A stretch of DNA of 64,000 bases, taken from an uncultured Actinomycetota bacterium (lineage in GTDB: Bacteria; Actinomycetota; Actinomycetes; CAVWCF01). This document shows positions 1 to 64,000 of this stretch, piece by piece. The notes under the pieces were generated by a model that had not been told where the DNA came from, ran no database searches, and worked only from the letters and a program-made list of their open reading frames with translations. Position numbers and translations under genes: made by a program. Within the stretch, counting starts at the first letter, position 1, and each line of letters begins with the position of its first letter. Location of the stretch: contig CAVWCF010000001.1 in NCBI GenBank assembly GCA_963753435.1, positions 448,001-512,000 on the forward strand, given 5' to 3'.

Positions 1-753
1 GACCAGTTTCTCCAACAGGCCGCGCAGTACGAAGAACAGCGCTCGCAGTCCCAGCAGGGCGAACGCGTTGGCGGCGAAGACCAGGAACGGTTCCTGGGTT
101 ACCCCGAACGTGGCCGGGATTGAGTCCAAGGCGAAGAGCAAGTCAGTCGTGCCGATGGCCACCAGGACCAGCAGCATCGGCGTCGCCAGGCGGGCCCCGT
201 CGCGGACCACGGTGAGCTTGTTGCCGTGGTACTCCTCAGTGACGCTGAAGCGCTTGCGGGCCGCCCGCATGATCGCGTTCTCCTCCACATCCGCGTCTTC
301 GTCGCGGTGCTTGAAGATGCTCCAGCCGGTCCAGATCAGGAACGCGCCGAAGATGACGAAGGTGAACGAGAAGTACTCCAGCGCAGCGGCGCCGACTGCG
401 ATGAAACCGGCCCGCATGACCAAGGCCAGGGCGACCCCGATCAACAGGGCACGTTGCTGCAGTTCGGACGGAACGGCGAACTTGGCGAAGATGATCAGGA
501 AGATGAACAGGTTGTCGACCGACAGGCTCTTCTCGACCAGCCACGCGGCGAAGTACTGCTGACCGAAGTCGGATCCCGCCGAGGCCCAAACCCAAACACC
601 AAAGGCGATCGCCACCGCGATGTAGAAAACCGACCATAGGACCGCCTCCCGCATCGAGACGTCATGCGGGTTGCGCCCCACCACGAAGTCGATGGCGAGT
701 AGAGCCACGATCAGTCCGATCGTGGCAAACCAGATGGTGAGGGTGACGTCCAC
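1..753 (-). CDS. terC: TerC/Alx family membrane protein (3' end runs off the window)
   Basis: Not in the ORF track. Manual translation from GTG 753: MDVTLTIWFATIGLIVALLAIDF...WLVEKSLSVDNLFIF...TDLLFALDSIPA...NAFALLGLRALFF, carrying TerC signature motifs; open to position 1. Confidence 0.9.
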   Translation of the reverse strand, partial: MDVTLTIWFATIGLIVALLAIDFVVGRNPHDVSMREAVLWSVFYIAVAIAFGVWVWASAGSDFGQQYFAAWLVEKSLSVDNLFIFLIIFAKFAVPSELQQRALLIGVALALVMRAGFIAVGAAALEYFSFTFVIFGAFLIWTGWSIFKHRDEDADVEENAIMRAARKRFSVTEEYHGNKLTVVRDGARLATPMLLVLVAIGTTDLLFALDSIPATFGVTQEPFLVFAANAFALLGLRALFFVLRGLLEKLV

Positions 754-827
754 GGACGGATCTAACACGAGAGGCCCAACTCCTGCCCAACACGCCGTCC
801 CCGGCGCCTGATCCGCCGCGGGCTAGG

Positions 828-1886
828 TCAGTCGGGACGGCGGCGGCTCGGTTGGACGCGCCGCGGCTCCCCCGGCATCTTCGGATAGTCCGGCGGGTAC
901 GGCATATCGGATAGGCCGTGATCGGCCTCGTCCCGCTCGTACCACTGCAGCAGCGGGGTCAGGTCGTGCGCGATGTCGTCAATGCCGGCATGCGGGTCAC
1001 CAACCGCGGCAACCCGCTGCGGCACCGTGCGCACGGTGAAGTCTGCGGGTTCAACGTCCGATAGCTCGGCCCAGGTGACAGGTGCCGACACCGTCGCCTG
1101 GGGTCGGGCCCGCACCGAGTACGCCGCAGCAATCGTGCGGTCGCGGGCGTTCTGGTTGTAGTCGACGAACACGGTCTCGCCGCGCTCCTCCTTCCACCAC
1201 TTCGTCGTAACCCGGCCCGGCATTCGCCGCTCCAACTCCCGGCCGAATGCGATCGCTGCGTGCCTTACCTCGACGAAACCCCAACGCGGCTGGATGCGCA
1301 CGTAGATGTGCACACCGCGGCCGCCGCTGGTTTTGGGAAACCCCGTCCAACCCAGTTCGTCGAGGAGTTCACGGGCCACCATGGCCACGGTGACGGCGTC
1401 AGTGAAGTCGGTGCCGGGCTGGGGGTCGAGGTCGATGCGCAGCTCGTCCGGGTGCTCCACGTCGGCGCGCCGGACCGGCCAAGGATGGAACGTGATCGTC
1501 CCCAGATTGGCCGCCCATGCGATCACCGCCGGCTCCGTTGGGCAGACCTCGTCGGCGGTGCGGCCAGAGGGAAAGGTGATGTGCGCCGTCTCCACGTAGT
1601 CGGGAGCCCCGGACGGCAGGCGCTTCTGGTAGAAGGCGTCGCCCTTGGTGCCGTCCCGTTGCGCCAGCCGGACCCCCGGCAGCAACCCCTTCGGCCAGCG
1701 TTCCAGGGTTGTTGGGCGTTCGCGGAGGTGCCGCAGCATCACGTCGGCAACCGCCGCGTAGTACGTGACGACGTCGGCCTTGGTCAGACCGGCGTCGGGG
1801 AAGTAGGGACGCTCGGGGTTGCTCACCCGAACGTCGCGGCCGCCCACCTGAATCGCAAGCGGCTCACCGAACTCCTTCGAAGCCAC
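828..1886 (-). CDS. Stand-alone LigD-type primase-polymerase (Prim-PolC/PolD1-like)
   Basis: Motifs RIDLDP, KTSGGRGVHIY, VFVDYNQNARDRT and C-terminal PYPPDYPKMPGEP; start trimmed to GTG 1886, 7 nt after a TACCGT -10-like hexamer. Confidence 0.88.
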   Translation of the reverse strand: MASKEFGEPLAIQVGGRDVRVSNPERPYFPDAGLTKADVVTYYAAVADVMLRHLRERPTTLERWPKGLLPGVRLAQRDGTKGDAFYQKRLPSGAPDYVETAHITFPSGRTADEVCPTEPAVIAWAANLGTITFHPWPVRRADVEHPDELRIDLDPQPGTDFTDAVTVAMVARELLDELGWTGFPKTSGGRGVHIYVRIQPRWGFVEVRHAAIAFGRELERRMPGRVTTKWWKEERGETVFVDYNQNARDRTIAAAYSVRARPQATVSAPVTWAELSDVEPADFTVRTVPQRVAAVGDPHAGIDDIAHDLTPLLQWYERDEADHGLSDMPYPPDYPKMPGEPRRVQPSRRRPD

Positions 1887-1938
1887 GACGGTGACGGTAG
1901 CGGTCGCGTCGGACCGCCCACGCCCGTAGCGTGGCCGC

Positions 1939-2370
1939 ATGTCCGCTCCCAAGAAGTCAGACCAGTCCAACTACGCCGTCCAGCGGTCCGAGGCGGAATG
2001 GCAATCGCTGTTGAGTTCGGGCGAGTACCACGTTTTGCGCGAAGCCGGCACCGAGCCCCCGTTCACCGGGGAGTACACCGACACGACGACAACCGGCGTC
2101 TACCGCTGCCGAGCCTGCTCCGCAGAACTGTTCCGCAGCGATGCCAAGTTCAACAGCCACTGCGGTTGGCCGTCGTTCTACGCGCCCTCAGACAGCGACG
2201 CGGTGGAGTTGATCAAGGACCGAACGCTCGGGATGGTGCGGACCGAGGTGCGCTGCGCCAACTGCGGTTCCCACCTGGGTCACGTATTCGAAGGTGAGGG
2301 CTATCCGACGCCCACGGATCAACGGTGGTGCATCAACTCGATCAGCCTCACGCTGGAACCGAACGAGTAG
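1939..2370 (+). CDS. msrB: Peptide-methionine (R)-S-oxide reductase
   Basis: GTEPPFTG, CRAC, CGWPSF, CANCGSHLGHVF and RWCINS motifs. Confidence 0.97.
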   Translation: MSAPKKSDQSNYAVQRSEAEWQSLLSSGEYHVLREAGTEPPFTGEYTDTTTTGVYRCRACSAELFRSDAKFNSHCGWPSFYAPSDSDAVELIKDRTLGMVRTEVRCANCGSHLGHVFEGEGYPTPTDQRWCINSISLTLEPNE

Positions 2371-2386
2371 CCCTTCCGGCGTGGCC

Positions 2387-3115
2387 CTAAGGCAGTGAGG
2401 CGATCAACTCCGACACCGGCCGCCGAAAGCCCGTGTAGAAGGGCAACTCCTCGCGGACGTGGCGACGAGCCGTCGATGCGCGCAGATGCCGCATGAGGTC
2501 GACGATGCGGTGCAATTCGTCTGCTTCGAAGGCAAGGATCCACTCGTAGTCGTTCAAGGCGAACGAAGCGACGGTGTTGGCCCGCACGTCCGGAAAGTCC
2601 CGACCCATCTGCCCGTGTTCAACGAGCATCGCTCGCCGCTCTTCATCAGGTAGCAGATACCACTCGTAGGAACGAACGAACGGGTAGACGCAAACCCAAC
2701 CGCGGGGCTGCTCGTCGGCGAGGAACGCCGGAACGTGGCTCTTGTTGAACTCAGCCGGCCGGTGCAGCGCCGCGACACTCCAGACCGGTTCTACGTGGCG
2801 GCCCAACTCGGTTCTGCGCAACCGCGAGTACGCGTCCTGTAGGGCTTCGGCGCTGGCCGCATGCCACCACACCATCAAGTCGGCGTCAGCGCGCATGCCG
2901 GCGAGGTCGTACCAGCCGCGAATCACCACATCCTTGCCCGCCAGCTCGGTGACGAGTTGCTCAACCTCAGCGGCCGCGGCCGCCCGGTCAGCCGGAAGCG
3001 GCGTTGCCGACTTGAAGACCGACCACATCGCGTAGCGAACGACGTTGTTGAGATCGCGAGCCTTCAGGGGTGAGTCGCCCGACTGGGCTTCCGAATCGGT
3101 TCGGGTTTCAGCCAT
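2387..3115 (-). CDS. hemQ: Coproheme decarboxylase (HemQ/ChdC)
   Basis: [30 protein letters not shown] and FALNDYEW motifs; overlaps the hemG stop. Confidence 0.95.
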
Positions 3116-4517
3116 GGTCCCATTCTGCCTGCACGCCGTCGGCGCGCAGGTTGGCCGCTACCGCTTCGGCGGCGGCCTGGGCCGATGCGATGCAGGCAGG
3201 GATCCCCACGCCATCCAGTGCCGCGCCTGCCAGGCCGATGGTGGGGAACGCCGAGAGCGCCCGCCGAATGCGGCGCACCCGGCCCACGTGGCCCACTTCG
3301 TACTGCGGTAGCCCGCCGCCCCAGCGGCTCACCCTGGTCGCACGCGGTCGACCGCGCACCCCGATCGCCCGCCGCAGGTCAGCCCACGCGCGCTCGGCAA
3401 GGTCATCGTCGTCCAATTGCAGGTCCGCGGTCTCGCCGTAGCGACCAACCGATGTGCGCAACACCTTTCGCGAGCCTGCCGCCATCCCGACGGAGTCCCA
3501 CTTCTGCGACGAAAACGTGGCTGCCTTGATGAACCGGCCGGTTATCGGCGGCACCAGGAAGCCGGTACCGGCCACCTCCGGGACGGCATCGCCATCGACC
3601 ACGAAGGTGACAACCGCCACCGAGGCGTAGTCGATGGTCGAGAGTTCGGCCGCTGCGAACGGGGCGATCGGTTTGAGCAGGCGGCTGGCCGGTGTGGCCG
3701 GTACCGCGATGATGACGGCGTCAGCCGATTCAACCTGATCACGGCCACGGTGGTCGCGGGTCTGGACCGACCAGCCGTCGGCGGTTCGACTGATCCCCGT
3801 GGCGGTACAGCCCGTGCGCACAGCGGCGCCAGCCTGGGCCAGCACGCGCTCCGGCAGCAGCCCGATGCCGCCCATCACGGTGCCGAATGCCGGTCCCGGG
3901 TGGCGCCGACCCACCCGCTGGACCGCAGCCAACAGGGATCGGCGCTGCCGCGACTCCGCTGCCAACGAGGGCAGGGCCGCTTCGAACGAAAGGCGCGATG
4001 CGTGTCCGGCGTAGACGCCACCGAGCAGCGGTTCGACAAGCTTGTCGACAACCTCCTGGCCAAGTCGCGCGGCCACGAACTCGCCCACAGAAACGTCGTC
4101 GCCGAAGTCCGTTGGCGCAAGCACATGGTCCAGCGGGATCCGCAACAAGCCACGCAGTGACAAGACATCCGCGGCGGCGAGTTCGGCCAGATCCGTCGGA
4201 ACGCCCATGACCTGCCCCCGGGGCAGCCGTCGCAAGCCCGGCTCCAACCACAGCGAGGCGCCCATGACCGCCTGCTCCTCAATGCGGTCCGACCAGCCGA
4301 CGTCGCGCACCAAGGACCGGGCTTCGGGCCGGGCGAGCAAGAACGACTCCGCTCCGGCATCTACGGCGATGCCGTCAACTTCACCGACGAGGAGTTTGCC
4401 GCCGACACGGTCAGCCCCCTCAAGGACGGTGACCCGGCAGTCCGGCAGCGACCGTGACAACTGCCATGCCGCGGCAGCACCGGAGATTCCCGCTCCTACA
4501 ACCACGACGTGGGCCAC
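3108..4517 (-). CDS. hemG: Proto-/coproporphyrinogen oxidase (HemG/HemY/CgoX)
   Basis: N-terminal GAGISG FAD motif, [26 protein letters not shown] and GVGIPACI. Confidence 0.95.
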
Positions 4518-4591
4518 GGCTCCACTTTGGCAGATCGGGAACCCCCGGCCGCAAGTCGGCGTCCCACCGGCAATCGAGAGGGGTGGGCCTC

Positions 4592-5485
4592 ATGATCGGT
4601 CGAATCGCAATCCCCGCAGTGCTGGCAGCGGCGCTGCTTACCGCTTGCAGCGCCGGGCAGGACACTTCGGCGCAACTCGAACAGTCGGGAGTCCCGGGCC
4701 CAGGTGTCGATGCGAGTGGGACCGACACCGCCGAAGCCGCGCCCGATTCGGGCGAGCCGGGCGCATCATCGGTAGTTGCCGCGGATGCGGCTGATCGGAG
4801 CATCGTCAGGACCGCATCGGTCACGGTCGAAGTGGTTGAAGTCGGCCCTTCGGCTGCTCGCGTGCGGGCCATCGCGTCGAGTTTGGGCGGCGTAGTCGCC
4901 CAAGAGGACACGGCGCTGTCGGATGCAGCCGAACCTCGATCATGGCTGTTGGTTCGGGTTCCCAGCGACTCCCTGGACGCCGCCTTGGCCAGGTTGTCCG
5001 AACTGGGTGATGTGGTTCAACAGGGCGGTTCCAGCGACGACGTCACCGGTCAGGTTGTCGACCTGCAGGCGCGCATCGAGTCGCAGCAAGCCAGCGTGGA
5101 ACGCGTACGAGCGCTGCTGACCGAAGCCGAATCCCTCGGCGACGTGGTGACCATCGAGGCGGAGTTGACGCGGCGACAGGCGGACCTGGAGTCGCTGCAG
5201 GCTCAGGCCGTGTTGCTGGCGGACCAGGTGGCGCTGGCGACCGTGAGCGTCACGTTGACCGAGCCCGGAGCGTCAACCGGCGGGTTCACCGATGGGCTGC
5301 GAGCCGGATGGGACGCGTTCGCGGACTCCGCGCGAACTCTCGCAACCGGGTTCGGCGCAGCACTGCCCTTCCTGGCAGCGTTGGCCGTGATCACGTTGCC
5401 GATAGCCGTCCTGCTGCGCGGCCGGCGCCAGGATGGCAAGCAGGAGCGCCCTGAACCCGCGGAGCAGGTCAGCGTCGGGTCGTGA
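4592..5485 (+). CDS. DUF4349 family lipoprotein
   Basis: Lipobox [29 protein letters not shown] coiled coil and C-terminal TM helix; start trimmed to ATG 4592. Confidence 0.85.
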
Positions 5486-6485
5486 CGTGTACGTGCTCGA
5501 CCACGCGCGTCAACTGATCCGGGTCGGTGTCAGGCAGAACCCCGTGACCCAAGTTGAAGATGTGGCCGGGTAGCCCACGCGCTTCGGCGAGGACGTCATC
5601 CACTGCCTGCTTCAGCACCGGCCAGGGCGCGAACAAGAAAGCGGGATCCAGATTGCCCTGCAACGGCATGGCCCGCGGCAGTCGCGCGGCCGCTTCAGAC
5701 AGCGGCACCCGGAAATCGACTCCGAGCACGTCGACCGGATCGGCGGCCATGTCGGCGAGTAGTTCGCCGGTACCGACCCCAAAGTGGATTCGGGCTACGT
5801 CGACGGACTGCAGGGCGGTGATGGTGTGGGGAAGTACGAAGCGCCGATAGTCCCGGGGGCTCAGGGCGCCCGCCCACGAGTCGAACAACTGCACCGCAGC
5901 GGCACCGGCCTCCACCTGGGCGCGCAGGAAACCACCGGAGATCTCCGCCAGCCGTGCCATCAACTCGTGCCAGGCGTCTTCATCGGCGTGCATGAGCGCC
6001 TTGGTGCGCGCGTGGTCGCGCGACGGGCCCCCTTCGATCAAGTACGACGCCACGGTGAACGGCGCGCCCGCAAATCCGATCAGCGGAACCGGCAACGACC
6101 CCGCGAGTTCCCGGACCGCATCGGTGACCGCGGCAACCGCACTCGGTTCCCACGCCGGCAGCCGACGGACGTCGGCGGCGCTACGAACCGGGTCGGCGAC
6201 AACCGGCCCGACCCCGGCGACGATGTCCAGATCCACGCCCAGGGCTCGCAGCGGCAGGACTATGTCGCTGAACAGGATGGCGGCGTCGACGCCATGGCGG
6301 CGCACGGGCTGAGTCGTGATCTCGACGATCAGATCGGTCCGTAGACACGCCTCGAGCATGCCGACGCCCTCGCGAACCCGCCGGTACTCCGGCAGCGAGC
6401 GCCCGGCCTGCCGCATGAACCAAACCGGGGTGTGGTCCACCGGCTTGCCAGCACAGGCGTCAAGGAAAGTCGAGGAGCCGCTCAC
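5469..6485 (-). CDS. hemE: Uroporphyrinogen decarboxylase
   Basis: [28 protein letters not shown] and HIFNLGHG motifs. Confidence 0.97.
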
Positions 6486-6529
6486 GCGGGGCATCGTCGC
6501 ACGCCGCCACCTCCGACGACTCCGTAGCC

Positions 6530-7153
6530 GTGGCGTTCCCCGCTTCGGTGGCCTCGGCGACTTACGCTGCCGTTGTGCCGATCCCCGAGGACCGCTTGGA
6601 CGCCCCCGAGGCGTTCCGGATGGGCCTGGAGTCCTTGCGTCACGCCCAGATGCGCGCCGAGGTCTCGTTGGAGGAGGCGCCTGCGCCGCAGCGGCTCGCT
6701 CCGTTCAGCGCCGCCCTCACCGCCGATGTCCTGCAGGGCGAGGACGAGCTGGCGACTGGTCGTTTCGTCCTGCTGCACGATCCGGCCGGTCACGACGCCT
6801 GGCAGGGCGAGTTCCGCATCGTCACCTTCGTGCGCGCACCACTGGAACGAGACATGGCCGATGATGCCGCGCTCACCGCGGTCGGCTGGTCCTGGCTGAT
6901 GGAGGCGCTGGACGCGCATGCGGCACCGTTCACCGCCCCCAGCGGAACCGTCACGCGCGTGGTGTCGGAGCATTTCGGCGACCTGGCGGATCGCGCCGGA
7001 ACCTCCGAAGTGGAACTGCGGGCGTCTTGGACCGCGACGGACCCCTACCTGGGTCCACATCTGGAGGCGTGGGGTGACCTGCTCTGCCAGGCCGCCGGGC
7101 TACCGCCACTGCCGGTGGGGGTAAGCGCCATCCCGCGTCCACGCCACCGCTGA
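6530..7153 (+). CDS. DUF3000 family protein
   Basis: [24 protein letters not shown] and ELRASWT; usual position between hemE and rnd. Confidence 0.88.
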
Positions 7154-7220
7154 ATCCCCCGCCGGCGGTCGCCGGACCGGGTTCATTGCGGCTTCCCCCA
7201 CAGGTGTTCGTCCCGATCAC

Positions 7221-7248
7221 TTCAGCCGTTGCCAACCGCGGCCGATGA
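7221..7248 (+). promoter_or_regulatory. Putative WhiG/FliA (sigma-28)-type promoter
   Basis: TTCA-N16-GCCGATGA about 50 bp upstream of the whiI-like start; consensus is TAAA/CTCA-N15-17-GCCGA(T/A). Confidence 0.6.
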
Positions 7249-7296
7249 GGACACCGAAGGTCCGGAAGAACCCGGACCCCACAGGTGGGAGACCGG

Positions 7297-7893
7297 GTGA
7301 GCGCACTCCTCGATCACCGCTCTGCCCCCGTGACCGGCGTCGGGCTGCGATTTGGCGCGCTCGTTGCGATCACGGACGGGCCGCAGCGGCGTGAGGTTGT
7401 CGATCGATTGGCAACCCTCGGCGGACATCCCGTAGTCGAAGCGGCCTCGGTCGCCGAGGCCCGGGTCCGGGCCCGCGCGTTCGCGCAGCGAGACCTGGTG
7501 GTCGCTGACGTCAAATTGCCGGACGGCTCCGGCGCCGGACTTGTCGCGGAATTGCTCCGCGGCGGCTGGCACCGGGCGATCGCGCTGTCCTCGGAACTGG
7601 ATCCGTTCTCGGTACGCGCCGTCCTCGCCGCTGGCGCCCGCGGTCTAGTGATCCGTCCCGGCCGGGATGATCGGCCGCGCGCAGCCACCGGGAACGTGGC
7701 GGACCTGTCGCACCGCGAACTAGAGGTGCTGCAACTGGTGGCCGGTGGGCACACAAACAAGGACATCGGCGAGCTCTTGGGCCTGTCTGCGCTGACCGTC
7801 AAGAGCCACCTGGCGCGCATCGGTCGCAAGATGGGCACCGGCGACCGCGCTGAACTTGTGATGATTGCGCTGCGCGCCGGCGCCATCGAGTAG
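7297..7893 (+). CDS. whiI: WhiI-like atypical orphan response regulator (LuxR HTH)
   Basis: VSALLD start, EAASVAEAR, ADVKLPDGSG and LSALTVKSHLARIGRKMGTGDRA match recalled Streptomyces WhiI; same DUF3000-X-rnd synteny. Confidence 0.8.
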   Translation: MSALLDHRSAPVTGVGLRFGALVAITDGPQRREVVDRLATLGGHPVVEAASVAEARVRARAFAQRDLVVADVKLPDGSGAGLVAELLRGGWHRAIALSSELDPFSVRAVLAAGARGLVIRPGRDDRPRAATGNVADLSHRELEVLQLVAGGHTNKDIGELLGLSALTVKSHLARIGRKMGTGDRAELVMIALRAGAIE

Positions 7894-7940
7894 CCGCACT
7901 GCCGCCTGCTTGGGGGCCATCGCACCCTTAGGGTCAGGTT

Positions 7941-9251
7941 GTGGCAGATGACCGGGACGACACCGCGGCGTCCCTTGCCGCGAATTCCGTTGCCGCCGAC
8001 CCCGTTGCTGTATCCCCCGTTGCCGCGGAGCCTTTGCCGGAGCCCGAACCGGTACCGGTACTGAACGAACCGGTCGAAGGGGTACCCCCGGTCACCGAAT
8101 CCGCCGACGACCTAGCCCGGGTGGTCACTGCGTTGATGGCCGGAACCGGACCTGTCGCCGTCGACGCCGAACGAGCCAGTGGCTACCGCTACGGCCAACG
8201 GGCGTATCTGATCCAACTACGCCGCGCCGGCGCTGGCACATCCCTCATCGACCCCACCCGCATCCCGGATCTGACACCGCTACGCACCGCCCTGGCCCAG
8301 ATGCCGTGGATCCTGCACGCGGCCAGCCAGGACCTGCCGTGCCTGGATGACATCGGCCTGCAGCCGCCGGATTTGTTCGACACCGAGCTGGCCGGTCGGC
8401 TCCTGGGGCTGCCAAAGGTGGGTCTGGCAGCACTCACCGAGACGCTGCTTGGCGTGGCCTTGGCCAAGGAACACTCCGCGGTCGACTGGTCCACCCGGCC
8501 ACTGCCGCAACCCTGGCTCACCTACGCGGCCCTGGACGTCGAACTGCTCCTGCCGCTGGCCGATGAACTCCGCCGCATGCTGGCGGAGTCCGGAAAGACC
8601 GGTTGGGCCGAGGAGGAGTTCGCCCATCTGGTGGCCAACCCGCGCACGCCTCCGCGTCGGGACCCCTGGCGGCGGACGTCCGGCATTCACACCGTGCGGG
8701 GCCGGCGCGGGCTAGGCATCGTTCGCGAACTCTGGCTCGAGCGGGACCAACTGGCCGCGGAGTTGGACACAGCGCCAGGTCGGGTACTGCCGGACCTGGC
8801 GATCAGCGCGGCCGCCCGGGCAGGCGCGGCCAACTTGGAGGATCTGACCGAACTGGCGGAGTTCCGAAAGCGCGGCGCCAAGCGGCACATCCTCCGCTGG
8901 GCCAAAGCCGCTGCGCGAGCTCACGACCTGCCCGAAGCGGACCTCCCGCCGGTGACCCTCATCGACGGACCACCGCCCCCACGGGCTTGGAAGGACAAGG
9001 CGCCAGAAGCCGGCGCGCGCTTGGATGCCGCCCGCCGGATCGTCAACGACCTTGCTCAGGAACTGAACCTGCCCCAGGAGAACCTGCTCTCTCCTGAGGC
9101 GGTACGCCGCCTCTGCTGGGAACCGCCGCCGGTCCTCGACACCGAGTCGGTATCAGCGCGACTGCGCGAAGCCGGAGCCCGCCAGTGGCAGGTCAACCTG
9201 ACCGCCACCGCCCTTGTCGAGGCGCTCGCGGCGCAGGTTACTCGCCAGTAG
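7941..9251 (+). CDS. rnd: Ribonuclease D (3'-5' exonuclease plus HRDC domain)
   Basis: AVDAERASG, LHAASQDL, FDTELAGRLL, YAALDVELL and PWRRTSG. Confidence 0.93.
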   Translation: MADDRDDTAASLAANSVAADPVAVSPVAAEPLPEPEPVPVLNEPVEGVPPVTESADDLARVVTALMAGTGPVAVDAERASGYRYGQRAYLIQLRRAGAGTSLIDPTRIPDLTPLRTALAQMPWILHAASQDLPCLDDIGLQPPDLFDTELAGRLLGLPKVGLAALTETLLGVALAKEHSAVDWSTRPLPQPWLTYAALDVELLLPLADELRRMLAESGKTGWAEEEFAHLVANPRTPPRRDPWRRTSGIHTVRGRRGLGIVRELWLERDQLAAELDTAPGRVLPDLAISAAARAGAANLEDLTELAEFRKRGAKRHILRWAKAAARAHDLPEADLPPVTLIDGPPPPRAWKDKAPEAGARLDAARRIVNDLAQELNLPQENLLSPEAVRRLCWEPPPVLDTESVSARLREAGARQWQVNLTATALVEALAAQVTRQ

Positions 9252-9288
9252 CATAGGGTCTTCCTCGTCTAGCGAACAGGAGAAGCCC

Positions 9289-10491
9289 GTGGCCCGCACC
9301 CTGCGCGACGTCGTCTTCGTGGATGGCGTGAGGACGCCGTTCGGTAAGGCCGGCGAGAAGAGTCTCTACGCGGAGACCAGAGCCGATGACCTGGTTGTCG
9401 CACTCATCCGAGAACTGCTTCGCCGCAACGCCACCCTCCCCCCGGAACGCGTTGACGAGGTGGCCATCGCAGCGACCACGCAGACAGGCGACCAAGGTCT
9501 CACCATCGGCCGCAGCGCGGCGCTGCTGGCAGGCCTGCCGCGCAGCGTCCCCGGTTTCGCCATTGATCGCATGTGTGCCGGGGCGATGACCGCGGTCACC
9601 ACCACGGCCAGCGGCATCGCCTTCGGCGCCTACGACGTGGCCATCGCCGGCGGGGTGGAGAACATGACCCGACACCCGATGGGTGAAGGGGTGGACCCAA
9701 ACCCCAGGTACGTAGCTGAGAAGTTGGTGGACCCGGCGGCGCTGAACATGGGCATGACCGCTGAGAACCTGCACGACCGCTTCCCCGGAATTACCAAGGA
9801 GCGAGCCGACGCGTTCGGCGTACGCAGCCAGGAACGCTTGGCCAAGGCGTATGCAAACGAGCAGATCCAACCGGACCTGGTGCCGATCGCCACGCGCAGC
9901 ACCAGCAGCGGTTGGGGGCTGGCCACCGCGGACCAGCCGCCGCGCCCGGAGACCACGTTGGCGGGGGTTGCCGACCTCAAGACCCCATTTCGACCGCATG
10001 GCCGCGTGACTGCGGCCAACGCCTCCCCGCTGACCGACGGTGCCACGGCGGCGTTGGTCGCTGCGGAGGAAGTCGCAGCCGAGCTGGGACTCTCCGCCAA
10101 GATGCGACTGGTCGACTACTCGTTCGCGGGCGTCGATCCCGAGACCATGGGGGTTGGGCCGATTCCCGCCACCGAGCGGGTCCTGGCCCGCACCGGCTTG
10201 AACATGGACGACATCGGCCTCATCGAGATCAACGAGGCGTTCGCCGTGCAGGTCATCGCGTTCCTGGAGCACTTCGGCATCGACGACGAGGACTCGCGCG
10301 TCAACCCCTACGGCGGGGCAATTGCAGTCGGTCACCCGTTGGCTTCGTCCGGTGTTCGCCTCATGACCCAGCTCGCGCGCCAGTTCGAGGAACACCCGGA
10401 GGTCCGGTACGGGATGACCACGATGTGTGTCGGTCTCGGCCAGGGCGGAACGGTCGTGTGGGAGAACCCCCGGTTCGGAAAGGACGCCTGA
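9289..10491 (+). CDS. fadA: Acetyl-CoA acyltransferase (thiolase)
   Basis: RTPFGK, DRMCAG, NEAFA, GGAIAVGHP and MCVGLGQG; SD CAGGAG upstream of GTG 9289. Confidence 0.95.
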   Translation: MARTLRDVVFVDGVRTPFGKAGEKSLYAETRADDLVVALIRELLRRNATLPPERVDEVAIAATTQTGDQGLTIGRSAALLAGLPRSVPGFAIDRMCAGAMTAVTTTASGIAFGAYDVAIAGGVENMTRHPMGEGVDPNPRYVAEKLVDPAALNMGMTAENLHDRFPGITKERADAFGVRSQERLAKAYANEQIQPDLVPIATRSTSSGWGLATADQPPRPETTLAGVADLKTPFRPHGRVTAANASPLTDGATAALVAAEEVAAELGLSAKMRLVDYSFAGVDPETMGVGPIPATERVLARTGLNMDDIGLIEINEAFAVQVIAFLEHFGIDDEDSRVNPYGGAIAVGHPLASSGVRLMTQLARQFEEHPEVRYGMTTMCVGLGQGGTVVWENPRFGKDA

Positions 10492-12587
10492 TGGCCGACA
10501 CCACCCACGGCGGCACCAAGGAAGAAGTCGTCACCCAGTCCTTGCTCCGCTACGTGGACCTGCCCGACAAGGCAGGCACGGCCGCGCTGATCACCCTGGA
10601 CAACGGCCGCGATCACACCCGGCCGAGCACGTTCGGGCCGGGCGGTTTGGCATCGCTCAACGCAGCACTGGACGAGATCGACGCCCGCGATGACCTGGCC
10701 GCCGTTGCGGTGACGGGCAAGCCGTTCATCTTCGCAGTGGGTGCGGACCTGAACACGCTGGTGACCGATCCGACCTACGACGCCGTCTTGGCCGTCGGCC
10801 GGCTCGGGCACGACACCTTCCGACGGCTCGGCGAGATGTCCGTCCCCACGTTCGCGTTCATCAACGGCGCGGCGATGGGCGGTGGCCTGGAACTGCCGCT
10901 GCACTGCTCATATCGCACGATCTCCACTGGCGCGGCGGCCGTGTCGCTGCCGGAGTGCTTTCTGGGTCTCGTGCCCGGATGGGGTGGCGCCTGGCTGCTG
11001 CCGCACCTGATCGGTCCGGATGCCGCCGTCAAGGTGATCATCGACAACCCGCTGGCCACGAACCGTCAGCTCAAGCCCAAGCAGGTACTCGAGTTGGGCA
11101 TGGCCGATGCGATGTTCGAGCCGGCGGACTTCTTGGAGCAATCGCTGCGCTGGGCTGCGGGGGTTGTCAACGGAACCGTCGCCCCCAGCCGTCCCGAGGT
11201 GGACCGATCGCAAGCGGCCTGGGACGCGGCCGTTGCCCGCGGGCGGGCCACCGTTGAAGCCAAGTACCACGGCGCCGCCCCCGGACCCGTGCGCGCGCTG
11301 GACCTCATCGAAGCCGCCCGCACGGCCACCAAGGACGAGGGCTTCGCGGCAGAGGACCGGGCCCTGGCCGACTTGGTCATCGGCAACGAGTTGCGGGCTG
11401 GCCTGTACGCATTCGACCTGGTGCAGAAGCGGGCCAAGCGGCCCGTGGGAGCCCCGGACAAAGCGCTGGCCCGGCCGGTCACGAAGGTCGGGGTCGTCGG
11501 TGCCGGGTTGATGGCGAGCCAACTGGCCCTGCTGTTCGCGCGTCGGCTGCTCGTGCCGGTCGTGTTGACCGATGTGGACGCCGATCGGCTCGCTCGCGGA
11601 GTCGCTGAGGTCCACGCCCAGATTGACGGCCTGGCCGCCAAGGGGCGCGTCAACGGCGACCTGGCGAATCGACTCAAGGCCCTGGTAACCGGGTCGTTGG
11701 ACAAGGCCGCGTTCGCCGACGCCGACTTCGTCATCGAGGCGGTCTTTGAGGAGATGAAGGTCAAGCAGCAGGTCTTCGCCGAATTGGAGGCCATCGTCTC
11801 CCCGACCTGCGTGCTGGCAACGAACACGTCTTCGCTGTCGGTGTCGCAGATGGCGGAGAACCTGGAGCACCCCGAACGCGTCGTCGGGTTCCACTTCTTC
11901 AACCCGGTGGCGATCCTGCCGCTGCTGGAGGTGGTCCGCGGCCAGGCCACGGACGACGCTTCCCTGGCTACTGCCTTCGCGGTCGGCAAGCAGCTGAAGA
12001 AGTCCACCGTCCTCGTCAAGGACGCACCGGCATTCGTGGTCAACCGCTTGCTCACCCGGTTCCTCGGCGTTGTGATGGCCGCAGCCGACCGCGGCACGCC
12101 CATTGAAACCGCCGACCATGCCCTGGACCCGTTGGGCTTGCCAATGAGCCCGTTCAACCTGCTCGCCTTGGTCGGCCCGGCCGTGGCCTTGCACGTGGGG
12201 CGGACGATGCACGAGGAGTTCCCCGACCGGTTCGGTGTCAGTGACGGGCTCGCCGCGATGGTGTCCGCCGGCAAGACGGCGGTCTACGACTGGTCCTCCG
12301 GGTCCCCGGTCGTCGACCCGGAGGTGGCGTCCATGTTCAGCGGGGACTCCCCCATGTCTGCTGACGATGTCCGCGCCGAGGCCGAGCGAGCCCTCGCCGA
12401 GGAGATCCGCCTCATGCTCGATGAGGGCGTCGTGGCGGAAGCGCAAGACATCGACTTGTGCATGCTGCTGGGTGCGGGCTGGCCGTTCCATCTGGGCGGC
12501 ATCACGCCCTACCTGGACCGCAGTGGCGTGTCCGAGGCGGTCAACGGCAAGCGCTTCCTGCCACCGGGCGTCGCCACCGCGAACTGA
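10491..12587 (+). CDS. fadB: Fatty-acid oxidation multifunctional enzyme (enoyl-CoA hydratase/3-hydroxyacyl-CoA dehydrogenase)
   Basis: TGATG overlap with fadA; GGGLE, PECFLGLVPGWGG, GAGLMA, NTSSL and HFFNP motifs. Confidence 0.93.
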   Translation: MADTTHGGTKEEVVTQSLLRYVDLPDKAGTAALITLDNGRDHTRPSTFGPGGLASLNAALDEIDARDDLAAVAVTGKPFIFAVGADLNTLVTDPTYDAVLAVGRLGHDTFRRLGEMSVPTFAFINGAAMGGGLELPLHCSYRTISTGAAAVSLPECFLGLVPGWGGAWLLPHLIGPDAAVKVIIDNPLATNRQLKPKQVLELGMADAMFEPADFLEQSLRWAAGVVNGTVAPSRPEVDRSQAAWDAAVARGRATVEAKYHGAAPGPVRALDLIEAARTATKDEGFAAEDRALADLVIGNELRAGLYAFDLVQKRAKRPVGAPDKALARPVTKVGVVGAGLMASQLALLFARRLLVPVVLTDVDADRLARGVAEVHAQIDGLAAKGRVNGDLANRLKALVTGSLDKAAFADADFVIEAVFEEMKVKQQVFAELEAIVSPTCVLATNTSSLSVSQMAENLEHPERVVGFHFFNPVAILPLLEVVRGQATDDASLATAFAVGKQLKKSTVLVKDAPAFVVNRLLTRFLGVVMAAADRGTPIETADHALDPLGLPMSPFNLLALVGPAVALHVGRTMHEEFPDRFGVSDGLAAMVSAGKTAVYDWSSGSPVVDPEVASMFSGDSPMSADDVRAEAERALAEEIRLMLDEGVVAEAQDIDLCMLLGAGWPFHLGGITPYLDRSGVSEAVNGKRFLPPGVATAN

Positions 12588-12590
12588 CGG

Positions 12591-13877
12591 TCAGGTACGC
12601 AACCAACTGCGGAAGTCGGTGAGCAGTTCCGGCTCGCTGACGCCGAGCACTTCGGCGAACGCCTGTTTCTGCTGTGCCCCGGTATCGGACTTGTCGCTGA
12701 TTCGTGCCAGGCGGACAAAGAGTTCGTTGAGCGCGCCCTCGCCGAAACGCTCGGCCACGTAGCGGTTGGCCTGCCAGGAGATCGTGTAGTTGAGTGTTTG
12801 CGGTCCGAGGAAGAAGCGACCGTCGCCAGGTAACCGGGAGGGGAATCCGGGGTCCCCCAGCGCCCGCTCGAAGTCGGCATCGACTCGTCGCGCTTCGGGG
12901 CGGTCGCGGTAGGCGACCCATTCCGCGTAGCCCTCCACCACCCACCGCGGCGCTTCCTCGGTGACCAGAGCGTGCGTGGCCGCGTGCGTGGCCTCGTGCA
13001 CGAAGACCCGATCGAAGGTCGGGTCTGTCACCGGCAGTGTCGTCTGGTTCCAGACGATTCGGGACCCGGTCGGTGACCCACCCGCCCCTTCATCGAGCCA
13101 TTCCTCAACGTCAGCGAAGGTGGGCACTGCCGCGGCCTTGACCCACTCCAGCCGCTGGCCGGCCGTGGGGTCCAGATAGGTAGTCAGGGACTGCGAGTCG
13201 GACGTTGCGTAGATGACGAGCCCCGGGGCGGCCGCGGCCGGAACCACGGCGCGTACCTCTGCAAGCGCCGACTCGGCGGTGGACACCAGCCGGTCCGAGC
13301 GCTGGTCGCCGACGTCGGTGAGCACCAGGACGGACCCGCGGCGATGCACCTCGACCGGCACCCGCAGCCACGGCTCGGCCTCAGCACCGGCGGGGATTCG
13401 GTCTACCGCGTCAGCCTCAGACGCCAGGCGCCACGTTCCCCCGCGAAGTACGAACGTTGGCGCCATCGGTCGGGCCACGTTGCCGGCGTCGATGCCATCC
13501 AGCCGGTACCGGAACACAACCGCGGGGGTGAAGGTCGGCGCTCCGTAGCGGGCCTCGGCTTCGGGCAGATCCAACGCAACCGGTCGCAACTCGTAGCCGA
13601 TGGCGGCCGGGCGCAACTGCTGCAGGTTGTCCCAGACGGCCTCCTGCTGGGCGCGAAACTCCTGCGCGCGTGGATCCAGATCGGCCAACCACAGTTCGCG
13701 GTCGCCCCGGACGACCGCATCGGTGCGGCGTTGCAGGATCTCCTGCGCGGCAGCGAACTTGGCCTCGTCGGAGACCAGGCGTGGGTCCGGTGGAGCGCCC
13801 TGAACGCTCACGCCCGTCACCAAACCGGCAAGCAGCAGTCCGCCCAGGACTGTCCCTGCCACCAGCGTTCGACGCAT
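12591..13877 (-). CDS. Secreted protein with gluzincin (HExxH...E) metallopeptidase-like domain
   Basis: Signal peptide MRRTLVAGTVLGGLLLAG; HEATH followed by PRWVVEGYAEWV. Confidence 0.7.
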   Translation of the reverse strand: MRRTLVAGTVLGGLLLAGLVTGVSVQGAPPDPRLVSDEAKFAAAQEILQRRTDAVVRGDRELWLADLDPRAQEFRAQQEAVWDNLQQLRPAAIGYELRPVALDLPEAEARYGAPTFTPAVVFRYRLDGIDAGNVARPMAPTFVLRGGTWRLASEADAVDRIPAGAEAEPWLRVPVEVHRRGSVLVLTDVGDQRSDRLVSTAESALAEVRAVVPAAAAPGLVIYATSDSQSLTTYLDPTAGQRLEWVKAAAVPTFADVEEWLDEGAGGSPTGSRIVWNQTTLPVTDPTFDRVFVHEATHAATHALVTEEAPRWVVEGYAEWVAYRDRPEARRVDADFERALGDPGFPSRLPGDGRFFLGPQTLNYTISWQANRYVAERFGEGALNELFVRLARISDKSDTGAQQKQAFAEVLGVSEPELLTDFRSWLRT

Positions 13878-14005
13878 CCGTACCCCCGAAGGGTGAAGTG
13901 TGCCTGACCAGGGGTGACGCACAGTCACGGCACAGCAACTCTTGGCTACTGATAGTCACTCCTCCGGTGGACGAATCCGCCAGCCTGCGGACTTAACGTG
14001 CCCTT

Positions 14006-14839
14006 ATGGCAGTCCCGCACGAAACAACCCTGCGGCAGGCAGTGCTGGCTGCGATCGTGCTGCACGACCTGGACGCAGTTCCCGAGGACGGCGGGGTTCT
14101 GCTTTGCGGGTCCCGGTTGGTGCCGTGGACTCATGTCGCCCACGCGAGCCTGGGCTGCCCCGCGGGGTCTGCCGCCGAACGGGCCAAGATCGGCCGGTTT
14201 CTGGTCCAGGCAACGGCGATGGCCGGCTGGTCCGACCACGAGATCACAGTGCGGCTACGCCCGCTCGGGCTACCGAGCAACCATCTGCTGCACCCCGGTG
14301 CAGCCTGGGTACGTGAGTCCGTGCTCGGCGGCAGTCTGGACCTGGGCTTCGGCGTGCTGGGGGCGTTCGCAGACCCCGATGAGGTCTCCGTGCTGCTGCC
14401 CGGGGTACTGGCCGCATTCGGGCTGCAGATCGAGCCGTGGTGGGGTCGCGCCCGGACCTATCTGGAGGAGATGGGGGCGATCGCTGCCACCCGCCTACGC
14501 CGCGACCCCGATGGCCCGTTGCGCCCGATGGGCGACTGCGATGTTGTGACGCTGCTGGCCTCAGCCGTGCTGCGCGCCGCGATGGTCGGCTCGCAAGGGA
14601 TTCGGACGGCCGCGGTGCCGATGCGGCGGCGCGGCTGGCTGGACCTGAGCCGTACCGATCCTGCCTTCGCGTTGGCTGCCTACGCCGCGGCGGACGACCT
14701 CGACCGGGGCTTCCCCAGGCCCCTGTTGCTCAGCATCGACGAGGTGGTCCTGGCCAAGGCGGGTGGGGACGTCCTCAAGCAGGTGCTCCGTGAACCTGTT
14801 GCTCCCGACCCCCAGCCATTGACGGTTCCGTACCGCTGA
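14006..14839 (+). CDS. Hypothetical protein
   Basis: 277-aa ORF with normal composition that fills the gap; no family recognised. Confidence 0.75.
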   Translation: MAVPHETTLRQAVLAAIVLHDLDAVPEDGGVLLCGSRLVPWTHVAHASLGCPAGSAAERAKIGRFLVQATAMAGWSDHEITVRLRPLGLPSNHLLHPGAAWVRESVLGGSLDLGFGVLGAFADPDEVSVLLPGVLAAFGLQIEPWWGRARTYLEEMGAIAATRLRRDPDGPLRPMGDCDVVTLLASAVLRAAMVGSQGIRTAAVPMRRRGWLDLSRTDPAFALAAYAAADDLDRGFPRPLLLSIDEVVLAKAGGDVLKQVLREPVAPDPQPLTVPYR

Positions 14840-14853
14840 CTTCGCAAGTCTCC

Positions 14854-16773
14854 CTAAGGCCGGGAGTCGCGGACGGGCGCTGCGGACTCGGCGGCGGCAG
14901 GTTCATCGTCCAGCTTGGCCATCCGCTCGATGACGGATCTGCTGATCTGCTGCGGGGTCAACCCCATCCGCTCCAGCAACTCTCCTCGCGAGGCGTGCTC
15001 CAGGAAGCGCTGTTCGATGCCGAACGTGGCTACCGGCACCTGCAGGTCGGCGTCCGCCAACTCCGACCTGATTCGGCTGCCGACGCCACCCACGATGCCG
15101 TTGTCCTCGATGACCACCACCAGCCGATGCCGGGCCGCCTCGGCCAGCAGGACGTCATCGACCGGGATGACCCACCGGGGGTCGACCACGGTCACGCCCA
15201 GCCCCTGGTCGTGCAGGCGGTGACCGACCGCGACGCCAACCCCGGCCATGGAGCCGATCGCCACGACCAGGACATCCGGCCTTCCGTCGCGCAACAGCAC
15301 GTCACCGGAGCCGAGCCGATCGATGGCTGGGATCGCGGGCGGAACATCGCCCTTGGGGAAGCGCAGGACCGTGGGCGCGTCATCGACGGCGACCGCCTCC
15401 CGCAACTCCACGCGCATGGTGTCGGCGTCGCGGGGCGCCGCGATTCGAATCCCCGGGACCACCTGCAGCACCGACAGGTCCCACATGCCGTTGTGACTGG
15501 CCCCGTCACTGCCGGTTACCCCAGCGCGGTCCAGGACGAAGGTGACCCCGGCCTGGTGCATCGCAACGTCCATCAGCACCTGGTCGAAGGCCCGGTTCAG
15601 GAACGTCGCGTAGACGGCCACCACCGGGTGCAGGCCGCCATAGGCGAGACCGGCGGCGCTGGTGACCGCATGCTGCTCGGCGATGCCCACGTCGAACACG
15701 CGCTCGGGGAACCGCTGCGCGAACTGCTCCAGCCCCACGGGGTGCAACATCGCGGCGGTGATACCGACGATCCGCGGATCGTCGGCTGCCAGGCGGACGA
15801 TCTCGTCGGAGAAGGCCGCAGTCCACGCCAATCCGGTCGTTGGTGCGGCCCTGCCGGTCGCGGCGTCCACCGGACCGATCCCGTGGAAGTGGTCGGACTC
15901 ATCCAACTCCGCCGGCCGATACCCACGACCTTTCTGCGTCAGCACATGCACCAGAACCGGCCCGTTGAACTCCCGGGCCTGTTGCAGCGCCCGCTCGACT
16001 GTTTCGACGTCGTGCCCATCGATCGGACCGAGGTACTTCAACCCCAAGTCTTCGAACATGCCCTGTGGGGCCACGATGTCCTTGAGGCCCTTCTTCATGC
16101 CGTGCAGCGTCTCGTACAGCGGCGCGCCCACGACCGGAGTTCGGTTGAGCACGTCCTTGCCCCACTCCAGGAAGCGTTCGTAGCCCCCTGTGGTCCGCAG
16201 GGTGCTCAAATGGCTGGCCAAGCCACCCACGGTCGGTGTGTAGGAGCGGCCGTTGTCGTTGACCACGATTACCACCGGCCGGTCCTTGGCCGCTGCGATG
16301 TTGTTGAGCGCCTCCCAAGCCATTCCGCCGGTCAGCGCTCCGTCACCGATGACCGCCACGACGGCACGGTCGGTTTGGCCCGTCAACTGGCGCGCCTTTG
16401 CCAACCCGTCGGCGTACGACAGCGCCGTGGATGCGTGGGAGTTCTCCACCACGTCGTGCTCGGACTCGGCGCGGGACGGGTAGCCAGACAGGCCCCCGGA
16501 CTGGCGCAGTCGCTCGAAACCGGCCTGGCGGCCGGTCAGGATCTTGTGCACGTACGCCTGATGGCCCGTGTCCCAGATGAGGGTGTCTCGGGGGGAGTCG
16601 AACACACGGTGCAACGCCAGGGTCAGTTCAACGGCACCGAGGTTCGGGCCGAGGTGGCCTCCGGTGCGGGTCACCTGCGCGATCAGGAATGAACGGATCT
16701 CCTCCGCCAGGAGGCGACACTCCGCTGCCGACAGCGCCCGGACGTCGGCAGGCGAAGAGATTCGCTCGAGCAA
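14854..16773 (-). CDS. dxs: 1-deoxy-D-xylulose-5-phosphate synthase
   Basis: [38 protein letters not shown] and DRAG; SD GGAGG before TTG 16773. Confidence 0.97.
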
Positions 16774-16862
16774 CAGTCCACCTCCGGCAACAGGTGGGAA
16801 CACTCTACGGACCGCAGGGGCGAATCGCCTCGCCCAACGGGCGATACCGCCTCAGCCGACCA

Positions 16863-17234
16863 CTACAGGCGAGCCCGGAACTGCCGCCCCTGAAGCGCCT
16901 GGTCCACCAGCTCGACCGCACGCTGCAGCGCCGCCAGGCGGGCGCCTTCGCGTTCGTAGGCGACGAGCACCCGATCGATCGCTTCGGTCGGGAGCAGATC
17001 GCGCAGCGTCGCCCGCGCCGATGCGTAGCCGCGTCGCGCCGCGGCAAGCTCGGCGTCGACGTGGTGAACGGCCAGCCGCGACAGGGCGACCGGATAGGCC
17101 CGTAGCACCTCGTAGGACCGGTATTCCGGCGGACACTGATCGAGCAGCCACTTGACCGCGCCGTCAGTCCAGTCCGCCGCTCCTGGCGGCGGTACGGACG
17201 CCGGCCAACCGGGCGGCGCCGGACTGGACGCCAC
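16863..17234 (-). CDS. Actinobacterial hypothetical protein
   Basis: PPGWP..VPPP...W.....WLLDQCPPEYR pattern; lies just downstream of acnA. Confidence 0.75.
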   Translation of the reverse strand: MASSPAPPGWPASVPPPGAADWTDGAVKWLLDQCPPEYRSYEVLRAYPVALSRLAVHHVDAELAAARRGYASARATLRDLLPTEAIDRVLVAYEREGARLAALQRAVELVDQALQGRQFRARL

Positions 17235-17240
17235 CGTGCC

Positions 17241-19901
<2,661 letters not shown>

Positions 19902-19971
19902 GCTTCCTCCTTGAGTCTGGTTCATCCTGCCGTCCCGCCCCGGATCAGCCGCCGGTGGGTCAGTGGGAATT

Positions 19972-19989
19972 TATCTTGACGTCAAGATA
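19972..19989. promoter_or_regulatory. Perfect 18-bp palindrome, probable MarR/UrtR (TamR-like) operator upstream of acnA
   Basis: TATCTTGAC|GTCAAGATA, AT-rich in a high-GC background, about 70 bp upstream of the acnA start. Confidence 0.75.
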
Positions 19990-19992
19990 CTA

Positions 19993-21183
19993 CTACGACG
20001 CTCGATCGAACCAGGCAACTGCCTCGACGTGATGGGTCATGGGGAAGGCGTCGAAGCCCCTTAGCCCGGCGAGGCGCCAGCCGTGCTCCAGGAGCACCGC
20101 GGTGTCCCGGGCCAGCGCCGCGGGATCGCAGGCCACGTAGACGATGCGGCGCCGCGTCCGCTCCGCGATCTGCGCGATCGTTTTCAACCCGGCGCCACTA
20201 CGCGGCGGGTCGAGGACGCACACGTCGAACGATTCATCCGTCCCCCGCAGCCAGTCCCCGACGCTGGCGCAGTGCAGGCGCGCCTGGGGCAGGTCGTGCA
20301 GGTTTCGCTTTGCGTCCCTCACCGCTCGCGCGGCCGACTCCACCACATCGACACGACCGCTGGTACCGGTCGCTTCGGCCAGGAAGGCGGCGAACAACCC
20401 GACCCCCGCGTAGAGATCCACGACCCGCTCCCCGGGAGCGATGTCCGCAGCGGCGCTGACCGCCTCGGCCAAGACCCCGGCCGCGGCCGGGTGGACCTGC
20501 CAGAAACCAAGGCCATGGACGCGGAACGTGCGCTCCCCCACGAGCTCCTGGATGCGGCTGGGACCGATTGCCGGCTCGCCATCGACTGCGACCGAAACCT
20601 CGCCCGTCGCGACAGATGCGGCCGCTTCGACACTGTGCGCACCCGGCCAAGGCCGCGTAAGGGCCCCGCTTTCGCGCAGCAGCGGGTGGGCCAGCAGACA
20701 CTCCGGGGTGGCGATGACCTCATCGCTGCGATGTCGATGCAACCCAGCGGCGCCCTCGGCAGTGACGGCCAACCGCATGCGCGTGCGCCAGCCGAGCCCG
20801 TCGCCGTCAGGCAGTTCCTCCACCGCCACCTCGACGTCCAGTCCGGCCAACCGGGCCATCTGCTCGGCCAGGACAGCGCCCTTGTACCGACGTTGCGCCG
20901 GCAACGATGCGTGCTGGAAGTCGCAACCTCCGCAGCCGCCGGGGCGAGCCAAGGGGCATGGCGGGACAACGCGGTCCGCCGATGGGGTGAGCACCGCGAT
21001 CGCATCCGCGCGCAGGAACCGTCCGCGGGAACCGATACTGCTGACGCGGGCGGTGACCGTTTCGCCGGGCAGGCCGTGTCGGACGAAGAGCACGCGGCCG
21101 TCGACCCGCCCAACCACGTGCCCGCCGTGCGCGACTCGATCCAAGGTGACGTCGACAGTGTCGCCGACTTCGAGCTCAGTCAT
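19993..21183 (-). CDS. TRAM-domain class I SAM-dependent RNA m5U methyltransferase (TrmA/RlmD family)
   Basis: TRAM start, CGGCDFQH, DLYAGVG, LDPPRSG, YVACDP and FPMTHHVE. Confidence 0.92.
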   Translation of the reverse strand: MTELEVGDTVDVTLDRVAHGGHVVGRVDGRVLFVRHGLPGETVTARVSSIGSRGRFLRADAIAVLTPSADRVVPPCPLARPGGCGGCDFQHASLPAQRRYKGAVLAEQMARLAGLDVEVAVEELPDGDGLGWRTRMRLAVTAEGAAGLHRHRSDEVIATPECLLAHPLLRESGALTRPWPGAHSVEAAASVATGEVSVAVDGEPAIGPSRIQELVGERTFRVHGLGFWQVHPAAAGVLAEAVSAAADIAPGERVVDLYAGVGLFAAFLAEATGTSGRVDVVESAARAVRDAKRNLHDLPQARLHCASVGDWLRGTDESFDVCVLDPPRSGAGLKTIAQIAERTRRRIVYVACDPAALARDTAVLLEHGWRLAGLRGFDAFPMTHHVEAVAWFDRAS

Positions 21184-23167
21184 CCTCGGCGCCGGCGCGG
21201 CGGACCAACTCCGCCGCGAAGGGTTCGGGCGCGGGGCGATCGGCGTCCTCAGCCGACGCAAGTTGCCAGGGCACGCTGGTCATTAGGACGCCGGGAGTGA
21301 ACAGCAATCGAGCCTTGATACGTAGCGCGCTTTGGTTGTGCAGCAACTGCTCCCACCAACGCCCGACCACGTACTCGGGCACGTAGACGACAACGAGGTC
21401 GCGCGGACTTTCCCTGCGGATCCGCTTGACGTAGTCCACGGCTGGCTTGGTGACTTCGCGGTACGGCGAATGCAGCACCCGCAGTGGCACGGGTATCCGC
21501 CGTCGTTCCCAGTCGCGCAACAAGACGTCGGTGTCCTCGGGGTCGACCGCAACCGTGACCGCCTCCAGGGTGTCCGGCCTCGCGGCTCGGGCGAAGGACA
21601 ACGCCCGCAGCGTGGGCCGGTGCAGGGACGAGACGAGGACTACCCCGTGGACGCGTGGTGGCAGCGCCGTGGTCTCGTCGGCATCGGCGAGGAGTTCCCG
21701 CGACACCGATTGGTAGTGGCGGTTGATGGCGCGCATTAGCAGCACCAGCAGCGGGATGGCCACCACCACGATCCAGCCACCCCTGGAGAACTTGCTGATC
21801 AGGGCCACAACGAGCACAGCCCCGGTCGCGGCGCAGCCGATCGTGTTGATGGCGCGTGCCCGGCGCATGCGGGCTCTGGCAGCTGCATCCCGCTCGTTGC
21901 GCAGCAGCCGGGTCCAGTGCCTCGTCATTCCAAACTGACTGAGCGTGAACGCCAGGAAGACGCCGATCACGTACAACTGGATGAGTGCGGTGACCCGCGC
22001 CTCGAAAGCGACTACCAGGGCTGCGGCCCCCAATGACAGCAACACGATGCCGTTGCTGAAGGCCAGCCGGTCTCCACGAGTGTGCAGCTGCCGGGGCAGC
22101 AGCCGGTCCCGTGCCAGGATCGACCCGAGTACGGGGAACCCGTTGAAGGCGGTGTTGGCCGCGAGTACCAGAATTGCCGCAGTCGCACCTGCTATGAACC
22201 AGTAGCCCAACTCGAAGTTGCCGAAGACCGCCGCGGCAACCTGTGTGATGACGGTCTTCTGCTCCTCGCCCGCCGGCAGCCCGATCAGGTTCTCGCTGTT
22301 CTCAGCAACCTTCACGTCGGTTATCAGCGCGAGCGCCGTGACCGACAGGAACAGCGTGATCGCGACCGCGCCCAGCAGCGCCAACGTTCGTGCCGCGTTC
22401 TTGGACTTGGGTGATCGGAAGGCCGGAACCCCGTTGCTGATGGCTTCGACCCCGGTCAGCGCAGTGGCACCGGATGCGAACGCCCGCATGAGCAGCAGCA
22501 CCAGCGCGACACCCGTCAGGGACTCCGCCTCCGGCACGATCGTGTACCCAGCTGACTCCGCCTGCAGACTCGCTCCACCGGCCAGCCGGACCAGAGCCCA
22601 CGTGATCATCACGAACATGCCGCCGATGAACAGGTAGGTGGGGATCGCGAACGCGGTCCCGGACTCCTTGACCCCACGCAGGTTCAGCATCGTCATTGCC
22701 GCGATGAGGATCACCGCCATCAGGACCTGGTGCTGGGCCGACCATGGCAAGACCGAACCCAGGTTCGCCACCGCCGCGGAAATCGACACCGCAACCGTCA
22801 AGACGTAGTCGACCAGTAGCGCCGCGGCTGTCACCAGCCCCGCCCTGGCCCCAAGGTTCGTTGTTACGACCTCGTAGTCACCGCCACCGGACGGGTAGGC
22901 ATGCACGGTCTGCCGATAGGACGCGATCACGATCACCATGAGCACCGCGACGCATACCGCCAACCAGGGGGCATAACCGAAGAACGCCAGGCCGCCAAGG
23001 GAAAGGACGATCAGGATCTCTTGCGTCGCGTAGGAAACGCTGGAGAGCGCATCGCTGGCGAAGACCGGCAGCGCGATGCGGACCGGTAGCAGTTTCTCGC
23101 CAAGTCGCTCCGACTCCTGGGGGCGACCGATTACCAAGCGCTTGACCGAATCGGCAACCTCTGGCAC
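21176..23167 (-). CDS. APC-family permease, KimA-like K+ transporter
   Basis: ASDALSSVSYATQE, YPSGGG, LTGVEAISNG and LHNQSA; divergent from the trkA pair; the track ORF is over-extended at its 5' end. Confidence 0.88.
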   Translation of the reverse strand: MPEVADSVKRLVIGRPQESERLGEKLLPVRIALPVFASDALSSVSYATQEILIVLSLGGLAFFGYAPWLAVCVAVLMVIVIASYRQTVHAYPSGGGDYEVVTTNLGARAGLVTAAALLVDYVLTVAVSISAAVANLGSVLPWSAQHQVLMAVILIAAMTMLNLRGVKESGTAFAIPTYLFIGGMFVMITWALVRLAGGASLQAESAGYTIVPEAESLTGVALVLLLMRAFASGATALTGVEAISNGVPAFRSPKSKNAARTLALLGAVAITLFLSVTALALITDVKVAENSENLIGLPAGEEQKTVITQVAAAVFGNFELGYWFIAGATAAILVLAANTAFNGFPVLGSILARDRLLPRQLHTRGDRLAFSNGIVLLSLGAAALVVAFEARVTALIQLYVIGVFLAFTLSQFGMTRHWTRLLRNERDAAARARMRRARAINTIGCAATGAVLVVALISKFSRGGWIVVVAIPLLVLLMRAINRHYQSVSRELLADADETTALPPRVHGVVLVSSLHRPTLRALSFARAARPDTLEAVTVAVDPEDTDVLLRDWERRRIPVPLRVLHSPYREVTKPAVDYVKRIRRESPRDLVVVYVPEYVVGRWWEQLLHNQSALRIKARLLFTPGVLMTSVPWQLASAEDADRPAPEPFAAELVRRAGAEDD

Positions 23168-23209
23168 GGGGGGAACGGTAGACCCGCCGGACCGGTAGCG
23201 TGTGCTGCC

Positions 23210-23875
23210 GTGCACGCGGTAATCATGGGATGCGGACGTGTCGGCTCCACCCTCGCTCACAATTTCGAGGAGTTGGGCCACACCGTCGCGGTCGTCGACC
23301 AGGACCCCAAGTCGTTCCGACGGCTGTCCAGCGACTTCGCCGGCCGCACTGTGACCGGTATCGGCTTCGATCAGGGCACGCTCTTGGAGGCCGGCATCGA
23401 AGAGGCCGGGGCGTTCGCCGCTGTCAGCAGCGGCGACAACTCCAACATCGTGGCCGCGCGTGTCGCGCGTGAGGTCTACCAGGTGCCCTACGTGGCTGCA
23501 CGCATCTATGACCCCGGCCGGGCCGAGATCTACTCCAGGCTCGGCATCCCGACCGTGGGCACGGTTCGGTGGACTGCCGACCAGATGCTGCGCAGGCTGC
23601 TTCCGGAAGGCAGCCGCACGGACTGGGTGGACGGCACCGGGACGGTCCGGCTGGCCCAGGTGGCGGTGAACCCTGGTTGGGCTGGGGTTTCCATCGAGCG
23701 GGTGGAGCGCGCCACCGGCGTGCGCGCGGCCTTCATCGATCGCTTCGGCGAAGGCGTGCTGCCGACCACAAGCACACTGCTGCAGGACGGAGACGTCCTG
23801 CACGTGCTCATGCACCCAGGTGACACCCGCCAGGTGGAACGGACCCTGGCCGAACCCCCGCAGAAGGGTCGCTGA
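23210..23875 (+). CDS. trkA: TrkA-family potassium uptake RCK protein (CeoB-like)
   Basis: GCGRVG Rossmann motif, GDNSN and ARIYDP. Confidence 0.92.
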   Translation: MHAVIMGCGRVGSTLAHNFEELGHTVAVVDQDPKSFRRLSSDFAGRTVTGIGFDQGTLLEAGIEEAGAFAAVSSGDNSNIVAARVAREVYQVPYVAARIYDPGRAEIYSRLGIPTVGTVRWTADQMLRRLLPEGSRTDWVDGTGTVRLAQVAVNPGWAGVSIERVERATGVRAAFIDRFGEGVLPTTSTLLQDGDVLHVLMHPGDTRQVERTLAEPPQKGR

Positions 23876-24537
23876 TGCGCATCGTGATCGCCGGCGCGGG
23901 CAAGGTCGGCCGCGCAATCGCCGAGGAACTGGTGTCGTCCGGGCACGACGTGCTGCTCGTCGACCGGGACAACCGGGCCATCCGTCCGGATTCGGTCCCC
24001 GGGGCGGAGTGGATGTGCGCCGACGCCTGCGAGTTCGCAGCCCTGGAGGAGGCCCGGCTCACCGACTGCGACGTCGTGGTAGCCGCCAGCGGCGATGACA
24101 AGGTCAACCTGGTCGTATCCCTGCTGGCCAAGACCGAGTACGGCGTCCCAAAAGTGGTTGCCCGGGTGAATCACCCCCGCAACGAGTGGATGTTCGACGA
24201 GTCCTGGGGCGTCGACGTAGCCGTGTCACAGCCACGATCAATGGTCGCCCTCATCGAGGAAGCCGTGGCCGTTGGTGACGTCGTGCGGCTGATGGAGTTC
24301 AAACACGGCAACGCCAACCTGGTCGAGTTGACCTTGCCGGACGACTCTCCCGCCGCCGGCAAGCGGATCGGTGCCATCAACTGGCCCGTCAACGTTGCGC
24401 CGGTCAGCATCGTCCGCGGTGATCGGGTGATCGCCCCGACTGCCGATGACACGGTTGAGGTCGGCGACGAGTTGCTCTTTGTGGCACCGGCGCAGGCCGA
24501 ACCGGCACTCAAGCAGGTCTTGGCTCCCGGCCCCTAG
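23875..24537 (+). CDS. trkA: TrkA-family potassium uptake RCK protein (CeoC-like)
   Basis: GAGKVG, GDDKVNLVVSLLAKTE and TrkA-C domain; TGATG coupling. Confidence 0.92.
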   Translation: MRIVIAGAGKVGRAIAEELVSSGHDVLLVDRDNRAIRPDSVPGAEWMCADACEFAALEEARLTDCDVVVAASGDDKVNLVVSLLAKTEYGVPKVVARVNHPRNEWMFDESWGVDVAVSQPRSMVALIEEAVAVGDVVRLMEFKHGNANLVELTLPDDSPAAGKRIGAINWPVNVAPVSIVRGDRVIAPTADDTVEVGDELLFVAPAQAEPALKQVLAPGP

Positions 24538-25226
24538 GAGTCGGTGCTCGCCGTCTCCGGCTCAGCGTCGTCGTCTTGCGCCGCTGGCACCGACCGGGGC
24601 GTCTTGCGTAGCACTTGGTAGGTCAGCCAACCCGTCAACGCGAACAACGGCAGGCCCAGCGGGATGCCCGCAAAGCCCAGGGCGGTGACCGCCCCGGCCA
24701 GGTAGAGCGGGATCTGCACTGCCAGCCGAATCGCGAACATCCCGGCCCACAGCCAGGTCACCAGTGTGTACGCGCGCAGCCGCACCGGGTCCTGGCGCCA
24801 AGCGAATCCCTCACCCAGGACCGGCCCCAGGAACACACCCATCAGCGGCCAGCGCACCAGGGCGCTGATGGCGTATGCGCCGCCGTAGGCCGCGTTCTTG
24901 ATCAGTGAGGGTAGGAAGAAGTCCTCAGCTCGACCCGTCCTGGAGGCGATGAAGGCCATCAGGCCGACACCGATCAGGCCCGCAATCGCCTGCTGTACCG
25001 GTCGCCGCTGGATGAGGCTGAGCACGGCCAGCGCGACGCCACATCCCAGCGCGATCCAGGCGGACAATTGGAGATCACTTCCCGTGACCGCGTAGGCCAC
25101 GGCGAAGACCGCTCCGGGTATGCCGGCATCCACCAGGCCACGCGGCCCGCCAAAGAGTTCGGCGACGCCGACCTCCTGGGGGTTGGCGTCGCTGAGTGCC
25201 TCGGGGCGCTTCGGGTCTTGACTCAC
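24534..25226 (-). CDS. DUF3159 membrane protein
   Basis: GGPRG..D, TGRAEDFFL, VRWPLMG and RLAVQIPLY. Confidence 0.88.
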   Translation of the reverse strand: MSQDPKRPEALSDANPQEVGVAELFGGPRGLVDAGIPGAVFAVAYAVTGSDLQLSAWIALGCGVALAVLSLIQRRPVQQAIAGLIGVGLMAFIASRTGRAEDFFLPSLIKNAAYGGAYAISALVRWPLMGVFLGPVLGEGFAWRQDPVRLRAYTLVTWLWAGMFAIRLAVQIPLYLAGAVTALGFAGIPLGLPLFALTGWLTYQVLRKTPRSVPAAQDDDAEPETASTDS

Positions 25227-25501
25227 GGCAGCAACTCATACATCGGATTCACCAGAGCCGTCCCCCGCCGCCAACGCACGGGGCGGCCGCGTACCGCCAG
25301 TCGGGTGCCGGGACGGATGCCGGGGATCGCCCGCCGCCCCAGCCAGACCACCTGCACGGTTTGCTTGTCCACCTGCAGTTCCACCTCGAAGTTGGGTGCC
25401 GCACCCTCCGCGGCCAACCGCAGCGATGCCACCCTGCCTTCGAGCCGGATCTGGCTACGTCGGCGAGCCGCCTCGGCGACATCCGGCGCGGGGGTGCTCA
25501 C
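25223..25501 (-). CDS. OB-fold nucleic-acid-binding protein
   Basis: VVWLGRRAIPGIRPG...NPMYEL; conserved position between DUF3159 and DUF3710. Confidence 0.82.
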   Translation of the reverse strand: MSTPAPDVAEAARRRSQIRLEGRVASLRLAAEGAAPNFEVELQVDKQTVQVVWLGRRAIPGIRPGTRLAVRGRPVRWRRGTALVNPMYELLP

Positions 25502-25510
25502 CCCTTGAGG

Positions 25511-26197
25511 CTACCCGCCGGTAGCGCCACCGCCCGCTGGCGCGGCGCCGGGGTCGCTGGCCTGACTCGGCATCACCAGCGGGATGAGCGAACGCGGCGC
25601 CATGGGTTCGGTGCCGCGATCGACCACGACACCACGCACGACTGCCTCCAGCGACGCACGAACCTCATCGTCGGAGACCGCAGCACCGGTGAAGACCAGC
25701 CGCAGCAACCAGCGTGGCCCGTCCACCCCGGCGAATACCGCCGGTATCTGCTGCTGCTTGCCGTCCGGACCGGTAACGGTCACCACCCCGTGCAACTCCG
25801 GACCGAACGGGCCGTCGATCTCGTCGCAGCTCGCGCCGGACTGCGTCATTGAACTGGCGATATCGGCACGGACGTCCGGCCAAAGCGGATCGGCACGTGA
25901 GGCCGCGAACGCCTGCAGTTGCACCGCACCTTCGTTCATCAAGACCGTGGCCGAGACCACCGTCTTGGTGGCCGGGTCGGCCTCGATACGGATCTGCATC
26001 TCCGCGATTGCCGGGATCTGCAGGCCGCCCAGATTCAGCCGCTCCACCTCGGGGACGGGATCGCTGGCGTCGTAGGGGCCAGACGTGGGCCCCGCCTCGT
26101 CGGCCCGACCCGCCAGATCCTCGGTACCGCCGGCCCCCTCCCCCGGCGGCGCAGCCTCGGTCGTCGTGGCGTCCTGCTTCTTGCGTCGATTGAACAT
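25511..26197 (-). CDS. DUF3710 family protein
   Basis: GPYD, LNLGGL, QLQAFAA, GPFGPEL and GVDGPRWLLR. Confidence 0.88.
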   Translation of the reverse strand: MFNRRKKQDATTTEAAPPGEGAGGTEDLAGRADEAGPTSGPYDASDPVPEVERLNLGGLQIPAIAEMQIRIEADPATKTVVSATVLMNEGAVQLQAFAASRADPLWPDVRADIASSMTQSGASCDEIDGPFGPELHGVVTVTGPDGKQQQIPAVFAGVDGPRWLLRLVFTGAAVSDDEVRASLEAVVRGVVVDRGTEPMAPRSLIPLVMPSQASDPGAAPAGGGATGG

Positions 26198-26198
26198 G

Positions 26199-26654
26199 TC
26201 ACGAACCCCCCGTGTCCGAACCGACTCCGGTCGAACCGAAGCCGCCATCCCCACGCATCGAACCGGGGAGTTTCTCCACCTCGTGAAAGCGCGCCGCCGC
26301 CACCTCTTGGATTACCAACTGCGCGATGCGATCCCCGCGGCGCAACTGCACCGGGTGGATCGGATCCAGGTTGATGAGGCTCACCTGGATCTCACCCCGG
26401 TAGCCGGCATCGATCGTGCCGGGGCTGTTGACCAGGCTCACCCCGTAGCGCACGGCCAGGCCACTGCGCGGGTGGACGAACGCCGCGAATCCGTCCGGCA
26501 GTGCGATGGCGATGCCAGTGGGCAGTAGCACCCGCTGTCCCGGATCCACGGTCGCGTCGACAGTCGTGACCAGATCTGCGCCCGCATCACCCGGGTGGGC
26601 GTAACTGGGCAGCGGTACGTCCGGGTCCAAGCGCTGAACGAGGACATCGGTCAC
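26199..26654 (-). CDS. dut: dUTP diphosphatase
   Basis: [29 protein letters not shown] and [10 protein letters not shown]. Confidence 0.98.
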
Positions 26655-27229
26655 GGGTTCACCTCGTACATCCGCGCAGAATGCAGCACCCGGGCCTCGG
26701 TCCGCGCCGCCTCGACGTCCTCAGGCCGCCCGTGGGTGACGAAGTGCTCCAACGGCACCGTCACGAACACCGCCGCGGCCGTGACGGCCACGGGTCCATC
26801 GACGGCGCCGAGGCGCCCGACGGCGCGGGTGTAGATCTTGCGGCGGGCCACGCCGATCACCTCGGCGTCCAGGTACAGGCGCGACCCGACGGGAACTGGG
26901 CGGCGGAAGTCAGTCTCAAGCCGAGCCGTCACCGCCGGCGTCCGCAACAGCCAGATCAACGCGCCCAGAGCCTCATCGAAGGCAGCGGCCAGCAGTCCGC
27001 CGTGGGCCAACCCCGGAGCGCCCTGGTGATGCTCACCGACAGCCAGTTCCGCGGTCAGGGCGACGCCTTCCCCGGCGCGAACCCGCAGGTGCAACCCGGT
27101 CGGATGGTCCTCACCGCACCCGAAGCAAAGCCGGTAGTGCGAGGGGATCTCCTCCCCCGGTCCGGGGGCATCGGGGTGGCGCTCCGGAACCCCCACATCG
27201 GCGGGCGGATCGGTGCTGCGACGACTCAC
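26651..27229 (-). CDS. PaaI/hot-dog family thioesterase
   Basis: CFGCG..HPTGL and [10 protein letters not shown]...DE; GTG 27229 follows TAGGGT. Confidence 0.88.
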
Positions 27230-27280
27230 TCCGCGGACCCTACTGACGACTCTCCCGCGCGCGCTGACAGGCTGCGACTC

Positions 27281-27760
27281 GTGGAGTCCGAACTGACGCA
27301 CTCGGAGCGGCTCTGGGCCCCCTGGCCGTGGTGGGCGGGGGGCCTGGCGCTCATCGCCACCTTGGCCTGGGCGTACGGGTACGCCACCCGCGGCTGGGTC
27401 GGCTGGTTGGTCTTCGGCATCGGCGGGGCGCTCTACCTGTGGTGGCTGTGGCGCGCCGCCGCCCCGGTCGAAGTAGGCCCCGATGGCCTGCGCGCCGCCG
27501 GGGCGCACCTGACCCCGGAGTACCTCGGAGCCGTCCTCCCCCTGGATCGCGACGAATCCGCACGTCTGCGCGGAGTCGAGGCGGACCCCCGCGCGTTCCT
27601 CATCCTGCGCGGCTGGATCCCCACTGCCGTGCGGGTGGACGTCGCCGACCCGGACGACCCGGTGCCCTACTGGTACGTGTCCACCCGGCAGCCGGAGCAA
27701 CTGGCGCAGTGCCTCATCCGGCTGCGACCGGATCGCGACCACACGGCGGCCCCCGACTAG
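27281..27760 (+). CDS. DUF3093 family protein
   Basis: HSERLWAPWPWW, ADPRAF..LRGWI and DPDDPVPYWYVSTRQP. Confidence 0.88.
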   Translation: MESELTHSERLWAPWPWWAGGLALIATLAWAYGYATRGWVGWLVFGIGGALYLWWLWRAAAPVEVGPDGLRAAGAHLTPEYLGAVLPLDRDESARLRGVEADPRAFLILRGWIPTAVRVDVADPDDPVPYWYVSTRQPEQLAQCLIRLRPDRDHTAAPD

Positions 27761-27839
27761 GGCAACATGTGTCCGTAGCGACGCGGAGCCGGCCAGTGCC
27801 GGCCCGATGCCGAGCCGACCGGAGGAGCGGGGATCCCTG

Positions 27840-28097
27840 ATGGACCAGATGATGTGGCGCGTGGTCGGGCTGGGTGCCACCTTCGCGGCGGCGGCCCTGG
27901 CGAAGAAGGCGGTCGACATCACCTGGGTAGCCCTGGCCGGGGAGGACCCGCCTTCGGCCGACGATCCCGAAGTCAGCTTGAAGAAGGTGATTGCGTTCAC
28001 GGCGGCGACCGCAGCAGCAGTCGCGGTTGCCCAACTGGTGGCGAATCGCGGAATCGCTCGAGCCAAAGCTGGCTACGGCGTCCAAGCCGCCGGTTAG
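27840..28097 (+). CDS. DUF4235 family small membrane protein
   Basis: W...G......A.K.....W....GEDPP...DP pattern; SD GGAGG upstream. Confidence 0.8.
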   Translation: MDQMMWRVVGLGATFAAAALAKKAVDITWVALAGEDPPSADDPEVSLKKVIAFTAATAAAVAVAQLVANRGIARAKAGYGVQAAG

Positions 28098-28975
28098 GCG
28101 GTTGTGCCGCCCGATGGGTAGCGCGGGTCGGGCTGGACGCCACCCAGGACCGGGGGCGGCCCGCTGATCGCATCCGGCTGCTGACCACCCAATAGGCCAT
28201 GCAGCATGCGCCCACCCCAGCCACCGGTAAGGGGTCGACGCTGGCGCAGGTCCACCCGGATCGAGTCGGCTAGACGGCGCGTCTCGCGGTGGTTGGCAGC
28301 CGCTCCCAGCGCCGCACCCGCAGCCAGTGGGATGAGCGACCACATGGACTTCAGTCCGCGGCGGCGCAGTCCCCAGGTGATCATGCGCCGGCTACCGACC
28401 CCCAGCGCGGTGACGGCAGTGGCCGGTCGCAGTGGGTCCACGCCGCGCCGGTTGGACCAACTCAGCAGGTAGGCGCCGGCCCGCTGGCTCGGCGTACCGG
28501 CGACCCCGGCCCCGTAGACCTCGTGCAACTCGGCGACGAGTTTCACCTCGACAAGGGCCAGCAGGGCCGTCTCCACCGCGAGATGAACGGGAACGGAGAT
28601 GACCGCTGCCGGACCCAGGTGGCTGAACGCGGCGAAAGCGCCCCCCGCCGCGCCGATTCCCCCGGTGGCGATGCTGGCGTTGCGCACCAGGGCGTCGGCC
28701 ATCTCCTCCGTCGACTTGCCGGCATGGTGCTGCCGCAAGGTCTCCGCGTCGCGCAACGGCAAGTACGGCACAGCCTGGGTAACCAGATCGCCCAGCCAAC
28801 GGCCACTGGCGATCGCTCCGGCTCCCGCTGTCCGCGCCGACTCTGCGGTCGCGAGACTGAGTTCGCGCATGAGCCGGCGCCGCTCCGACGGATCGGGGCG
28901 ACCGGACTTGGAGAAGTCCGCGAGCCGACCCAGCAGCGGGCCGACACCGTCGGCCGCGGTCAATGGGTCAGCCAC
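28094..28975 (-). CDS. Actinobacterial hypothetical protein
   Basis: LPLRD..TLR, EVKLVAELHEVYG and AYL.SW..RRG; typical neighbour of DUF4193. Confidence 0.78.
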   Translation of the reverse strand: MADPLTAADGVGPLLGRLADFSKSGRPDPSERRRLMRELSLATAESARTAGAGAIASGRWLGDLVTQAVPYLPLRDAETLRQHHAGKSTEEMADALVRNASIATGGIGAAGGAFAAFSHLGPAAVISVPVHLAVETALLALVEVKLVAELHEVYGAGVAGTPSQRAGAYLLSWSNRRGVDPLRPATAVTALGVGSRRMITWGLRRRGLKSMWSLIPLAAGAALGAAANHRETRRLADSIRVDLRQRRPLTGGWGGRMLHGLLGGQQPDAISGPPPVLGGVQPDPRYPSGGTTA

Positions 28976-28990
28976 CGCTGGTGCCTCCGA

Positions 28991-29290
28991 TCAGGCGGCG
29001 CAGTCGGCGCAGACCGGCTGGCCTTTGTCCTCCGCCGCCAATTGGCTGCGGTGATGCACGAGGAAGCAGTGGGCACAGGTGAACTCGTCGTCCTGGCGCG
29101 GCAGGACGCGGATCGCCAACTCTTCCTTGGACAGGTCGGCGCCGGGCAATTCCATGTTCTCCGCCGCGTCGGCCTCGTCCACGTCCACAGCACCCGACTG
29201 AGCATCGTTGCGGCGCGCCTTGAGTTCCTCGATGCTCTCCTCGACGACGTCGTCGTCGGTCTTGCGTGGGGCGTCGTAGTCGGTCGCCAT
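28991..29290 (-). CDS. DUF4193 family Cys/His metal-binding protein
   Basis: MATDYDAPRK, ELPGADLS and EFTCAHCFLVHHRSQ...CADC. Confidence 0.92.
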   Translation of the reverse strand: MATDYDAPRKTDDDVVEESIEELKARRNDAQSGAVDVDEADAAENMELPGADLSKEELAIRVLPRQDDEFTCAHCFLVHHRSQLAAEDKGQPVCADCAA

Positions 29291-29338
29291 GCCTTCTCCT
29301 ACCGTCTCTGGTGCCTGCAGAACCGTCGGACACCGCAT

Positions 29339-29364
29339 AACGCCGTGCGGCGCCAATTCATGCC
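29339..29364 (-). promoter_or_regulatory. Possible SigR/SigH-like ECF promoter
   Basis: GGCAT-N18-GTT on the minus strand, about 50 bp upstream of DUF4193; one mismatch to GGAAT-N18-GTT. Confidence 0.4.
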
Positions 29365-29481
29365 CGAGCCGGCGCATTGTGCCCTAAACCGACCGAAGAT
29401 GTGCATTCGAAGCGCCAGGACCCGGGTAACTGCCGTGTGTTGCGCTCCGATGGGATGCTCCGCCTAGCGAAAGGGGTTCCG

Positions 29482-30000
29482 ATGCCGGTCTACGCGTTGG
29501 GCGAACACGAGCCACAGATCCACCCGGATGCGTATGTCCATCCGGACGCGGTCGTGATCGGCCGGGTGAGCTTGGGACCCGACTCAACCGTCTGGCCCGG
29601 CGCCGTCCTGCGCGGCGACTACGGCCGAATCGACGTCGGCTCGCGCACCTCCATCCAGGACGGCACGGTCATCCACGCCACCGAGACCCTGGCCACGACC
29701 ATCGGCGATCGCTGCGTGATCGGACACAACGCTCACCTCGAAGGGTGCGTCGTGGAGGACGACGTCCTGGTCGGCTCCGGATCCGTCCTCCTGCATCGGG
29801 TGATCGCCCGCAGCGGTTGCCTGATCGCCGCCGGCGCCGTAGCCACGCCGGGTACGGAGATCCCTGGTCGCGCGCTAGCCGTCGGCGTCCCCGCCGTCGT
29901 GAAGCCGGACCGAGCTGACCCGGCAGACTTCGCCGGCTCGGTTCAGCGCTACATCGACAACGGCAAGCGGTACGCGACGGAGTTGCGCCGACTCTCCTGA
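29482..30000 (+). CDS. Gamma-carbonic-anhydrase-like hexapeptide-repeat protein
   Basis: VLRGD, IQDGTVIH, IGHNAHLEGC and GVPA. Confidence 0.9.
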   Translation: MPVYALGEHEPQIHPDAYVHPDAVVIGRVSLGPDSTVWPGAVLRGDYGRIDVGSRTSIQDGTVIHATETLATTIGDRCVIGHNAHLEGCVVEDDVLVGSGSVLLHRVIARSGCLIAAGAVATPGTEIPGRALAVGVPAVVKPDRADPADFAGSVQRYIDNGKRYATELRRLS

Positions 30001-30054
30001 AGTCCGGGCACGCGACGGATCTGGTCGACCACTGGCCGCTCGGGACCCATCGGC

Positions 30055-30855
30055 TCAGAGCCCGACTTCGGCGATCAGTTCGGCGAAAGCCGGCATCAAC
30101 GCCACCGGGGCGGCGCAGACGAGGGTTGGCGAGCCGTCCACCCGTACCTCAGCGCCGGCCTCGGCCGCGATCAGAGCGCCGGCGGCGTGATCCCACGGCT
30201 GCAGCCCCCGCTCCGCGTAAGCGTCGAGGCGACCGCAGGCCACGGCACACAGATCTGCTGCCGCCGCACCGAACCGCCGGATGTCGCGGACCTGCGGCAA
30301 CAGCTGCGCCACTGCCGCCGCCTGCTCCCCCCGGCGCCCGGAGTCATACGCGAAACCGGTGCCAACCAGGGCGGCGCGCAAATCACTGCAATCAGACACC
30401 TGGATCGCCACACCGTTGCGAAACGCGCCAGCCCCGCGGCGTGCGGAAAACGAATCGCCCCAACTGGGAACCTCGACCGCGCCGGCAACCACGACCCCGT
30501 CGCGCTCCGCAGCCACGGAGACTGCCCAGCCGGGCAAGTCGTACAAGTAATTGACCGTCCCGTCGAGCGGATCGATCACCCAGCGGACCCCGGAGTTGCC
30601 GGAGCGCGATCCCCCCTCCTCGCCCAGGATCGAATCGTTGGGGCGAGCCGCGAGCAGGATGTCGATGAGCAGGCGCTCCGCGGCGGCGTCCATTTGCGTG
30701 ACCACATCCGTGGGGGTGCTCTTGGACTGCACCTGCAAGTGCCGCGGACGGCGCAACAGGAACTGCCCCGCCGCATTAGCCGCATGCTCCGCCAGCGTGA
30801 GCAGGTCGGTGTCCTCGGATTCGAGCCCGTGGACTTCTTCGGGCTCGGCGCTCAC
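30055..30855 (-). CDS. suhB: Inositol monophosphatase family protein
   Basis: DVVT..D, GEEG, WVIDPLDGTVNY, RRFGAAA and WDHAAG. Confidence 0.92.
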   Translation of the reverse strand: MSAEPEEVHGLESEDTDLLTLAEHAANAAGQFLLRRPRHLQVQSKSTPTDVVTQMDAAAERLLIDILLAARPNDSILGEEGGSRSGNSGVRWVIDPLDGTVNYLYDLPGWAVSVAAERDGVVVAGAVEVPSWGDSFSARRGAGAFRNGVAIQVSDCSDLRAALVGTGFAYDSGRRGEQAAAVAQLLPQVRDIRRFGAAAADLCAVACGRLDAYAERGLQPWDHAAGALIAAEAGAEVRVDGSPTLVCAAPVALMPAFAELIAEVGL

Positions 30856-31910
30856 GCGGGCGCCTCCGCAACCACCGGCCGCCATTGCCTGGGGTTGGGG
30901 CAACAGCCCGCCGCGCACGCATCCGGTGCCGGGCCCAGGTCGCTGAGGGCGCTGGGTTCGGCGCCGGAGACGCGCTCCGCCACCAGTTCCACCAGTCCGT
31001 CGACGAAGACCGGCGCGACTCCCGGCGTCGCCGCCCGCCGCCACACCAGGCCGGCCTGGGCGGCCGTTTCGGCGGCCTCGGTGTCAAGGTCGTGGACCAC
31101 CTCCATGTGGTCCGAGACGAAGCCAATGGGCACCGAGACGACTGCGGCTACTCCCTCGGCCGGCAACTGAACCAGGCGGTCGTTGATGTCCGGTTCCAGC
31201 CATGGGATCTGAGGCGCTCCAGACCTGGACTGGTAGACGAGTTCGGCCGGCACCGGGCCCCAGCGTTTCGCTACTTGTTCCGCAACCAGGTCACGGACGA
31301 CCTCATGCTGCGCCACATAGGCCCCGCCGTCGGGACCGCTGGCAGCCGCCGCGGCGCTGGGTATTGAGTGCGTGCTGCAGAGCAGTCGCACCTCGCCGGC
31401 CAGGTCGGTGGGCAAGGTCTGGAGTTGTTCGACGGCTGCGTCGGCGAGTGCGGTCACAAAACCGGGGTGATCGAAGTAAGCGCGAACCTTGTCGATGCGC
31501 GGGCATTCCGCGCCTACCTCGGCCGCTGCAGCAGCCAGGTTCTCCCGGTACTGCCGACAACCGCTGTACGAGGAATATGCCGCAGTGACCACCGCCAGCG
31601 CGTGGCGCACCCCGTCGTCGGCCATCCGCCGCAACGTCGGCGCCAGGAACGGCTCGGAGTTGCGGTTTCCCCAGTACACCGGCAATGGCATCCCCGCCGC
31701 ACCAAGGCGGTCAGCCAACGCGTCCCGCAGGGCCCGGTTCTGGGCGTTGATCGGGCTCACACCACCAACCGCGTAGTAGTGCTCCGCCACGGCCGCAAGC
31801 CGATCATCCGGAACGCCGCGACCCGCGGTCACGCGGCGCAGGAAGGGCATCACCTCGTCCATGGACTCCGGCCCCCCGAAGGAGACGAGCAGCACCGCAT
31901 CTATTGCCAT
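30852..31910 (-). CDS. hemH: Ferrochelatase (coproporphyrin ferrochelatase, HemH/CpfC)
   Basis: SFGGPE, GGVSPIN, SYSGCRQY, HSIP, WLEPD, GFVSDHMEV and C-terminal C..GCC. Confidence 0.95.
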   Translation of the reverse strand: MAIDAVLLVSFGGPESMDEVMPFLRRVTAGRGVPDDRLAAVAEHYYAVGGVSPINAQNRALRDALADRLGAAGMPLPVYWGNRNSEPFLAPTLRRMADDGVRHALAVVTAAYSSYSGCRQYRENLAAAAAEVGAECPRIDKVRAYFDHPGFVTALADAAVEQLQTLPTDLAGEVRLLCSTHSIPSAAAAASGPDGGAYVAQHEVVRDLVAEQVAKRWGPVPAELVYQSRSGAPQIPWLEPDINDRLVQLPAEGVAAVVSVPIGFVSDHMEVVHDLDTEAAETAAQAGLVWRRAATPGVAPVFVDGLVELVAERVSGAEPSALSDLGPAPDACAAGCCPNPRQWRPVVAEAPA

Positions 31911-31948
31911 GGTGCCGATCCTGGCATCAGCGCGGCTAGCCTGCGCTC

Positions 31949-33175
31949 GTGGCGAGCCCGTACTTGCGGGTGCTCCGCATTCCCGGCGCCTTGGCCTTCT
32001 CCGCGGCCGGCCTGGTTGCCCGCATCCCGCTATCGATGATTTCGATTGCTTTCGTGCTGTTGGTGGAGGACGCCCGCGACTCCTACACCCTCGCCGGGAT
32101 CGTGTCGGCCACCGCCGCGGTCGCGGAGGGCCTGGCCCAGCCGGTCTTCGGGAGGTTGGTCGATCGTTTCGGCCAGTCCCGGGTGATCGGCCCGGAGGTG
32201 TTGGCGCACACAGGGTTTCTGATCACGTTCGTGTGGGCGGTCAACTCCGACGCTTCGGTCTTGGTGTTGATCCTGCTCGCAGTTCTGTCCGGAGCCACGT
32301 TCCCGCCGATCAGCACCCTGGTCCGCGCGCGCTGGAACGCGCTGCTGGAAGGCCAATCCCTGCGCACGGCGTACTCGTGGGAATCGGTGCTCGATGAGTT
32401 GGTTTTCGTGGTGGGCCCGCCACTGGCCACCATCGTGGCCGTTCAGGTCAGTCCCACTGCGGCTGCCCTCGCGATGCTGCTGTTCCTGGTACCGGGAACG
32501 ATCGCGCTACTGGCCCAGCGCCGCACGGAACCGGCAGTGCACGCCGAAGCCGGTCGCGGACCGGGGGCCATCAGGGCCCGGGGCGTGCCGGTCGTGTTCG
32601 CGGTCATGCTGCTGCTGGGAGCGATGTTCGGCGCCGTGGAGGTGGCCACCATCGGCCTAGCCGACGAAGCTGGCACCCCAGGTACGGCCGGGGTCGTGCT
32701 GGCCGTTTACGCCGCCGGGTCACTGCTCGGCGGCCTCGTGTTCGGGCAGTTGCAGTTGCCCTCCAGCACCCGCAGGCAATTGCTCGTCAGTCTCGCCGTA
32801 TTGGCCGGGACCGCCGCGCTGGTGCCGCCGGCGGCCGGCCTGGGTCTGGCCTGGCTGGCTCTTGCGCTGCTGCTGGCGGGCGCGGCGGTGTCGCCGAGTC
32901 TCATCAGCGGCTTCGGGATGGTGACCGAGTTGGTACCGCGTTCGGCGGTGACCGAAGGGCTGACCTGGGCGGGCTCGGGTCTCGTTCTGGGTTTCGCCGT
33001 GGGCACCGCGTCCTCCGGCGCCGGCGTGGACGGAGTGGGCGCCGAGGCGACGTTCTGGATCGTCGCGGTGGCGGCCGCACTCGCGCTGGCGATCGCGTTC
33101 CTCGGCCGAGCCAAACTGCAATCCCCGCGAACTTCACTGGACGCAGTCCGCCCCGGCGAGCCGCCGGGTGCGTAG
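31949..33175 (+). CDS. MFS transporter
   Basis: About 12 hydrophobic segments; motif A GRLVDRFGQ; ESVLDE. Confidence 0.9.
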   Translation: MASPYLRVLRIPGALAFSAAGLVARIPLSMISIAFVLLVEDARDSYTLAGIVSATAAVAEGLAQPVFGRLVDRFGQSRVIGPEVLAHTGFLITFVWAVNSDASVLVLILLAVLSGATFPPISTLVRARWNALLEGQSLRTAYSWESVLDELVFVVGPPLATIVAVQVSPTAAALAMLLFLVPGTIALLAQRRTEPAVHAEAGRGPGAIRARGVPVVFAVMLLLGAMFGAVEVATIGLADEAGTPGTAGVVLAVYAAGSLLGGLVFGQLQLPSSTRRQLLVSLAVLAGTAALVPPAAGLGLAWLALALLLAGAAVSPSLISGFGMVTELVPRSAVTEGLTWAGSGLVLGFAVGTASSGAGVDGVGAEATFWIVAVAAALALAIAFLGRAKLQSPRTSLDAVRPGEPPGA

Positions 33176-33199
33176 GGTGACCGCTTAACGGGAGGACAG

Positions 33200-33943
33200 A
33201 TGCCGCAAGCGGGTCGGCACTGGCAGTTGGAGATCGCCATGGACGCGGAGTTATCGCCTCGGGACATCCAGTCCCGAGTTCGGCGCGGGGAAGATCCGCT
33301 GGACATCGCCGCGGCAGCGGGCGTCCCCGCCGAACGCGTCGAGCGCTACGCCCGGCCAATTCTGGGCGAGCGGGCGCACATCGTCGCCCTGGCGCGCGGC
33401 AGCGCCCTGGACCCCGGATCCCTGGACGGTGGCACGACCCTGGCGCACCGCGCCGACGAAGCGTTGGAGACCCTCGGTGCCGAGGACGTGGACTGGGACT
33501 CCCACCGAGACGACGACGGGCGCTGGAATGTGCACGTCACGTTCACCCGTGACGGCGCCGAGCGGGTAGCGAGTTGGTGGTTCGACCCGGCTACTCGGTC
33601 CCTAAGCGCCGCCGACGCCGAAGCCGTGGCCATCGAGGAACCCGGGGGCGACGTCCTGCCGCTGACGCGCAGGCGACCCGCGACCGCCAAGCCCAAGGCG
33701 GCGGAGGCGGAGGCCGCACCTGCGCCCATGCTGCCGGAACCAGAGGAACTACCCGAGCCGGACAAGGACGACGCCGCGGGCCAAGTTGGTGGAGTGGACG
33801 AATCCGCCGCCAGCGGGGATTCGGACGCTGACGCACCGGCTGAGGACTCCCCCGCTGCGGAATCGGGCCGCCGGGGTCGACGCAAGCGGGCCAGCGTCCC
33901 CAGCTGGGACGACATCGTCTTCGGCGCCCGTAAGGACGACTGA
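33200..33943 (+). CDS. sepH: Septation protein SepH (DUF3071), short N-terminus
   Basis: LSPRDIQSRVRRG...VERYARPILGER HTH region, WDS, C-terminal RASVPSWDDIVFG; SD GGAGG. Confidence 0.85.
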   Translation: MPQAGRHWQLEIAMDAELSPRDIQSRVRRGEDPLDIAAAAGVPAERVERYARPILGERAHIVALARGSALDPGSLDGGTTLAHRADEALETLGAEDVDWDSHRDDDGRWNVHVTFTRDGAERVASWWFDPATRSLSAADAEAVAIEEPGGDVLPLTRRRPATAKPKAAEAEAAPAPMLPEPEELPEPDKDDAAGQVGGVDESAASGDSDADAPAEDSPAAESGRRGRRKRASVPSWDDIVFGARKDD

Positions 33944-33951
33944 CTCCCGGC

Positions 33952-34620
33952 GTGGCCGAACTCGTCTTCTACTCCGGGACGATGGATTCCGGAAAGTCCA
34001 CGCTGGCGCTGCAGACCAACCACAACCACGCCAGCCGCGGGCGTCGCGGCCTGCTTCTCACCAGTCGCGACCGGGCGGGTTCGGGGATCCTGTCGAGCCG
34101 GTTGGGTCTGTCCGTACCCGCGATCGAGGTTTCCACCGAAACCGACCTATGGGCGCTCGTGGCGGACGCGCTTCAAGCCGGCAGCCCTGTCGACTACTTG
34201 ATCTGTGATGAAGCCCAGTTCCTGGCAACGGCTCAGGTCGAACAACTGGCCCGGGTCGCGGACGACCTGCACATCGACGTCTTCGCCTTTGGCATCCTGA
34301 CCGACTTCCGGACCAGCCTGTTCCCCGGCGCCGCCCGCCTGATCGAGTTGGCTGACCGCGTCATCCCGCTCCAGGTCGAGGCCTTGTGCTGGTGCGGTTC
34401 CCGCGCGACGCACAACGCCCGCACCCTGGGCGGCTTGATGGTTACGGAAGGAGAACAGGTAATGGTCGGCGACGTCGATCAGACCGACGAGGTCGGCTAC
34501 GAGGTCCTTTGCCGCCGCCACCATCGGCTGAAGATGACGGCCAAGTCATCCGGCGCCGGCTCGATCTCCTCCGACCCACTGCCCTTCGCATTCGATCAGA
34601 GATCCCCTGATCCCAACTAG
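33952..34620 (+). CDS. tdk: Thymidine kinase
   Basis: GTMDSGKST P-loop, DEAQF, CWCG and YEVLCRRHH. Confidence 0.95.
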   Translation: MAELVFYSGTMDSGKSTLALQTNHNHASRGRRGLLLTSRDRAGSGILSSRLGLSVPAIEVSTETDLWALVADALQAGSPVDYLICDEAQFLATAQVEQLARVADDLHIDVFAFGILTDFRTSLFPGAARLIELADRVIPLQVEALCWCGSRATHNARTLGGLMVTEGEQVMVGDVDQTDEVGYEVLCRRHHRLKMTAKSSGAGSISSDPLPFAFDQRSPDPN

Positions 34621-34654
34621 TTGGAATCTGGACGCACAGTTGGCCCGCATTGGG

Positions 34655-35758
34655 CTAGGCGGACAGCAGGGGGACTTGCTGTTCGGCTGTCGTCAGCGAT
34701 CCATGCATCCCGGCCAGATTGGTCTCGTTCGGTTCGGCTCGCGGCAAGCACAGCGCGTAGTTGCCCCGCGCGGCGGCCACAACATCCCCGATCCGCTCCG
34801 CTGCATCGTGGGTCACGTCAGCGCCGAACCAACCGGCCGAAATCGCCTCGGCCTTGGTCCGCACCCAGGCCCGACTACCCAGGACCTCGGCCCACACGTC
34901 GGCCACTGCCGGGGCGCGCTCGTCAGCGCAGTAGATGTGACGCGCGCGGGGTTCGCCGCCGATCAGTACAACGTCTTGGCCCAGTTGCGGCACGGCTTCC
35001 AGATCGACGCGGTCGCGCTCGCGGACATTGACCATGCCGTGATCACCAGTGACCAGGAGCACCGCACCGCGGGGCAGTCGCCTGGCCAACTCGGTTACCT
35101 CCGCCGCAACGTCGGCCAACGCCGAGCGCCAAGCCGGCGATCCGGGCCCGAACCCGTGACCGGCGTAGTCCAAGTCGCTGATGTAGTCGTACACAAGAGC
35201 GGGCCGACGGCCCAGGGCGGTGAGGGTCGCGGCAATCCGTTCAGCCGGCCGATCCGCACCCCGGAACACGCCGCCGCGCAACGCCGCCCGCGTCAGCCCG
35301 GACCCGGCGAATTGCGACTTGCTCACTGTCGTGACCGCCACCCCCGCAGCAACCGCACGCTCAAAGACCGTGGGGACGGGCTGCCAGGACTCCGGGTCGA
35401 CCGGTTGCGACCACCGCAGATGCTGATGGAGTCCGGACCGGTCCGGCAACGCCACCGTGTACCCGACGATCCCGTGCGCACCCGGGGGTGACCCGGTGCC
35501 AAGCGTGGCCAAGCTGACGGCGGTGGTGGCGGGGAACCCGGCGTCGATGCTTTCCCGCACCGGCGCCAGCGCCAGCAGCGGAGCGGCCTCCGGCTCGTTA
35601 AGCGCGTCCAGCCCCAAGCCATCGACTAAGAGCACGCAAACGGTTTCGGCCGGAGGTAGGCCGAGTGAGTTGTGGCCACCCGTGACCGCGGCCAGCGCGG
35701 CCGGCAACACCTGCGCCAGCGATGCGTCCTCGTACCGCGGCGGGGACGGTTCGTTCAC
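34655..35758 (-). CDS. Alkaline phosphatase/nucleotide pyrophosphatase family protein
   Basis: LVDGLG, FPATT, LDYAGH, TGDHG and GMHGS. Confidence 0.9.
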   Translation of the reverse strand: MNEPSPPRYEDASLAQVLPAALAAVTGGHNSLGLPPAETVCVLLVDGLGLDALNEPEAAPLLALAPVRESIDAGFPATTAVSLATLGTGSPPGAHGIVGYTVALPDRSGLHQHLRWSQPVDPESWQPVPTVFERAVAAGVAVTTVSKSQFAGSGLTRAALRGGVFRGADRPAERIAATLTALGRRPALVYDYISDLDYAGHGFGPGSPAWRSALADVAAEVTELARRLPRGAVLLVTGDHGMVNVRERDRVDLEAVPQLGQDVVLIGGEPRARHIYCADERAPAVADVWAEVLGSRAWVRTKAEAISAGWFGADVTHDAAERIGDVVAAARGNYALCLPRAEPNETNLAGMHGSLTTAEQQVPLLSA

Positions 35759-36324
35759 CGACTGGTGGCCGCCGACAGCGCCTGGGCGAACCCCAAGGCG
35801 TGATCGACGGTTTGCGGGCCGTCGGCCGCAGCACTGATACGAAGCGAGAAGTCGTCGTGGCCGAGACTGCCGGTGTACCCATGGTCGGCATCGCACTCGG
35901 GGTTGTCGCACGTGGCCGGGATCAGGTCCAGCCGAGCCACCGCGCCCCATCCGATCGTCAGGACGACCTCTTCGGGCCGGGCGCCGGGCAGGTGCGCGGC
36001 CGGGTCGGCCACGGTGCGAGTAATCACGACCGTGCGCACCTCGCGTAGCGGGATGGCCTCGGTGGAGGCAGTAGCAAGCGCGGGCACCCCGGACTCGGCG
36101 GGGTGTTCGTCAACGTGGCCGACAAGCAGCCGCGAGGGAGTCAGCACGAGAGTGGAGATGTGCCGCCGGACCTCCTCGGCGTCAAAGGTCGCCTCGTGGT
36201 GAACCAGGAACGAAAGCACCTGCTCATCGCCGAGCGCCGTAGCCATGGCGTCCGCCACCAGCGCCGGGTAGTAACCGGAACGCTCAATGGCGGCTTGCCA
36301 CTGGTTGGTGGCCGGGTCGGTCAT
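35755..36324 (-). CDS. DUF5998 family protein
   Basis: GYYPALV, HHEATFD, IGWG and CDNPECDADHGYTG. Confidence 0.88.
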   Translation of the reverse strand: MTDPATNQWQAAIERSGYYPALVADAMATALGDEQVLSFLVHHEATFDAEEVRRHISTLVLTPSRLLVGHVDEHPAESGVPALATASTEAIPLREVRTVVITRTVADPAAHLPGARPEEVVLTIGWGAVARLDLIPATCDNPECDADHGYTGSLGHDDFSLRISAAADGPQTVDHALGFAQALSAATSR

Positions 36325-36353
36325 GGCCTCATCCTGTCACTGCGACGAACCGG

Positions 36354-39014
36354 CTAGCCCTCCAGTCGGCGCACCTGCGGGTCGGTGCGGGCCTGCGCCG
36401 GCGCAACCCGCACCCGGGCCCCGAGCACGGCCAGGCCCCGTGGCGACACCACTACCGGGTCCAGCACCAACCGCGTCACTTCAGGCAGGTCGTCCTTGAG
36501 CGCCGATATCCGCAACACCAGGTCCTGAAGGGACGCAGCGTCAGTGGGTTCGGCGCCACCGTGGCCGAACAGCAACGGCGCTGCCTTGGGCGCACGAATC
36601 AGGTCGGCCGCGTCCAGGTCCGTCAACGGGGGGATCCGGTAGGCCCAGTCATCGGTCAGGTCGGCCGTTACCCCGCCGAGGGAGAATCCGACCACCGGCC
36701 CGAACAGCGGGTCCTCCACCGCGTGCAGCCGGCAGGCAACCCCCCGCCGGGCCATCCGCTGCACGACCAGGTTCTCGGTAACACCCGGACCCAGTTCGCG
36801 CACCATCTCCGCATACGCGAACCGAATCGCCGCCACGCTGGGTAGGTCCAGCCGTACCGCTCCCAGGTCGGTGCGGGCGCGCAGCGCCGGGGCCAGTGAC
36901 TTCAGCACCGCCGGCCACCCCAGTCGCTCAGCTGCCGAAATCGCCTCTGCCTCGGTGCGAACCGGGATGGTGGGCCAAACCTCCACGCCATAAGCCAAGA
37001 GCAACGAAGTCAGAGCGGGTCCATCCAGCAGGCCACCCTCGGGAGCGGCCGCCAACGCACCGGCGACTGCGCGCCGGCCCTGCCCGAGGTCGATGCCCGC
37101 AGGGCGCAGGTGGCGCCCGGGCGGCGTACGCCGCCAGCGCCCGTACCGCGTTGCGGCAGCCAATGCTCTGGCGGCTTCCTCCACAGACGGGTAGGTGGGC
37201 ACAGTCCCGAAACCAGGCCGCCCCGAGGAATTCCCCTGGCGCATCGCCTCCGCGGCTCCGGCAACCGCCAGGAACGTGGCCAGCACCGGCTTGGCGGCGC
37301 GGCTGGAGGCGTGCGCGAGGACTTCGGCGAACTCCAACCCCACCGACGTGACGGCCGGTACGTACACCGCCAACACCGCGTCCACCGCCGGATCGTCCAG
37401 GGCACCCGCTAGCGCCTGTTGGTAGTCGGCCGGGGTTGCGTGCGCCCCCAGGTTGACGGGTTCGGCTACCGGACGCAGACCATGAAAGGTCAACGCGTCT
37501 GACGCGAGTACGCCGAGCGCGTCGGAGTTGCCGATGACCGCCACCGAGTCCCCCTCGGGCAATGGCTGGAAACTCAGCAAGGCGGCAACGTCGAACATGT
37601 CCGGCAGCGAATCCACTTGGATCACGCCGGCCTGCTCGAACATCTCATCGACGGCCGCTGGCGGCAGTTCGCTGGATCGCACCGAGTACCCCAACGGGAT
37701 CCCTTGCGTGGACCTGCCAGTGCGGGTGGCAACGACCGGAGTGGTACGGGACAAGCGCCGGGCGATTCGGGTGAACTTCCGGGGGTTGCCAATCGACTCC
37801 AGGTAGAGCAGGACCAACTCCGTGGCAGTGTCTTCCTCCCAGTACTGCAACAGGTCATTGGCGGAAATGTCGGCCCGGTTCCCCGCCGAAACGAAGGTGG
37901 AGACCCCGAGCCCGCGGATGATCAGCGCCTCCAGCAGCGCTGCGCCCAGCGCACCGGACTGCGAGAAGAACCCGATTCGGCCGTGCCAGGGCATGACCGG
38001 CGAAAGCGAAGCGTTCAGTGACACCCCCGGGTCGGTATTGATGAGCCCCAGGCAGTTGGGGCCAAGCAGGCGCATACCCAAGGCGCGACTCAGGTGCACC
38101 AGGTCCCGTTGCCGCATCTGGCCGGTTGCACCCGCCTCCGCGAAACCCGCGGAGACAACCACCAGCCCGTGCACACCTTTGGCAGCGGCGGCGGTCACCA
38201 CGTCCGGGACGTCCGGCGCCGGCACGGCCACCAGAGCCAGGTCGAACTGCCCCGGCACCTCGTTCACCGATCGGTAGGTGGGGACACCGCAAACATCGTC
38301 GTCGCTGTGCCTGTTGATTGCGGCTACCCGGCCACCGAACCCGGAGTCCAACAGATTGCGCAGCAGCACCTGACCAACGGAGTCACTGCGACGGCTGGCT
38401 CCGACCACCAACACTGAGGACGGGGTCAGCAGCCGTTCGACCGATCTGGCCTCGGCCCGGTGCTCCCGCGACTCCATGACCACCTGGGCCGCCTCAGTCA
38501 CCCCCAGGTCCAGGGTGAGGTGGATGATGCCGTCCGAAACCGCCGTGCTCGGGACGTAACCGGCCTCTTCGAAGACCGACATCATGCGCGTGTTCTGCGG
38601 GAGCACGTCGGCGCGGAAGGTCCGGATGCCCCGCTCCCGTGCCGCCGCCATCAGGTGTTCCAGGAACACCGAACCGATCCCCCGGCTTTGGTGTGCATCG
38701 CTTACGACGAAGGCGATGTCCGCTTCATCCGGAGCGATCCGCTCGTAGCGGGCCACGCCAATGATCCGGCTGCCGACCAGGGCCAGCAGGGCGACGGAGT
38801 CGACGTGGTCGACGTTGGACATCCGATCGAAGTCCCGCTCCGACAGCGCCGGATTAGGGGAGAAGAACCGCAGGTAGACGGTCTCTTCGGACAACTCCGC
38901 AACGAATCGCCGCAGTTCCGCTGCATCGGTGGGCAGGATCGGGCGGATGTGACAGGTGGACCCGTCGCGCAGAACGACGTCGGCTTCCCAGTCGTGCGGA
39001 TAACCGTCGCTCAC
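36354..39014 (-). CDS. Protein lysine acetyltransferase (N-terminal GNAT plus NDP-forming acyl-CoA-synthetase-like domains, PatA type)
   Basis: WEADVVLRDG, YLRFF, HQSRGIG, GPNCLG, SQSGALG and SAGNRAD. Confidence 0.9.
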   Translation of the reverse strand: MSDGYPHDWEADVVLRDGSTCHIRPILPTDAAELRRFVAELSEETVYLRFFSPNPALSERDFDRMSNVDHVDSVALLALVGSRIIGVARYERIAPDEADIAFVVSDAHQSRGIGSVFLEHLMAAARERGIRTFRADVLPQNTRMMSVFEEAGYVPSTAVSDGIIHLTLDLGVTEAAQVVMESREHRAEARSVERLLTPSSVLVVGASRRSDSVGQVLLRNLLDSGFGGRVAAINRHSDDDVCGVPTYRSVNEVPGQFDLALVAVPAPDVPDVVTAAAAKGVHGLVVVSAGFAEAGATGQMRQRDLVHLSRALGMRLLGPNCLGLINTDPGVSLNASLSPVMPWHGRIGFFSQSGALGAALLEALIIRGLGVSTFVSAGNRADISANDLLQYWEEDTATELVLLYLESIGNPRKFTRIARRLSRTTPVVATRTGRSTQGIPLGYSVRSSELPPAAVDEMFEQAGVIQVDSLPDMFDVAALLSFQPLPEGDSVAVIGNSDALGVLASDALTFHGLRPVAEPVNLGAHATPADYQQALAGALDDPAVDAVLAVYVPAVTSVGLEFAEVLAHASSRAAKPVLATFLAVAGAAEAMRQGNSSGRPGFGTVPTYPSVEEAARALAAATRYGRWRRTPPGRHLRPAGIDLGQGRRAVAGALAAAPEGGLLDGPALTSLLLAYGVEVWPTIPVRTEAEAISAAERLGWPAVLKSLAPALRARTDLGAVRLDLPSVAAIRFAYAEMVRELGPGVTENLVVQRMARRGVACRLHAVEDPLFGPVVGFSLGGVTADLTDDWAYRIPPLTDLDAADLIRAPKAAPLLFGHGGAEPTDAASLQDLVLRISALKDDLPEVTRLVLDPVVVSPRGLAVLGARVRVAPAQARTDPQVRRLEG

Positions 39015-40402
39015 GCCCGAGAGCGTAGTGAGACGGCTGCCCGCGTGACTGCGGCGAGGGTGCGGTTCACGTCTTCATCGTCAGTGCGCCAGTTCGACAC
39101 CGAAGTCCGCATCACCACTCGGCCGTTCCAGACCGCTCGATTCACGACCGCCTCTCCGGACTCCACGACTGCGCGGACCACGGCTTCGGTCGTCTCATCG
39201 TCGGCGAAGGCGACGAGCACCTGGTTCAAAGCCACCTCGTTGACCACCTGCGCGCCAGGGACCTGGCGGTAGCGGTCGGCGAACGCCCGCGCGGCGGCAC
39301 AGGTTCGTTCCACCAGTTCCACCACACCGGCGCGACCCAACTCCGCGATCGCGGCCCAGACCGGCACCGCGCGAGCCCGCTGGGAGAACTCCGGCACGAG
39401 CTCCAACGGGTCCGGGTAGCCAGCGGAATGGATCAGGTAACTGCTCGGCGTACTGAAGGAGGACCGATGCGCCTCGGGGTCGGCGACCATCACGATTCCG
39501 CAGTCGTAAGGGACGTTGAGCCACTTGTGCGCGTCAGTCGCCCAAGAATCGGCGCCCTCCACCCCGGCCAACTGCGCCGACACGGTTGGAGCTACCCGAC
39601 CCCACAGGCCGAACGCGCCGTCAACGTGGACCCAGGCGCGGTGGCGGTGCGCCAGCGGAATCGCGCGCGCGAAGTCGTCGCAGGATCCGCTGTTGACATT
39701 GCCGGCCGCCAAAGCGACCAGAGTGGGGCCATCACCTGCGGCCAACGCGCCACCAAGGGCATCGACGTCGATACGGCCCTGCGCGTCCGTGGCCACCTCG
39801 AGAATCGAGTCAGTGCCCAGCCCCAGGTACCGCAGCGCCAGGTTGATCGTTTCGTGTCGCTGTGCGGAAGCGATCACGCGCACCGTCGGTGCGCCCTGCA
39901 AGCCGCGTTTCTCGACGTCCCAACCATGCTCAGCCAGTACCCGATGCCGCCCGGCAGCCAGCCCCGTGAAGTTGGCCATGCACCCACCGGTGACGAACCC
40001 GACGGTGCACTTGTCCGGCAGCCCCAGAAGGTCCAGAACCCATTCCCCCGCCTGCCTGCTGATCGCGGCGGTCGCAGGTGTCACGGCATTCATGCCGTTG
40101 TTCTGGTCCCAGGCGGTGACCAGCCAGTCCGCAGCGCGAGCCGCTGCCACCGAACCACCAATGACCCAGCCGAAGAAACGGCCGGAGTCCATGACGCTGA
40201 GCCCCGGCGCCGCCCGCCGGGCCAGGTCGTCGATCACCGTTGCCGCGGGGGTGGGCCCCTCCGGCGGGGGCCCGGCGAAATCTGCGCGCATTTGGTCGTA
40301 CCCGGCCGGCGCGAACAAGCCACGCCGCTCCCCTTCGGCCAGCCAGGCTTCGGCGTGGACCGCGGCGCGGCGTAGCGCGTTGATCTCATCAAGTGTGGCC
40401 AC
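39011..40402 (-). CDS. PLP-dependent group II amino-acid decarboxylase family protein
   Basis: FFGWVIGG, WDQN, HVDGAFG and DSWATDAHKWLNVPY. Confidence 0.9.
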   Translation of the reverse strand: MATLDEINALRRAAVHAEAWLAEGERRGLFAPAGYDQMRADFAGPPPEGPTPAATVIDDLARRAAPGLSVMDSGRFFGWVIGGSVAAARAADWLVTAWDQNNGMNAVTPATAAISRQAGEWVLDLLGLPDKCTVGFVTGGCMANFTGLAAGRHRVLAEHGWDVEKRGLQGAPTVRVIASAQRHETINLALRYLGLGTDSILEVATDAQGRIDVDALGGALAAGDGPTLVALAAGNVNSGSCDDFARAIPLAHRHRAWVHVDGAFGLWGRVAPTVSAQLAGVEGADSWATDAHKWLNVPYDCGIVMVADPEAHRSSFSTPSSYLIHSAGYPDPLELVPEFSQRARAVPVWAAIAELGRAGVVELVERTCAAARAFADRYRQVPGAQVVNEVALNQVLVAFADDETTEAVVRAVVESGEAVVNRAVWNGRVVMRTSVSNWRTDDEDVNRTLAAVTRAAVSLRSRA

Positions 40403-40448
40403 TGGCCCAGCGTGGCATCGCCGCGGACGCGACGGGGATACTCCGGAC

Positions 40449-41375
40449 ATGTCTTCGCGAGGATCTGGGGTGCGACTCGGCGCGGAAGTGGCCGACGCAC
40501 TGGCGGCCGGCCGCGGGGTCGTGGCCCTGGAATCCACAGTCATCGCACACGGTTTGCCGCGCCCGGACAACCTCGCCCTGGCTCGCGACCTGGAGCAGCA
40601 GGTCCGCACCGCCGGGGCGGTGCCGGCGACGGTCGCGGTGGTGGCCGGCCGGGTCACGGTCGGGCTGACCGACGCCGAGATCGTGGCCATCGCCGAGCGT
40701 GACGACGTCACGAAGGCATCGGTTCGGGACCTGGGCCCGGTGGTGGTGCGCGGCGGGTGGGGCGCAACGACGGTCGCGTCCACCGCCCACGTAGCCGCGC
40801 TCGTGGGCATCCAGGTATTCGCCACCGGCGGCCTCGGCGGGGTGCACCGGGGGGCGCAGGACTCCTACGACGAGTCGGCGGACCTGACCACGCTGGGACG
40901 AGTTCCGCTGGCCGTCGTCTGCTCGGGCGTGAAGTCGATCCTCGACATCCCAGCCACGCTTGAGCGGCTGGAGACACTCAACGTGCCGGTCGTCGGCTAC
41001 GGCAGCGACACCTTCCCCGGCTTCTACCTGACCGACTCCGGCCAACCGGTCCCGCATCGCGTCGACACCCCTGGCGAGGTTGCGGCGATGCTGTCGGCGC
41101 GCAGCCAACTCGACTTGCGCGAGGCCGTGGTGGTCGCGCAGCCGGTCCCTGCGGACGAAGCCATGGACCCAGGCCAGCACCAGGAAGTCCTGGCCGAGGG
41201 GCTGCGACTGGCGGCGGAGTCGAACATCAGCGGCAAAGCGGTAACGCCGTTCCTGCTTTCGCACTTCCACGAAGCCACCGGCGGGGAATCGCTGCGCATC
41301 AACACCCGTCTACTGCGCCACAACGCGCACCTGGCCGGGCAGATCGCCGTGGCCGTGACCGAAGGCGAGCAGTGA
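40449..41375 (+). CDS. psuG: Pseudouridine-5'-phosphate glycosidase
   Basis: VALESTVIAHG, GATTVA, FATGGLGGVHRG, DESADL, KSILD and TPFLL. Confidence 0.95.
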   Translation: MSSRGSGVRLGAEVADALAAGRGVVALESTVIAHGLPRPDNLALARDLEQQVRTAGAVPATVAVVAGRVTVGLTDAEIVAIAERDDVTKASVRDLGPVVVRGGWGATTVASTAHVAALVGIQVFATGGLGGVHRGAQDSYDESADLTTLGRVPLAVVCSGVKSILDIPATLERLETLNVPVVGYGSDTFPGFYLTDSGQPVPHRVDTPGEVAAMLSARSQLDLREAVVVAQPVPADEAMDPGQHQEVLAEGLRLAAESNISGKAVTPFLLSHFHEATGGESLRINTRLLRHNAHLAGQIAVAVTEGEQ

Positions 41376-42280
41376 GTAATCCTCCGGGGCAAGCGGCTGC
41401 CTGGGTCTTCGGTGATCTGATGACCGACGTAGTGGCCAGCATCCATTCGCCCGTGGCCTGGGACAGCGACACCCCGGCCCGGATTCAGACATTCGGAGGG
41501 GGCTCGGCGGCCAATGTGGCGGCGTGGCTGGCCGCCACCGGCGCACATGTGGTCTTTGTGGCCCGCCGCGGCGATGACCCCCTTGGCCGGACGGCCGAGG
41601 CGGACTTGAGCGATGCCGGGGTGCGCTGTCGCTTCGTCGTCGATCCCGACCGACCTACCGGCACCTGCGTGGTGGTGTCCGACGGTTCGGCGCGCAGCAT
41701 GTTCCCTGACCGCGGCGCGAATGCCGGCTGGCGAACAACCGACATCCCCGCCGACATCGACGCGACCATCACGCACGTCAGCGGCTACCCGCTGTTGTCC
41801 GACGAGTGGCGTCCGCTGGCGGCGGCCTTAGGTGCGGCCCGGGCAAAGGGCAGCGCGGTATCGGTGGACCCATCGTCGGCGGCCTTGATCGACCAGATCG
41901 GTCCCGCGGAGTTCTTCCGCCGTACTGGTCAACTCGACCTGCTCAAGCCCAACCGCGACGAGGCGCGGGCGCTTACCGGCCTGGACGACCCCGAGGCGGC
42001 CGGAAAGCAGCTGCTGGGCGTCGCGAGCAAGGTGGTGGTGACGCTGGATCGCGACGGCGCCCTGTTGCTGGACCGATCCGGAACCCGAATGCACGCCCCC
42101 GCCCCGCAGGTGGATGTGGTGGACACGACTGGCGCCGGGGACGCGTTCACCGCCGGGTTGCTCAGCGCCTGGCTGCACGGCGACGGGCCCGAACGGCTGC
42201 TGGACGAGGCCACTCGCACCGCCGCGGCGTGCCTGGGCGTGGTCGGAGCCCGACCGTCGGTGAGAATCGGTACCGACTGA
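41372..42280 (+). CDS. PfkB family kinase (probable pseudouridine kinase)
   Basis: GGSAANVA and VDTTGAGDAF; GTGA overlap with psuG. Confidence 0.88.
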   Translation: MSNPPGQAAAWVFGDLMTDVVASIHSPVAWDSDTPARIQTFGGGSAANVAAWLAATGAHVVFVARRGDDPLGRTAEADLSDAGVRCRFVVDPDRPTGTCVVVSDGSARSMFPDRGANAGWRTTDIPADIDATITHVSGYPLLSDEWRPLAAALGAARAKGSAVSVDPSSAALIDQIGPAEFFRRTGQLDLLKPNRDEARALTGLDDPEAAGKQLLGVASKVVVTLDRDGALLLDRSGTRMHAPAPQVDVVDTTGAGDAFTAGLLSAWLHGDGPERLLDEATRTAAACLGVVGARPSVRIGTD

Positions 42281-42293
42281 ACGAGAGGGACCC

Positions 42294-44729
42294 ATGGCCC
42301 GCCGAACCGCCACGCCGCCGCCACCAGCCACCGAACGCATCATCGATGTCGACGTCTCCGCCGAGATGGAGACGTCCTTCCTGGAGTACGCCTACTCCGT
42401 CATCTACGCACGTGCGCTGCCCGATGCCAGGGACGGGCTGAAGCCGGTACAGCGCCGAATCCTCTTCCAAATGGCCGAGATGGGGCTCCGTCCGGATCGC
42501 GGCCATGTCAAGAGCGCTCGCGTCGTCGGCGAGGTGATGGGACGCCTGCACCCGCACGGGGACTCCGCGATCTACGACGCCCTGGTGCGGATGGCCCAGC
42601 CGTTCAGCATGCGCGTGCCCATGGTCGACGGGCACGGGAACTTCGGGTCGCTGGGCAACGACGATCCGCCGGCGGCAATGCGCTACACGGAGTGTCGGCT
42701 GACGTCGGCCGCGCTGGCCATGACCGAGTCGCTGGACGAGGACGTGGTGGCCTTCGTCCCCAACTACGACGGCCAGGAGATGCAGCCGGAGGTCCTGCCC
42801 GCAGCGGTGCCCGGCCTCCTCGTCAACGGTGCCAGTGGGATCGCGGTCGGCATGTCCACCAGCCTCCCGCCGCACAATCTGGTTGAGGTCGTGGCCGCGG
42901 CCAAGCACCTGCTCGCCACGCCGAACGCGACCACCGCAGACCTAATGCGCTTCGTGCCCGGGCCGGACCTGCCGACGGGCGGGACCATCGCCGGGCTGGA
43001 CGGTATCCGCGAGGCCTACGAGACAGGCAAGGGCTCGTTCCGCATCCGGGCCCGAACCCGGGTTGAGAACGTGACCCCGCGGCGTCGCGGCATCGTGGTG
43101 ACCGAACTGCCCTATGGAGTCGGCCCGGAACGAGTGATCGCCCGCATCTCCGAGTTGGTGCGTGCCAAGAAGTTGGTTGGCATCTCCGACATCACCGATC
43201 TGACTGACGGAGAGCGTGGCCTAAGGCTGGTCATCGAGCTCAAGAGCGGGATCAACCCCGAGCCGCTGCTGGAGCAATTGTTCCGGATGACCCCGCTGGA
43301 GGAGACGTTCTCCGTGAACGCCGTCGCGCTAGTGGACGGGCAACCCCGCACCTTGGGGCTGAAGGAACTGCTCCGCGTTTACCTGGACCACCGGATCGAG
43401 GTCGTCCGGCGGCGCAGCGAGTTCCGCCGCCGCCGGGCCCAGGATCGCCTGCACCTGGTCGAAGGCTTGTTGACGGCCATCCTGGACATCGACGAGGTCA
43501 TCCAGGTGATCCGTACCAGCGACGATGCTGGGGCTGCCAGGCAGCGTCTGATCGAGATCTTCGAGCTCTCCGAAATTCAGGCGTCCCACATCTTGGAGAT
43601 GCCGCTGCGCCGACTCACCAAGTTCTCCCGGCTCGAGCTCGATAAGGAGTCCGAGGATCTGCAGCGAACCATCGCCGAATTGACTGAACTCCTCGACGAC
43701 GAAGCACGGCTGCGGGACGCCGTGGCCGCGGAGTTGTCCGCGGTCGCTGAGAGCCACGGCACCCCGCGGCGGACGGTGTTGTTGGAGGCGGCCGCAGTTC
43801 CTTCGGGCGCGGTCACGCCACTTGAGGTCACCGACGACCCGTGCTGGGTCCTGCTGGGTTCAACGGGCCTGCTGGCCCGGACCGCCGACGATTCACCGCT
43901 GGGTAGCGGTGGGGCGCGCGCCAAGCACGACGTCATCCTTTCCGTGGTCGCGACGACCGCGCGCGGCGACGTTGGGCTGCTCACGTCCAAGGGCCGGGTG
44001 CTGCGGCTGCACGCAGTCGACCTACCCGCGTTGCCGCCGACGGCAGATGCGCCCTCCCTTGCCGGTGGTGCCCCGATCGGGGAGTTCGTGGACCTGCAGC
44101 CGGACGAACGCGTACTGGCCCTGACCTCGCTCGCCCCGGACTCCCTTGGGCTTGCGCTGGGGACGGCGAACGGAACCGTCAAGCGGGTGCAACCGGACCA
44201 TCCGAGCCGCGACTCGTGGGAAGTGATCACGCTGAAACCCGGCGACGAAGTCGTCGGCGCGCTGGAGTTGCAGGACGCGACCCAGAACCTGGTACTGATC
44301 TCCAGCGACGGGCAGTTGCTCACCTTCGGCGCCGACGCCGTGCGCCCGCAGGGCCGCGCCGCCGGCGGTGTAGCCGGCATGAGAGTTGCCGACGGTGCCC
44401 GATTGGTCTTCTTCGGCGTCGCCGGCAACGACGGCGAGGTCGTGACCATCGCCGGATCGTCGGCGGCCCTACCCGGCACCCAACCGGGCGCAGCCAAGGT
44501 GACGCCGCTGGCGGAGTACCCCGCCAAGGGCCGGGGCACCGGTGGAGTCCGTTGTCACCGGTTCCGCAAAGGCGAGGACACCCTCCTCATCGCCTGGGCC
44601 GGTAGCGGTCCGGCGCGCGCCGCGGCGGCCTCCGGTGCACCGGTTCCGCTGCCGGAGGCCGACCCTCGCCGCGACGGCGCAGGCATTGGTTTGGAGCAGC
44701 CGATCGCTGCCATCGCCGGTTCGCTGTGA
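42294..44729 (+). CDS. parC: DNA topoisomerase IV subunit A (GyrA paralogue)
   Basis: [21 protein letters not shown] and AAMRYTE catalytic Tyr; no GyrA box seen; not adjacent to gyrB. Confidence 0.9.
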
Positions 44730-44754
44730 ACCACCGGTGACTACCGTGGCCGCC

Positions 44755-45249
44755 GTGACCGCTGACTTTGCCGACGTGCTGTCCGCTAACGCCGAGTACG
44801 CCGACACCTTCGAGTTGGCCGGGCTGCCCGCTCCGGCAGCCCGCGGTCTGGCGGTGGTCACGTGCATGGACTCCCGCATCGAACCGCTGCGCATGCTCGG
44901 TCTCGAGCCCGGCGACGCCAAGATCATGCGCAACGCCGGCGCCCGCGTCACCGACGACGTCCTGCGCACCCTGGTCGTGGCCACCCACTTCCTGAACGTC
45001 AGCAGGGTCATGGTCGTGCCGCACACCAACTGCAAGATGGCCCAGGTCACCGAGACCGATATCCATCGGGAGTTGGCCGGCGGCGGCATCGATACACGTT
45101 CGCTGCAGTTCGGCACGGTCGCGGACCAGGAAGCGGCGCTGCTTGCTGATGTGCAAGCCATTCGATCGTGGCCGTTCTTGCCGGACACCCTGGCCGTGGG
45201 CGGCTTCCGCTACGACGTGGACACCGGACTGCTTACCCAGGTCTGCTGA
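44755..45249 (+). CDS. Beta-class carbonic anhydrase
   Basis: TCMDSRI, RNAG and HTNC zinc ligands. Confidence 0.92.
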   Translation: MTADFADVLSANAEYADTFELAGLPAPAARGLAVVTCMDSRIEPLRMLGLEPGDAKIMRNAGARVTDDVLRTLVVATHFLNVSRVMVVPHTNCKMAQVTETDIHRELAGGGIDTRSLQFGTVADQEAALLADVQAIRSWPFLPDTLAVGGFRYDVDTGLLTQVC

Positions 45250-45271
45250 TCCGACTCGCTTGCGTTCCGGC

Positions 45272-45562
45272 CTAGCGGTAGTCGGCCGAGCGCAGGCCGC
45301 CGGCGTAGGAGGCCACGTCCGCGAGGATCCCCAGGCCGACCATGAAGACGCCGAACCCGCTGACCCCGCCGATCGGCGCATAGACCAGCACGTACATGAG
45401 GGAGGTCCAGGGGGCGAACAGCAGTCCGAGCAGCGGCCACCAGAACAGGCCGTCGAATGGGTCGGCGGCAAACGCCACCGTGACTCGATCTCCGAAGATC
45501 CAGACGAGCAGGAAGACCAAACGGGGTCCAACGACTGCCGAACACGCCAGCAAGCAACACAT
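45272..45562 (-). CDS. Small membrane protein
   Basis: GPRL..., WPLLGLLFAPWT and GILADVASY; TAGCCT 6 nt before the ATG. Confidence 0.75.
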   Translation of the reverse strand: MCCLLACSAVVGPRLVFLLVWIFGDRVTVAFAADPFDGLFWWPLLGLLFAPWTSLMYVLVYAPIGGVSGFGVFMVGLGILADVASYAGGLRSADYR

Positions 45563-45583
45563 GGCCGCAGGCTAGGGCAGAGG

Positions 45584-47672
45584 TCAGGCGTCGATCCGGC
45601 TTCGATCCAAATCGCCGGCCCCGGCCACGATGAAATCGCGACGAGGCGCAACGTCGGAGCCCATCAGCAGGTCGAACGAGGCCGCGGCCGCCTCCGCGTC
45701 GGCCGCGGTGATGCGACGCAGCGTCCGCCCGGGCCCCATCGTCGTCTCCCGAAGTTGGGCCGCGTCCATCTCACCAAGACCCTTGTAGCGCTGTACCGGT
45801 TGCCGCACCCGGACGTTTCGCTTGTCCAGGTCCTTCAGCGTGCGCGTCAGCTCGGCGTCGGAGTAGGTGTAGCGGACCTCGGTCTTGCGGCCGCTGACCA
45901 CCTCCAGTCGATGCAGCGGCGGGACCGCCGCGTACACGCGGCCATCGGCCAGCAGCGGCTGCATCGTCCGGTGGATGAGCGTCAGCAGCAGGCAGCGGAT
46001 GTGTGCGCCGTCAACATCGGCGTCGGTCATGATGATGATGCGGCCGTACCGGACCGAGTCCAGGTCGAAAGTGCGCCCGGAACCGCCCCCGATGACCTGG
46101 ATGATGGACGCGCACTCGGCGTTCTTGAGCATGTCCGCTGCTGAGGACTTCTGGACGTTCAGAATCTTGCCGCGGATGGGCAGCAACGCCTGGAACTCGC
46201 TGTTTCGAGCGAGTTTGGCCGTGCCCAGCGCCGAATCCCCCTCGACGATGAACAGTTCGCTCCGCTCCACATCGTCCGAACGGCAGTCCGCCAACTTGGC
46301 CGGCAGGGCCGAAGTCTCCAGGGCGTTCTTGCGTCGCTGCAGTTCGCGGTGCTGCCGCGCCGCCAACCTCGTGCGGGCGGCGGTCACAACCTTCTCCAGA
46401 ACCGCACGCGCTGCCGCCTTGTCCGCGCGTTTGGTGCTGCATCAGGAAGGCGTCCAGCTCCTTGCCCACAACCCTGGCGACGATTCGCGAGACGGCTGCT
46501 GTCCCAAGCACCTCTTTGGTCTGACCCTCGAACTGCGGTTCGGGGAATCGGACGGTGACGACTGCGGTCAATCCCTCCAGAACGTCGTCCTTGATGACGG
46601 CGGCATCCCCGCTCTTGAGCAGTCGGACCGCGCGCAGCCCGTCGTTGAGGCTCTTGACCAGGGCCCGCTCGAACCCAGCCAGGTGGGTGCCGCCCTTAGG
46701 CGTAGCGATGATGTTGACGAACGAACGGACCGTGCTGTCATAGCCCACTCCCCAGCGCAGGGCGACATCCACGTTCACCTCGCGTTCGACTTCTGTGGGC
46801 ACCATGTGCCCCTTGCCGTCGAGGACCGGAACGGTTTCGTGGAAGTGACCCAAGCCGGACAGACGGATCACGCGACTGACGGGTTCGTCTGGGCTGAGCA
46901 CCTCGCAGAACTCCTCGATGCCCCCGGAGTGATGGAAGGACTCCGCCACGACGTCCGTGCCCCGCTCGTCCCGGACGTGGATCGTGAGGTCAGGTACCAG
47001 GTACGACGTCTGCTGGGCCCGGCGCAGAATCTCGGCCAGGTCGACTTCCGCGTCCGGCAGGAACACCTGCCGGTCGGGCCACCAACGGATTCGGGTCCCG
47101 GTGCGCGACCGCGGGGCTTTGCCGGCTTCGCGCAGCCCCGGCCGCTCGACGAAGAGGTCATCCGGTCCGTCCCCGGCGTACTCCCCCGGCAACCCGCGGT
47201 GGAAACTCATCGTGTACGTCTTGGAGTTGCGCTGCACCCAAACGTCCAGTCGCTCCGACAGCGCGTTCACCACCGACGCGCCGACGCCGTGCAGTCCGCC
47301 GGAGGCGGCATACGACCCGTTACCGAATTTCCCGCCCGCGTGCAGACGGGTCATCACGAGCTCAACACCGGTCAGCCCGCTTCGGGACTCCACGTCGACC
47401 GGGATACCCCGGCCGTCGTCGGCGACCTCGATCGAGCCGTTGGGGTGCAGGGTGATGTCGATACGCGAGCAGTGGCCGTCGAGCGCCTCGTCGACGGAGT
47501 TGTCGATGATCTCCCACAGGCAGTGGGCCAGCCCCCGGGCGTCGGTGGAACCGATGTACATGCCCGGTCGCTTGCGGACCGCTTCCAGGCCCTCCAGCAC
47601 CGTCAGGTGTTCGGCCGTGTAGTCACCCTTGGCCGACTTGCTACGCCGCTTCTGAGCGGGCTGGGCAGTCAC
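45584..47672 (-). CDS. parE: DNA topoisomerase IV subunit B, with one +1 frameshift near 46440
   Basis: LEGLEAVRKRPGMYIG, EIIDNSVDE and LHAGGKF in one frame; KLADC, VEGDSA, DADVDG and RYKGLGEM in another; junction CTG ATGC AGC ACC has one extra base. Confidence 0.9.
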
Positions 47673-47819
47673 GGCGGCTCCGACACGATGGCGTTGCGGG
47701 CGGCTTTCTGGGCGGTGGCCCCCTGCGTGGGGCCTTCGCGAGGGTACCCGCGGCTGCGGTAACGATCTCGTCACGGCGCGCGGTGCGCGTCAGCCCAGGG
47801 CGAACCGGCGCGTCCATTC

Positions 47820-47845
47820 GGCATACCAGGAGCGAACTGCTGGTT
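47820..47845 (+). promoter_or_regulatory. Possible SigR/SigH-like ECF promoter
   Basis: GGCAT-N18-GTT, 32 bp upstream of the 47878 gene; same motif as upstream of DUF4193. Confidence 0.35.
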
Positions 47846-47877
47846 GACTATGCCAACTGGCCCTAAGGAGAGCGCCC

Positions 47878-48102
47878 GTGAACACCGTGCTGGCACAGAC
47901 GCCGCTCACCAACGCTGACCGCTGCGACCGTTGTGGTGCGCAGGCGTACGCGCGGGTGGTCCTCGCTGACGGCGAGTTGCTGTTCTGCGCCCACCACATG
48001 CGCAAGCACCGCAATCAACTTGAGGCCCTCGCCGTGCGGATCGATGACCAGTCCGAGCGGTTGAGCCAGACACCTGGTGTCGCTGCGCCCGACGAGCGCT
48101 GA
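47878..48102 (+). CDS. Small conserved actinobacterial Cys/His protein (DUF7455-like)
   Basis: LT.ADRCDRCGAQAY...ELLFCAHH; SD AAGGAG; usual neighbour of parE. Confidence 0.88.
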   Translation: MNTVLAQTPLTNADRCDRCGAQAYARVVLADGELLFCAHHMRKHRNQLEALAVRIDDQSERLSQTPGVAAPDER

Positions 48103-48119
48103 GCAGTCTCCCCGTTTCG

Positions 48120-48920
48120 ATGAGCACGCCGCAGGTGCCGCCCGGCTGGTACCCGGATCCGGGCGACCCGGCTCGAACCCGGTGGTGGGACGGCTACGGC
48201 TGGACCGATCGAACGCAACCGCCGCCGTATGCCGGTACCTACGCCGCTCCCGGTGGTCCGGCAATGCCAGCCCAACCCAATCCGGCCGCGGCCGGGTACC
48301 CACCAGCTGCGGGCTACCCGCCGGCGCCCGGCTACGGGGGCGCTGCTCAGTGGCAGCAGCCCGGGCCGCTGGGCCCGACCGGCGTCCCGCTCGCCTCGTT
48401 CTGGCGCCGTCTCGGCGGCTACCTGATCGACCAGTTGATCCTGGCGGTGCCGACAACCCTGATCGCCATCCCAATCGTCCTTCCGACCATCGGCGACCTG
48501 GTCCGTGAGATCGACGCCAACTCAGATCGCCTGGACCCCAACAGCCCTGCCTACGACCCGGACTACCTGACCACGCTGTTCGACGGGCAGTTCTTCGCCA
48601 GCCTGGCGCTGATCGCTGTTGTGTCTTTGGCCATCAGCGCCGCCTACTGGATCATCGCCATCGGCCGATTCGGCCGCACCGTCGGCGGTCTGGCTGTCGG
48701 TGTGCGCGCCATCGACGTGAACGGAGCCCTACCCGGGTACGGCCGAGCAACGGTTCGCTGGGCGGTCCCGGCCAGCACCAACCTGCTGGGATTCATCCCG
48801 TTCGTCGGCTTCGTGGGCGCCCTGCTGCAACTGCTGATCTACCTGTGGATGCTGTGGGATCCGCAGCGGCAGGGACTGCATGACAAGGCGGCTGGGACCT
48901 ACGTAATCCTCGACCGCTAG
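48120..48920 (+). CDS. RDD family membrane protein with N-terminal DUF2510
   Basis: PPGWYPDP...RWWDG..WT, Pro-rich linker with GYPPAA repeats, [13 protein letters not shown] and [12 protein letters not shown]. Confidence 0.9.
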
Positions 48921-48924
48921 GCAC

Positions 48925-49636
48925 TCAGGCGATCGCGGTAGTCCAGCGCCAGTTCGATCATCTCGCTGAACGTCTCCTGACGTTCCGTGGCGGAGGTCTC
49001 TCCTCTGGTCAGCAGGTTGTCCGAGATGGTGCAGATGGACAGGGCCCGGACGCCGAACTGCGCCGCCAGCGTGAACAGCGCCGAGGCTCTCCATCTCCAC
49101 GGCCATGACGCCCCACTTGCCCAGGTACACGGTGGCATCGAAGTCACCGTAGAAGAGGTCGGTGCTGTAAACGCCCCCGACCTTGACGTCGATGTTCGCG
49201 CTCCTGGGCACTCCGGTAGGCAGCTCCAGGAGGCCGAAGTCGGACAGAGGCGGCATAGTCGATCAGGCCCAAATCGACGCCGGTTCGTACTGGAGTCGCT
49301 GCTGGCACCTTGCGCGATGACGACGTCGCGGACGTGGACGTCCGCAGCGGAACCCGCCGGCGGTCCCGACCCGGATCGCCGTCCGAACGCCGTACTCGGC
49401 GATCAGTTCCTGGACGTAGATCGAGATCGAGGGGATGCCCATGCCCGGTGCCCATGACGGACACCGGCACGCCTTCGTAGGTGCCGGTGAAGCCAAGCAT
49501 GTTGCGAACGTCGAGTTGAACTGAACGGGATCGGTGCAGGAAGTTGTCGGCGATCCATTGCGCACGCAGCGGATCACCGGCAAGGAGGATTCGCTCGGCG
49601 ATTTCTCCGTACTTCGCGCGCGATGTGAGTGCTCAT
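48925..49636 (-). pseudogene. deoD: Purine-nucleoside phosphorylase DeoD, broken by about 10-11 single-base indels (probably consensus errors)
   Basis: Pieces read across frames: [67 protein letters not shown]. Confidence 0.85.
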
Positions 49637-49650
49637 CTGCGGAGCCTACG

Positions 49651-50307
49651 TCAAGCGGTCTCGATCGGCGTCGAGGAAGCCGCGAACGCAGGATGCGTGA
49701 CGACCTCTTCGTCGGAAACCTGGGTGAAGTCCACGTAGAACCGCCCGATCGCGTCAAACGGCTGTGGCGTGTAGGCCGCCACCACCTCGTCCGCTTCTGC
49801 GCGCAGTTCCTCAAGCCCGTCACTTGGCGCCACCGGCACTGCCACGATCACCCTCGCCGCACCGTGCGCGCGGGCCACCCGAACCGCGGCCAGTGCAGTG
49901 GACCCCGTCGCCAGACCGTCGTCGACGATCAGCGCGACGCGGCCCGCGAGAGGTTCAACCGGCCGGACCGCCCGCAACAGGTCGGCCCGCAGGCTGATCA
50001 CCTCCTGCTGTTGGGCCGCTGCCGCAGCCACAACGGAATCGTCAAGACCCAATGACTGCAGGACGTAGCGGTTGGGCACGAAGACCCCGCCCTCACCGAC
50101 GGCGGCCATTGCCAACTCCGGCTGGGTGGGCACGCCTACTTTTCGCACGAGGATTACGTCCAGAGGGGCACCCAGGGCCTGCGCCACCGGCGCAGCCACC
50201 GGCACACCGCCCCGCGGCAGCGCCAGCACCACGACGTCCTCGCTGCGCAGCCCGCCCAGCAATTCCGCCAGCACTTGGCCGGCTTCGGTGCGATTGGCGA
50301 ACTGCAT
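49651..50307 (-). CDS. Phosphoribosyltransferase family protein
   Basis: [27 protein letters not shown] and [10 protein letters not shown]; the extreme C-terminus may be affected by an indel. Confidence 0.88.
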
Positions 50308-50314
50308 GTTCGGC

Positions 50315-51178
50315 CTAGAAGACCCGGGTCAACGCGACCCGCGAAAAGGCGACGGCGCGACCGCCGCCGTCCACCACGCCACGGACCGGCGCCACATCGA
50401 AGTAGTCCCGACCGGTCCCGACGCGGACGTGCTGGGCCCCGACCGGACGACCGTTCGTCGGGTCCAGGTCAACCCAGTCGCCAAGCCAGGCCTGCACCCA
50501 GGCGTGGCTCTCCCCGATCACCGCCTCGCCGATCGCGGGTTCAGCCTGCGGGTGCAGGTAGCCGGACACGTAGCGGGCCGGGATGCCCAACTCCCGCAGC
50601 AGGGCCAGGCCCACGTGCGCGAAGTCCTGGCACACCCCCATCCCCGCCTTCAGCGCCTCCAGGCCCGTCGTGTGCACCTCGGTGACACCCGGTTCGTAGG
50701 CCAGTTCCTCGCGAATCCAGTCCGACGCCGCCTGCACTGCTTCCGCGGGCGCCAGTTCCCTCCGGAAACCTTCGGCAACTCCGGAAAGGCGGCCGTCCAC
50801 GGACGTGTACTTCGTCAGCGTCAGGTACTCCAGGAAGTTGCGACGCAGGTCTGGCTCGCTCAGGTCGGCCCAGTCGATCACCGCGCTCGGTCCGGGCCGA
50901 TCCGGGCTGGCCTCGACCAGCGCGGAGTTCGTGATCGTGAGCACCGTGTGCGGTGCGGTGATCTCGACCACGTGGACGGTAGAGCCGAAATAGTCGGTGT
51001 ACTCGCGGACCCATGCGACCGGATCGACGGTGAGCCGCGAATCCAGGACCGTCTGCCCGACACCGGCCTTGGGCGTCATCCGCAACTCGTTGTAGGAGGA
51101 GGAGACCTGCGACTCGTACTGGAACACCGTCTCGTGACGGATCGACAAACGACTGATGCCCGAGCCCACGTTGCTCAT
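50315..51178 (-). CDS. Transglutaminase-like protein with Bact_transglu_N domain
   Basis: IRHET.F.Y, GVCQDFAH, ARYVSGY, SHAW and DPTN (Cys-His-Asp triad). Confidence 0.92.
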   Translation of the reverse strand: MSNVGSGISRLSIRHETVFQYESQVSSSYNELRMTPKAGVGQTVLDSRLTVDPVAWVREYTDYFGSTVHVVEITAPHTVLTITNSALVEASPDRPGPSAVIDWADLSEPDLRRNFLEYLTLTKYTSVDGRLSGVAEGFRRELAPAEAVQAASDWIREELAYEPGVTEVHTTGLEALKAGMGVCQDFAHVGLALLRELGIPARYVSGYLHPQAEPAIGEAVIGESHAWVQAWLGDWVDLDPTNGRPVGAQHVRVGTGRDYFDVAPVRGVVDGGGRAVAFSRVALTRVF

Positions 51179-52107
51179 GCCTGTGCCTCCGCGGACCATC
51201 GCACCGGGGCGATCTGCCGGAAGAACCGGTTGGCGATTGCCTCGTGGGTGTCCCCCAGGGACTGCTGCAGTTCCTCAAGCACTTTCAGCACCGAACCGGC
51301 ACCCGGGGACAGCACCGAGTAGGCGATCCGCGCCCGGGCCGCACCCAGAACACGGCTCGCCTCGCCGCCCATGCCGATGCGGCTTTCGGCCGGCTCCAAC
51401 TCACTCAGCACCTCGCCGGCCCTGTCGACGGTGTGCAGTAGCGACCGCGGGAACAGGCGATCGGACATCAGGAACTCCGCCACCTCAGCGCTGTCCAGGT
51501 GCCCGCGGTAGGCACGCAAGTAGGCCTCGTGCCCGCCGCAGGAGCGCAGCAACAGCGCCAGATCGGTTCGCTGGCTCTGTTGGGCGGCGAGCAGCCTGGC
51601 GGTCATGTCCGCGCGTTCCAGGCTGCGGCCCAGTACCAGGAACCGCCAACCGTCGTCGCGGCTCATGGTCGCCTCGATGTGGCCGCCGACAAGTGCGCTG
51701 CGCGTACGGATGAAGGCGAGGAACGAGTCCGGGCCGCTCACTCGGGCCTGGGCGCGTTGGGAGGGCAGCCGCAGATGGGTCGCGTTGATGACCTCCCACA
51801 CTTCACCGGAGATCGCCTCGCGCACACCGCGGGCGTTGTCGCGCGCGTTCCTGGCACTGGCCATGATGGAACTCGGTTGAGTCTCGTCATATGCGAGCAG
51901 TTCGAGTACGTCAGCTGCCTGCAACTGCCGGGCGGGCACGTCCACGCCCATCACCTTGAGCAATCGACGGCTCGCGCGGTCCACGCCGCGCTGCCCGAGG
52001 CCGTAGAAGGACCCGTGCACGTGCGCGTCGAGGATCCGGGCGGTGCCATCAGCCCGCTCGACGTGGCGGCCGATCCAGTAGAGGGACTCCGCCATTCGGC
52101 TCAGCAT
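51175..52107 (-). CDS. Alpha-E domain protein (DUF403)
   Basis: MLSRMAESLYWIGRHVERA, ARDNAR, GRSLERAD and FPRS. Confidence 0.92.
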   Translation of the reverse strand: MLSRMAESLYWIGRHVERADGTARILDAHVHGSFYGLGQRGVDRASRRLLKVMGVDVPARQLQAADVLELLAYDETQPSSIMASARNARDNARGVREAISGEVWEVINATHLRLPSQRAQARVSGPDSFLAFIRTRSALVGGHIEATMSRDDGWRFLVLGRSLERADMTARLLAAQQSQRTDLALLLRSCGGHEAYLRAYRGHLDSAEVAEFLMSDRLFPRSLLHTVDRAGEVLSELEPAESRIGMGGEASRVLGAARARIAYSVLSPGAGSVLKVLEELQQSLGDTHEAIANRFFRQIAPVRWSAEAQA

Positions 52108-53756
52108 GGGGACCACCCTGCTGGCCGGCCCTGCTGTTGCTGCATCTGCTGCTGCTGGGAGTCGGTGTTGTCGCTCGGTCCGGTGACCGGCGCCGGCCGG
52201 TAGTCGATGTCGTCCGCTGCCAGGAGCGCCGCATCGGCCGCTTCATCATCGACGTGACCTTCGGCGGCCGGCTCGACCGCCAGCGTCCAGGTGTCCTTGC
52301 TGCCGCCGCCTTGGCTGGAGTTGACGACCAGGGACCCCTCCCGCATGGCCACCCGGGTCAGCCCGCCGGGCAGCACCCAGATCTCGTGACCGTCGTTGAT
52401 CGCGAACGGGCGCAGATCGATGTGGCGAGGCGCCAGGTTGCCGTCGATGAGTGTCGGCGCCGTGGACAGCATGACGACCGGCTGCGCAATCCAGTCCCGT
52501 GGCGATTCGAGGATCTGCAGGCGCAGCCGGTCAAGTTCCTCCTTGGTCGCCGTCGTTCCGATGACCAACCCGTGACCACCGGAAGCACCGGTCGGCTTGA
52601 TGACAAGTTCATCCAGCCGGGACAGGGCCTCGGCCCGCTGGTCGGCCTCGGCCAACCGGTACGTCTGCACGTTGTCGAGGATCGGCTTCTCGCCGAGGTA
52701 GTACTCGATCAAGTCCGGGACGTAGGTGTAGATGAGCTTGTCGTCTGCCACGCCGTTGCCGACGGCATTGGCCAAGGTGACGCTGCCGAAACGCGCTGCA
52801 TTGAGCAGGCCCGGGACGCCGAGCATGGAGTCGGCATGAAACTGCATCGGGTCCAGGTAGGCGTCATCGACACGGCGGTAGATGGTGTCGACTCGCCGCT
52901 CCCCCTCGGTCGTGCGCATGTACACGTAGCCGCCGCGAACTCGCAGATCCCGCCCTTCGACCAGTTCCACGCCCATCGCCCGAGCCAACAGGGTGTGCTC
53001 GACGTAAGCGGAGTTGTGCACGCCCGGGGTCAGCACGACCACGTTCGGCTCGTCGACTGCCGGTGCAGTCGAACGCAGTGCCGCGAGCAGGCGGGCCGGG
53101 TACTCATCGACGGGCTGGAGGGGTAGATGGCCGACCAGTTCGGGGAAGGCACGCGCCATCGCTTGCCGGTTCTCGATGACGTAGGACACCCCCGAGGGCA
53201 CGCGCACGTTGTCCTCAAGGACCCGGAACCGTCCTTCCGCATCGCGGATCAGGTCCGGTCCGGCTACGTGGATGCGTGCACCCCGCACCGGCGCGATGCC
53301 GTGGGCGGCCCGGTGGAAGTGCGGACAACTGAGCACGGCGGACCGGGGAACGATCCCCTCCTTGAGGACCTCCCCCTCCCCGTAGACGTCCGATAGGAAC
53401 ATCTCCAAGGCCCGCACCCGTTGGGCCACGCCGGCTTCTACCTCTAGCCACTCCGCGGTGGACAGCACCCGCGGGACCGGATCCAGCGGGAACGGCCGCT
53501 CCTCACCGGACAGGGAGAAGGTCACCCCTCGGTCGTGATAGGCGCTGGCCAGTGACCGCGCGCGCCGGCGCACCTCCTCTTCGCTGAGGCTGGCCAAGGC
53601 CGCAAGGACACCCTCCACCGTGGGCCGCGCGGAGCCTTCGGCGTTGATCGCCTCATCCCACGGTCGGGTCGCCGCAGGCGCGCCCGGCACGGAGTAGGCC
53701 AGGGCGGCGCTGCGGTAGGCGTCGACGAGACCGAGGTCGGGACCGGATTCGGTCAC
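52101..53756 (-). CDS. Circularly permuted type 2 ATP-grasp protein
   Basis: PLDPVPR, EDNVRVPSGVSY, NSAY.EH, IYRRVDD, GVADDK, GGLTRVA and NSSQGGGSKDTW; poly-Q tail. Confidence 0.93.
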   Translation of the reverse strand: MTESGPDLGLVDAYRSAALAYSVPGAPAATRPWDEAINAEGSARPTVEGVLAALASLSEEEVRRRARSLASAYHDRGVTFSLSGEERPFPLDPVPRVLSTAEWLEVEAGVAQRVRALEMFLSDVYGEGEVLKEGIVPRSAVLSCPHFHRAAHGIAPVRGARIHVAGPDLIRDAEGRFRVLEDNVRVPSGVSYVIENRQAMARAFPELVGHLPLQPVDEYPARLLAALRSTAPAVDEPNVVVLTPGVHNSAYVEHTLLARAMGVELVEGRDLRVRGGYVYMRTTEGERRVDTIYRRVDDAYLDPMQFHADSMLGVPGLLNAARFGSVTLANAVGNGVADDKLIYTYVPDLIEYYLGEKPILDNVQTYRLAEADQRAEALSRLDELVIKPTGASGGHGLVIGTTATKEELDRLRLQILESPRDWIAQPVVMLSTAPTLIDGNLAPRHIDLRPFAINDGHEIWVLPGGLTRVAMREGSLVVNSSQGGGSKDTWTLAVEPAAEGHVDDEAADAALLAADDIDYRPAPVTGPSDNTDSQQQQMQQQQGRPAGWSPC

Positions 53757-53813
53757 TCGCTGCCTCCCCGGCTGTCGGCTGATCAAGACGCTGAGCAGAT
53801 TAGCGGGGCAGAG

Positions 53814-53856
53814 GGGACGAAGGACTCCCGCGCGGGGCCGGGTCCGACGCAACGAT
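53814..53856 (+). promoter_or_regulatory. Possible DevR/DosR-type boxes and -10 element upstream of nifJ
   Basis: GGGAC-GAAG-GACTC at 53814 and a GGGCC half-site 21 bp later, followed by AACGAT. Confidence 0.35.
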
Positions 53857-53859
53857 GAG

Positions 53860-56800
53860 ATGGTGACCAGTGCCACGGTGGCGACCACCGTTCCCACAAC
53901 TGTCCCTCAAGAGCCCGGCTGGGCCGTCCTCGACGGCAACGAGGCGGCAGCGTCGGTTGCCTACGCGCTGTCAGACGTTGTTGCCATCTATCCGATAACG
54001 CCGGCTTCGCCCATGGGCGAGTTCGCCGACTCGTGGTCGGGCGCGGGAAAGCCGAATCTCTTCGGCGCGGTTCCCGACGTCATCGAGATGCAGTCCGAGG
54101 CAGGAGCTGCGGGTGCCTTGCACGGCGCTGCGACGACGGGCGCGTTGGCGACCACCTTCACCGCCTCCCAGGGCTTGCTGCTCATGCTGCCGAACATGTT
54201 CAAGTTGGCCGGCGAACTCACACCGGCAGTGATTCACGTCGCCGCGCGCACTGTGGCCACGCACGCCCTGAGCATCTTCGGCGATCACAGCGACGTGATG
54301 GCTGCCCGGACCACTGGTTGGACCATGCTGGCCTCCGGCAGCGTCCAGGAAGCGCAAGACTTCGCCGCCGTCGCACATGCGGTGAGCCTCAATTCGCGGC
54401 TGCCGGTCCTGCACTTCTTCGATGGTTTTCGCACCTCGCACGAGGTCGCCAAGATTCGCCGACTGGCTGCGGACGACCTGCGGGCGCTGGTTGACGCTGA
54501 CCGGGTCGCCGAGCATCGCGCCCGCGGCCTGACTCCGGACGCCCCGGTTCTGCGCGGCACGGCGCAGAACCCCGACGTCTTCTTCCAGGCCCGGGAGGCG
54601 GCGAACCGCTACCACGACGCCGTCCCCGATGCGGTTGCGTCGGCCTTCACGGCTTTGGCTGAGCGCACGGGGCGGACCTACCAACTGGTCGACTACCACG
54701 GGGCGCCGGACGCTGACCGCGTCATCGTGCTGATGGGCTCGGCGGCCGGGACGGTCGCCGAAGCGGTGGACGCGCTGGTGGCTGGTGGCGAGAAGGTCGG
54801 TGTGGCCACGGTTCGACTCTTCCGGCCCTTCCCCGCTGCGGCGCTGCTGAGCGCGCTGCCCGAAACTGTTCGCGCCGTGGCAGTCCTGGACCGCACCAAG
54901 GAACCGGGCGCCCCCGGTGAACCGCTGTTCCTGGATGTGGCCGCGACGCTGGGGCAAGCAGTGGCAACCGGTCAACGGAGCACGGCGCCGAGAGTCATTG
55001 GTGGCCGATACGGACTGTCCTCAAAGGAATTCACCCCAGCCATGGCAGCGTCCGTGTTCGAGCACGCCAGCGCCGTCCTGGCCGACGGCCTGGACGCCCC
55101 CGGAGCACCGCCGGCGCACGGCTTCACCGTCGGCATCGTCGACGACGTGACCCGCCTTTCGCTGCCCACACACGAACCGCTGCCCAACCTCGCCCCCGTA
55201 CGCACCGCGGTGTTCTACGGCCTCGGTAGCGACGGCACCGTCAGCGCCAACAAGGCCGCGGTGAAGATCCTCGGCGAGAACACCGACCTGCACACGCAGG
55301 GCTACTTCGTTTACGACTCCAAGAAGTCCGGTGCTGTCACCGTCAGCCACCTGCGGATGTCCGAGGACCCGATCCGTTCGGCCTACCTGGTTTCCGGGGC
55401 GGATTTCGTCGCCTGCCATCAGTTCTCCCTGCTGGAGCGAATGGACGTACTCGGCCTGGCGCACCCAGGGGCGACGTTCCTGCTCAACAGCCAGTACGGC
55501 CCGGACGAGGTTTGGGACCACCTGCCAGTTGAGGTGCAACAGGCGATCGTGGACAAGGGGCTGCGGCTGTTCGTGATCGATGCCTACGGCGTATCGGCCG
55601 CCGCCGGACTGCGCCAGCGCATCAACTCCGTGATGATGCCGGCGTTCTTCGCGCTATCAGGAGTGCTGCCCGCGGACGAGGCCCTCGGTCACATCCGGCG
55701 GCACTTCGAGAAGACTTACGCACGCCGCGGCCGCACCGTGGTGGAGCAGAACTTGGCCGCGATCGATGCCGCGCTACAGGCGCTGCACGAGGTCGAAGTG
55801 CCCGGGACGGTCACCTCGCAGATCCGCCGCAGGCGCCCAGTGCCCGAGGACGCACCGGACTTCGTCCAACGCGTCACCGCCCGGATGATCGCCGGTGAGG
55901 GCGACCTGCTGCCGGTCAGCGCGCTGCCCGTGGACGGGTCGTTCCCGACTGCCACCGCGCAATACGAGAAGCGCACGCTGGCGCTGGAGATCCCGATCTG
56001 GGATCCCAGCATCTGCATCGACTGCAACAAGTGCGCCATGGTCTGCCCGCACACCGCTATTCGCGCCAAGGTCGCCGAGCCCGCCGCATTCGACATGCTC
56101 GGGACCGATCTGCCGCGCAAGGACTTCCGGTCCCGCGAACTGCCCGACCGCGCATTGGTGATCCAAGTCGCCCCCGACGATTGCACCGGCTGCGGCATCT
56201 GTGTCGACGTCTGCCCGGCCCGCAGCAAGTCCGAGGCCAAGCACAAGGCGATCAACATGGAGCCGATCGGGGAGCACCTGGACGTGGAACGCGAACGGTT
56301 CGCCGCGTTCCTGGACCTGCCCGAGGCTCCCCGCGACCTGGTCCCGCACGGGACGATCAAGGGCTCCCAATTGCTGCAGCCGCTGTTTGAGTTCTCCGGC
56401 GCCTGCTCCGGATGCGGTGAGACGCCGTATCTGCGGCTGGTCTCGCAGCTGTTCGGCGATCGCGCGATCATCGCCAACGCGACCGGCTGCTCGTCGATCT
56501 ATGGCGGGAACCTGCCGACCACCCCCTGGTCGGTGAACGCCGACGGGCGCGGTCCGGCCTGGTCCAACTCCCTGTTTGAGGACAATGCCGAGTTCGGCCT
56601 GGGGATGCGGCTGGCGCTGGATCAGGCGCAGGCGCTCGCGATCGAGTTGCTGCGGCAGTTGGCTCCCCGCATCGGCGACGACACGGTGACAGCACTGATC
56701 AGCGGCATCGGCGCCCGCGATGACGTCGGGATCGCCGATCAACGAACCCGAGTGGCGGCGCTGAAGCAGCAACTCGGCGCAGTGGACGACAGCGGTCCCG

Positions 56801-57525
56801 ACCACCTGGCCGCACGCACCTTGCTGACCGTGGCTGACGACTTGGTCCACCGCAGCGTGTGGATCGTCGGCGGGGACGGCTGGGCCTACGACATCGGCTT
56901 CTCCGGCCTGGACCACACCTTGGCCGCCGGACGTGACGTCAACCTGCTGGTCCTGGACACGGAGGTCTACTCCAACACCGGGGGCCAGGCGAGCAAGTCC
57001 ACGCCCCGCGCAGCAGTGGCGAAGTTCGCCACCGGCGGCAAGCCAACACCGAAGAAGGACCTCGGGATGATCGCGATGGCCTACGGCACTGCGTATGTCG
57101 CCCAGATCGCATTGGGCGCCAACGACGTGCAGACCTTGCGCTCCCTGCAGGAGGCCGAAGCCTTCCCCGGACCCTCGCTGGTCATCGCGTACTCGACGTG
57201 CATCGCACACGGCATCGACATGAAGACGTCCATGACGCACCAGAAGGACGCCGTGGCAAGCGGCTACTGGCCACTGTTCCGATTCCGGCCGGGTAGCGAC
57301 GAGCACGAACACCCGTTCAGCCTGGACTCCAAGGAGCCGTCGATCCCGTTCAAAGACTTCGCCAAGTCCGAGGCACGGTTCGCAATGCTCGCTCGCACTC
57401 ACCCGGAGGCGGCCGAACACCTTGGCCGCGCCGCCCAGGCCGACATCGACGAACGCTGGCGCTACTACAGCCAACTGGCCGGACTGGAACGCTCGGTTGC
57501 GGCGGATGCGGAGGAAACGGAATGA
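53860..57525 (+). CDS. nifJ: Pyruvate:ferredoxin (flavodoxin) oxidoreductase, single-chain type
   Basis: DGNEA, YPITP, QSEAGAAG, DGFRTSHE, two CxxCxxCxxxCP motifs, GACSGCGE, GGDGWAYDIG and YSNTGGQ. Confidence 0.97.
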   Translation: MVTSATVATTVPTTVPQEPGWAVLDGNEAAASVAYALSDVVAIYPITPASPMGEFADSWSGAGKPNLFGAVPDVIEMQSEAGAAGALHGAATTGALATTFTASQGLLLMLPNMFKLAGELTPAVIHVAARTVATHALSIFGDHSDVMAARTTGWTMLASGSVQEAQDFAAVAHAVSLNSRLPVLHFFDGFRTSHEVAKIRRLAADDLRALVDADRVAEHRARGLTPDAPVLRGTAQNPDVFFQAREAANRYHDAVPDAVASAFTALAERTGRTYQLVDYHGAPDADRVIVLMGSAAGTVAEAVDALVAGGEKVGVATVRLFRPFPAAALLSALPETVRAVAVLDRTKEPGAPGEPLFLDVAATLGQAVATGQRSTAPRVIGGRYGLSSKEFTPAMAASVFEHASAVLADGLDAPGAPPAHGFTVGIVDDVTRLSLPTHEPLPNLAPVRTAVFYGLGSDGTVSANKAAVKILGENTDLHTQGYFVYDSKKSGAVTVSHLRMSEDPIRSAYLVSGADFVACHQFSLLERMDVLGLAHPGATFLLNSQYGPDEVWDHLPVEVQQAIVDKGLRLFVIDAYGVSAAAGLRQRINSVMMPAFFALSGVLPADEALGHIRRHFEKTYARRGRTVVEQNLAAIDAALQALHEVEVPGTVTSQIRRRRPVPEDAPDFVQRVTARMIAGEGDLLPVSALPVDGSFPTATAQYEKRTLALEIPIWDPSICIDCNKCAMVCPHTAIRAKVAEPAAFDMLGTDLPRKDFRSRELPDRALVIQVAPDDCTGCGICVDVCPARSKSEAKHKAINMEPIGEHLDVERERFAAFLDLPEAPRDLVPHGTIKGSQLLQPLFEFSGACSGCGETPYLRLVSQLFGDRAIIANATGCSSIYGGNLPTTPWSVNADGRGPAWSNSLFEDNAEFGLGMRLALDQAQALAIELLRQLAPRIGDDTVTALISGIGARDDVGIADQRTRVAALKQQLGAVDDSGPDHLAARTLLTVADDLVHRSVWIVGGDGWAYDIGFSGLDHTLAAGRDVNLLVLDTEVYSNTGGQASKSTPRAAVAKFATGGKPTPKKDLGMIAMAYGTAYVAQIALGANDVQTLRSLQEAEAFPGPSLVIAYSTCIAHGIDMKTSMTHQKDAVASGYWPLFRFRPGSDEHEHPFSLDSKEPSIPFKDFAKSEARFAMLARTHPEAAEHLGRAAQADIDERWRYYSQLAGLERSVAADAEETE

Positions 57526-58517
57526 GCGTCGACCTGACCGTCACCTACCTGGGGATGCAACTGCATTCCCCGCTCGTCGCCTCGGCCGGTCCGCACACCC
57601 GCAGCCTGGACAACCTGCGGCGCCTGGAGGACGCCGGCATCGGGGCCGTGGTGCTGCCCTCCCTCTTCGAGGAGCAACTGATCGCGGAGTCGACACAGGT
57701 CGACGCACTGGTGGGCGACTTGGGTGCCGGCTTCGCGGAGACCAGTGGCTTCTACTCCGAGGATGTCGCGTTCGCGACGGGACCAGATGAGTACTTGGAG
57801 TTGTTGGCCGGCGCCAAGGCGGCCTTGAGCGTCCCCGTGGTCGCCAGTCTCAACGGCATCAGCGCTTCCGGGTGGACTCACTACGCCTCGCTGCTGCAGG
57901 AGGCCGGAGCCGACGCGCTGGAACTCAACGAGTACCGAATTGCGGCGGACCCGGACCGCTCCGCCGCCGACGTGGAGGCGGAGGTGCTCGACGTGATCGA
58001 GCAGGTCCGACAGGCCGTGAGCATTCCGATCGCGGTCAAACTGGGCCCCTACTTCACGTCCCTGCCGCATCTGGTGCGCCGCATCGAGAAGTCCGGGGCC
58101 AGTGGGCTGGTGCTGTTCAACCGCTTCTACCAGCCCGATTTGGATTTGGAGTCACTGCGCGCGACACCGGCCCTGGTGTTGTCCACCTCGGCTGATCTGC
58201 GCCTGCCACTGCGCTGGATCGGGCTGCTGCGCCACCTCACCGACCTGAGCCTGGCGTTGTCATCCGGAGTGCACACGGCCGAGGACGCGATCAAGTCGAT
58301 CCTGGTCGGCGCAGACGCGGTGATGATGACGTCGGCCTTGCTGCACCACGGCGCCGAGCACGTCACAACCGTGCAGGCAGGCATGCAGGCCTGGTTCGAC
58401 GAGCACGAGTACGAGTCGGTTGACCAGGCCCGCGGTTCGGCCGCTTGGGCGACCGGGCCGGACCCCACCGCCTTCGAAAGAGCCAACTACCTGACCGTCC
58501 TGACCAGCTACGTGTGA
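57522..58517 (+). CDS. Dihydroorotate-dehydrogenase-like flavoprotein (NifJ-associated type)
   Basis: YLG..L.SPLVAS, SLFEEQ, KLGP and LFNRFYQPD; ELNEY replaces ELNxSCPN; ATGA overlap with nifJ. Confidence 0.88.
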   Translation: MSVDLTVTYLGMQLHSPLVASAGPHTRSLDNLRRLEDAGIGAVVLPSLFEEQLIAESTQVDALVGDLGAGFAETSGFYSEDVAFATGPDEYLELLAGAKAALSVPVVASLNGISASGWTHYASLLQEAGADALELNEYRIAADPDRSAADVEAEVLDVIEQVRQAVSIPIAVKLGPYFTSLPHLVRRIEKSGASGLVLFNRFYQPDLDLESLRATPALVLSTSADLRLPLRWIGLLRHLTDLSLALSSGVHTAEDAIKSILVGADAVMMTSALLHHGAEHVTTVQAGMQAWFDEHEYESVDQARGSAAWATGPDPTAFERANYLTVLTSYV

Positions 58518-58529
58518 TCGGAGGAGCCG

Positions 58530-59414
58530 ATGAGCCGACTGAATGAAGTTAGGGAGCCGCTGGAGCGGTTCCGTAGCGCCTTCGCAGAGCACCTTCCGGC
58601 CGCGGACCGATTGGACTTCAACGTCGACCGGCTGACTCCCGAGGGGCGGACCTATCTGCGTGCGGAGACCTACGCAACGCCCACCTTGTCCCGGCTGGTT
58701 ATGGAGGAGTACCTGATCGGTAGCCGCATGCACGGCACGGTGATCATGGCCTTCGGCCAGCCGACCAGCGAGCAGCCGATCTTCTTCTACCAGCTCGGCG
58801 GGGTGGGCGACCGTTCGATCGCAGTGCTGGACATCAGCCCCGTCACTGCCGACCTTGATCTGTCCGCACTCGCGCCGGTGCACGCGCACTACGCCGAAGC
58901 GCTGGGCCTGACCGAGACCGCAACCGGATGGCTGCAAACCATCTGCTCGCCGTACTTGCTGCACTGCAACTACGCGGAGTTGGACGAGGAACTGTTCATC
59001 GAGGCCATGGCGGCCTACTTGGACGTCTGGATGACGCATTTTCACGGCGCGGAACTGCCCACAGGCTCCGATGCCCGCACCGAGCAGGTGACCAACGCGC
59101 TGTACAAGTTCAAGTTCCAGCTGCACCACCACGACCCGGCGTACGGGTTCTTCGCCAGGGCCTGGGGCAAGCCCGCCGCGGACGCATTCATCGACATCGA
59201 ATGCGGGGACCATCCCGCCTACCTGCCGCCGGTTTCCCTCGACGAGCATGTGAAGGTCTGGCACAACGACGAACTCAACGTCGTGTGGACCGAGGCCGCC
59301 CAGCAGGTGGTCGAAGCGGCGCCGGATGCCGACGCACGCCGGGAGCAGGTGGAGGCCGCTGCTGCTGAGGCTGGCTTCGGCATCGTCACCGCCGAACTGC
59401 TGGATCGCTTCTGA
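58530..59414 (+). CDS. Ferredoxin-dependent bilin reductase (FDBR)-fold protein with C-terminal PCP_red-like domain
   Basis: Manual alignment to recalled PcyA/PebA motifs: YATPTLSRLVME, FGQP..EQPIFFYQL..AVLDISP, WLQTICSPY, HDPAYGFFARAWG; tail VWTEAAQQVVEAAP..REQVEAAAAEAGFGIVTAELL; SD GGAGG. Confidence 0.7.
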   Translation: MSRLNEVREPLERFRSAFAEHLPAADRLDFNVDRLTPEGRTYLRAETYATPTLSRLVMEEYLIGSRMHGTVIMAFGQPTSEQPIFFYQLGGVGDRSIAVLDISPVTADLDLSALAPVHAHYAEALGLTETATGWLQTICSPYLLHCNYAELDEELFIEAMAAYLDVWMTHFHGAELPTGSDARTEQVTNALYKFKFQLHHHDPAYGFFARAWGKPAADAFIDIECGDHPAYLPPVSLDEHVKVWHNDELNVVWTEAAQQVVEAAPDADARREQVEAAAAEAGFGIVTAELLDRF

Positions 59415-59433
59415 GCCCGGGCGGGCAACCTGG

Positions 59434-60081
59434 TCAGTTGTTCGATCCGACCAGCACAGCGGGAACGTCAATTCCCAACTCCCCCGCCGCCTCAACTACT
59501 GCCGGCGGCAACGGATCGAAACGGGCGCCTTTGGTCTTCGCGGTCATGGCCGCATGGATAGCGGCACGGATCGAATCCTCAACCAATCCGCGAGTCCGTT
59601 CGGCTTCAGCCGGTCCGGCCCAGGTTTCGATCCGCCAACGTTCCACCGCCCGCAATGCAATCGACGCCGCCAGCGTCCCCGCGTAGCAGAGCTGAAACGC
59701 CACCAGCCGCGCGAGGCGATGCGCGGCTTCAGCGGAGTCTCGGTCGATCTCCAGGTCGCCGCTACCGGTAACCCAGCCGAGCAACTGGCGAGCGTCGAGT
59801 CGGGTGCCGTCCGGCAGCCGCACAGTTTCCCCTTCCGGGGGGATGAGCATGGCGACGGGCGGCTCACCCAGGACGTCTGCGACTGCGGCCCACTCATCCA
59901 GCGAGAGCCGACGACGCCCCTGTTCGATGTTCGTCACCGCGGTGGCGTTCAGCCCGTAGCCGGCGGCCTCCAGCCGATCCCCCAACTCCCGCGCCGACCA
60001 GCCGCGGGCGCCACGGTGCACCCGCATCCATCTGACGACGGTCTCGCCCAGGTCTGTGCCGGTCTTGGCCTTTGTCGTCAT
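59434..60081 (-). CDS. XRE-family HTH regulator (phage/AICE repressor-like)
   Basis: R..RGWSARELGDRL...TAVTNIEQGRRRLSLDE..A.A.VLG.PP..ML.P. Confidence 0.82.
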   Translation of the reverse strand: MTTKAKTGTDLGETVVRWMRVHRGARGWSARELGDRLEAAGYGLNATAVTNIEQGRRRLSLDEWAAVADVLGEPPVAMLIPPEGETVRLPDGTRLDARQLLGWVTGSGDLEIDRDSAEAAHRLARLVAFQLCYAGTLAASIALRAVERWRIETWAGPAEAERTRGLVEDSIRAAIHAAMTAKTKGARFDPLPPAVVEAAGELGIDVPAVLVGSNN

Positions 60082-60182
60082 GCACCAAACCTATGGCCTC
60101 AAGGGAAGCCATCTCACCGGATCAGCTTTACGCCAGAAGAGTCGCCGCAAGGTCGCCTCAGTCCCGCATGCACATGCGCCAC

Positions 60183-60374
60183 TCAGCCGTAGAACAGCTG
60201 AAACAACTCATAAACGGCGATGGCCGGCCAGACGATCGCCTTGGGGATGGCCAGGACGTAGTCCCAGAAGCGGCTTGCCTCGACGAAGAAGTAGATGCCC
60301 GCGCCGATCAAACCGAGTCCGTAGACCGCGTTGCCACCTGCACTGGTGCCAGCAGAACTGTTCGATGAACCCAT
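60183..60374 (-). CDS. Small membrane protein
   Basis: GNAVYGLGLIGA.IYF...KAIVWPA pattern; SD GGAGGGAGG before ATG 60374. Confidence 0.8.
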   Translation of the reverse strand: MGSSNSSAGTSAGGNAVYGLGLIGAGIYFFVEASRFWDYVLAIPKAIVWPAIAVYELFQLFYG

Positions 60375-60507
60375 TTCGCCTCCCTCCGATTGCCGATCCC
60401 AGGCTAGGGGTTGACCGCGCCGGCGATCAGGACTGAAGGCCCTGCGCTGCGGGGCTGTCCTGCGGCAGGCTTCGCGGTAGCCGACAGGGGATGCGGCGTG
60501 GAGGTGT

Positions 60508-60891
60508 GTGGTGGCCAAAGTGCAGAAGGCGACCGCTGCGACGGGTTCGGCCGGGAAGGTTCAGCCCGCCTCAGTGGACCAGGAGTCACCGAAGCCCGGC
60601 ATCGTGCTGCGCAGCTACCGGTTCAGCCTCAAATCGGTGGAGAAGACCAGCGTCTTCGTCGGCGGCAACGCCATCGGGGCGCTACGCGTCATCGGCCTAC
60701 CCAAAGGCGCCACATCCAAGTTGCGCAACGGCCAGGCAGCATCACTGCGTGGTGTCACCCAGTGGTCTGACGACGTCGGCACCAAGGTCGCCCACGGCAT
60801 CGGCAAGGGCAAGGTGCTGGCCAAGCAGGGAGCCAAAGACGGGGCCCGCGCCTGGGCGCGCGGCATGAAGTTCTTCATCACGCTGCGCTGA
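60508..60891 (+). CDS. Hypothetical Lys/Gly-rich protein, possibly a 5'-truncated remnant
   Basis: Coding-like codon usage in the 3' two-thirds; start uncertain. Confidence 0.45.
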   Translation: MVAKVQKATAATGSAGKVQPASVDQESPKPGIVLRSYRFSLKSVEKTSVFVGGNAIGALRVIGLPKGATSKLRNGQAASLRGVTQWSDDVGTKVAHGIGKGKVLAKQGAKDGARAWARGMKFFITLR

Positions 60892-60982
60892 CCCGCCGCC
60901 TGACCCCCGGTGTGGCGAGACGTCGGCAGGTCCGGACCGCGTCGCCCACGTTGGCTAGCGTTGCGTCGTGATCGGCGTAGGG

Positions 60983-61120
60983 ATGCGTGCGGCCACGTTT
61001 GCACTGATGCGTGGCCTTGCGGACATGGTGACCTGGGCGCTGTTGGGCGTGGTGCTGCCCCTGCTGGGAGCGTGGATGGCAGTCCAGACCCTCGGGTTCT
61101 ACCTCTGGCTGCGGCCCTAG
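60983..61120 (+). CDS. Putative 45-aa membrane peptide (below the track cut-off)
   Basis: MRAATFALMRGLADMVTWALLGVVLPLLGAWMAVQTLGFYLWLRP*; mostly G/C third codon positions. Confidence 0.45.
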   Translation: MRAATFALMRGLADMVTWALLGVVLPLLGAWMAVQTLGFYLWLRP

Positions 61121-61158
61121 CCGGACTACCCCCCGGAACCGGCCCTCGTTGAACGAGC

Positions 61159-61822
61159 TCAGTCGAGGCTGAACGGCGGGTACTTGTCAGTCAGCAACAG
61201 CGTTGCGTAGGCAAGGACTCGAAGCGTCCAGCGCCCGACCCCGACCACGTAGTCGAACAGGCCCTGCGGGTAGCGGCCGGTGAACAGAATCGCGAACCAG
61301 GCGATGATCACGGCGAAGACCGCGCCGATGTACAAGAAGAACAGCACCACGTAGTGCGGGATCGCGAGGAACCACTTGACGAGGGGCAACCAGCGGTTCA
61401 GGTCCTGCGGTACATCGGGATAGTCGAGATCCAGGTGCACCGCCTGCTCGTCCTCGGTCGACGGGTACGCGTCCGTCAGCAACGCAAAATACGCGCCAAT
61501 ACGGGCACCGAAGCGGTTGAGCTCCAGTGCGAAGTTGAACCACCACCGCGGGTACCGCTGCCTGAAGATGATCAGCAGCGCGGTCACCACCGCCAGGCTC
61601 GTCGCGATGCTGCCCGAGCTCCAACTCGCGCTGGAGACAACATCACCGGCCTCATCGATCAGAGTGACGGTGCTCTCCGAACTCGTACTCAGGATTGAGA
61701 AGACAATTGCGATCGGGATGATCCAAAGGATCCGGACAGAACGTGGTGAAGCGGTCCAACTGCTCCGGGTAGTCGACCTCTAGGCGCGCTGCGTAACGGC
61801 TATCTGAACTGCTCGTAGTCAT
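61159..61822 (-). CDS. DUF4389 membrane protein, with one +1 frameshift near 61738
   Basis: YAARLEVDYP.QLDR in frame 1, then RILWIIP...RYPRWW...LLTDAYP...LNRWLPLVKW...DKYPPFSL in frame 2; junction TTC T GTC CGG. Confidence 0.85.
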
Positions 61823-61945
61823 GCCTCCATCTTGCAGGCTTTGGGTCACGACCGTGATCAGATTTGGGATTCGGACGGGCGCCAGACCTGGTCACCGTTG
61901 CCGATCGGAATCGACACCGGAGGCCGTTCCGGCCAGGCTTGGGTG

Positions 61946-62599
61946 ATGGGCGCATTGCTACGAGGCGCGACAGTTGCGGCGGCGGCGGGAGCCGTCTACG
62001 CGCTGCGGCTACGCCAGATCCAGCTGCACTGGGGCGCGACGCCGAGCGAGTTGGGCGCAGAGTTGCCCGGGGACTCCATCCTCGAGGAGGCCGACCTGGT
62101 CGCTACCAGAGCCGTCGGTATCGATGCCCCGGTGGCGGCCGTCTGGCCATGGCTGGCCCAGATGGGCCAAGGGCGCGGCGGTCTGTACTCCTATGACTGG
62201 CTGGAGAACCTCGTCGGCTGTCAGATTCACAGCGCGGATCGAATCGTGGCGCAGTGGCAAGGGGTGAGCGAGGGAGACGAGTTCCGACTGCACCCGGATG
62301 TCGCACTGCGGGTGGAGCTGGTAGACCCGCCGAACGCCTTGGTGGTGCGCGGTGGCGTACCGGCGTCTGGAGCCGTTGGTGAGGACGAAGCCCCCTATGA
62401 CTTCACCTGGGCTTTCGTGCTCCAGCCGTCCGGAAGCGACCGGTCGCGACTCGTTGTCCGGGAGCGGTACCGCTACCTGACCAAGTGGGCTCCGCTGCTA
62501 GTCGAGCCGGTCGCCGCCGTCAGCTTCGTCATGACCCGCAGAATGCTTGTCGGCATTCGCGAGCGCGCCGAGGCACTGCCAACGCACTCCCCTAGCTGA
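61946..62599 (+). CDS. SRPBCC-like hypothetical protein
   Basis: WGAT..E....LPGD, TRAV.I.AP...VWPWL.QMG..RGG.YSYDWLEN and SFVMTRRML. Confidence 0.8.
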   Translation: MGALLRGATVAAAAGAVYALRLRQIQLHWGATPSELGAELPGDSILEEADLVATRAVGIDAPVAAVWPWLAQMGQGRGGLYSYDWLENLVGCQIHSADRIVAQWQGVSEGDEFRLHPDVALRVELVDPPNALVVRGGVPASGAVGEDEAPYDFTWAFVLQPSGSDRSRLVVRERYRYLTKWAPLLVEPVAAVSFVMTRRMLVGIRERAEALPTHSPS

Positions 62600-62615
62600 C
62601 GCCTAGGATCGCGAT

Positions 62616-62915
62616 GTGGACAACGTTGAGCGCTTCGAGGCATTCACCGAATTGGTGACCTCCTCGTTGGAGAACGCGATGGGAACGATGCAACGAGTCC
62701 ATCAGGGTTCGGTTGACCTATCCGTGGAGTTGTTCCAACAACTCGGCTTCTGGCAGGAGCCGGCGGAGCGATACCGCAAGGCTCACGACGCTGCAATCTC
62801 CAACGTGTACGGGCGCATCGTCGAGGTGAACAACGACTTCGGCGCCATGCTGGTTCAGCAGGCCCACAATCTGGACCGGTTCCTGCGCTCAGTTGTGCCC
62901 GACGAGAAGGCCTAG
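62616..62915 (+). CDS. Hypothetical helical protein (99 aa)
   Basis: Amphipathic-helix composition; TAGGAT 6 nt before the GTG. Confidence 0.7.
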   Translation: MDNVERFEAFTELVTSSLENAMGTMQRVHQGSVDLSVELFQQLGFWQEPAERYRKAHDAAISNVYGRIVEVNNDFGAMLVQQAHNLDRFLRSVVPDEKA

Positions 62916-62926
62916 CGCCAGCCAGC

Positions 62927-63406
62927 TCACCCGGCGGCTGCCGCCTCCAGCGCAGCGATGTCGATCTTGCGCATCTGCAGCATTGCTTCGAACACCCGCC
63001 GAGCTCGTTCGGCATCGTCGCTTGTCGTCATCTCCAGCAGGAACCGAGGCGTTATCTGCCAGGAGAACCCCCAACGGTCCTTGCACCAGCCGCAGGCGCT
63101 CTCGGAACCACCGGTGTCCACGATCGCGTTCCAGTAGCGGTCGGTCTCGTCCTGGTCCTCCGTGATCACCATGAAACTCACTGATTCGTTCGGCGTGAAG
63201 TTTGGTCCGCCGTTCAGGCCCACGAATTTGCGACCCAACAGCGTGAACTCGACGGTCAACGCGTCACCGGCCCGCCCGCCGGGATAGTCACTCGCTGCCG
63301 CGTTGACCCGGCCGACCTGGCTGTCCGGGAACGTCTTTGCATAGAACTCCGCGGCCGGAAGGGCCTGCTCGTGGTCGAACCAGACACACGTGATCATTTC
63401 TGTCAT
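62927..63406 (-). CDS. VOC/PhnB-like (3-demethylubiquinone-9 3-methyltransferase-like) protein
   Basis: ITCVWFD, AAEFY..TF, LNGGP.F and CGWCKDRWGFSWQI. Confidence 0.92.
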   Translation of the reverse strand: MTEMITCVWFDHEQALPAAEFYAKTFPDSQVGRVNAAASDYPGGRAGDALTVEFTLLGRKFVGLNGGPNFTPNESVSFMVITEDQDETDRYWNAIVDTGGSESACGWCKDRWGFSWQITPRFLLEMTTSDDAERARRVFEAMLQMRKIDIAALEAAAAG

Positions 63407-63704
63407 CGTCGGCTCCCTGTGATGGCCCGGGCGAGTTGCCCAGCAAAGCGTCAAATGGTCTCGGTCATCGTCGCCTGCTGCGCTGCAGTTGCCAGCAGCA
63501 ACTCACCTTGCCACGAACGCGCGCGCTCCGGAGATATTGGATCTCCTCGCCGTCGTTGCAGAGCGCAGGGGGCGACCAACGCTGCGCCGTCTCGACTCGG
63601 ACCTATAGGCCAATGGTCACTACAGGTGGCACCGCAGGCCACCTAGCGTCACAAATGCGCTGGCCGGGCAGGCCTTGCCACGGCCAGGAATGGAGGTGGC
63701 GGTG

Positions 63705-63998
63705 ATGTACGGCACGGTGATGGTCGCGCAACTGAAGGAACCCACCACAGCGGAAGAACTACGCGAATCGATGGAGAAGTGGCGGGCATCACGCCCGGGC
63801 CGGCCCGGTCTGGTGGATGCCCAGATGCTGCTGACCGACGATGGCGGCCGGGTCGTCTCCGCGGTGCGTTTCGCCTCAAGAGAGGACTACTGGGCGATCG
63901 CGGACGACGTCGCACACGACGAGTGGTTCCAAACCAGGATTGCGCCGCTGCTGGAGGGGGAACCGACCTGGATGGACGGCAACTGGATCGAGGACTGA
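63705..63998 (+). CDS. Small dimeric alpha/beta-barrel (ABM-like) protein
   Basis: MYGT..., RPG.V, V.FASREDY..A...HDEW....PLLEGEP.W.DG.W; SD GGAGG. Confidence 0.7.
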   Translation: MYGTVMVAQLKEPTTAEELRESMEKWRASRPGRPGLVDAQMLLTDDGGRVVSAVRFASREDYWAIADDVAHDEWFQTRIAPLLEGEPTWMDGNWIED

Positions 63999-64000
63999 CC

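Follow-up and report, generated by a model that had tools for sequence, protein, structure and literature searches.

An FDBR-fold protein with an altered active site and a C-terminal PCP_red domain in an uncultured actinobacterium, a candidate reductase of open-chain tetrapyrroles

The analysed window is a 64,000-nucleotide stretch of DNA from an uncultured Actinomycetota bacterium. The gene at 58530..59414 (+ strand) encodes a 294-residue protein in which an FDBR-type domain is followed by a C-terminal PCP_red domain, as indicated by the open reading frame, Pfam matches, the predicted structure and homologues. On the same strand, it is preceded by a pyruvate:ferredoxin oxidoreductase (PFOR) gene (53860..57525; TIGR02176, 1614 bits) and a gene encoding a dihydroorotate dehydrogenase-like flavoprotein (57522..58517; NF005741, 409 bits, cut-off 303). 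A ribosome-binding site, GGAGGAG (58520..58526, +), is located in the 12-nt gap that follows the flavoprotein gene. The first-pass annotation had assigned the feature to 58530..59210, which correctly marks the end of the reductase domain (residues 1–229, 58530..59216, +), but the reading frame continues for 67 codons, to 59414.

The PFOR next to the FDBR-fold gene is a possible source of reduced ferredoxin. The host carries a ferredoxin gene on C5, which we take, from its cysteine pattern, to be of the FdxA type. The 294-residue protein is acidic (computed pI 4.7) and does not obviously present a ferredoxin-docking surface. The notion that a PFOR operon is a family trait was rejected, as two relatives in the host's family (G001 and G002) hold the PFOR and dihydroorotate dehydrogenase-like pair with no FDBR-fold gene behind it. 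Elsewhere, a divergent PFOR gene adjoins the FDBR-fold gene in loci L038 and L039, a PFOR gene is located 5.5 kb away in L004, and the subunits of a 2-oxoacid oxidoreductase converge on the gene in L017. The position of PFOR beside the FDBR-fold gene is lineage-specific. F420 genes in the L019 group and a cytochrome c/heme-copper oxidase block in the L008 group also appeared linked to the gene, which was taken as synteny among kin.

The protein matches the Pfam family PF05996 (Fe_bilin_red) in HMM searches with an E-value of 7.9e-18 (65.4 bits, cut-off 31), and the FDBR-type fold that had been predicted from the sequence is found in a confident AlphaFold2 model built from a 45-sequence alignment (pLDDT 93.5, pTM 0.92). 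The predicted fold is an alpha/beta/alpha sandwich in which two distal helices cover the sheet; its residues 2–232 align to PebB, PcyA and PebA, and Z scores of 20–23 were obtained to six FDBR/RCCR entries. Foldseek matched the model to PcyA with an E-value of 3.5e-10. The VIA-align Z scores are PebB 23.3, PcyA 23.1, HY2 22.7 and PebA 22.7, these four being tied, RCCR 20.4 and PebS 18.6; coproporphyrinogen oxidases score 12–16.5, and the next unrelated entry 6.1. NCBIfam equivalog scores are 22.8 bits for PcyA (cut-off 206) and 22.7 bits for PebA (cut-off 263), and neither the NCBIfam PebB profile nor the RCCR profile PF06405 matches the protein at an E-value of 1. Among solved structures, the best profile match is tomato HY2 (E 2e-5). 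In profile comparisons, two uncharacterised bacterial groups are nearest (99%), followed by PebB, PebA and PcyA (97%), and bacterial RCCR-like groups rank far lower (probability 34–50%). In the ESM Atlas, the protein falls closest to generic clusters of FDBR and RCCR proteins, with a low recognition score.

Downstream of the reductase domain, residues 248–294 (59271..59411, +) form a three-helix domain with a W..EA motif that resembles the C-terminus of the DPOR subunit BchB/ChlB. The earlier description of the protein overlooked this PCP_red domain. In the 294-residue protein itself, PF08369 (PCP_red) scores 15.2 bits at residues 253–293, below the cut-off of 32.5, but four deep members of the family score 41.5–51.6 bits, above it. 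Structural alignment to 2kru, the PCP_red domain of BchB, gave a middling Z score of 6.7 (rmsd 1.4 over 47 residues). The tail is present in 43 of 70 loci; in 22, the protein ends without it, and five are cut. The tail is therefore old in the family, but dispensable. The host genome encodes a second PCP_red tail, in a flavin-reductase-like gene that follows an RCCR-like gene. Because this second tail also adjoins an RCCR-like gene, the arrangement suggests that the PCP_red tail may serve as a docking module for such reductases.

Residues 40–89 align without gaps to residues 57–106 of Synechocystis PcyA in phmmer searches against PDB sequences, so that V57, E59, V71 and Q88 correspond to PcyA H74, E76, H88 and D105. 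A second alignment, made with MAFFT, places the pocket positions in the same columns; its 12 PcyA, PebA, PebB and PebS references, identified by name or by profile, are annotated sequences from plasmids and phages. The gapless mapping of PcyA E76/H88/D105 to E59/V71/Q88 reported in the first-pass annotation is thus confirmed by two alignments, and all of the peptides quoted there are present in the translation. Residues S96, D101 and W134 match PcyA S114, D119 and W154. In the distal region, D202 aligns to D220 of PcyA and also to the Asp of the PebA motif RDPAHGLF, which is chain position 213, or D205 if the tag is eight residues long, a size inferred from the chain length. The retention of a distal Asp is therefore upheld, but it is not a feature of the PebA/PebB type alone, as cyanobacterial PcyA also has it.

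Thirteen residues (E59, E60, Y61, G69, V71, Q88, G90, Y148, K195, L198, H199, D202 and Y205) are invariant in all 45 sequences, which bears out the proposal that the Glu is kept while the His and the central catalytic Asp are replaced. In 64 distinct sequences from 70 loci, these residues are unchanged wherever they are covered (60–61 of 64, the rest being truncated there). Five deep members retain E59 (4/5), V71 (5/5), Q88 (4/5), K195 (5/5) and D202 (4/5, the fifth stopping early), so E59, K195 and D202 persist down to 21–27% identity. E60 and H199 vary among these five. Because E60 varies and E59 is kept, E59 rather than E60 is indicated as the pocket residue. H68, which had been put forward as a mutagenesis target, is a poor choice, being His in just 12 of 45 homologues.

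The pocket positions thus hold two invariant carboxylates, a sheet residue and a residue of the distal loop. E59 (58704..58706, +), at the position of PcyA E76, is the predicted sheet-side proton donor. V71 (58740..58742, +) occupies the position of PcyA H88 and of the sheet Asp of plant HY2, and Q88 (58791..58793, +) that of the central Asp, which is D105 in PcyA and Asn in tomato HY2. The distal helix and loop (K195, L198, H199 and D202; 59112..59135, +) feature the distal Asp of PebB, PebS and HY2 but have Leu, in 45 of 45 sequences, in place of the Arg that PebB and HY2 carry four residues upstream of this Asp. Judged from the alignments, the E/V/Q/L/D combination fits no lineage in the published FDBR descriptions with which it was compared.

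The searches yielded 44 homologues sharing 41–93% identity. Deeper members, with identities of about 21–27%, came from a profile search against 1.84 billion representatives. By record title, the hosts are 27 gammaproteobacterial metagenome-assembled genomes (MAGs) and one actinobacterial MAG. A WhiB-like gene, identified by eye, and a DUF4191 match in the genome of the window fit an origin in the Actinomycetota. In the host's family, G001 has two copies, of which one is intact and one frameshifted, and the copy in G002 is broken. No family member was found in 58 other genomes of the host's class, and no further carrier in a phylum-wide sample of the host's phylum (0/400). In a maximum-likelihood tree of 49 rows, the 12 family rows form a single clade (support 100/100), placed among uncharacterised bacterial FDBR-like and RCCR-like rows and not with PcyA; PcyA, PebA, PebS and PebB fall in another clade (92/84, not starred). 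A separate FDBR lineage with a different substrate or regiospecificity is supported, in that the family lies outside the characterised lineages in the tree, which lacked rows for pre-PcyA, HY2, PUBS and plant RCCR. Searches of open-access literature gave no account of the E/V/Q/L/D residue set, nor of any FDBR that carries a PCP_red tail. Neither the lineage nor its role in a pathway appears to have been described, though published trees may include a member as an unnamed outgroup row.

Among known systems, HY2 of land plants (phytochromobilin synthase, PDB 6kmd and 6kme) is the best profile match and shares with the protein the fold, an amide at the central position and the distal-loop Asp. 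In contrast, HY2 has Asp at position 71 (Val here) and Arg at position 198 (Leu here), whereas the sheet acid of the new protein is E59; HY2 also differs in that the 294-residue protein has a PCP_red tail and occurs in bacterial hosts lacking heme oxygenase, and HY2 is absent from the tree. PcyA (PDB 2d1e and 2g18) has a similar fold, the same gapless hairpin, the Glu at E76 and the Asp at D220, but its H74, H88 and D105 are V, V and Q here, the equivalog score is 22.8 bits against 206, and the two fall in separate clades. PebA, PebS and PebB (PDB 2x9o, 2vck and 6qwq) share the fold and a distal DP motif; unlike them, the protein lacks the central Asp and the PebB Arg, and it scores far below the PebA cut-off with no PebB match.

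The pre-PcyA lineages 1–3 are similarly FDBR-like, occur in non-phototrophic bacteria, mostly MAGs, and have altered catalytic positions (PMC10151467, PMC13446030). As described, however, they have an acid at position 105 and no conserved Glu76 (PMC13446030), whereas Q88 and E59 are invariant here, and their clusters include heme oxygenase, V4R, Fe-S protein and globin genes, or genes for a B12-binding protein and a globin (PMC10151467, PMC13446030), none of which were found among the scanned neighbours of the new family. This separation relies on the published descriptions of pre-PcyA. Plant RCCR (PDB 2zxk and 3aga), the partner of pheophorbide a oxygenase, is similar in fold (Z 20.4) and in proposed substrate class, but the 294-residue protein has no PF06405 match and features Gln in the column of the central Glu of RCCR. 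Bacterial RCCR-like groups also stand apart, with a profile probability of 34–50% against the 97% of PcyA, PebA and PebB.

The heme oxygenase family PF01126, to which IsdG/MhuD, HugZ and ChuS-type heme enzymes do not belong, was detected in none of 35 genomes (33 carriers and two RCCR-only relatives), and the control matched in 3 of 14. Because of this result, the substrate is not expected to arise via a standard heme oxygenase. The phytochrome PHY domain and reaction-centre families are absent in all five genomes searched. The heme oxygenase-like diiron family PF14518 occurs in two of the five, the host (G000) not among them, and a weak phycobiliprotein-globin match was obtained in one (carrier G074) and none in the host. 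A staygreen search was negative in all five, though no control matched either. No heme oxygenase, V4R or globin family was found among the scanned neighbours of the gene (selections of 82 and 91 proteins).

In contrast to heme oxygenase, RCCR-like genes (PF06405), which are distinct from the FDBR family itself, are present in 26 of 28 GTDB carriers. They are also found in G000, G001 and G002, but of 58 further genomes in the host's class only two have them. In a gammaproteobacterial class-wide sample, they occur in none of 299 other genomes (one genome not scored); this contrast overstates the co-occurrence, and it was corrected with order and family samples. In the order-wide sample (151 genomes), the FDBR-fold gene is present in 6 genomes, RCCR-like genes in 46 and a Rieske oxygenase subfamily in 55, and the three sets are nested. 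Since 40 of the 46 RCCR-positive genomes lack it, the FDBR-fold gene does not represent a core step. A single GTDB family accounts for most of the gammaproteobacterial carriers; 62 of its 72 genomes are RCCR-positive, and 31 carry the FDBR-fold gene. Within that family, RCCR-like genes are found in 30 of 31 carriers and 32 of 41 non-carriers, a weak association (Fisher p 0.036, uncorrected for kin and completeness). Overall, about three independent lineages underlie the co-occurrence, namely this gammaproteobacterial family, G525 and the actinobacterial family.

Of the 70 loci, eight have a member of one Rieske oxygenase subfamily within about 3 kb of the FDBR-fold gene, and these show four arrangements. 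The distance is 112–489 bp in L041, L056, L058, L062 and L141, and about 3 kb in L003, L004 and L051; in L056 and L062, an RCCR-like gene is next in line. The remaining 62 loci have no Rieske gene within about 3 kb, but just 24 loci extend for 3 kb on both sides. The Rieske family is multi-copy, the number of matches in a genome reaching 12 or more. Its proteins have no match to the PaO Pfam family, are named only ring-hydroxylating dioxygenases in the source annotation, and have saxitoxin hydroxylases and demethylases (SxtT, NdmA and DdmC) as their best solved relatives.

The host genome contains five RCCR-like genes, counted with a profile built partly from three of them. Two are located in a cluster (C1:1.564–1.580 Mb) together with a gene of the Rieske subfamily, an alpha/beta hydrolase, an SDR, a nitrilase-family gene, two maleate-isomerase-family genes, aldehyde dehydrogenases, a CoA-transferase and transporters, and one RCCR-like member of the cluster aligns to Arabidopsis RCCR with an E-value of 5e-6. 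The third gene is solitary. The fourth is fused to an NAD(P)-binding domain and is the one followed by the flavin-reductase-like gene with the PCP_red tail. The fifth follows an oxygenase-like gene that lacks the Rieske cluster domain. RCCR-type gene sets in heterotrophic Actinomycetota and Pseudomonadota have been proposed to function in chlorophyll degradation (bioRxiv 10.64898/2026.03.19.712979, 2026), and the bacterial ‘SH-RCCR-type’ set resembles the present case, in which the FDBR-fold gene co-occurs with Rieske oxygenase and RCCR-like genes and sometimes adjoins them. In that work, chlorophyll was lost in Shewanella acanthi, and pheophytin and some pheophorbide formed, with no ring opening shown. 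A bacterial RCCR-type chlorophyll pathway is thus already in print, as a prediction; the main text of the preprint does not treat bilin reductases and contains no words beginning with ‘bilin’, ‘PCP’ or ‘ferredoxin’.

We give about an even chance to the reading that the protein is a ferredoxin-fed two-electron reductase of an open-chain tetrapyrrole, acting in bacterial chlorophyll or bilin catabolism. The analysis establishes the fold, the residues, the clade, the tail and the gene co-occurrence, whereas the substrate, the bond, the electron donor and catalysis itself are proposed. The substrate would probably derive from broken-down chlorophyll or scavenged bilins rather than from the host's own heme. 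The tetrapyrrole would bind in the cleft that the central sheet forms with the two distal helices; two protons would be supplied by D202, aided by K195 or H199, and by E59, and Q88 may serve just to position the pyrroles, like the Asn of plant HY2. Two single electrons would come from a ferredoxin, for instance the putative FdxA-type protein of the host, which PFOR could reduce. In such a pathway, the Rieske oxygenase would open the ring, the RCCR-like proteins would reduce C15=C16, and the FDBR-fold enzyme would perform an accessory step. RCCR is known to act on the ring-opened catabolite, reducing its C15=C16 bond through protonation and single-electron steps (bioRxiv 2021.10.07.463469).

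The first candidate bond would be the C18 vinyl of a phyllobilin or scavenged bilin, because the PcyA residue that is kept is the Glu essential for 18-vinyl reduction (Glu76; PMC13446030), the remaining two catalytic residues of PcyA have been replaced, and phyllobilins have a vinyl group at C18 (PMC4950323). A ring reduction of the HY2 type ranks second. In its boldest form, which we consider doubtful, the proposal describes a bacterial phyllobilin reductase: after Rieske opening of pheophorbide, the PcyA-like Glu would reduce the C18 vinyl of a chlorophyll catabolite with electrons from PFOR, a chemistry that plants lack. FDBR regiospecificity is poorly predictable from sequence, as the authors of PMC13193486 warn.

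The first-pass annotation had allowed for either a new FDBR lineage or a bilin-binding non-enzyme. The separate clade and the invariant residue set argue for the former, and the latter is weakened by FDBRs that are active with an amide. Vascular-plant HY2 is an FDBR with Asn at the central position, where another Asp takes over its role (PMC6755814). The pre-1 variant E91Q, which has Gln at the position equivalent to Q88, reduces biliverdin to 3Z-phytochromobilin, and pre-2 D91N retains biliverdin reduction (PMC13446030); KflaHY2 D122N still yields some phytochromobilin, whereas D242N is dead (bioRxiv 2022.08.22.504806). By analogy with these active proteins, loss of the central acid need not mean loss of activity, and Q88 does not preclude catalysis. 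It is nevertheless conceivable, if unlikely, that the protein is a non-catalytic binder that holds phototoxic ring-opened or cyclic tetrapyrroles, or passes them to the RCCR-like/Rieske pathway, with the PCP_red tail docking a partner. Sheet positions 71 and 88, which act as acids in characterised enzymes, are both neutral, L198 replaces the distal Arg that PebB and HY2 require for A-ring reduction (PMC6755814), pre-3 proteins bind porphyrin once their acids are neutralised (PMC13446030), and one RCCR-like type of the host likewise lacks an acid at position 88. Against binding alone stand the three FDBRs active as acid-to-amide variants (PMC13446030, bioRxiv 2022.08.22.504806) and the retention of E59, D202 and K195 to 21–27% identity, which goes beyond the needs of a binder. 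The invariance of D202 is in itself no proof of catalysis, because D205 of PebA is conserved yet non-essential (PMC6755814).

Other enzymatic roles were weighed against the reduction of a catabolic open-chain tetrapyrrole. The fold may have been co-opted to act on something other than a tetrapyrrole, for instance an N-heterocyclic or aromatic compound made by the expanded Rieske oxygenases; the copy number of these, their proximity to SxtT, NdmA and DdmC without a PaO match, and the likelihood that G69, V71, Y61 and Y148 reshape the pocket all point that way. We regard this as improbable, as the characterised holders of the fold all act on tetrapyrroles (PMC13193486), the PCP_red tail belongs elsewhere to a protochlorophyllide reductase, and S96, D101 and W134 are shared with PcyA. 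A biosynthetic HY2- or pre-1-like enzyme, converting biliverdin to phytochromobilin or a related biliprotein chromophore, would be consistent with the tomato HY2 match, the common central amide and distal Asp, the product of pre-1 E91Q (PMC13446030) and the weak phycobiliprotein-globin match in G074. Such a role seems quite improbable given the 35 genomes devoid of PF01126, the five devoid of PHY domains, the lack of a globin match in G000 and of heme oxygenase, V4R or globin families among scanned neighbours, and the missing sheet Asp and Arg of HY2. Coproporphyrinogen oxidase uses the same fold, the tail derives from a closed-ring reductase subunit, and pre-3 variants bind porphyrin (PMC13446030), all of which would suit an enzyme acting on pheophorbide or porphyrin, for example by vinyl reduction ahead of ring opening. 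Structure and sequence are far nearer to the open-chain reductases, and a closed-ring substrate is very improbable.

Bacterial dismantling of chlorophyll or bilins after ring opening is essentially uncharted, and the 2026 preprint shows only the first, partly non-enzymatic steps (bioRxiv 10.64898/2026.03.19.712979). If the C18-vinyl reading is true, the family would provide a first enzyme-level handle on chlorophyll mineralisation by sediment and soil heterotrophs, and would represent a fourth catalytic design for this fold. The family puts to the test the rule by which FDBR chemistry requires an acid at the central sheet position or a neighbouring one, and in the history of the fold it would form a further branch, between bilin reductases and RCCR. 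A mere binder or minor accessory protein would still represent an undescribed lineage, of modest interest. As a small soluble protein with two candidate proton donors, it suits the standard anaerobic FDBR assay with biliverdin, RCC or phycobilins.

A scan for promoters and terminators around the FDBR-fold gene gave no signal above chance. Contigs from four RNA libraries match parts of the gene with 96–99% identity, and two of them span the junction with the upstream gene. RNA-library contigs also span the downstream gene on the opposite strand, so DNA carry-over is possible and they do not establish transcription of the gene. Near-identical DNA (share of at least 0.2) is present in seven runs from three studies that carry the labels sediment, freshwater sediment or soil; the source may be one of these data sets.

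The host genome (G000) carries a Rieske/RCCR-like cluster outside the window, at L077:3865-20000 (G000:C1, about 1563800-1580000). Its genes encode a Rieske oxygenase, two RCCR-like proteins of different types, an alpha/beta hydrolase, an SDR and a nitrilase-family protein. They also encode a Dabb protein, MFS and ABC transporters, an aldehyde dehydrogenase, a CoA-transferase and two maleate-isomerase-family proteins. Similar clusters at loci L124 and L126 additionally feature HMG-CoA-lyase-like, isochorismatase-family and PEP-mutase-family genes. We infer that these additions would fit the degradation of pyrrole-derived maleimides.

The paired RCCR-like genes of the L077 cluster map to L077:10333-11142 and L077:7176-7946. 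At the central position (Q88 in the window reductase), one protein of the pair has Ala, together with His at position 71, whereas the other has Asp. These residues would fit a pair in which only one partner is catalytic, or a heterodimer of the two. The central acid is retained in additional uncharacterised groups of bacterial FDBR-like proteins (P0077, P0079, P0080, P0082, P0083, P0085, P0087, P0088, P0092, P0103, P0104 and P0107). In P0085, a ferredoxin-like cysteine domain is fused N-terminally to the FDBR-like part.

Two other RCCR-like loci occur in the host genome. At L150:6701-9212 (G000:C1:1302701-1305212), an NAD(P)-binding domain is fused to an RCCR-like domain, and the gene is followed by one encoding a flavin-reductase-like protein that bears a PCP_red tail of its own. 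At L149:10492-12212 (G000:C1:808492-810212), an oxygenase-like gene overlaps a divergent RCCR-like gene, for which Pfam gives no match; the oxygenase-like protein has a VanA_C domain and lacks the Rieske cluster domain.

A single uncharacterised Rieske oxygenase subfamily is present in all 46 RCCR-positive genomes (46 of the 151 sampled). In one gammaproteobacterial group, which includes genomes of 1.3-1.5 Mb, the subfamily reaches 2 to 12 or more copies per genome, as counted in the order and family samples drawn around G063 and G074.

The reductase gene is undergoing loss or movement within the family of the host: one relative, G001, has an extra, frameshifted copy, and another, G002, a broken one (loci L034/L079 and L033/L080). 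In related gammaproteobacteria, F420 biosynthesis genes encoding CofC, CofD, F420 ligase, a CofH-type radical SAM protein and an F420-dependent NADP oxidoreductase are found near the tail-less form of the reductase (L019, L020, L023 and L025). In the carrier G074, the protein encoded at L148:1498-2553, which is not adjacent to the reductase gene, matches the phycobiliprotein-globin family weakly, and its C-terminal part resembles a B12-binding domain, given its motif.

In the window, an XRE-family helix-turn-helix gene (59434-60081, minus strand) is convergent with the reductase gene and opens a slightly lower-GC stretch (0.64) of short mixed genes reaching the window's end. On the other side, a circularly permuted ATP-grasp gene and alpha-E-like and transglutaminase-like genes, the latter two assigned by eye, are located at 50315-53897 (minus strand), divergent from the PFOR gene.
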